A stretch of DNA of 26,178 bases from a virus (Duplodnaviria; Caudoviricetes). Position numbers and translations under genes: made by a program. How positions within the stretch are numbered: position 1 is the first letter of the stretch; the number at the start of each line of letters is the position of its first letter. The stretch lies in the IMG/VR virus record IMGVR_UViG_3300028594_000107, positions 1-26,178 of that record; one strand, given 5' to 3'. The notes beneath the pieces are model-generated. The model did not search any database and was not told where the DNA came from. It saw nothing but the letters and a program-made list of their open reading frames with translations. Shown here piece by piece: positions 1 through 26,178 of the stretch.

Positions 1-273
1 CTCGACGATTAGATCTCGTGGTCCACGAGAGGGATCGAGGATGCCGACAAAGTGATCGCGCCGGCTAAACACCTCGGCAGGCGTATCGCCGGTGATGTCC
101 ACTTGAAACGTGAACAGCACCGACGACCTCGACGCCCCGCCGTAGATCACGCCCTCGGCCCCCGGCTGGCTCGTTGTGTCGATCGATAGACCGCCTAACG
201 ATGGCCAGGTGCGCAGCGTAGCCGTCACCCCTGGCAGGTCGAGCGTATCGACGCCGCCATAAACGAAACTCAC
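1..273 (-). CDS. Distal tail (Dit-like) / minor tail protein, N-terminal part, runs off the window
   Basis: Not in the ORF track. GTG at 273-271 overlaps the tape measure stop (GTGA); frame is open to base 1: MSFVYGGVDTLDLPGVTATLRTWPSLGGLSIDTTSQPGAEGVIYGG...; first gene after tape measure. Confidence 0.7.
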   Translation of the reverse strand, partial: MSFVYGGVDTLDLPGVTATLRTWPSLGGLSIDTTSQPGAEGVIYGGASRSSVLFTFQVDITGDTPAEVFSRRDHFVGILDPSRGPRDLIVE

Positions 274-3200
274 GAGACAGCACCTCCGAGATTGATCTTG
301 CCGTTAGCTCGTCCAGCATCGGCTGCACGACGGTAAAGATCTTGCGATAGTTGTTTCACTCGATCATCTGAATCGACGGTAAGCGACTCGACCGACACGA
401 GCGGCCCCTGCACAACCATCGTTGTCGCTGGCTGTGCGCCTCGTTCCAGTGTGGCCACCGACGACGAGCCGGGATCCTGCGAGCTGATCAGACTTGTTGC
501 GTCCATGCGAGGCTGCATCCGCTCTAGGTCACGGTTAGCGGCCTCGGCTAGTCGGTTGCGTCGATCGAAAGCATCGCTCGTCTGTCGGACCATGACATCT
601 GCAGCGCTGCGCACGTTGCGCGTCTGCCGCTTGATGCCGTCTGCAAAGCCCTCGCCAGTCCACTCGCCAAATTGACGAAAGACTTTCGATGGCGATGCGA
701 TGCCGAGCTTGGATTTTGCCCAGTTGATAGCACCATCGACGACGCCGCCGATCGCGTTCATTACCGCCTGGCCAGCATTGCGGATCCCGTTCGCTAGTCC
801 GGTGATCATATCGCGGCCCATTGTTTTCAAGCGCCCCGGCAGTGATGCGAGGAAAGAGCGGATCCGACCCGGTAGCTCTTGGAAGAATGAGACAACATTA
901 TCGACGCCGCTGCGCACGGCATTGACGATGCCATCCCATGCACTTGAGAGCAGATTACCTATTGCCGACCATCCTGCCGACCATAGCGACGATATGACGC
1001 CTAGCACACTCGATATGATGCCGAGCACCGCGTTAATCGCACCAGATACGACAGACGAGATGATCTGCCAGACGCCCGATGCGATTTGCTTGATGCCCTC
1101 CCAGGCTTGCGACCAGTCGCCCTGTATGACGCCCATCACGACGTTAATAACGCCCTGGATCACCGACATCGCGCCCTGGATAATGCCACTCACAGTCTCG
1201 AAAACTGTCTGCACTACCGGCAGCAGGCTCTCGATGATCGGGATCAGGAAACCGGCTATATTTTCGACTAGCTGCAGCACTGGCGGGATCACCGCGAGCA
1301 GCGCAGCAGCAGCCCCCGGCAGCACCGACGAGATCAGATCACTAAGAATCGGTGCCAGCATATCGATCAGCTGGATAATAAGCGGTGCAAACGCCTCGAC
1401 CAATCCCAGCACCGACTCGACGATCATCCCAAATAGCGGGATCAGAGTCGGCAGCACTGCTGCTATCTGCGTCCAGAGATCCACGAGGATCGGCAGCAGC
1501 GCCTCGACGAGCTGCATCACGACTGGCACTAGGCCCTCGATCAGCTGCGCGATCAGCGGTGCCAGTGCGACTGCGACCTCGGTAAATGTCTGCGCGATCA
1601 TGGCGATTAGTGGCGAGAGCATCGTGATCACATCTGCCACCATCGTCAGCAATGGCAGCAGTGCCGGCAGTAGCGCCTGCACGATTGGACCGATCGCCTC
1701 GATAACGGGTGTTAGCGCAGCGACGAGTGCCTGCATGATCGGTGGCAGCGCCATGAGCAGAGGCGAGAGCGCACCGATGATCTGGATCAATGCATCACCG
1801 AGGATCGGGATCAATGGCTGCAGTGCTGCCAGTAGTTGCCCGATGATCGGTGCGACCGTCTGGATCGCTACGCCTAGCACCTGGCCTAGTGTCGTTGCCA
1901 GCTGGCCTGCGAACTCTCCGACCTGGCCAAAAGCTGCAGCCAGTGCCGGCAGTGCTGGACCGACTGCAGCTAGTCCTGCCTGGATCCCCTCGAAGAACGA
2001 GACGAGGCCAGTCTGGAAAGCTGGATGCTGTACTGCTGTTGCGATGTCACTGATTAGCGTGCCGACCGTCTGGCCAGCAGTCTCTAGCACTGTCGAGATC
2101 GTATCTCGCATATTGTAGAGCGCATCACCGACATCGCCCATCGCGTCACCGAGTGCAGACATGGCTGCGCCTGCGCCCTCGAAGATCGTCGTTAGGCCCT
2201 CTTGGAATCGAGGCCCGTTTACGATGTCTGCGATCTCGCGCATCCACTGTGCAAAGCCGGCCAGCCCTTGTGAGCCAGCGGCCTCTGCAGCCTTGTTGAT
2301 GCCGCTAAAGATCCGGACAGTCGATGCCAGCACCGAGCCGAGATCCTGCAGCGCAGCGATCCCCTCGTCGATCCAGACAAACATCTGGCCGGACTCGGTG
2401 TTACGTTGTACCCAATCGTTAAACGAGTTGGATATATCGACAAACCACTGCGCCAGTCTCGGCAAGTATTCCGATCCGACCTGGCCTAGTGTCATCACCG
2501 CATCGATTAGCGGATCCAGTGCGCCGGCTGCGATGTCGATCGAGCTGCGCAAGTTATCGAACATCGGTGCCAGCGCATCGGCTGTCACGTGTGCTTGCAC
2601 TGCCTGCGACAGCGTTGCAAAGAACTCGCCTATATTGGTCGATGTCTCTGCCATCTCTGTCCGGAAAGCTGGCAGCACATTGCGCACCATATCCTCGATC
2701 GGTGCCTTAGCGACCGCCCAAAAGTTCGACGAAACCTCGTCTTGCAGCTGCGTAAACAATGGCCCTAAGTGCTCTAGCTGCTCGCCCATGTCGGCAAGCG
2801 CTAGTGCCATCGTGGTAATACCGGCAGCAGCACCACCGAGGATGCCAGGCAGCGCGAGCGCAGCACCACCGATCGAAGCCAGATCGCTACCTAATGCGAT
2901 GATGCCACCGGATGCCGCGATCGCAGCAGATGCCAGGTTAGTGATGGCCAGCGATACACCAGCGATCCGAGGCAGGGATCGATCCAGGTTCTCTAACGAG
3001 TCTCGCAGCCTGCGCAGATAGTCCGATGCCAGCCGTGCACCGGATAGCGCTGCGATCTGTGTGGCTACCGTCGTCATCGACGATCTGGCCAGCCGCGCAA
3101 AGATCATCACAGTGCGCGGACGAGTTAGCCAGCCGATGCGAGCGCGAGCGTAGGTGGTATCGGGATCCGCGAACACCGAGACATCGGTATCGAGATCTCG

Positions 3201-3449
3201 CAGATCGCGCTTGAGTCGCTGCAGGCCCTCTTTCCACTTGGTGCCGGTGTTCGGCTCCATCTCGACCTTGAGAGGCTTGTCTTTTAGCTCTGCACGTAGC
3301 TTTGCCAGTGCCTTGCGAGCACCATCGAGATTTACTTGCAGATTGAGCTGGATCGTGCGCTCTGCACGTTGCAGCATTTTCTTGAGATCTCGACGAAAGT
3401 TCTGCGAGTTAGGTACAACTCGGATCCCGATCTGCCCTTGATTGGACAC
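270..3449 (-). CDS. Tape measure protein
   Basis: 1059 aa, Ala/Leu/Ile-rich amphipathic repeats, N-terminal IGIRVVP motif, C-terminal LGIASPSKVF motif, follows tail chaperones. Confidence 0.95.
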   Translation of the reverse strand: MSNQGQIGIRVVPNSQNFRRDLKKMLQRAERTIQLNLQVNLDGARKALAKLRAELKDKPLKVEMEPNTGTKWKEGLQRLKRDLRDLDTDVSVFADPDTTYARARIGWLTRPRTVMIFARLARSSMTTVATQIAALSGARLASDYLRRLRDSLENLDRSLPRIAGVSLAITNLASAAIAASGGIIALGSDLASIGGAALALPGILGGAAAGITTMALALADMGEQLEHLGPLFTQLQDEVSSNFWAVAKAPIEDMVRNVLPAFRTEMAETSTNIGEFFATLSQAVQAHVTADALAPMFDNLRSSIDIAAGALDPLIDAVMTLGQVGSEYLPRLAQWFVDISNSFNDWVQRNTESGQMFVWIDEGIAALQDLGSVLASTVRIFSGINKAAEAAGSQGLAGFAQWMREIADIVNGPRFQEGLTTIFEGAGAAMSALGDAMGDVGDALYNMRDTISTVLETAGQTVGTLISDIATAVQHPAFQTGLVSFFEGIQAGLAAVGPALPALAAAFGQVGEFAGQLATTLGQVLGVAIQTVAPIIGQLLAALQPLIPILGDALIQIIGALSPLLMALPPIMQALVAALTPVIEAIGPIVQALLPALLPLLTMVADVITMLSPLIAMIAQTFTEVAVALAPLIAQLIEGLVPVVMQLVEALLPILVDLWTQIAAVLPTLIPLFGMIVESVLGLVEAFAPLIIQLIDMLAPILSDLISSVLPGAAAALLAVIPPVLQLVENIAGFLIPIIESLLPVVQTVFETVSGIIQGAMSVIQGVINVVMGVIQGDWSQAWEGIKQIASGVWQIISSVVSGAINAVLGIISSVLGVISSLWSAGWSAIGNLLSSAWDGIVNAVRSGVDNVVSFFQELPGRIRSFLASLPGRLKTMGRDMITGLANGIRNAGQAVMNAIGGVVDGAINWAKSKLGIASPSKVFRQFGEWTGEGFADGIKRQTRNVRSAADVMVRQTSDAFDRRNRLAEAANRDLERMQPRMDATSLISSQDPGSSSVATLERGAQPATTMVVQGPLVSVESLTVDSDDRVKQLSQDLYRRAADAGRANGKINLGGAVS

Positions 3450-3468
3450 TGCAGCCCCCTAACAGTCA

Positions 3469-4226
3469 TCACTGATTTATTTGTGCTGCCAGTCCGGAAA
3501 TGTTGAACGTTGCGACGTTTGTGACTGGCTTCTTTTGTGTGTTCGGTGGCTGTTTGAAATGGTCAGTCTTTGGACGCCTGACGCCCCTAGAGACTTGGAC
3601 CTGTAAGCCGAGCAAGTTATAAACGTCGTCGATGGCCTGCAGCTCTCGTGAGTAGCCAAACCATCGATCGCCATTGATCTCGGCTCGTAGACGTGATTTA
3701 GGCTCGTCCATTAGTCGCTCGATAAAGATCCAGGCTCGACGCGGTGAGAGCGTTGCGCGGAATACGTCGCGGATGTCGATCCGGTAAAAGTCCCACAAAT
3801 CGCCCTCGACCGCATCGCCTGTGCGATCAATTAGCTGGACGAGCCGATCAATTCCCCCAGCTGCTCCAAGTAGGTGAAAACAGTCTTAATAAAGATCTCG
3901 AAGTCCAGGGACTCAAGCTCGACGGCAGCTTGTTCGGACTCGGTAAAGTTCTCAGACACGAACTCGGTAAAGTCCGCCATCGCTTCCATTGTTTCCGGTG
4001 GCATCCCTAGCAGACTGTTATCGTCCTCGTCCTCGTCGTCGGTGAGGCCATCGAGTGCGTCCATGAGAGGCGAGAGGCGTGCGATAAAGCGCAGCCGGTT
4101 CGAGTTAGTGACCTTGCCGGCTGGCACGAGCAGATCCAGCCGTGCAGTCGGCTCGACTTCTTCTTGCAGTTTTTCTGACGGTGTTGGTGCGTTGGAATCT
4201 TGAGTCTTATTAGCTTGCGAGGCCAT
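3469..4226 (-). CDS. Tail assembly chaperone, long form made by -1 frameshift
   Basis: A -1 shift at GGGGGAA joins ...EQLG to GIDRLVQLIDRTGDAVEGDLWDFYRIDIRDVF...; the frame is open from 3858 to the stop at 3469. Confidence 0.85.
3831..4226 (-). CDS. Tail assembly chaperone, short form
   Basis: ATG at 4226 with AAAGGAG RBS; acidic 131 aa protein between major tail and tape measure, ending EQLGELIGSSS. Confidence 0.85.
   Translation of the reverse strand: MASQANKTQDSNAPTPSEKLQEEVEPTARLDLLVPAGKVTNSNRLRFIARLSPLMDALDGLTDDEDEDDNSLLGMPPETMEAMADFTEFVSENFTESEQAAVELESLDFEIFIKTVFTYLEQLGELIGSSS
3852..3858 (-). other. Programmed -1 frameshift slippery site GGGGGAA
   Basis: Minus strand reads CTG GGG GAA near the end of the first chaperone ORF; the -1 frame matches ORF 3469..3798. 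Confidence 0.85.
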
Positions 4227-4268
4227 TGTGCAGATCTCCTTTTGAGATTGTGTCGGTGATGCAAGACC

Positions 4269-4295
4269 GCATAAAAAATGCACCCCGTAGGGTGC
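4269..4295 (-). terminator. Intrinsic terminator after the major tail gene
   Basis: GCACCC-TACG-GGGTGC stem followed by ATTTTTTATGC. Confidence 0.7.
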
Positions 4296-4354
4296 CTCGT
4301 TCCAGTAGCGGCCTCGCACCGATAACTATCTGGAACGAGGCAGGTTATGCAGCC

Positions 4355-4924
4355 TTAGCCGGCTGGCTGATCTTCTAGTTGCGGATGGAAAATGCCGATG
4401 CGATCGCCGGTATCATTCGACGAGAGGATCGACCCCTGTAGCTGGATCTCGAACAGTGCATCGACTGCGATCTCTGGTGCATCTCCGATCTTCATCGGTG
4501 TGCGCGGGAAGTAAAGCCCCATGCGAGCCGATGCATCCTCGATCAGAATAAATGCAGCCTTTTCGATCGAACGATCCTCGCTCGGCACCCAAAATGCGCC
4601 ATCGCGCACGGTGCCGCCTGGCCATGCCAGACCGAGGGTTAGGCGATCGACCTGCAGCGAGTTTACAGTCCACGACCACTGTGTAGGTTCGGACGACTCG
4701 CGCATCGAGGCTGTCCACCACGAGCCATGCTGTGTCGTATCGCCGCCATCTTTGGCCAGTGCGACAGTGTTCTCTCGTGATGTGTGGCCTAGTAGATCCC
4801 AGCCCTCGTAGCTTGTAGGCTCCATCGGATCGACTGTCTTGTAGTCCAGCGGTGCTGTGTCCGGATCTCCGAAGAAAACCGTGCCACGACCCGGCAGGAT
4901 CGTTGCATTACTGTTGAGCGACAT
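4355..4924 (-). CDS. Major tail (tube) protein
   Basis: 189 aa with PGRGTVFFG and GWDLLGHTSREN motifs typical of actinophage tail tube proteins; AGGAGG RBS; position. Confidence 0.9.
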   Translation of the reverse strand: MSLNSNATILPGRGTVFFGDPDTAPLDYKTVDPMEPTSYEGWDLLGHTSRENTVALAKDGGDTTQHGSWWTASMRESSEPTQWSWTVNSLQVDRLTLGLAWPGGTVRDGAFWVPSEDRSIEKAAFILIEDASARMGLYFPRTPMKIGDAPEIAVDALFEIQLQGSILSSNDTGDRIGIFHPQLEDQPAG

Positions 4925-5363
4925 CTGCGCCCCCTCCTATAACTGTGTACGGTCGCAACCGCACGGTAAATTGCATGTTGTACTGATGGAATGTTTTTGC
5001 TGAGTTAGCGACCTCTGACGGTGCCGATCGCACTGGCAGGATCTCTGCATCGACTGTCGAGATGTAGCCGGCCTCTGGAACGTGAGTGCGCTCTAGGTTC
5101 TCGACGATGGCCAGCACATCGCCGGCCAGCCGTTGTGCAGCATTGAGATCTCGTGCCAGCACCATGATCGGCATCTGCCAGATGCCCCCGGCTGTCGGTT
5201 TAGCGTTAGCTAGTCCGGATCCGGTAACAGCATTGACGAGCACTGTGGCATCCTGCAGCGGTGTGTTTGTGTCCGCTGTAGACTGCACGCGCACCTCGTC
5301 TGGTAGTCGCTCTCGTAGCGCTGTGACCATCACATAATCGGGATCCGCATAGTGCTCTGCCAT
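4908..5363 (-). CDS. Tail terminator / tail completion protein
   Basis: 151 aa immediately upstream of major tail; C-terminal FHQYNMQFTVRLR strand. Confidence 0.7.
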   Translation of the reverse strand: MAEHYADPDYVMVTALRERLPDEVRVQSTADTNTPLQDATVLVNAVTGSGLANAKPTAGGIWQMPIMVLARDLNAAQRLAGDVLAIVENLERTHVPEAGYISTVDAEILPVRSAPSEVANSAKTFHQYNMQFTVRLRPYTVIGGGADVAQQ

Positions 5364-5366
5364 CGA

Positions 5367-5666
5367 TCACCCCTCACCGAGTGCCTTGCCGAAAGCGTGC
5401 ACACCATCGATCCACTCGCCATCTGGCCCTGCGTGCCCAAATTCTTTAGACAACGCAAGCGGATCGTCGGTGTAGATGATCCAGTCTTTGACTCTGCCTC
5501 GACCTCGTTTGATCTTGATCGAGTTGTAGTAATCACCGGAATCGATGTGCTTAGCGGCCTCGGCACGAGCGATGCCGTGCACACGCTTAGCGCGAGCTTC
5601 CATGATTGGATCGTTCGCTGCGATCTGCGCCGCTTTGATGTGCGCGTTTTTGTAGACCTTAGCCAT
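5367..5666 (-). CDS. Neck / tail-completion protein (HK97 gp10-like position)
   Basis: MAKVY start, ALSKEFGH motif, between head-tail stopper and tail terminator. Confidence 0.65.
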   Translation of the reverse strand: MAKVYKNAHIKAAQIAANDPIMEARAKRVHGIARAEAAKHIDSGDYYNSIKIKRGRGRVKDWIIYTDDPLALSKEFGHAGPDGEWIDGVHAFGKALGEG

Positions 5667-5991
5667 GTGCACCGACCGCCCTTATTATCACGTCGTCGTG
5701 AGCAGTACGACGAGACATGCGATACTGCCGTGCCTCTCCGACTTGCTCATATTCGCGCCCGTTGTAGGTGATTAGGGTATGCGGACCATACGGCCAGCGA
5801 CGGCAGATGATCCGCATTGTCGTGTTCGCCTGCACGCCTAGTCGCTCTGCCTCGTCAGCACTGAGAGGCTGCACTGCGCACTCGACCTCGACTGGCTCGC
5901 CATCTGGCACCCAATCTTGCCCATAACGGCCATCGATGGCCTTATGCGGTTGCACGAGTACCGTGTGCGGTGGCTTGCGTAGCAGACTCAC
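5659..5991 (-). CDS. Head-to-tail stopper (head closure)
   Basis: GTG overlapping the adaptor stop; MSLLRKPPHTV...VQP...GEARQYRMSRRTAH motifs. Confidence 0.8.
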   Translation of the reverse strand: MSLLRKPPHTVLVQPHKAIDGRYGQDWVPDGEPVEVECAVQPLSADEAERLGVQANTTMRIICRRWPYGPHTLITYNGREYEQVGEARQYRMSRRTAHDDVIIRAVGAHG

Positions 5992-6455
5992 ATATCCCAC
6001 CACCTCACGCGCTCTGAGAGCTGATCGCCGCCGCCCCATCCGTATTGAAAATGATGCGATGGCGGTGGCTTATTGCGGAATCGAGTCGCAAGATAGCCAT
6101 CCGTAGCCGGCAGAATGGACCCCCAAGGGCTTACCCCTAGTTGCTCCCACTCTGCCGGCAGGATGTCTAACAGACCGCTTGCGACCTGAAAGTTAATCGT
6201 GTAGCTGTAATTGCCCTCGGACTCTTGCCGTATGGCATCCGGGTTACGGAATACACGAGCAACGGCCTCGCCCTCAACTGCAGCGACGAGATCCTTATAG
6301 GCAGGTGATGCAGCTGCACGCTCTTTCAGATCAGGCAGTCTTGTCAGAATCTGATTTTGCGCTCTTTCGAGTAGTGCCTCGACGTACTGACTTTCGGCCT
6401 GCGTTAGTTCCCTTAGCAGACTCGTCTCCACGTCCATCGGCTGCGCTATCGCCAT
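5988..6455 (-). CDS. Head-to-tail adaptor (Gp19/Gp15/Gp42-like)
   Basis: ATG at 6455 with AAAGGAGG RBS; VARVFRNPDAIRQESEGNYSY motif. Confidence 0.85.
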   Translation of the reverse strand: MAIAQPMDVETSLLRELTQAESQYVEALLERAQNQILTRLPDLKERAAASPAYKDLVAAVEGEAVARVFRNPDAIRQESEGNYSYTINFQVASGLLDILPAEWEQLGVSPWGSILPATDGYLATRFRNKPPPSHHFQYGWGGGDQLSERVRWWDM

Positions 6456-6642
6456 CGTCTGCGACCTCCTTTGCATCCTCGGATGCTGTCGAGTCCGCAT
6501 CCTCGGCAGGCTCGGCAGTTTTAGCCTCTGCCGGCTGCGCGGCACGCTTGCCGACGACCTCCCATGCGTTACCTAAAACACGAGGATCCTGGCTAGTAGT
6601 AGCCAGGATCCCTGAGAATTTATGACGCACTTGGATAGTCAC
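6331..6642 (-). CDS. Small protein after capsid gene, low-complexity tail
   Basis: GTG coupled to the capsid stop; ordered N-terminal ~30 aa then Ala/Asp/Lys-rich; overlaps the adaptor by 125 nt. Confidence 0.5.
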   Translation of the reverse strand: MTIQVRHKFSGILATTSQDPRVLGNAWEVVGKRAAQPAEAKTAEPAEDADSTASEDAKEVADDGDSAADGRGDESAKGTNAGRKSVRRGTTRKSAKSDSDKTA

Positions 6643-7571
6643 TAGGCAGCACCTCCATCGCCGGCAGCGGCCTCGTCGAACGCTGCGAAAGCGGCAGGGT
6701 TTACATGCCAGCCGGCCTCGAACTCGACTCGGTAGATGATCGCGTTATCCTGAAACGCATTGACGGTGTTGCCATCGCCATCGACGATCGAGGCTTGATC
6801 CGACCGAGTTAGTTCGATGTTTGTCGAGAATCCCCAATGCAGAGAATCCCATGCGCCGACAAAACCGCGCACGCCCGTATCTGGGTTTTTACCGACACGA
6901 CCAGCGACAGCTCGACCGAAAGCGGCAGGCAAGCCGCCGAACGTTCCAGAGGTAGCTGCCAGGTTCGGCATCGGTGAAGTGCCGCCAGCCGGTGCCAGCT
7001 GTTGCTGCGAGGCCAGCATGACACGAGTACGGTAGCGGGAATCGAACGCCCAACCATCCGGATCGTGTTCATCACCGATCAGATCGTAGCCGGCAAGAAA
7101 TTGCGGCACGAGATCTGCCGAGGCATCGATCTCTAGCCGTTCAGTCGTCGAGTTGATCGAGGTCACATCGGGAATCGGTGATCCGTTGTAAGCCGACAGA
7201 CCATAAAAGATGCCGAGATCCAGCTGCCGCTGGACCGCGTTGCGCATATCTTGCTGCACGATCTGCATCATGCGGCCAGGGTTAGCGCGAGCCGCTTCAC
7301 GAGACACAACGAGCAGCCCTGCGAACTTGCGCGGTGTGATGCCGCTGATCGACATGCCGACATCCGAGGCAGGTTTACGGCCCATCTCTGGAACGTAGCC
7401 GACCTCAAAGCCGCCCTCGTAGACCGGAATAAATTTGCCGTTAGTCGGCATCGGTTCAGCATTAGAGAGCTGTCCGACGACAGACTGCTCGAACGCTTTA
7501 CGCATAGTAGTATCTGCCCAATCTTTAGGCAGCTGATCTGTTACATCCAGACCGTCGAGAGTAATAGCCAT
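6642..7571 (-). CDS. Major capsid protein (HK97 fold)
   Basis: 309 aa with VPEMGRKP, TPRKFAGLLVVSRE, NAFQDNAIIYRVE and PAAFA motifs; follows scaffold. Confidence 0.92.
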   Translation of the reverse strand: MAITLDGLDVTDQLPKDWADTTMRKAFEQSVVGQLSNAEPMPTNGKFIPVYEGGFEVGYVPEMGRKPASDVGMSISGITPRKFAGLLVVSREAARANPGRMMQIVQQDMRNAVQRQLDLGIFYGLSAYNGSPIPDVTSINSTTERLEIDASADLVPQFLAGYDLIGDEHDPDGWAFDSRYRTRVMLASQQQLAPAGGTSPMPNLAATSGTFGGLPAAFGRAVAGRVGKNPDTGVRGFVGAWDSLHWGFSTNIELTRSDQASIVDGDGNTVNAFQDNAIIYRVEFEAGWHVNPAAFAAFDEAAAGDGGAA

Positions 7572-7584
7572 TGCTAGTTACCTT

Positions 7585-8235
7585 TCAGTTAGTAAATCCG
7601 AAAAATTCGTTTGCCGCCTCGTCTAGAGATGGCTCGGTTGATTGTTGTCCAGCCGCCTGTGCCGGGTTAGGTGCGCCATCCTGTGCGCCCTGCGCTCGAA
7701 GATCGAGCAAGTTTTTTATCGACGCTTGCCAGGCATCCTCGTCGTCACCGACGACCTGCGAGACGTATTTGCGATCAAGCCCTGCGTCGTATAGCAGGCC
7801 CTCTTTCGTGCGCAGCTCGGTAAGCTCTGCGATCTCTTTATCTTTGGCCTGCACTGTGTCATCGGTGAGCTGCACGGTGCCTCGCAGTTCCTCGATCTCG
7901 GAATCTTTGGCACCGAGATCACCGAGTGCCTTATCGCGCTCGTTTTTCAGCTTCTCGTTATCGCCGCGTAAATTCTTGATCAGCTGCCATGCAGTCTGTG
8001 GATCGAACTCGTCATCGGATCCCCACGGTGGCTGTTCGCCATCGCCGTTGCCCTTGCCGGCTGGCTTACCGGATCCGCTATCGTTGCTGGATCCACCATC
8101 GCCGCCAGATCCGCCATCGGATCCGCCTGCAGCGCCGGTGCCATCGTTGCCGACAACGAAGCGAGCGCCCATCATCGAGAGACGCTGCATGTATTCCGGA
8201 ATAGGCTCGTAAAACGCCCGTAGTGCATGTGCCAT
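7585..8235 (-). CDS. Capsid scaffolding protein
   Basis: Gly-rich acidic N-terminal part, PPWG motif, coiled coil; directly upstream of capsid; start at 8235 chosen from AGGGG RBS. Confidence 0.75.
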   Translation of the reverse strand: MAHALRAFYEPIPEYMQRLSMMGARFVVGNDGTGAAGGSDGGSGGDGGSSNDSGSGKPAGKGNGDGEQPPWGSDDEFDPQTAWQLIKNLRGDNEKLKNERDKALGDLGAKDSEIEELRGTVQLTDDTVQAKDKEIAELTELRTKEGLLYDAGLDRKYVSQVVGDDEDAWQASIKNLLDLRAQGAQDGAPNPAQAAGQQSTEPSLDEAANEFFGFTN

Positions 8236-8291
8236 GAAAATATGCCCCCTGTGCATAGATGCCATCGACCTGCGATGGCAGTGTTAGTGAT

Positions 8292-9257
8292 TTACGCTGC
8301 GATCGACCCTGCAGCTGTCCGCATCGGTTCGCCGGTGCGGATGTCTGTTATTGGTAGCGACTCGCCCTCGTTGGCCATCCTGCGCAGCTCGCGCTCGATA
8401 GCTGAGAGTGCCTTATTCTGCGACCAGCCTGGCCCCTTGTCGTAGGTGATGCCCTTGTGCTCGTTGCCATCGGCATCGGTCCAGGTCGCATCCTCGACGG
8501 TGCGCTTATAGAACTTGCGCAGCTCGGAAAATTGGTCTTGACCTGGCCACGAGTTGTAGTCGTAGATCGGCACGACCAGACAATCGCAGTTCGGGTGATA
8601 GCTGTTTGCCCAACCGACTGCGCCGGCCTCTCTGAACAGATCCGAGGCAGCGATGCGACCTGCGCTCTCGGCTGTCTCATAGACTGGACCACGAGAGGCC
8701 AGCATGACGCAAAATGCGCAGTTTTCGGCCCCGGTGAGCACTCGTGCCCATGACCTCGCCTGCGACTCTCTGAACTCACGATCGATCTCGTCATCGTCCG
8801 CATCGGTGCCGCGCAGCGCAGCATAAGAGTAATGCCGCTCGTCTGCCTCGGTTGCCGGCTCTCGGTAATCCTCGACCGATCGCACGACCGTCTGCCGTGC
8901 AGCATCCTCGACATGCTGCGAGAGTCGAGCCGAGATCCGTTCTGCCGCCTCGTTCGGTGCGCCGCGCAGATCCTCGCGCAGTACCGTCTCGACCGAGTTG
9001 ATCGAGTAGTCGGCAAGCTCTGGCACATAAGGATCCTCGATGCCGTGATCCTCGGCTGTGTCCAATAAAAACTCGGTAGCTGCCTCGTGCGCGTCGTAGC
9101 GTGCACCTCGGATCACCTCGACGAGAACGGGTGCCAGCTGCCGGATCTCTGCCTGCCGATCCTCACCTCGATACAGTGAGAAAATAAGCCGAGTCACCAC
9201 TGGCACGATGCCGCCCGTTGCAGCATCTAAAGCCAGTCGGTAAGCGCTTAGGTTCAT
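8292..9257 (-). CDS. Minor head / capsid maturation protein (VG15 / MuF-like)
   Basis: WARVLTGAENCAFCVMLASRGPVY...HPNCDCLVVP motif; between portal and scaffold. Confidence 0.8.
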   Translation of the reverse strand: MNLSAYRLALDAATGGIVPVVTRLIFSLYRGEDRQAEIRQLAPVLVEVIRGARYDAHEAATEFLLDTAEDHGIEDPYVPELADYSINSVETVLREDLRGAPNEAAERISARLSQHVEDAARQTVVRSVEDYREPATEADERHYSYAALRGTDADDDEIDREFRESQARSWARVLTGAENCAFCVMLASRGPVYETAESAGRIAASDLFREAGAVGWANSYHPNCDCLVVPIYDYNSWPGQDQFSELRKFYKRTVEDATWTDADGNEHKGITYDKGPGWSQNKALSAIERELRRMANEGESLPITDIRTGEPMRTAAGSIAA

Positions 9258-10525
9258 GCCGCCCCCATCTGCGCATCACGACGCGCAAAGTCAGTGCTGC
9301 GAGCATCCTCGCGCCGCTTTTGCTCTGGTGTAAGCTGCAGGCCATCTCGTGCCGTCTCAGCGCCGACGACGCCCTGTGCATGTGCTTGCAGTAGGTTCGC
9401 GGACTTAGCCGATGCCGACGACAGTGCTGGATCGCGCCACTGGACCTCGATCACGTCTGCATCGTCAGTGATGCCGCCGATCTGCAGCATGAGCTTTGCC
9501 AGATCCTCTAGCGCATCACCAAACATCGCTTGTTTGACCTCGGCTTTAGCGATCAGACGATCCTTAGCCACGCGCATCGCATCCGCACTCGACGGGTTAT
9601 CCGTAGAGATGCCGAGCATCGATGGCGGGATCCCCGTTATCGACGAGATGACTTGCGCATAGAGCTTGTAGGTGTTGATGATCTGTTGCAGATCGGCACC
9701 GGGAATCTGGCCAGCGGTGGACCCCTCTGGCCCTGTGATGAATTGACCAAAATAGGCTGCGATCTTGTCGATCGGGTTTCCGTTTTGATCTTTCATCTTG
9801 CCTAGACCCTCGCCAAACAGATAACGAGTCGGCATGGCTAACAGCTCTTGTGCGACCTGCAAGTTAGTAAGCGACCGGCTGGCTGCATCGGTCGTCTTGA
9901 TGATCTCTTTGATCTCAGACCGGCCAAACGTATCTTTAAGCCGAGCCTTATTGATCATCGCCACGATCGCCGGCCTATCTGCGCCGGTGGCTTGCGATCG
10001 CCCGTTTTGCTTCCAGATGCCGCTGGCAGGATCCTTGCGATAGAAATCGTTACGCCCTGGCAGATAGTGCACTGCGCCCTCGGTGATGCCATCGTTATAA
10101 ACGTGCACCGCCTCTGCGATCTGTCCAACATGGTCATATCGCACCGAGATCTCTCGTGGTCCATGCGCAGTCACTAACGGCACATCGGATCCGCCGCCTC
10201 GGTTGCCGACCACGAAATAGGCGATGCCCTGCACTAGCGCCTCGACGATGGCCAGCTTGACTGTCGTGTTCAGGTTATTAACCTGCCAGTAACGATGCAG
10301 CGTTTTCGGCAGCTCGGCATTATCGCCTATCCGGTAGCCCTCTGGGTTAAGCGACTCGGCCAGCACATCGACAGCCAGCTTTGGAAACGGTGCCGCCATC
10401 TCTAGGATCCGCGCCTCTGGTGGCAGTGAGATGCCGAGCGCGTCCAGCGATACCTCGCCCTCGTAATACTGATCGTATTTTTTCGATGGCTCTGATCGAG
10501 CATCTAGTAGCTCTTGGAAACTCAT
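9254..10525 (-). CDS. Portal protein (SPP1 gp6-like)
   Basis: QYYEG, PKLAVDVLAE, FGRSEI, NPSSADAMR and VQWRDP motifs; ATGA overlap with the TerL stop. Confidence 0.92.
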   Translation of the reverse strand: MSFQELLDARSEPSKKYDQYYEGEVSLDALGISLPPEARILEMAAPFPKLAVDVLAESLNPEGYRIGDNAELPKTLHRYWQVNNLNTTVKLAIVEALVQGIAYFVVGNRGGGSDVPLVTAHGPREISVRYDHVGQIAEAVHVYNDGITEGAVHYLPGRNDFYRKDPASGIWKQNGRSQATGADRPAIVAMINKARLKDTFGRSEIKEIIKTTDAASRSLTNLQVAQELLAMPTRYLFGEGLGKMKDQNGNPIDKIAAYFGQFITGPEGSTAGQIPGADLQQIINTYKLYAQVISSITGIPPSMLGISTDNPSSADAMRVAKDRLIAKAEVKQAMFGDALEDLAKLMLQIGGITDDADVIEVQWRDPALSSASAKSANLLQAHAQGVVGAETARDGLQLTPEQKRREDARSTDFARRDAQMGAA

Positions 10526-12006
10526 ATAAATACCGTCCATTCGTTCTCTGACTGCTCACGTGCGCCGGCAGTGAGAGCGCGATAGGCGAGCGTTGCTGCC
10601 ACGAGTGGCGAAATGTCTTTCGATGTGTCGTCACGAGTCCAGTTCCAAAGATCTGAGTTACCCTTGGATCTGCGAGATGCCTCGACTGCCTCGGTTAGCT
10701 CGTCTTGTCCGGTGTGCACGATCACGCCGTCGATAATGGCCTCGTAGAACTCGCCACATGCCTGCATATAGTCGCGCCGGTTTAGCGCATTGAGATGCCG
10801 CTTTTGTGATGGATCGGTGCCTGCAACCGATGCCGCCTGCGAGCTGCTGTCGTAATTGACATCGAGTGGATCCCATCGGTTACGCAGTTGCTTGAGTCTC
10901 GGCATAAGCCAATCGGTGCCGGCCCTGCGATCCACGATCTCGATATGGATCAAATCGTCGTCGGTATACGATGCGACAGCCACGGTGCCGACATCGCGCA
11001 TCGGTGTGACATCGAAACCAAAAGCGACTTGCTCGCCGGCCTGTGAATCCTCGTCTTTAGCCTCGGACCAATACTCTGTCGGGATAGCTGACGAGCCGCC
11101 GACTTTCGACCAGATCCCTAGTCGCTCGCGCTTAAATTCTTCATCGTCCATCGACCGTCGCTCGGTCTGGATAAAGTCCTCTGCGATGCGGATCCCTAGC
11201 GACGGGTTAGCTCGTGCCCAATTTTCGGGATCGTCCGGATCGGCATCATCTTCCACCGACCACTCATAATAGGCCAGACGAGTCTCGTCGTCCGGATCCA
11301 GGCCACGATCGCGCACACGATTTAGCACCTCTGACTCTGGCATCCCAGCGCTCGATGCGTACCAGATTTGCGGTGATGCCTCCATAGAGCGAGCCGCCAT
11401 CGTCGGCATCATCGCCGCGATCACCGCATCTGGCAGGTTATAAGCCTCGTCCAGCACCACGAGATCGCCGGTGAAGCCACGGCCAGCGTTACCGCCTGCA
11501 CGCGCTAAAAACTTGATGCGCGAGACTTCTTTGCCCTTGCCATCGACCGTCGTGATCGACATGTCTTGGTTGCCGGTCTTGATGCCGGACATCTTGCCCT
11601 CTGGATCGCCATCGAAGCCCTTAACGCGCTCGACTAGCTCTGGTGTAGTCCGGATCAATCGCTCTAAACGCATCCGGTGCTCGTTCGCAGTCGAGAACAG
11701 ATGCGCGGTGTGGATAATTAGAGGCTCGCGGAATAGAAACAAGCCAGCCAGCTCTCGCGCCTCTAAGATCGCGCCCTTGCCATTCTGTCGAGGCACGATC
11801 AAACCGACCTCGAACGCCTGCCAGCGACCATCTCGACGCTCTCCGAGCGAGCCGCGCAAAACGTGCTGCTGCCAATCGTCCAACTCAAGCCCTGCGACCG
11901 CTGCGAGATCGACTGCATCATCGCCGGCAGTCGTATGAAACAGCGGTGTAACGTCAATTCGCGGACGCTGCGATCCTTGCCTCGCGCTTTGCTGCAAGCT
12001 CGTCAA
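10522..12006 (-). CDS. terL: Terminase large subunit
   Basis: Walker A VPRQNGKG, Walker B GRGFTGDLVVLDEA, WARANPSLG, FKRERLGIW, nuclease FGFDV and DISPLVAATLA. Confidence 0.96.
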   Translation of the reverse strand: MTSLQQSARQGSQRPRIDVTPLFHTTAGDDAVDLAAVAGLELDDWQQHVLRGSLGERRDGRWQAFEVGLIVPRQNGKGAILEARELAGLFLFREPLIIHTAHLFSTANEHRMRLERLIRTTPELVERVKGFDGDPEGKMSGIKTGNQDMSITTVDGKGKEVSRIKFLARAGGNAGRGFTGDLVVLDEAYNLPDAVIAAMMPTMAARSMEASPQIWYASSAGMPESEVLNRVRDRGLDPDDETRLAYYEWSVEDDADPDDPENWARANPSLGIRIAEDFIQTERRSMDDEEFKRERLGIWSKVGGSSAIPTEYWSEAKDEDSQAGEQVAFGFDVTPMRDVGTVAVASYTDDDLIHIEIVDRRAGTDWLMPRLKQLRNRWDPLDVNYDSSSQAASVAGTDPSQKRHLNALNRRDYMQACGEFYEAIIDGVIVHTGQDELTEAVEASRRSKGNSDLWNWTRDDTSKDISPLVAATLAYRALTAGAREQSENEWTVFI

Positions 12007-12415
12007 GTTTGCTCACCTTTTCCTCTTGCTCTTTCGGCTCGGCAAGACGAGAGATCTCGTGCACGATCTCTTGCTCTGCCTTAGCCAGCGGTGCAACATC
12101 ACGAGGACCAGCAACTAACATCGCAGCGCGGACCCTGCGCAGCCGCCATCGAGCCGCCTCTAACTGGCCCTCGAACGTCGGCACATCGACATCCTCGAAC
12201 TCGCCATAAGCCACCAGATGCCGAACAGTCTCGACATCGGCATCGTTGCCCTTAGCTAGTTCGGTGTTGAGTGCATGAGCACCGGACTCGCGCTCGCGCT
12301 GTTCGCGGTTGTACTCACGAGACGCCTCGACACATTCCTCGCAGGGATCCTCTTTATTGCGCAGGTGACGCTTATAGGCAGTCCAGGTGCCACACGGTGC
12401 GAGCTTTCGAGCCAT
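11954..12415 (-). CDS. terS: Terminase small subunit with N-terminal Cys/His motif
   Basis: AAAAGGAGG RBS; C-terminal SKLDELAAKR overlapping the TerL start; N-terminal PCGTWTAYKRH...PCEEC. Confidence 0.75.
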   Translation of the reverse strand: MARKLAPCGTWTAYKRHLRNKEDPCEECVEASREYNREQRERESGAHALNTELAKGNDADVETVRHLVAYGEFEDVDVPTFEGQLEAARWRLRRVRAAMLVAGPRDVAPLAKAEQEIVHEISRLAEPKEQEEKVSKLDELAAKREARIAASAN

Positions 12416-12431
12416 CTGCAGCACCTCCTTT

Positions 12432-12628
12432 TATGCATAGTCGATGCATAAATATGCAAGTGTTGAACAAATCGGAATGGTGGGAATCGTAAGAAAACCC
12501 TCGGGGAGGGAAATTCATAAGACGCGTAGCGGTGAATATGAGGCAGGGGAGGGTATACCCCCGCCCCGGCCTGCATATTTATTCCGACCTCTGCATATTG
12601 CTCTTGCATAGTTATGCATCGGTATGCG
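12432..12628. repeat. Putative packaging (cos) region with TGCATA/TATGCA repeats
   Basis: Non-coding gap between HNH and terS; GGGTATACCC palindrome at 12551-12560 within G/C runs; seven TGCATA-type sites around it. Confidence 0.5.
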
Positions 12629-12716
12629 ATCCGGATCCGCGTTGTAGGGGACCGCGATCGCATTGATGTTTTTCGTTTTCGTTTTGTTTTGTTTCGAGCT
12701 TGACGATCGAGATCGA

Positions 12717-13007
12717 TCACCATTGTCTCGATGTCTTTGGTTTTGGCACTTGTTCGCTTGTGCGCATCTTGCCTCGTGCTGAGTTGCATCCAAAGTGTGC
12801 AGGTCGCAGCTCTCCGAGTAGCTTGCCGCCGTTACCTAATGGATCCACGTGGTCTGCGCTAAAGCTCTGCGGATGTCGTGGCGGCAGTGTGAGATCGATT
12901 GGCTTGTGACAGAGCCAGCATGGTTGCCCGGTGCGCTCGACGTGCCTGCGTAGTGTTTTGGTTTTCTTGCGATAGGCGTGCGATTCGTATGCGTTACGCA
13001 TGTGCAT
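12717..13007 (-). CDS. HNH endonuclease (packaging-associated)
   Basis: CWLC...SFSADHVDPLGNGG...LRPAHFGCNSARG; adjacent to terS. Confidence 0.9.
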   Translation of the reverse strand: MHMRNAYESHAYRKKTKTLRRHVERTGQPCWLCHKPIDLTLPPRHPQSFSADHVDPLGNGGKLLGELRPAHFGCNSARGKMRTSEQVPKPKTSRQW

Positions 13008-13092
13008 CGGCCTCGCTTGCGCAGGGGGTGCTCAAATCATGCAGGGGGGTGATCTTTGCTGCCCTCCCTCGATCTGTGGCTAGGGGGTGTTT

Positions 13093-13311
13093 TTATCCTG
13101 GCCCTAGCGGGTTATCGCCGTGGTGGTGGCCTGGCCAGATGCCGGTCGCTCTGCGATGTAGGTTCGCGCAGTAGCCCTCGGCTCTGCCTGGCATGTGTTT
13201 GCGTAACTGTCGGACGCATCGCCTAAAGTCGCCGGGGGTGCCCCATCGGATCTTTAGTCCGCCCTCTCCGACTGTCCAGTAGCGTCGTAGTCTTTCCGCG
13301 TTGCCGGCCAT
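13093..13311 (-). CDS. Conserved-looking actinophage hypothetical protein, 72 aa
   Basis: AERLRRYW...KIRWGTPGDFRRCV...GYCANLH...GIWPG; AGGTG RBS. Confidence 0.75.
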   Translation of the reverse strand: MAGNAERLRRYWTVGEGGLKIRWGTPGDFRRCVRQLRKHMPGRAEGYCANLHRRATGIWPGHHHGDNPLGPG

Positions 13312-13334
13312 CGTGTCACCTACTCGTTAAATGG

Positions 13335-13360
13335 AAAAACCCCGCCACTGTGGACGGGGT
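13335..13360 (-). terminator. Intrinsic terminator
   Basis: ACCCCG...CGGGGT stem followed by a T run on the minus strand. Confidence 0.7.
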
Positions 13361-13381
13361 GTGTTTTCTGTTGAGTTGTCG

Positions 13382-13522
13382 CTAGAGCTTGTAATAGTGG
13401 TTCGGTGATAGCGCGTAGTAGATCGTCGGTATATATGCGAGGATCCAGCCGAGCAGTAGATGCTTTGTGAGACTGTGCGCTTGCTGTTGTCGAACGTAGT
13501 GATGTTGTGTGTTGCGTGCCAT
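13382..13522 (-). CDS. 46-aa single-pass membrane microprotein
   Basis: Not in the ORF track: MARNTQHHYVRQQQAHSLTKHLLLGWILAYIPTIYYALSPNHYYKL; has its own promoter-like sequence and terminator. Confidence 0.75.
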   Translation of the reverse strand: MARNTQHHYVRQQQAHSLTKHLLLGWILAYIPTIYYALSPNHYYKL

Positions 13523-13529
13523 GTTATCG

Positions 13530-13558
13530 ATCCTAGCTGTTGTGCGCGGTGTTGTCCC
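13530..13558 (-). promoter_or_regulatory. SigA-like promoter giving a leaderless mRNA
   Basis: GGGACA-17 nt-TAGGAT, 7 nt before the ATG at 13522; no RBS. Confidence 0.55.
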
Positions 13559-13636
13559 GCTCGGCTATTGAAGTGAGAAAACTAGCCGAGCGGTGATCAC
13601 CAATCACACACAACAAGACCCATCTCTGGGCATTAG

Positions 13637-13659
13637 AAAAGCCAGGCGAGAGCCTGGCT
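13637..13659 (-). terminator. Intrinsic terminator shortly after the putative late promoter
   Basis: AGCCAGGC-TCTC-GCCTGGCT stem then TTTCTAAT. Confidence 0.7.
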
Positions 13660-13689
13660 GTAATTAGAGACATTACTGCCTCGGCTTTG

Positions 13690-13719
13690 ACCATATCAGG
13701 TTTTTCTGGGTGTTGTCAC
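13690..13719 (-). promoter_or_regulatory. Putative late promoter
   Basis: GTGACA-18 nt-TATGGT with extended -10 TGn, directly after the stop of 13734..14612. Confidence 0.55.
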
Positions 13720-13733
13720 ATCCGATCTTGTGT

Positions 13734-14612
13734 TTAGCTGTGCCAGGTGGTCGCATAGATCCGCTTGTCGTGCATGAGTTGATGCACTTTCAGCACATCG
13801 CCGGGATAGACGAGCTTTACTGATCGATTCGTGGTGGTGACTCGTTCGAGCACGTATGGCAGCATTTTGCGCTTCATCCAGTTACGGATGTCGTCATAAC
13901 TGACCTGAACGTTTGCGTTTTCTGCCAGCCATCGTCGAGCTTGTGGCCCTGTCATTAGCTCGCCTCGTGCTTTACGCTCGCGCTCTGCGACGAGATCCTG
14001 CACGAGGTACAGTGCGCCACACTGACAGCATTGCGCATAGGCGTCATCGTAGTCTGCCTTGATCTCGCCGCCGCACTCTAGCGTTATGGTAACGCCCTCG
14101 TGTTCAAAGCTGCGCTCGCAGGTGCCGAGGATCCGGATGTCTCGCGGCCTGTCGATTAGTCGGTGTGCTTTCGAGGTTGCACGGTGTAGCTCGTCGAGCA
14201 TTGTGCCGGACCAGTCGTGTTTGCGGATCTCGTTGGTTGCTCTGCGCAGGTGTGCGATCGGATCGCCGTCGAGTGGCGGTGCCGGTTTTCTTGTGTCGTA
14301 GTCGGTGAGCATCGAGGTCCAGCTATTGACGATGCTGCGCAGGTGGTAGCTCGTGTCGAGTGCTGAGAGCTTGCCTGGCGGTGTGCTCGTGAAGCCTGGC
14401 GAGCCGCCAGGTGCGCTAGTGGCATCGAGTTTTGCGGTGGTGATGTCGAGATCTGCTAGTAGCTCTGGCAGGGTGTTGAGGATGTCGTAGAGGTTATCGG
14501 TGCATGTGTCGCATAGGTGGATGCCGGTGGCTGTTGGTTGCTGGCAGGCTGTGCAGGTCAAGGTGCGATCGATCCTTTGCTCGGTTGCGGTGCTGTGTTT
14601 ATTTTTCGTCAA
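13734..14612 (-). CDS. Zn-finger + C-terminal HTH protein, candidate late-gene regulator
   Basis: CTAC/CDTC and C...C...CCQC motifs; C-terminal MTGPQARRWL...VSYDDIRNWMKRK HTH-like segment; last early gene. The start could be the TTG at 14561. Confidence 0.65.
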   Translation of the reverse strand: MTKNKHSTATEQRIDRTLTCTACQQPTATGIHLCDTCTDNLYDILNTLPELLADLDITTAKLDATSAPGGSPGFTSTPPGKLSALDTSYHLRSIVNSWTSMLTDYDTRKPAPPLDGDPIAHLRRATNEIRKHDWSGTMLDELHRATSKAHRLIDRPRDIRILGTCERSFEHEGVTITLECGGEIKADYDDAYAQCCQCGALYLVQDLVAERERKARGELMTGPQARRWLAENANVQVSYDDIRNWMKRKMLPYVLERVTTTNRSVKLVYPGDVLKVHQLMHDKRIYATTWHS

Positions 14613-14844
14613 TGATGATGCGCGGCCTGGCTCGTTGTTCGACGGCCTCGATGGTGATCACCTCGTGATCGTGTTCGATGTCGGGATAGCTGTCGATGCG
14701 GATCGAGCTTGCGTCGATCTCGATGCCGTGGTCGGCTGCGTATTGCTGCAGCGATTCGAGTTGCCGGCTGATGGCTGCGACGACCATGCCTGTCGGCACT
14801 CGGTGGACGATTGGCTGTTTCATGCCGATGCGCTGCCTGTGCAT
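14599..14844 (-). CDS. Hypothetical protein
   Basis: AAAGGA RBS, operon context. Confidence 0.65.
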   Translation of the reverse strand: MHRQRIGMKQPIVHRVPTGMVVAAISRQLESLQQYAADHGIEIDASSIRIDSYPDIEHDHEVITIEAVEQRARPRIIIDEK

Positions 14845-14866
14845 TGTGGATCCTTTCGGGAATAGT

Positions 14867-14894
14867 AAAACCTCTCAGGATGCGATCTGAGAGG
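14867..14894 (-). terminator. Intrinsic terminator
   Basis: CCTCTCAG...CTGAGAGG stem followed by TTTT. Confidence 0.6.
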
Positions 14895-14951
14895 CTGCGA
14901 GGGTGATGGTGGTAGTTGTGTTTATCTGGGTGCTGCGAGGCTGCGAGAGGC

Positions 14952-15146
14952 TTATTCTTGGATCTCTTTGGCATCCTTGAGCACTCTGCGCAGTGTGGCA
15001 TATTGCGCGATCGCTACCGTGACGACGGTAAAGCCGACGCTGGCTAGTAGCTCGATGTCGGTCCAGCTGAGTGCGATGGCCATCACGATCGAGAACACGA
15101 TCAGATGACGAGTCGTGCGCAGCTGATACTGCAGGTAGTTGATCAT
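14952..15146 (-). CDS. Small membrane protein (2 hydrophobic segments)
   Basis: ATGA overlap with upstream gene; LIVFSIVMAIALSW and LLASVGFTVVTVAIA. Confidence 0.65.
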   Translation of the reverse strand: MINYLQYQLRTTRHLIVFSIVMAIALSWTDIELLASVGFTVVTVAIAQYATLRRVLKDAKEIQE

Positions 15147-15565
15147 GCGGTGATCTCTCTTGTTCGGTTGCCGAGTTGATCGAGAGTGATCTTGCCGTCT
15201 CGATACTGCTCGTAGTCTTGCGGTGTGAGTTGTCCATTAGCGACGAGGTTGCGCAGGTGCTCGCGCTTGTGCTGCGCGTCTGGCAGCGGTTTACCGTCGT
15301 CGTCGTACTCGTCCGCGTATCGCAGCACCGGGTGCTCGGCTAGTGCCAGTCTGCGAGAGCGCATCGACTTGACTCGTCGGATAATGTGCGCCGGCAGCAG
15401 GTAGTCGGTGGACTCTCGAAAGTGCGCCTCGACTGCTGCGAGGCAGTCTGGCAGTGTGAACTCGTGCAGCATCTTGTGCCAGGCTTTTACGGTGGCCTCG
15501 TCTACGTGCCGCGCATCGTAGATCTGGATCGCGGCCAGCACTTGCGTTGTCTCTGCGTAGTTCAT
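15143..15565 (-). CDS. Helicase loader/inhibitor, SPP1 G39P-like
   Basis: MNYAETTQVLAAI...D.R...AWH...L...AAV..HF...LLPAHI pattern; directly after the replication initiator. Confidence 0.7.
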   Translation of the reverse strand: MNYAETTQVLAAIQIYDARHVDEATVKAWHKMLHEFTLPDCLAAVEAHFRESTDYLLPAHIIRRVKSMRSRRLALAEHPVLRYADEYDDDGKPLPDAQHKREHLRNLVANGQLTPQDYEQYRDGKITLDQLGNRTREITA

Positions 15566-16500
15566 TAGTGGATCTCCTTTTGCTGTTGCTCGTAGCTGGC
15601 CTGCAGCTGTTGTCCTAGCTGCAGGGTGTTGAGTGCTCGTGCGCTGCCGGGTGCCATGCCGTTATGCGGTTGCCGGTTGCGCTGTTGAAACATCCGGTTT
15701 TTGAGTTGATCGAACTGCTTGCGCAGTTTCGCTGCGCTAAGGATGTTGCCCTGCCAAAACTCGTCTTGCTGGCACCAGTCGATGACCTGCCGGATCTGAT
15801 CGGGTGCGTAGCCGTCGATGCGGATCAGACGATCGATGGCTTGCAGCCAGGTCTTGCCGACTGTCGGCTTGCGGTTGCCGTTGCGGACGATCCACTCTGC
15901 GAGGTACTGCGCGAGCCGGTGGACATCATCGGAAAACTCTGGCCCTGTGTCGGCATCGCTCTTTCCGTCGTCGTCGCTTGCGACGTGCGACGAGAGAGTA
16001 TTAACTTCTGTCTCTGTCTCTGTCTCTGTCTCTGCTTTATTCTGGCCCCCCGGCTCGGTTTGCGACTGGCTTTGCGACTTGGAAAGCGACTCGGTTTTAT
16101 TCTTGGTTTGCGATTGGCTTGCAGTGCGCTTAGCGCCTGCCTTGTTGCCTCGGCCTCCTTTGGCACCATTGCGCCGATTGCGCTCTCGACGTGCCTCGAT
16201 CTCTGCCTTGGTTTCCTGCATGTCGGCATATCCGGTTAGCTCGTAGTCGCCGTTGTCGAGTTGAACGAGCGACGGGTGCTCTGGATCGTTGTTCTGCAGC
16301 TCGTGCAACACATCGCTATCCCACTGCAAAGCGAGTCGGTTTGCGACTCGGTTTTTTATGATGCCGTCTGTTTCGTACTTTCGGCAGTACAGAATAAACG
16401 TGATGTGCGCTCGGAAAGCTGCATCTGAGAGCGAGATGATCTTAGGGTGATCTGCGTAGTCGAGTGAGAGCCGTGCAAATAGGGTGCTTTTCTTAGACAT
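15565..16500 (-). CDS. Replication initiator (lambda O-like architecture)
   Basis: N-terminal FARLSLDYADHPKI...LSDAAFR, low-complexity iteron-encoded linker, C-terminal DEFWQGNILSAAKLRKQFDQL resembling the lambda O C-terminus. Confidence 0.8.
   Translation of the reverse strand: MSKKSTLFARLSLDYADHPKIISLSDAAFRAHITFILYCRKYETDGIIKNRVANRLALQWDSDVLHELQNNDPEHPSLVQLDNGDYELTGYADMQETKAEIEARRERNRRNGAKGGRGNKAGAKRTASQSQTKNKTESLSKSQSQSQTEPGGQNKAETETETETEVNTLSSHVASDDDGKSDADTGPEFSDDVHRLAQYLAEWIVRNGNRKPTVGKTWLQAIDRLIRIDGYAPDQIRQVIDWCQQDEFWQGNILSAAKLRKQFDQLKNRMFQQRNRQPHNGMAPGSARALNTLQLGQQLQASYEQQQKEIH
16007..16121. repeat. Putative replication origin: 12-bp iterons plus (TCTCTG)4
   Basis: Six 12-bp-phased units at 16050-16121 (consensus GCGACTNGGTTT) and TCTCTG x4 at 16011-16034, inside the Rep gene. 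Confidence 0.7.
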
Positions 16501-16547
16501 GGTTATCTATCCTTAGTGCGCAGGCACTCGATGTAGTGAGTGCCTGC

Positions 16548-16574
16548 GCATAAAAAACCGCCCTTGCTGGCGGT
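16548..16574 (-). terminator. Intrinsic terminator upstream of Rep
   Basis: ACCGCC...GGCGGT stem then TTTTTATGC. Confidence 0.65.
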
Positions 16575-16602
16575 GGTCGTGGTGGTGTTGTCGGTTGCGG
16601 TG

Positions 16603-17007
16603 CTATCCGCTTAGCTGCTCGATGCTGGATCCCTCGACGTTTGCTGTCACGAGTCGAGCCATCTGCATCCAGCCCATGTGATCGAGGTAGGCAGCGGACT
16701 CGCGGACTCGTTGCGAGATCAGCACTCGCTTTGCACTGTAGCCTCGCATCGCGTCGATGGATCGTGCGAACACGAGTCGTCCGCCTGATGCGACCTGTAT
16801 GCGCTCGCGCCCGTAGGACTTGATCGCTCGTGTTACCTCTAGCTCTGGTGCAGGCTGGATAGCCTGATGCGCATCGTTACTGATGTCGTCCAGTGCCTCT
16901 AGCATCGTTGTGGCGATGTGCCGCGAGTAGACGCTATCTGCACAGACGAGCACAGTGTGCCCTGCCGCCATGTCTACTGCGACGCCTTGTTGCTCGTAGA
17001 TGTTCAT
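16603..17007 (-). CDS. Hypothetical protein resembling a truncated terminase ATPase core
   Basis: TVLVCA...GRERI...GGRLVFARS...RGYSAKRVLIS parallels TerL IIHTAH...SRIKFLAR...RGFTGDLVVLDE; ATGA overlap, GAGAGG RBS. Confidence 0.6.
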   Translation of the reverse strand: MNIYEQQGVAVDMAAGHTVLVCADSVYSRHIATTMLEALDDISNDAHQAIQPAPELEVTRAIKSYGRERIQVASGGRLVFARSIDAMRGYSAKRVLISQRVRESAAYLDHMGWMQMARLVTANVEGSSIEQLSG

Positions 17008-17312
17008 CGGTGCCTCTCGGTGTGATGGATCGTGCGATGCTTGTCGCTGTTTTTGCGCAGCATTAGATCGGCTCTGCGCTTGCGCTCTATCGGATCGATA
17101 TACTCTGCTACTTTTAGATCGCGCTTAGCTTTTCCGGTGTTGATCTTGCTGTGCTGTGTTTCAAACACGAGCATCATGCGATGCCGGTTGCCCTCTGTCG
17201 GCTGCACGATCTCTCGGTGAGTCTTATCGCCGTATCGTTTGGCCAGCTCTGCAAATTCGATGATGTCTTGCAGCTGTGTGGCCTCGGTTAGTTCTAGTCG
17301 GATCTCTGTCAT
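17004..17312 (-). CDS. Hypothetical protein
   Basis: GAGAGGA RBS, operon context. Confidence 0.7.
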   Translation of the reverse strand: MTEIRLELTEATQLQDIIEFAELAKRYGDKTHREIVQPTEGNRHRMMLVFETQHSKINTGKAKRDLKVAEYIDPIERKRRADLMLRKNSDKHRTIHHTERHR

Positions 17313-17322
17313 GGTTTCCTCT

Positions 17323-17487
17323 CTAGTTGTCCCAAAGTCTGGCTATAAATGCGACGATGGCGATCGTCCATGTGAGTAGTGCTGTCGCTACCCATCGGAT
17401 GTCGTGCCAGATGCCGGCCAGCATCATCACGACGCCTGCGACTGCGAGGATCGTGGTCGCTGTTGTGAGTAGCCTGTCGATGCTCAT
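17323..17487 (-). CDS. 54-aa two-TM membrane protein
   Basis: Not in the ORF track: MSIDRLLTTATTILAVAGVVMMLAGIWHDIRWVATALLTWTIAIVAFIARLWDN; ATGA overlap with the resolvase stop. Confidence 0.7.
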   Translation of the reverse strand: MSIDRLLTTATTILAVAGVVMMLAGIWHDIRWVATALLTWTIAIVAFIARLWDN

Positions 17488-17858
17488 AGTTGCTGCCTCG
17501 GTGTGCCGGTCACGATGGCGATAAAGTCATCGACGGTCGTGATCACCCATTGCTCGCCGGGATCTTGTGTGCCTCGACGTTTAGCGACGACGATGCCTGC
17601 GCCGGCCTCGTCATTCTTTGCTGCCTCGTGTGCCTCTTTGATCCAGGTGCCGGCCTTGATCTGGCCCCCGTAGTCTTTGCACTCGATGGCGATCTTTTGG
17701 TCGAGGTGTTGGACGCCTGCGATGTCTCCTCGATCTTTGGCTCCATATTGGACTCTGCGATCGATGTCCGGTGCGTCGAGTTTGTCTTTTAGGTGGTCTG
17801 CGACTTTGCGCTCTAGACCTCTGCCGGCAGCTTTAGCCGATGCTCTATTCCTCGCCAT
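17484..17858 (-). CDS. Holliday junction resolvase (PD-(D/E)XK, Hjc-like)
   Basis: AKAAGRGLERKVADHL, DRGDIAGV, IAIECKD and VVAKRRG motifs. Confidence 0.85.
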   Translation of the reverse strand: MARNRASAKAAGRGLERKVADHLKDKLDAPDIDRRVQYGAKDRGDIAGVQHLDQKIAIECKDYGGQIKAGTWIKEAHEAAKNDEAGAGIVVAKRRGTQDPGEQWVITTVDDFIAIVTGTPRQQL

Positions 17859-17943
17859 GTGTTACCTCGCATTGTTGTGTTTGGTGATTGATGCTGTGGC
17901 AGTTAGCGCAGCCGATGTCGATGCTGCCAGGTAGGTCATCCAT
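17845..17943 (-). CDS. 32-aa CCHC zinc-knuckle microprotein
   Basis: Not in the ORF track: MDDLPGSIDIGCANCHSINHQTQQCEVTHGEE; fills the gap between neighbours, AAGGGA RBS. Confidence 0.55.
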   Translation of the reverse strand: MDDLPGSIDIGCANCHSINHQTQQCEVTHGEE

Positions 17944-17948
17944 CGTTA

Positions 17949-18215
17949 TCATCCCTTGCCCCTCTGTAGTCGTGTTGAGATGCGCACTGTGTCGGCTAGT
18001 GCATCGCCGCCTTGTGTTGTGCTGATATAGATCGCTCGTCGGTACTCTGGGAACGCTGCCAGTAGTCGCTCGCGGTTCTCATGGTCTGCAGCCTCTATCG
18101 TGCGTAGTAGTTGTGTTGTGAAGTTGCCGCCAGGATGTCCGCCATCGACGCCTATGTAGTGGCATAGGTGCCGTGCAGCGGTGAGATCTGGCCCCTCTAG
18201 TGGTGGTGTTGCCAT
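17949..18215 (-). CDS. Hypothetical protein
   Basis: ATG at 18215 with GGAGAGG RBS; PGGNFTTQLL...ADHENRERLLAAFP. Confidence 0.7.
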   Translation of the reverse strand: MATPPLEGPDLTAARHLCHYIGVDGGHPGGNFTTQLLRTIEAADHENRERLLAAFPEYRRAIYISTTQGGDALADTVRISTRLQRGKG

Positions 18216-18243
18216 GTTTTCCTCTCCGATGTGTTCGACTTGC

Positions 18244-18765
18244 TTAGGCGTCGTCTGCAACCGATCGCGCTGGCTCCCAATCGTCGAAGTCGTCGCAGTC
18301 TTTTGTGACTGACTCTCCGATCCGGATGTATTGGCTATCGATGCCGTTCCAGACCCATGCGCGGCCATCGTGTCGATCGATGATGTGCGGGTTATTTATC
18401 GGGTTAGGTGGCTGGACTCGCGGTTTTATCTTGTAGATGCGCATCTGATCTGCGCTATATACGACAGTGAGACTTACTGATCTGATGATGCCGCTCTCGA
18501 TCTTGCCGATCGTGAGATCGATCGTCTCGCCATGAATGTAAGCGATCCGGATCCGATCGCCCTTGCGTAGACTCTCGATGCTATGGACTAGCTCTAGCTG
18601 ATCGAGCGTTGCCTGCCGGTACTGCTGCGCGGTGAGTGCGATAACGGTTTGCACCTCGTTCGGTAGCAGACTGAACGAGCGATCGAGGATCTTCCACTGC
18701 CCCGGTAGCTCGATGTCGTCGTAGACCTTATTCCAGGCTCTCTCGGCTTGTTTGATAACTCGCAT
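18244..18765 (-). CDS. Hypothetical protein
   Basis: GAGAGG RBS, 173 aa, operon context. Confidence 0.7.
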   Translation of the reverse strand: MRVIKQAERAWNKVYDDIELPGQWKILDRSFSLLPNEVQTVIALTAQQYRQATLDQLELVHSIESLRKGDRIRIAYIHGETIDLTIGKIESGIIRSVSLTVVYSADQMRIYKIKPRVQPPNPINNPHIIDRHDGRAWVWNGIDSQYIRIGESVTKDCDDFDDWEPARSVADDA

Positions 18766-18777
18766 GGTGTTGCCTCT

Positions 18778-18963
18778 CTATCGGTTTTGTCGGTTGCGCT
18801 TAGGCTGTCGTCGGCTTGATATGTTGCGCACTGCAGCGTTACCTGTCGGATCCGCATAGGGTAACGATGATCGCTGTCTGATACTGGCCTGCAGTGCATG
18901 GCATAGGCAGTAGCGGTTAGCGCAGACGTATGGTGTGCGGCATTGAGTGCAGCAATTACCCAT
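18778..18963 (-). CDS. Small Cys-rich protein
   Basis: CCTQC...C....CLCH N-terminus, YADPTGNAAVRNI motif; AAGGGG RBS. Confidence 0.6.
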   Translation of the reverse strand: MGNCCTQCRTPYVCANRYCLCHALQASIRQRSSLPYADPTGNAAVRNISSRRQPKRNRQNR

Positions 18964-19257
18964 GTGTTAGCCCCTTGACCTGCCGCCAGCCGCCGGCAGG
19001 GATCCAGTTTTTTCGTCGTCGCTCGATCCAGTTGCGAGTCGATGGATCGATCCTCGACATGCGCTCTAGGATCTCTGGATCGAGTGGCTGTTGTTGCTTT
19101 TCGTGTTCTCGTCGCTGATGTCGCAGCTCTGTGCCGCATGTCGTGCAGTAGCCCCCCGGCCTTGATGTGCGACGGTGCCAGGGAAGTCTGCGACCGATCG
19201 TTTACCTGGTCGCAGTTTTTTCTTGCAGCCTCGGCAGTGCGATGGTCGCTTGTTCAC
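18956..19257 (-). pseudogene. Zinc-finger protein gene split by a frameshift in a G6 tract
   Basis: CRGC...HQGRG continues as YCTTCGTELRH...GLTHG* only after a frame change at 19152-19157. Confidence 0.65.
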
Positions 19258-19610
19258 TGTTGCCCCTCCATCATCTGTAGCGCGTCGAGCTGGCCTGGCA
19301 GCTCTGGCTCGTGTTCTCGTGATAGTGGCTCGCCGGTGAGATCGTGCACTTGCTGCGAGTCCAGCACGATCGTCACTGTCGGCAGTCTGTCTAAGCGCTG
19401 CAGTGCCAGATGGATCCGTGCGAGGATCGCTACGGTGCCGGCACTGTCTGCGAACTTGCGAGCATCGAGGATGCCGTTAGCTGCCGGTGCTGCGAACGTT
19501 GCTCGCACTCGCCAGCCTGCGTAGCGGTGCACGGTGTATGTATGCCGGCCTAGTCCGATCGGTGTTACTGTTACCGTCCAGTCAGGATCTCCGAACGATG
19601 CTGTTTTCAT
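19254..19610 (-). CDS. Hypothetical protein
   Basis: ATG at 19610; GTGA overlap downstream; C-terminal LPGQLDAL. Confidence 0.65.
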   Translation of the reverse strand: MKTASFGDPDWTVTVTPIGLGRHTYTVHRYAGWRVRATFAAPAANGILDARKFADSAGTVAILARIHLALQRLDRLPTVTIVLDSQQVHDLTGEPLSREHEPELPGQLDALQMMEGQQ

Positions 19611-19612
19611 GG

Positions 19613-19753
19613 TTACTCTTTCGTTTCGTTGGTCTTGTAGGGATCGATGTACGAGTGATAGGCATTGCACTCTGGATGTCCGCAGTAGCAGCGGTTCGGT
19701 GCGCAGTAGCCGAACGTGCACACGGTGCACGATCGATATGGTTCTCTAGGCAT
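19613..19753 (-). CDS. 46-aa Cys/His-rich microprotein
   Basis: ATG at 19753 with AGGGGG RBS: MPREPYRSCTVCTFGYCAPNRCYCGHPECNAYHSYIDPYKTNETKE. Confidence 0.65.
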   Translation of the reverse strand: MPREPYRSCTVCTFGYCAPNRCYCGHPECNAYHSYIDPYKTNETKE

Positions 19754-19822
19754 GGTGAAAGACCCCCTATATATAGGTGTGCGCAGCTGCAGGTGGTGAT
19801 GTCTGCAGCTGCGCACTTTTGG

Positions 19823-19850
19823 GCATAAAAATAGACCGCCTTAGCGGTCT
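19823..19850 (-). terminator. Intrinsic terminator after ssb
   Basis: AGACCGC-TAAG-GCGGTCT stem then ATTTTTATGC. Confidence 0.7.
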
Positions 19851-19865
19851 GCTGTCGTGTTGTGT

Positions 19866-20426
19866 TTAGAACGGTGGCGGTGAATCGTTGCCCTGATCCC
19901 AGGATCCGCCGCCGCCATCCCATGCGTTGCCGCCTGTCGGTGCTGGACCAAAGCCGCCGCCTTGCGACTGGCCTGCCGGCTGGCCAAAGCCCCCGCTTTG
20001 CGACTGGCTTGCCGCTGGCCATTGAGTCGCACCGCCAGCCGGTGCGCCCCCGTTGCCGTTGCGCTGCACTCGTTGGACTTGCGCTGTTGCCCATCGCAGC
20101 GATGGCCCGATCTCGTCGATGTCCATCTCCCAATTAGTGCGCTGTTGGCCATCTTTCGTCTCGAACGATCTGGCCTTGAGCCGTCCGCTGGCGATGACGC
20201 GCATCCCCTTAGTGAGAGTGGCTACGACGTTCTCTGCGTATTCGCCCCATGATGTGCAGCGGATCCATAGCGTCTCGTCGTCTTGCCACTGTTGCGAGTT
20301 ACGATCGAACGATCGAGGCGTCTGTGCAACGGTGTAGTTAGCGACTGCCTGGCCTGCCGCCGTAAAGCGCAGCTCTGGATCGCCTGCCAGGTTGCCGGTG
20401 ATCGTCATTATTGGTTCGCCTGCCAT
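19866..20426 (-). CDS. ssb: Single-stranded DNA-binding protein
   Basis: Actinobacterial SSB: MAGEPIMTITGNL..DPELRFT, DEIGPSLRWATA, Gly-rich linker, PPF tail. Confidence 0.96.
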   Translation of the reverse strand: MAGEPIMTITGNLAGDPELRFTAAGQAVANYTVAQTPRSFDRNSQQWQDDETLWIRCTSWGEYAENVVATLTKGMRVIASGRLKARSFETKDGQQRTNWEMDIDEIGPSLRWATAQVQRVQRNGNGGAPAGGATQWPAASQSQSGGFGQPAGQSQGGGFGPAPTGGNAWDGGGGSWDQGNDSPPPF

Positions 20427-20429
20427 AAG

Positions 20430-21377
20430 TTATGCCCCTTGTGTTTGTGGTTGTGCAGCGGATGCTGCCTGTGTTATCTGATCCAGCACTGGCTGGCCAG
20501 CGTTTTCTCGTTGTGCTCGTTTCCAGAGATCTCGCAGATCGTCTGCCGAGGTTGCCTTAGCGATCTCGGCTTGCCAGTCTGTCGGTGATGCGACATCGAG
20601 TGACTGCTGTGCATCGTCGTCCGGTGTGGCTGTTACCGTTGTGCCGGTGTGCTGGCGATCGGCTGTGCCATCTGGCTCGGTGTATCCGAACGCATCCCAT
20701 AACGCCGGTACTGTGAAGTTCGGGAACGCTCGCCGCTCTCCGAGTGGCACATCGTGCCGTAACGATCGTGCCCCGGTGATCTCTGCCTGGCCTCGCGCTG
20801 TCATCTGAACGATGATCCCTACATCGAACGGCAGAGTTTTGTGCGCCTGGATCTTCCACTGTTTGTCGTGCGTCGGCTTGCCGTTGCGCATAACGGTTAC
20901 TTGATCCATGCGAGCAGTCAGTAGCACTGGCCCCTTGTGAGTGCGCAGCGCGTCCATCATCGAGCGCCATCGCTGTTTGCCCTTATTCCAGAGATCCATC
21001 GTGATCTGGCCTCGGTTGCGCTCTCGACCGTCTGCGATGCGTTGCAGGTCGTCCTCGATCAGATCCCAATAATTCGAGACTGAATCGACGACGATCATAT
21101 TTGGACGCCCTGGCTCGTGTGGCTCTGCAGCTGCCGCCTTGATCGAGTCGAGGATCTGTTGATGCGATCCATCGTGTTCGACGATCTCGAAGCGTGCACC
21201 GGGTATCGCGCCATACTCGTCTGGATCATCCTCACCGATGCCGATCCAGAATGTTCGACCGATATGCGGTGATGCGGATGCCTCTGCGCACGAGTACGAC
21301 TTGCCGGCCTTTTCGATGCCTGCGATCAGCACGATTGGCCACGGTGGTTTGCCTGTAGGTTTTCTAGTTTTGAGCAT
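20430..21377 (-). CDS. AAA / RecA-like ATPase (Sak4-like recombination module)
   Basis: Walker A AGIEKAGKS, Walker B MIVVDS; between exonuclease and ssb. Confidence 0.75.
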   Translation of the reverse strand: MLKTRKPTGKPPWPIVLIAGIEKAGKSYSCAEASASPHIGRTFWIGIGEDDPDEYGAIPGARFEIVEHDGSHQQILDSIKAAAAEPHEPGRPNMIVVDSVSNYWDLIEDDLQRIADGRERNRGQITMDLWNKGKQRWRSMMDALRTHKGPVLLTARMDQVTVMRNGKPTHDKQWKIQAHKTLPFDVGIIVQMTARGQAEITGARSLRHDVPLGERRAFPNFTVPALWDAFGYTEPDGTADRQHTGTTVTATPDDDAQQSLDVASPTDWQAEIAKATSADDLRDLWKRAQRENAGQPVLDQITQAASAAQPQTQGA

Positions 21378-22200
21378 AATGTTCCTCGTATTCTGTGAAA
21401 GCGTAGCTCGGCACTGAGACGGTGGACATGCCTGGATAAGCTGGCCAGGATCCAGTCGCTACGCTTGCGCGATAGTTCGCTTTAGCGACGCTGTTCATCT
21501 CGGCACCGAGGCCAATCGATGCAGCATCTAGCTCGACGACTGACACAAAATAAGGTTCGGTGTTTTCGACGACGACAAACCTAAACGGCAGCTTTTCGCT
21601 GGTGAGTCGCTGCACGCCGTCGATGTAGTGTGCAGCTGATTGGTGGTAGCCGAGCTGCATGGCAGTGCGTCCAAAGTCTTTAGGTTTAGCGGATCTGGCT
21701 GTCTTGAGATCCCATATCACGTCGGTCGCTAGTGAGTCTGGCCGGCACTTGAGGTCCAGTCCATCCTCGGACCAAAAGATCGACGACTCGCGCACGGTGT
21801 TCTCTGCGACGATCTGCGAGGCGATGTCGTGGTCCATGACTGCATCGCGCATCGCATAGACCGGCCCTAGTTTTGTCTCGACCTCGCTGTTATTGATCGG
21901 GATCAATCCATCGTTATATGCCATATCGCGCTCTTGTCGAGCCGCAGCTTTCCGGTAGTCGTCGAAGTCCACTCGACGCACGAGGCGATCCAGATCGCCC
22001 TCTAAGATCAGCGCGTGCGCCAGGTTGCCGATGTCGAACGCATCCTTTTGCTCTTGGCTCTCTTGCTCATAGAGCCATCGAGCCGGTGAGTCGGTGGCTA
22101 GAGTCTTGAGTGATGTCGAGCCGAGCGCCGGGTGTGCATGATAAGCCTCGTTGCTCATATCGGTTATATGTCGGACGTTATGATCGTTTTCGCGCTGCAT
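21364..22200 (-). CDS. RecE / ExoVIII-like PD-(D/E)XK exonuclease
   Basis: YHAHPALGSTSLK, GNLAHALILE, KCRPD, DLKT, YHQSAAHY and FVVVE motifs. Confidence 0.88.
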   Translation of the reverse strand: MQRENDHNVRHITDMSNEAYHAHPALGSTSLKTLATDSPARWLYEQESQEQKDAFDIGNLAHALILEGDLDRLVRRVDFDDYRKAAARQERDMAYNDGLIPINNSEVETKLGPVYAMRDAVMDHDIASQIVAENTVRESSIFWSEDGLDLKCRPDSLATDVIWDLKTARSAKPKDFGRTAMQLGYHQSAAHYIDGVQRLTSEKLPFRFVVVENTEPYFVSVVELDAASIGLGAEMNSVAKANYRASVATGSWPAYPGMSTVSVPSYAFTEYEEHYAQN

Positions 22201-22366
22201 CTAGTGCCTCTCTCTGTTTGTAGTAGTGGATCTCGTTAGTGGTAGGACATGGCCAGGCTTTAGAGCACTCACTGCACGCCGGTGCATCCTGGACGATGCC
22301 AGGCACCGGCACTCTGTGCAGCGATGGCCGGTGCATCTTTTCTAGTGATGTGATCAGGTCGGTCAT
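22178..22366 (-). CDS. Small protein with HRP...CxxC...WPCPT motif
   Basis: ATG at 22366 overlaps the upstream stop (ATGA); MHRP...CSECSKAWPCPT. Confidence 0.65.
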   Translation of the reverse strand: MTDLITSLEKMHRPSLHRVPVPGIVQDAPACSECSKAWPCPTTNEIHYYKQREALDAARKRS

Positions 22367-22584
22367 TTTCGCTTGATGGCCCCTGCCTCGGTTTGCTCGC
22401 GCAGCGATGTCGCTGCCGTCTGGTAGTAGGCATTGATTAGATCGCGCTGTCGTGTTGCCCTGGCTGCGCGATCCTGGATACTCTGTCGGATCAGGTAGAT
22501 CTCGATGCCGATCCATAGCAGTGCGACTGCCATGATGATCGCTGCGATCGTGAGTGCAGGGATCCAGTCGGTGTAGTTGTTCAT
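22363..22584 (-). CDS. Small single-TM protein
   Basis: Hydrophobic WIPALTIAAIIMAVALLWIGIEIYLI; ATGA overlaps at both ends. Confidence 0.7.
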   Translation of the reverse strand: MNNYTDWIPALTIAAIIMAVALLWIGIEIYLIRQSIQDRAARATRQRDLINAYYQTAATSLREQTEAGAIKRK

Positions 22585-23798
22585 TCTTTGATCTCTCCAT
22601 CCTCGATAACGATGCCGGCTCCATCGCCGTTGCTGACTGTCTCGATCCAGATCTGGTAGTCGTGTTTGTCTGCCATGTCTGCGATGATCTGCAGGCTGTC
22701 GTCGTCGAGTAGCGATCCCTCTGCGATCCGGATAACGCGCAGCTTAGGACTAAGCGCCATCGCCATCGCTACACTGATCTCGATCTGCGCGGCACTGTTT
22801 GCTTGCTTGAACGGGATCCCGTTATATGTGATGCCGTTCTCGTCGAAGCTCAGGCCCTCGACTGGCAGCTCGGCTTGTTCTAGCCCTTGCTGTTTTTGCG
22901 CATCGAGCTTTGCGATCGCCTCGGTGAGATCCTTATATTGCTGATCCAGGCCCTCGCGCTCTGCCTGCCGTGCACGAGCCTCGTTATTGGCTCGGATGGC
23001 ATAGTTAGTGTGCTCGATGTTCTCTAATTGCTGCTGCAGGCTATCGACATCGACTGGATCTGGCATCGAGTCCAATTCCTGTAGCGCAGCTGTCTCTTGC
23101 TTGTAGGTCGATGCCAGCTCGCGCTCTAGTGCCTCGATCTGCTCTTTGATATGCTCTCGTCGCGCAAAGATCTTTGCGATGTGCTGCTCGATGTCTGCAC
23201 GTTTGCGCTCGTTGTCGTTCGCAGCCTGGATTTGCTCGATCAACTCTGCTGCCGATGTTTCCTCTGCAGGTAGATCCGGATCGACCTCGACCTCTCCGAT
23301 CGCTTTAGCCTGCCTGCCGACATCGGTGCGATGCTCAAATAGCGACTTGCGCTGCTCGTCGAGCTGTTTCGGATCGAACGGCAGATCGATAAGATCCAGC
23401 AACGTCTCGCGCTGCTCTTTGTCTGATAGGCGAGTGAAAGCGAACGGATCCAGCGACAGCTGGCCTAGTAAATCGTTGAGCTTTGCCTGCGCTTTAGGAT
23501 ACTTAGCGCCATCCTGTGACTCGACGACGAGCGACGATGGCTTGCCATGCGTAAACCTGCGAGTCACGATCAGCTCGTCTGTTTCCAGCACGATCTCGGC
23601 ATATTCCTCGCCGTCTCGGATCGGTTTAGGTGTTGTGCGCTTGTCGGTGCCAGTCAGTGCAGCGGTGATCGCATCGAGCACTGACGACTTGCCCTGGCCA
23701 TTCTTTCCAGAGATCGGAATGATATTGCCATCCGGTGTGATGCGAGCGGCCTTGATCGCCTTAAAGTTTTTGATCTGCATGTCGAGGATCTTGCTCAT
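22581..23798 (-). CDS. SMC/Rad50-like coiled-coil ABC ATPase
   Basis: IKNFKAI, Walker A SGKNGQGKSS, central coiled coil, C-terminal VIRIAEGSLLD...QIWIE. Confidence 0.85.
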   Translation of the reverse strand: MSKILDMQIKNFKAIKAARITPDGNIIPISGKNGQGKSSVLDAITAALTGTDKRTTPKPIRDGEEYAEIVLETDELIVTRRFTHGKPSSLVVESQDGAKYPKAQAKLNDLLGQLSLDPFAFTRLSDKEQRETLLDLIDLPFDPKQLDEQRKSLFEHRTDVGRQAKAIGEVEVDPDLPAEETSAAELIEQIQAANDNERKRADIEQHIAKIFARREHIKEQIEALERELASTYKQETAALQELDSMPDPVDVDSLQQQLENIEHTNYAIRANNEARARQAEREGLDQQYKDLTEAIAKLDAQKQQGLEQAELPVEGLSFDENGITYNGIPFKQANSAAQIEISVAMAMALSPKLRVIRIAEGSLLDDDSLQIIADMADKHDYQIWIETVSNGDGAGIVIEDGEIKE

Positions 23799-23824
23799 GG
23801 TGTTCTCTTTCCTGCCGGTTTTCG

Positions 23825-23854
23825 GCATAAAAATAGCCAGGTAAAAACCTGGCT
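23825..23854 (-). terminator. Intrinsic terminator
   Basis: AGCCAGGT-TTTT-ACCTGGCT stem then ATTTTTATGC. Confidence 0.7.
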
Positions 23855-23870
23855 TGCTTGCTGTGTGTTG

Positions 23871-24215
23871 TTAGGCTCTCGCTGCTCGCCGGCTGGCCAG
23901 CTGCTCGATGGTGTCGATGGCTAGTGGCTCTGGATCCTGCCATGCGACGACTGGCTCGAACGCATCCGCGATCGTGCGACCGACGTTCTCGACGACGATG
24001 CCGAGGTTATGCATCGCGGATCGCACGCCGGTCATAAGTGCCTGCCACGCCTCTGCGATCTCGTCGTAGTCCGGTGCGGCCCCTAGTTCTCGTGCGATTG
24101 GCCTCCATATCTCTCGCGGCAGGCCCTCGGTGTAATAGTCGAGCAGCCGGTCGCACTCGTCCAGTTGTGGCTTGATCGCTGCCTGGATCCTGGCCTCGAT
24201 GGTGTGCTTGTCCAT
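23871..24215 (-). CDS. Hypothetical protein
   Basis: AAGGAG RBS, TAATG overlap. Confidence 0.7.
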   Translation of the reverse strand: MDKHTIEARIQAAIKPQLDECDRLLDYYTEGLPREIWRPIARELGAAPDYDEIAEAWQALMTGVRSAMHNLGIVVENVGRTIADAFEPVVAWQDPEPLAIDTIEQLASRRAARA

Positions 24216-24331
24216 TAGTTGTCTCTCCTTATTGCGATGTAGGTGATTAGCGCTAATAGCGCGGTGTATGCGAACACGATCAGGATCTCGATGTGCTCAT
24301 AGATGATCGCTACGATGATCGTCCAGGCCAT
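24215..24331 (-). CDS. 38-aa hydrophobic microprotein
   Basis: Not in the ORF track: MAWTIIVAIIYEHIEILIVFAYTALLALITYIAIRRDN; AAGGA RBS, TAATG coupling. Confidence 0.6.
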   Translation of the reverse strand: MAWTIIVAIIYEHIEILIVFAYTALLALITYIAIRRDN

Positions 24332-24611
24332 CGCCATCCTTATCTCGTTGTGACGGGTGCAGCTGCCAGACGCTTATCAAGCCGCCCCGTCTGGACTTGT
24401 CCCTCGATGGTCGAGCGCTGATCCACTCGATCAGGTTGCGCCGGCTGGCTGCTTGGAAAGCGTTGCCGTAGCGGTTCTCGTTCTCTGGCTCGTCCATGAC
24501 TTTGCGCAGATCCTCCGAGGTAACGGTGCCTTGCTCTCGTGCGATCCGGACGATGGCCTGCACTGCATGATCGTGCCAGTCCGGATCGGTGAGCACCGCT
24601 GGCCGGCTCAT
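24297..24611 (-). CDS. Hypothetical protein, possible winged-helix
   Basis: GGAGG RBS; W...A...I...TSEDLR...GNAF..A...LI...S....R.G...VW pattern. Confidence 0.65.
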   Translation of the reverse strand: MSRPAVLTDPDWHDHAVQAIVRIAREQGTVTSEDLRKVMDEPENENRYGNAFQAASRRNLIEWISARPSRDKSRRGGLISVWQLHPSQRDKDGDGLDDHRSDHL

Positions 24612-24844
24612 GCTTTAGCCTCCTCGACGTTTCGCAGCGCTGTGCGCGGTGTTGCATCGGTGTAGATGCCGAGGATGCGCAAGCCATGCTCGAAGTTGCG
24701 GATCTGATCGCGCTTGCGGTGCATTTTGATCGCTAGCTTCATCGCACGAGACTTGCTGATCGGATCTCCGATCGCCTCGTAGTGCTCGATGATCTCGTCT
24801 CGATACTGTGTTGCGGTTTTTCGGATCCCTAAGTTTTTAGGCAT
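24608..24844 (-). CDS. Hypothetical protein
   Basis: 78 aa, ATGA overlap downstream; C-terminal YTDATPRTALRNV. Confidence 0.65.
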   Translation of the reverse strand: MPKNLGIRKTATQYRDEIIEHYEAIGDPISKSRAMKLAIKMHRKRDQIRNFEHGLRILGIYTDATPRTALRNVEEAKA

Positions 24845-24934
24845 GACAAATAAACCCTTTTCCTCGTCCGTGCGCGTAGCTCGGATCGGTTCTAGTAGGT
24901 GATGTGGGCGAGATGCGCGAGATGTGCTTGGTGC

Positions 24935-25111
24935 TTATTCGGTGATGCGAGGTTCTAGCTCGTCGAGCGCTCTGCGCATCGAGGCGATCGCATCCTCGTG
25001 CGAGACGCCTGCAGAGCGCAGGTGCACGAGTGCTTTTCTTAGATGGATCTGCGCATCGTGATCGAGTGCAGTTGTGTCCGGATAGATGCCGAGATGACTG
25101 GTGTTTGCCAT
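24935..25111 (-). CDS. 58-aa hypothetical protein
   Basis: Not in the ORF track: MANTSHLGIYPDTTALDHDAQIHLRKALVHLRSAGVSHEDAIASMRRALDELEPRITE; GAGAGGG RBS. Confidence 0.6.
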   Translation of the reverse strand: MANTSHLGIYPDTTALDHDAQIHLRKALVHLRSAGVSHEDAIASMRRALDELEPRITE

Positions 25112-25125
25112 GTGTGATGCCCTCT

Positions 25126-25371
25126 CTAGAGTGCCAGCGGTTTACGCTTGTGCGATCCGCCGTGGTGTTTCCGCGGTTTCGGGTGCATGAGTTGATCGAT
25201 AGCGTCGAGATCGTCTTGTGTGAATCGGATCGATCGGCCATCGCGTCGGTGTGGCCATCCGCCCGGTTTGCCTTGCTGGTACATTCGGCATCGCCGCCAG
25301 ACAGTCTCGACGCCGTAGCGAGTCTTTTCTGCGACATCCTCAGCGGTGTAGTAGAGATCACTCTGTGACAT
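25126..25371 (-). CDS. Excisionase-like (MerR/HTH_17-type) DNA-binding protein
   Basis: YYTAEDVAE...ETVWRR...WPHRRDGRSIRFTQDDLDAI; first gene of the early operon. Confidence 0.8.
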   Translation of the reverse strand: MSQSDLYYTAEDVAEKTRYGVETVWRRCRMYQQGKPGGWPHRRDGRSIRFTQDDLDAIDQLMHPKPRKHHGGSHKRKPLAL

Positions 25372-25553
25372 GTGAGCCTCTTTCGGTTATGTGTTTTTCT
25401 GGGTGTGATCCACAAGTAAACACAAGAATAATCAAGTAATCAAGCCGAACTACACTCGTGTCGTTTAACATTTAAGTAATAGTCACGAGCTGACCTGGCC
25501 AAATGCGGAAAGAAAATCTTTTCTAAACCCATGTCTATGTGTATGCTGAACGC
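25372..25553. promoter_or_regulatory. Lysis-lysogeny switch region with divergent promoters
   Basis: AT-rich gap between divergent HTH genes; CAAG repeats at 25413, 25423, 25433 and 25441; TATGCT -10 lies 6 nt before the repressor ATG. Confidence 0.7.
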
Positions 25554-25973
25554 ATGAGCACACAACTCAACACAACCCAACGCAAGATCATCGCCCTGGC
25601 TAGGCTGCAGCGAGGCAACCGGACTCGCAAAGAGCTATTTGCCGACGAGGATCGGATCAGCTTTAACACCTATGCGAACTTTGAGTCTGGCAACGCATGG
25701 CCCCGCGCAGCTAACTTGCGCATCATCGAGGACTTGCTTGGATGGAAACAAGGTGTTATCGACGAGGCCCTGGCTAGTGACATGCCGGCAGGCGATCTCA
25801 CGCTTGCGCACATGCATGGCTCGATGTCATTCGATGGCGGCAGGATGTCGATTAGTGATTTTTCCGATGCGGAATACTTTGCAGATCTGCCTCGCCGGAT
25901 CCAGCGCATCGAGGAATTGCTGGCCAGGCTAGAGCAGTACGCACCGGACCTAAATAACGGTGCGCCGGCCTAG
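25554..25973 (+). CDS. Immunity repressor, XRE-family HTH
   Basis: Only credible plus-strand gene; ARLQRG..TRKEL...ISFNTYANFESG..WPR..NLRIIEDLLGW; likely leaderless start at 25554. Confidence 0.8.
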   Translation: MSTQLNTTQRKIIALARLQRGNRTRKELFADEDRISFNTYANFESGNAWPRAANLRIIEDLLGWKQGVIDEALASDMPAGDLTLAHMHGSMSFDGGRMSISDFSDAEYFADLPRRIQRIEELLARLEQYAPDLNNGAPA

Positions 25974-26149
25974 TTGCGAGAGTAGTGTGTGCGCATTGTC
26001 ACGACCGCGAGAGCGCGAGTGGAAAACCGACTAAAAACCGATGTGTCATTTTGTCACAAATCGGATAAAGTCAAAGCAATTAGAAAAAACTCAACACAAT
26101 AAGATCCGCGAGATCATGCGGATCGACCGCATAAACACAAGGTAGACGA

Positions 26150-26177
26150 GCAGGTTCAAATCCTGTCAGCCCGACCA
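26150..26177 (+). other. Attachment-site core: 3' end of a tRNA-Pro gene
   Basis: GCAGG-TTCAAAT-CCTGT T-arm + CAGCCCG acceptor strand + A-CCA, as in actinobacterial tRNA-Pro; no 5' half upstream. Confidence 0.85.
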
Positions 26178-26178
26178 A

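Follow-up and report, generated by a model that had tools for sequence, protein, structure and literature searches.

The locus raises the question of why a phage with an intact large terminase gene (terL) should carry, among its replication genes, a separate 134-residue ORF that resembles the ATPase core of TerL. The window (the whole 26,178-nucleotide stretch that was analysed) is a linear virus record with an estimated completeness of 76%; its genes are siphophage-like and lie nearly all on the minus strand, and its TerL finds matches mostly among actinophage terminases. In the order of transcription, a RusA-like resolvase gene is followed by a 54-aa ORF, a 102-aa ORF (17004-17312), the 134-aa ORF (here termed mini-TerL) and a replication initiator gene, after which come a loader-like gene, small ORFs, a phrog_908 gene, an HNH gene, a probable terS, terL and portal-region genes (Table 1). 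The start codon of mini-TerL overlaps the stop codon of the 102-aa ORF upstream, and the spacer between mini-TerL and the initiator gene, 111 nt long, has a z value of -6.86.

Table 1. Positions of mini-TerL, its motifs and the neighbouring features within the window.
Feature	Position	Strand	Remarks
Mini-TerL ORF (P0001), 134 aa	16603..17007	-	Walker-A helix to motif III strand; without P-loop, lid and nuclease
Ribosome-binding-like GAGAGG	17013..17018	-	5' of the mini-TerL ORF
Beta-hairpin region, residues 60-76 (RAIKSYGRERIQVASGG)	16780..16830	-	
R88-G89	16741..16746	-	Aligns with T4 gp17 R245-G246
Degenerate Walker B strand KRVLISQ	16711..16731	-	S98-Q99
Terminator-like hairpin and T run	16557..16574	-	Directly 3' of the mini-TerL ORF; consensus match only
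Perfect 13-bp inverted repeat	16517..16550		Spacer between the mini-TerL ORF and the replication initiator gene
RusA-like resolvase gene	17484..17858	-	Upstream neighbour; phrog_244, E 1.3e-27
Replication initiator/replisome organiser-like gene	15565..16500	-	Downstream neighbour; phrog_4880, phrog_391
HNH nuclease gene	12717..13007	-	Packaging cassette; the family's usual neighbour elsewhere; phrog_338
Probable terminase small subunit (terS)	11954..12424	-	phrog_1459, E 0.0012, weak, plus position
Large terminase (terL), intact	10522..12006	-	phrog_9; Walker A RQNGK, Walker B VVLDE

Several other features were seen in the window. Three terminator-like hairpins of the early/middle operon (16557-16574, 19833-19850 and 23835-23854, all on the minus strand) have a common tail, TTTTTATGC, possibly a repeated regulatory or antitermination signal, and short iteron-like repeats inside the initiator gene (four 27-nt copies and TCTGTC runs, at 16007-16113 and 16332-16358) may mark a replication origin. 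Just upstream of the HNH-terS-terL cassette, a 72-aa ORF (13093-13311, minus strand) matches phrog_6439 (E 1e-29) as well as a small domain within far larger virion/head-maturation proteins (phrog_21406, 18402 and 29860), and is a stand-alone copy of a mobile domain. The N-terminal stretch of the probable terS matches WhiB-like regulator families (phrog_12112, E 8e-9). The Walker A motif of the window's TerL (residues 73-79), like that of the TerLs at loci L004, L007, L070, L073 and L075, reads RQNGKG or RQNGKN and lacks the usual Ser/Thr after the Lys.

An earlier note, made from the letters of the window, had taken the ORF for a stand-alone, non-catalytic protein resembling the TerL ATPase, and had named structure prediction as a check. 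The predicted structure is confident and contains the ASCE ATPase core fold of a terminase rather than an unrelated one, with an alignment that begins at residue 166 of T4 gp17 (residue 48 of D6E). The core from the Walker-A helix to motif III is common to mini-TerL and to the N-terminal ATPase domains of the D6E (5oe8), T4 gp17 (2o0h), P74-26 (4znl) and PhiV-1 gp19 (in 8dgc) terminases, as are the beta-hairpin and, before the Walker B strand, the RG of the TerL ATPase domain (phrog_9; Pfam TerL_ATPase/Terminase_6N). Unlike TerL, mini-TerL has no adenine-binding motif, P-loop, catalytic DE, lid or nuclease, and is a separate gene beside an intact terL. The Walker A P-loop is absent from P0001, as the note had read, and from the whole family examined below (0 of 74 sequences); S98-Q99 stand where T4 gp17 has the Walker B Asp and catalytic Glu, D255-E256, again in keeping with that reading; and both the lid subdomain and the C-terminal RNase H-like nuclease are missing, since the ORF stops at the motif III strand and the initiator gene comes next. 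Because three defining TerL features fail, P0001 is not a terminase; it is a stand-alone fragment of the TerL ATPase core without the ATP-binding loop, encoded by a real, intact gene.

Pairwise BLASTP of P0001 against its own TerL gave no significant match, scans of mini-TerL with Pfam and with PADLOC each returned 0 families, and tblastn against GenBank phages gave only weak coliphage matches (E of at least 0.8). Searches of PDB sequences yielded nothing under E 0.001, with T4 gp17 at E 1.3; matches to CheY and TraI, likewise not under that value, were judged to be chance.

Profile comparison places P0001 in PHROG 6910 (match over most of its length, E 6e-5), 22 of whose 25 members match the mini-TerL profile. 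Family members were defined by a profile match over most of their length, a size of 100-155 aa, an MNxY start and a G16/G66/G76/RG pattern, all of which P0001 shows. A representative search gave 28 matches, 23 of them short proteins; the long P0006, P0010, P0017 and P0024 together with P0031 matched in several stretches and were excluded ahead of the alignment, leaving the 23, and these representatives together with genome and phage loci make up a set of 74 distinct sequences of 102-155 aa. Across the 74, all discrete intact ORFs, there is a fixed new N terminus (MNRY) and a set of conserved glycines, while the Walker B Asp is kept in 41 and the catalytic Glu in nine. The hosts of these phages are Mycobacterium, Gordonia, Arthrobacter and Microbacterium, and named members include Corndog gp5, Catdawg gp4, BetterKatz gp4, Bauer gp2, Orcanus gp1, Elva gp30 and Whytu gp21. 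SEA-PHAGES records call them hypothetical proteins, with a few labelled "ASCE ATPase", "AAA-ATPase", "DNA helicase" or "DNA binding protein"; as a P-loop occurs in none of the 74, the ATPase and helicase labels need correcting. Neither the family nor a terminase decoy was found described in the open-access literature. In one actinobacterial order the gene is present in 7 of 401 genomes, and 16 of 23 matching genomes showed frames of TerL length only (11 candidates were scored per genome), which marks mini-TerL as an accessory gene; no longer, fused form occurred among 7999 candidates, which is weak evidence. Published proteomics (PMC4351075) records 19 peptides of Corndog gp5 in once-banded particles and none in twice-banded particles or infected-cell extract, and 30 peptides of Catdawg gp4 in lysate; in those data, two relatives of mini-TerL are shown to be expressed as protein and absent from purified virions. 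Mini-TerLs are thus an old, widespread and unnamed actinophage family of P-loop-less TerL fragments.

The same note had aligned the ORF with the ATPase core of the phage's own TerL; derivation from that terL was not supported. Against the window's mini-TerL, the window's own TerL core ranks only 26th of 27, and in a quick tree built on few columns all 40 minis fall on one side of a branch from the 27 TerL cores (SH-aLRT 93). Grouping by tree and this rank point to an old family rather than a local duplication. A recent duplication of the phage's own terL was accordingly rejected, as was a split terL. Within the tree the window's protein lies in a divergent subclade (six rows) with a 12-15 residue insertion and a Ser in place of the Walker B Asp.

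Across the family, distances between minis correlate little with those between their own TerLs (Mantel r 0.14, p 0.085, n=27), and the mean rank of a mini's own TerL, 11.4, is slightly better than the 14 of chance, so that there may be a weak link between the two. In 23 pairs of loci whose TerL cores are at least 90% identical, the minis are 21-81% identical (41-81% without the L007/L070 pair, at 21%, for which one of the two minis of L070 was used), and minis 74-78% identical occur with TerL cores that are 54% identical. Minis therefore change much faster than their TerLs and track them loosely. Their dN/dS (0.14-0.96) is below 1 in all 15 pairs and exceeds that of terL in 10 of 10; the adjacent HNH gene has values similar to the mini's in five of seven pairs, indicating that fast change is not peculiar to the mini. 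In Cluster O phages two mini alleles of about 46% identity alternate at one locus, with Ryadel carrying both, and G183 carries a divergent tandem pair.

A survey of homolog contexts, which had also been suggested, covered 41 distinct loci, 35 of which have enough flank for a count of positions (L013, L036, L038, L039, L040 and L042 being left out for short flank). In 27 of the 35 the mini lies within 3 kb upstream of terL on the same strand, Whytu being counted across its genome ends; in three, the window among them, the distance is 4.6-5.1 kb, in line with the roughly 4.6 kb already noted for this phage, and in five the gene lies elsewhere relative to terL. These loci are not independent, as seven have TerL cores at least 90% identical and the seeds favoured one subfamily, mostly of the MNRY type. 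The usual gene order is HNH, mini, in some loci a ParB-methyltransferase gene, terS and terL, with an HNH gene no more than three genes from the mini in 17 of 27 loci whose neighbours were partly scanned. HNH genes adjacent to terminase have a packaging role. Minis also sit in other operons, in Cluster O, in Elva (after a Cas4-family exonuclease gene) and in the window, and away from the packaging cassette there is no conservation of the adjoining genes. No neighbourhood for the window's own subclade was found in viral, genome or metagenome collections, so that the survey answers for other subfamilies. The description of the protein as early-made accordingly suits the window copy, Elva and possibly Cluster O, and fails as a trait of the family, most of which belongs to the packaging cassette. 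Two further arrangements were seen: at L020 a member (10001-10345) lies 8 kb downstream of terL, with the major tail protein gene on one side and genes for tail assembly chaperones on the other, and at L012, L017, L018, L029, L030 and L031 a gene of 430-475 aa separates the mini from terS-terL, which in the two scanned (L012 and L017) encodes a ParB-DNA methyltransferase fusion.

Terminase is a universal trigger for the defence sensors Avs1-3 and Upx. In the Avs2-trypsin structure (bioRxiv 10.64898/2026.08.25.746987), the TPR domain is reported to grip TerL at R162 and Q163, at the Walker A loop and by way of two ATPs, of which one contacts E256, and mutations of the ATP contacts reduce activation; the C-terminal domain of Avs2 contacts E227, D242, R245, N247, Q271, S275 and S276. 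All 17 terminase residues named in that report fit T4 gp17 numbering, which allows the interface to be laid over mini-TerL. Six ATP-binding contacts (Q138, R140, Q143, R162, Q163 and G165) precede its start, K166-T167 fall at its first residues, and the E256 position is a Gln in P0001. The contacts of the C-terminal domain, from E227 to S276, fall inside the retained stretch, and only R245 (R88) of the seven is strongly kept (66 of 74); the E227 position is Glu or Asp in 41 of 74 minis and Gln in P0001, N247, Q271, S275 and S276 are not kept, and the alignment of D242 is ambiguous. EcAvs2 is reported to use a bridging ATP likewise, and Upx has been modelled to bind strands 1, 4, 5 and 6 of the ATPase (PMC13601566). 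Mini-TerL is without the strand that precedes the P-loop, which would be the Upx-bound strand 1.

We favour, at a probability of about 0.35, the reading that mini-TerL is a non-activating decoy for terminase-sensing defence of the Avs2, Avs3 or Upx type. Avs2 would grip TerL on two faces, the TPR face (P-loop and two ATPs) and the C-terminal face (residues 227-276); because the mini retains the region of the second face but has no means of binding the first ATP, it would fill the Avs2 pocket while the latch that drives tetramerisation stays open, and would so occupy sensors while real terminase is made. Encoded immediately ahead of terS-terL, the mini would be made together with TerL or sooner, the window copy, moved into the replication operon, would be supplied earlier still, and fast change together with allele swapping may reflect pressure from varied sensors. 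The idea of a decoy had been put forward in the earlier note and is plausible, and better grounded than before, judging from the absence of the ATP-binding parts onto which Avs2 latches and from the occurrence of Avs2 and Avs3 in actinobacteria. As a precedent for such rivalry, DSAD1, an inhibitor of DSR2, is reported to compete with the tail tube, the trigger, at the sensor pocket (PMC11087589); sensor and trigger differ there, and the role of DSAD1 is experimentally shown whereas that of mini-TerL is predicted.

The main objection to a decoy is that published small TerL-like proteins activate Avs2. Ksap1 and Ksap2, described as KpAvs2-stimulating proteins (PMC11564622), T4 vs.8 and isolated ATPase domains are all reported to activate Avs2, Ksap1 and Ksap2 being predicted to do so mainly through its C-terminal sensor (PMC11564622, PMC13601566), and Upx is reported to be still activated by most catalytically dead TerLs (PMC13601566). 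As the small or partial TerL-like proteins that were tested switch Avs2 on, a mimic of the core could be a liability. Ksap2, like mini-TerL, is a small stand-alone TerL-like protein, and the gene of T4 vs.8 is likewise small and separate and shows homology to the TerL ATPase; its co-expression with EcAvs2 is reported to activate that sensor (PMC13601566). Unlike the mini, vs.8 is 219 aa long and has both Walker A (RQSGKS) and Walker B (IIDE) intact, and it scores only 6.1 bits against the family profile and so lies outside the family. What small terminase-like proteins do for the phage is described as an open question in PMC13601566. The record of T4 gene 17 (L102) lists in-frame internal products, another phage route to truncated forms of terminase. 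Against a decoy, too, the conservation of R245 is equally explained by an arginine finger or a structural residue, closeness to terL may record only the site of an ancient duplication, and Avs sensors are rare in the genome sample: within the actinobacterial order 1 of 301 genomes carries Avs2 and 2 of 301 carry Avs3a, and within the class 6 of 401 carry Avs2. These matches all score under the NCBIfam cut-offs; PADLOC names all seven Avs2 proteins and the one Avs3a protein scanned. Avs2 was not found in 10 mini-carrying genomes, which is uninformative at an Avs2 frequency of about 1%. At one locus (L080, 4527-9449, G216:C1) the Avs2 frame appears to resemble the sensor only up to about residue 1200; it overlaps an ORF of 532 aa on the opposite strand and is possibly interrupted by an insertion.

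A doubtful alternative, though the one that survives best, is that mini-TerL acts on terminase itself as a pseudo-subunit, binding a TerL monomer at its ATP face by means of the retained arginine-finger surface and, without an ATP site of its own, capping growth of the ring. If the phage's own TerL were the target, the mini would set the timing of cos cleavage or of packaging, or would keep TerL out of reach of sensors until assembly; if the target were the TerL of a competitor or satellite, it would poison packaging. The place of most minis within the HNH-terS-terL cassette suits this idea, as do retention of the gene even in the 15-kb phage Whytu and the conserved R88-G89: an Arg equivalent to R88 is present in all 27 TerLs as well as in most minis and is, from its position, likely the equivalent of R139 of P74-26, the arginine finger reported to act in trans and to take part in contacts between subunits (bioRxiv 10.1101/080440). 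The D6E-type arginine that follows Walker B, by comparison, is not kept in the family, and a partner of terminase is hard to square with a protein that does not track its own TerL, is missing from 16 of the 23 matching genomes and has been relocated to different operons in Cluster O phages, in Elva and in the window.

It is unlikely that mini-TerL is a co-opted DNA-binding or adaptor protein unrelated to packaging or immunity and, in the window, an accessory to the operon for replication/recombination. In favour, DNA binding is reported to need no more of TerL than the ATPase domain with its basic patch; against, P74-26 TerL is reported to grip DNA tightly only in its ATP-bound state (bioRxiv 10.1101/080440). 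In the hairpin region the family keeps G66 in 74 of 74, G76 in 71, E68 in 63, R63 in 58 and R60 in 36, and the arginines could serve such a role; P0001 itself has K63 and Y65 where the family has R and N, and a net charge of -2 (family median 0). The window copy between RusA-like and initiator genes and the Elva copy after an exonuclease gene speak for this reading, against which stand the unconserved neighbours beyond the packaging cassette.

Less probable again is an anti-defence or host-takeover protein aimed at some other ATPase-dependent host target, which sensors of the Avs2 type may recognise incidentally, in the way proposed for Ksap1/2 and vs.8; the possibility is raised for the known non-terminase activators (PMC13601566) and fits an accessory, fast-evolving, allele-swapping gene, while context and the empty PADLOC scan point to no such target and the link to terL would go unexplained. 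A functionless remnant of a duplicated terL, which patchy occurrence and a dN/dS of 0.80-0.96 in 3 of 15 pairs might suggest, is very improbable and already disfavoured by conservation, given the single family in the tree, intact ORFs with a fixed N terminus and glycines, a dN/dS of 0.14-0.43 in the closest pairs, the protein detected for two members (PMC4351075) and the confident predicted fold.

Extended to the family, the decoy reading becomes more tentative: actinophages would carry a widespread family of terminase-derived decoys without precisely those ATP-holding elements that serve Avs2/Avs3 as a latch, made alongside terL, swapped as alleles and neutralising terminase-sensing immunity. 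If true, the viral protein that is sensed would itself have supplied the material for an anti-defence protein. The family is in any case a direct test set, comprising many natural variants without the ATP latch in cultured phages (Corndog, Bauer, Orcanus, Elva and BetterKatz) whose laboratory hosts are non-pathogenic. Should minis inhibit the sensors, a class of decoy would be defined and the ATP bridge shown to separate binding from activation; should they activate them, they would be a large added class of non-terminase triggers; and should they affect TerL, they would be an unrecognised packaging accessory.
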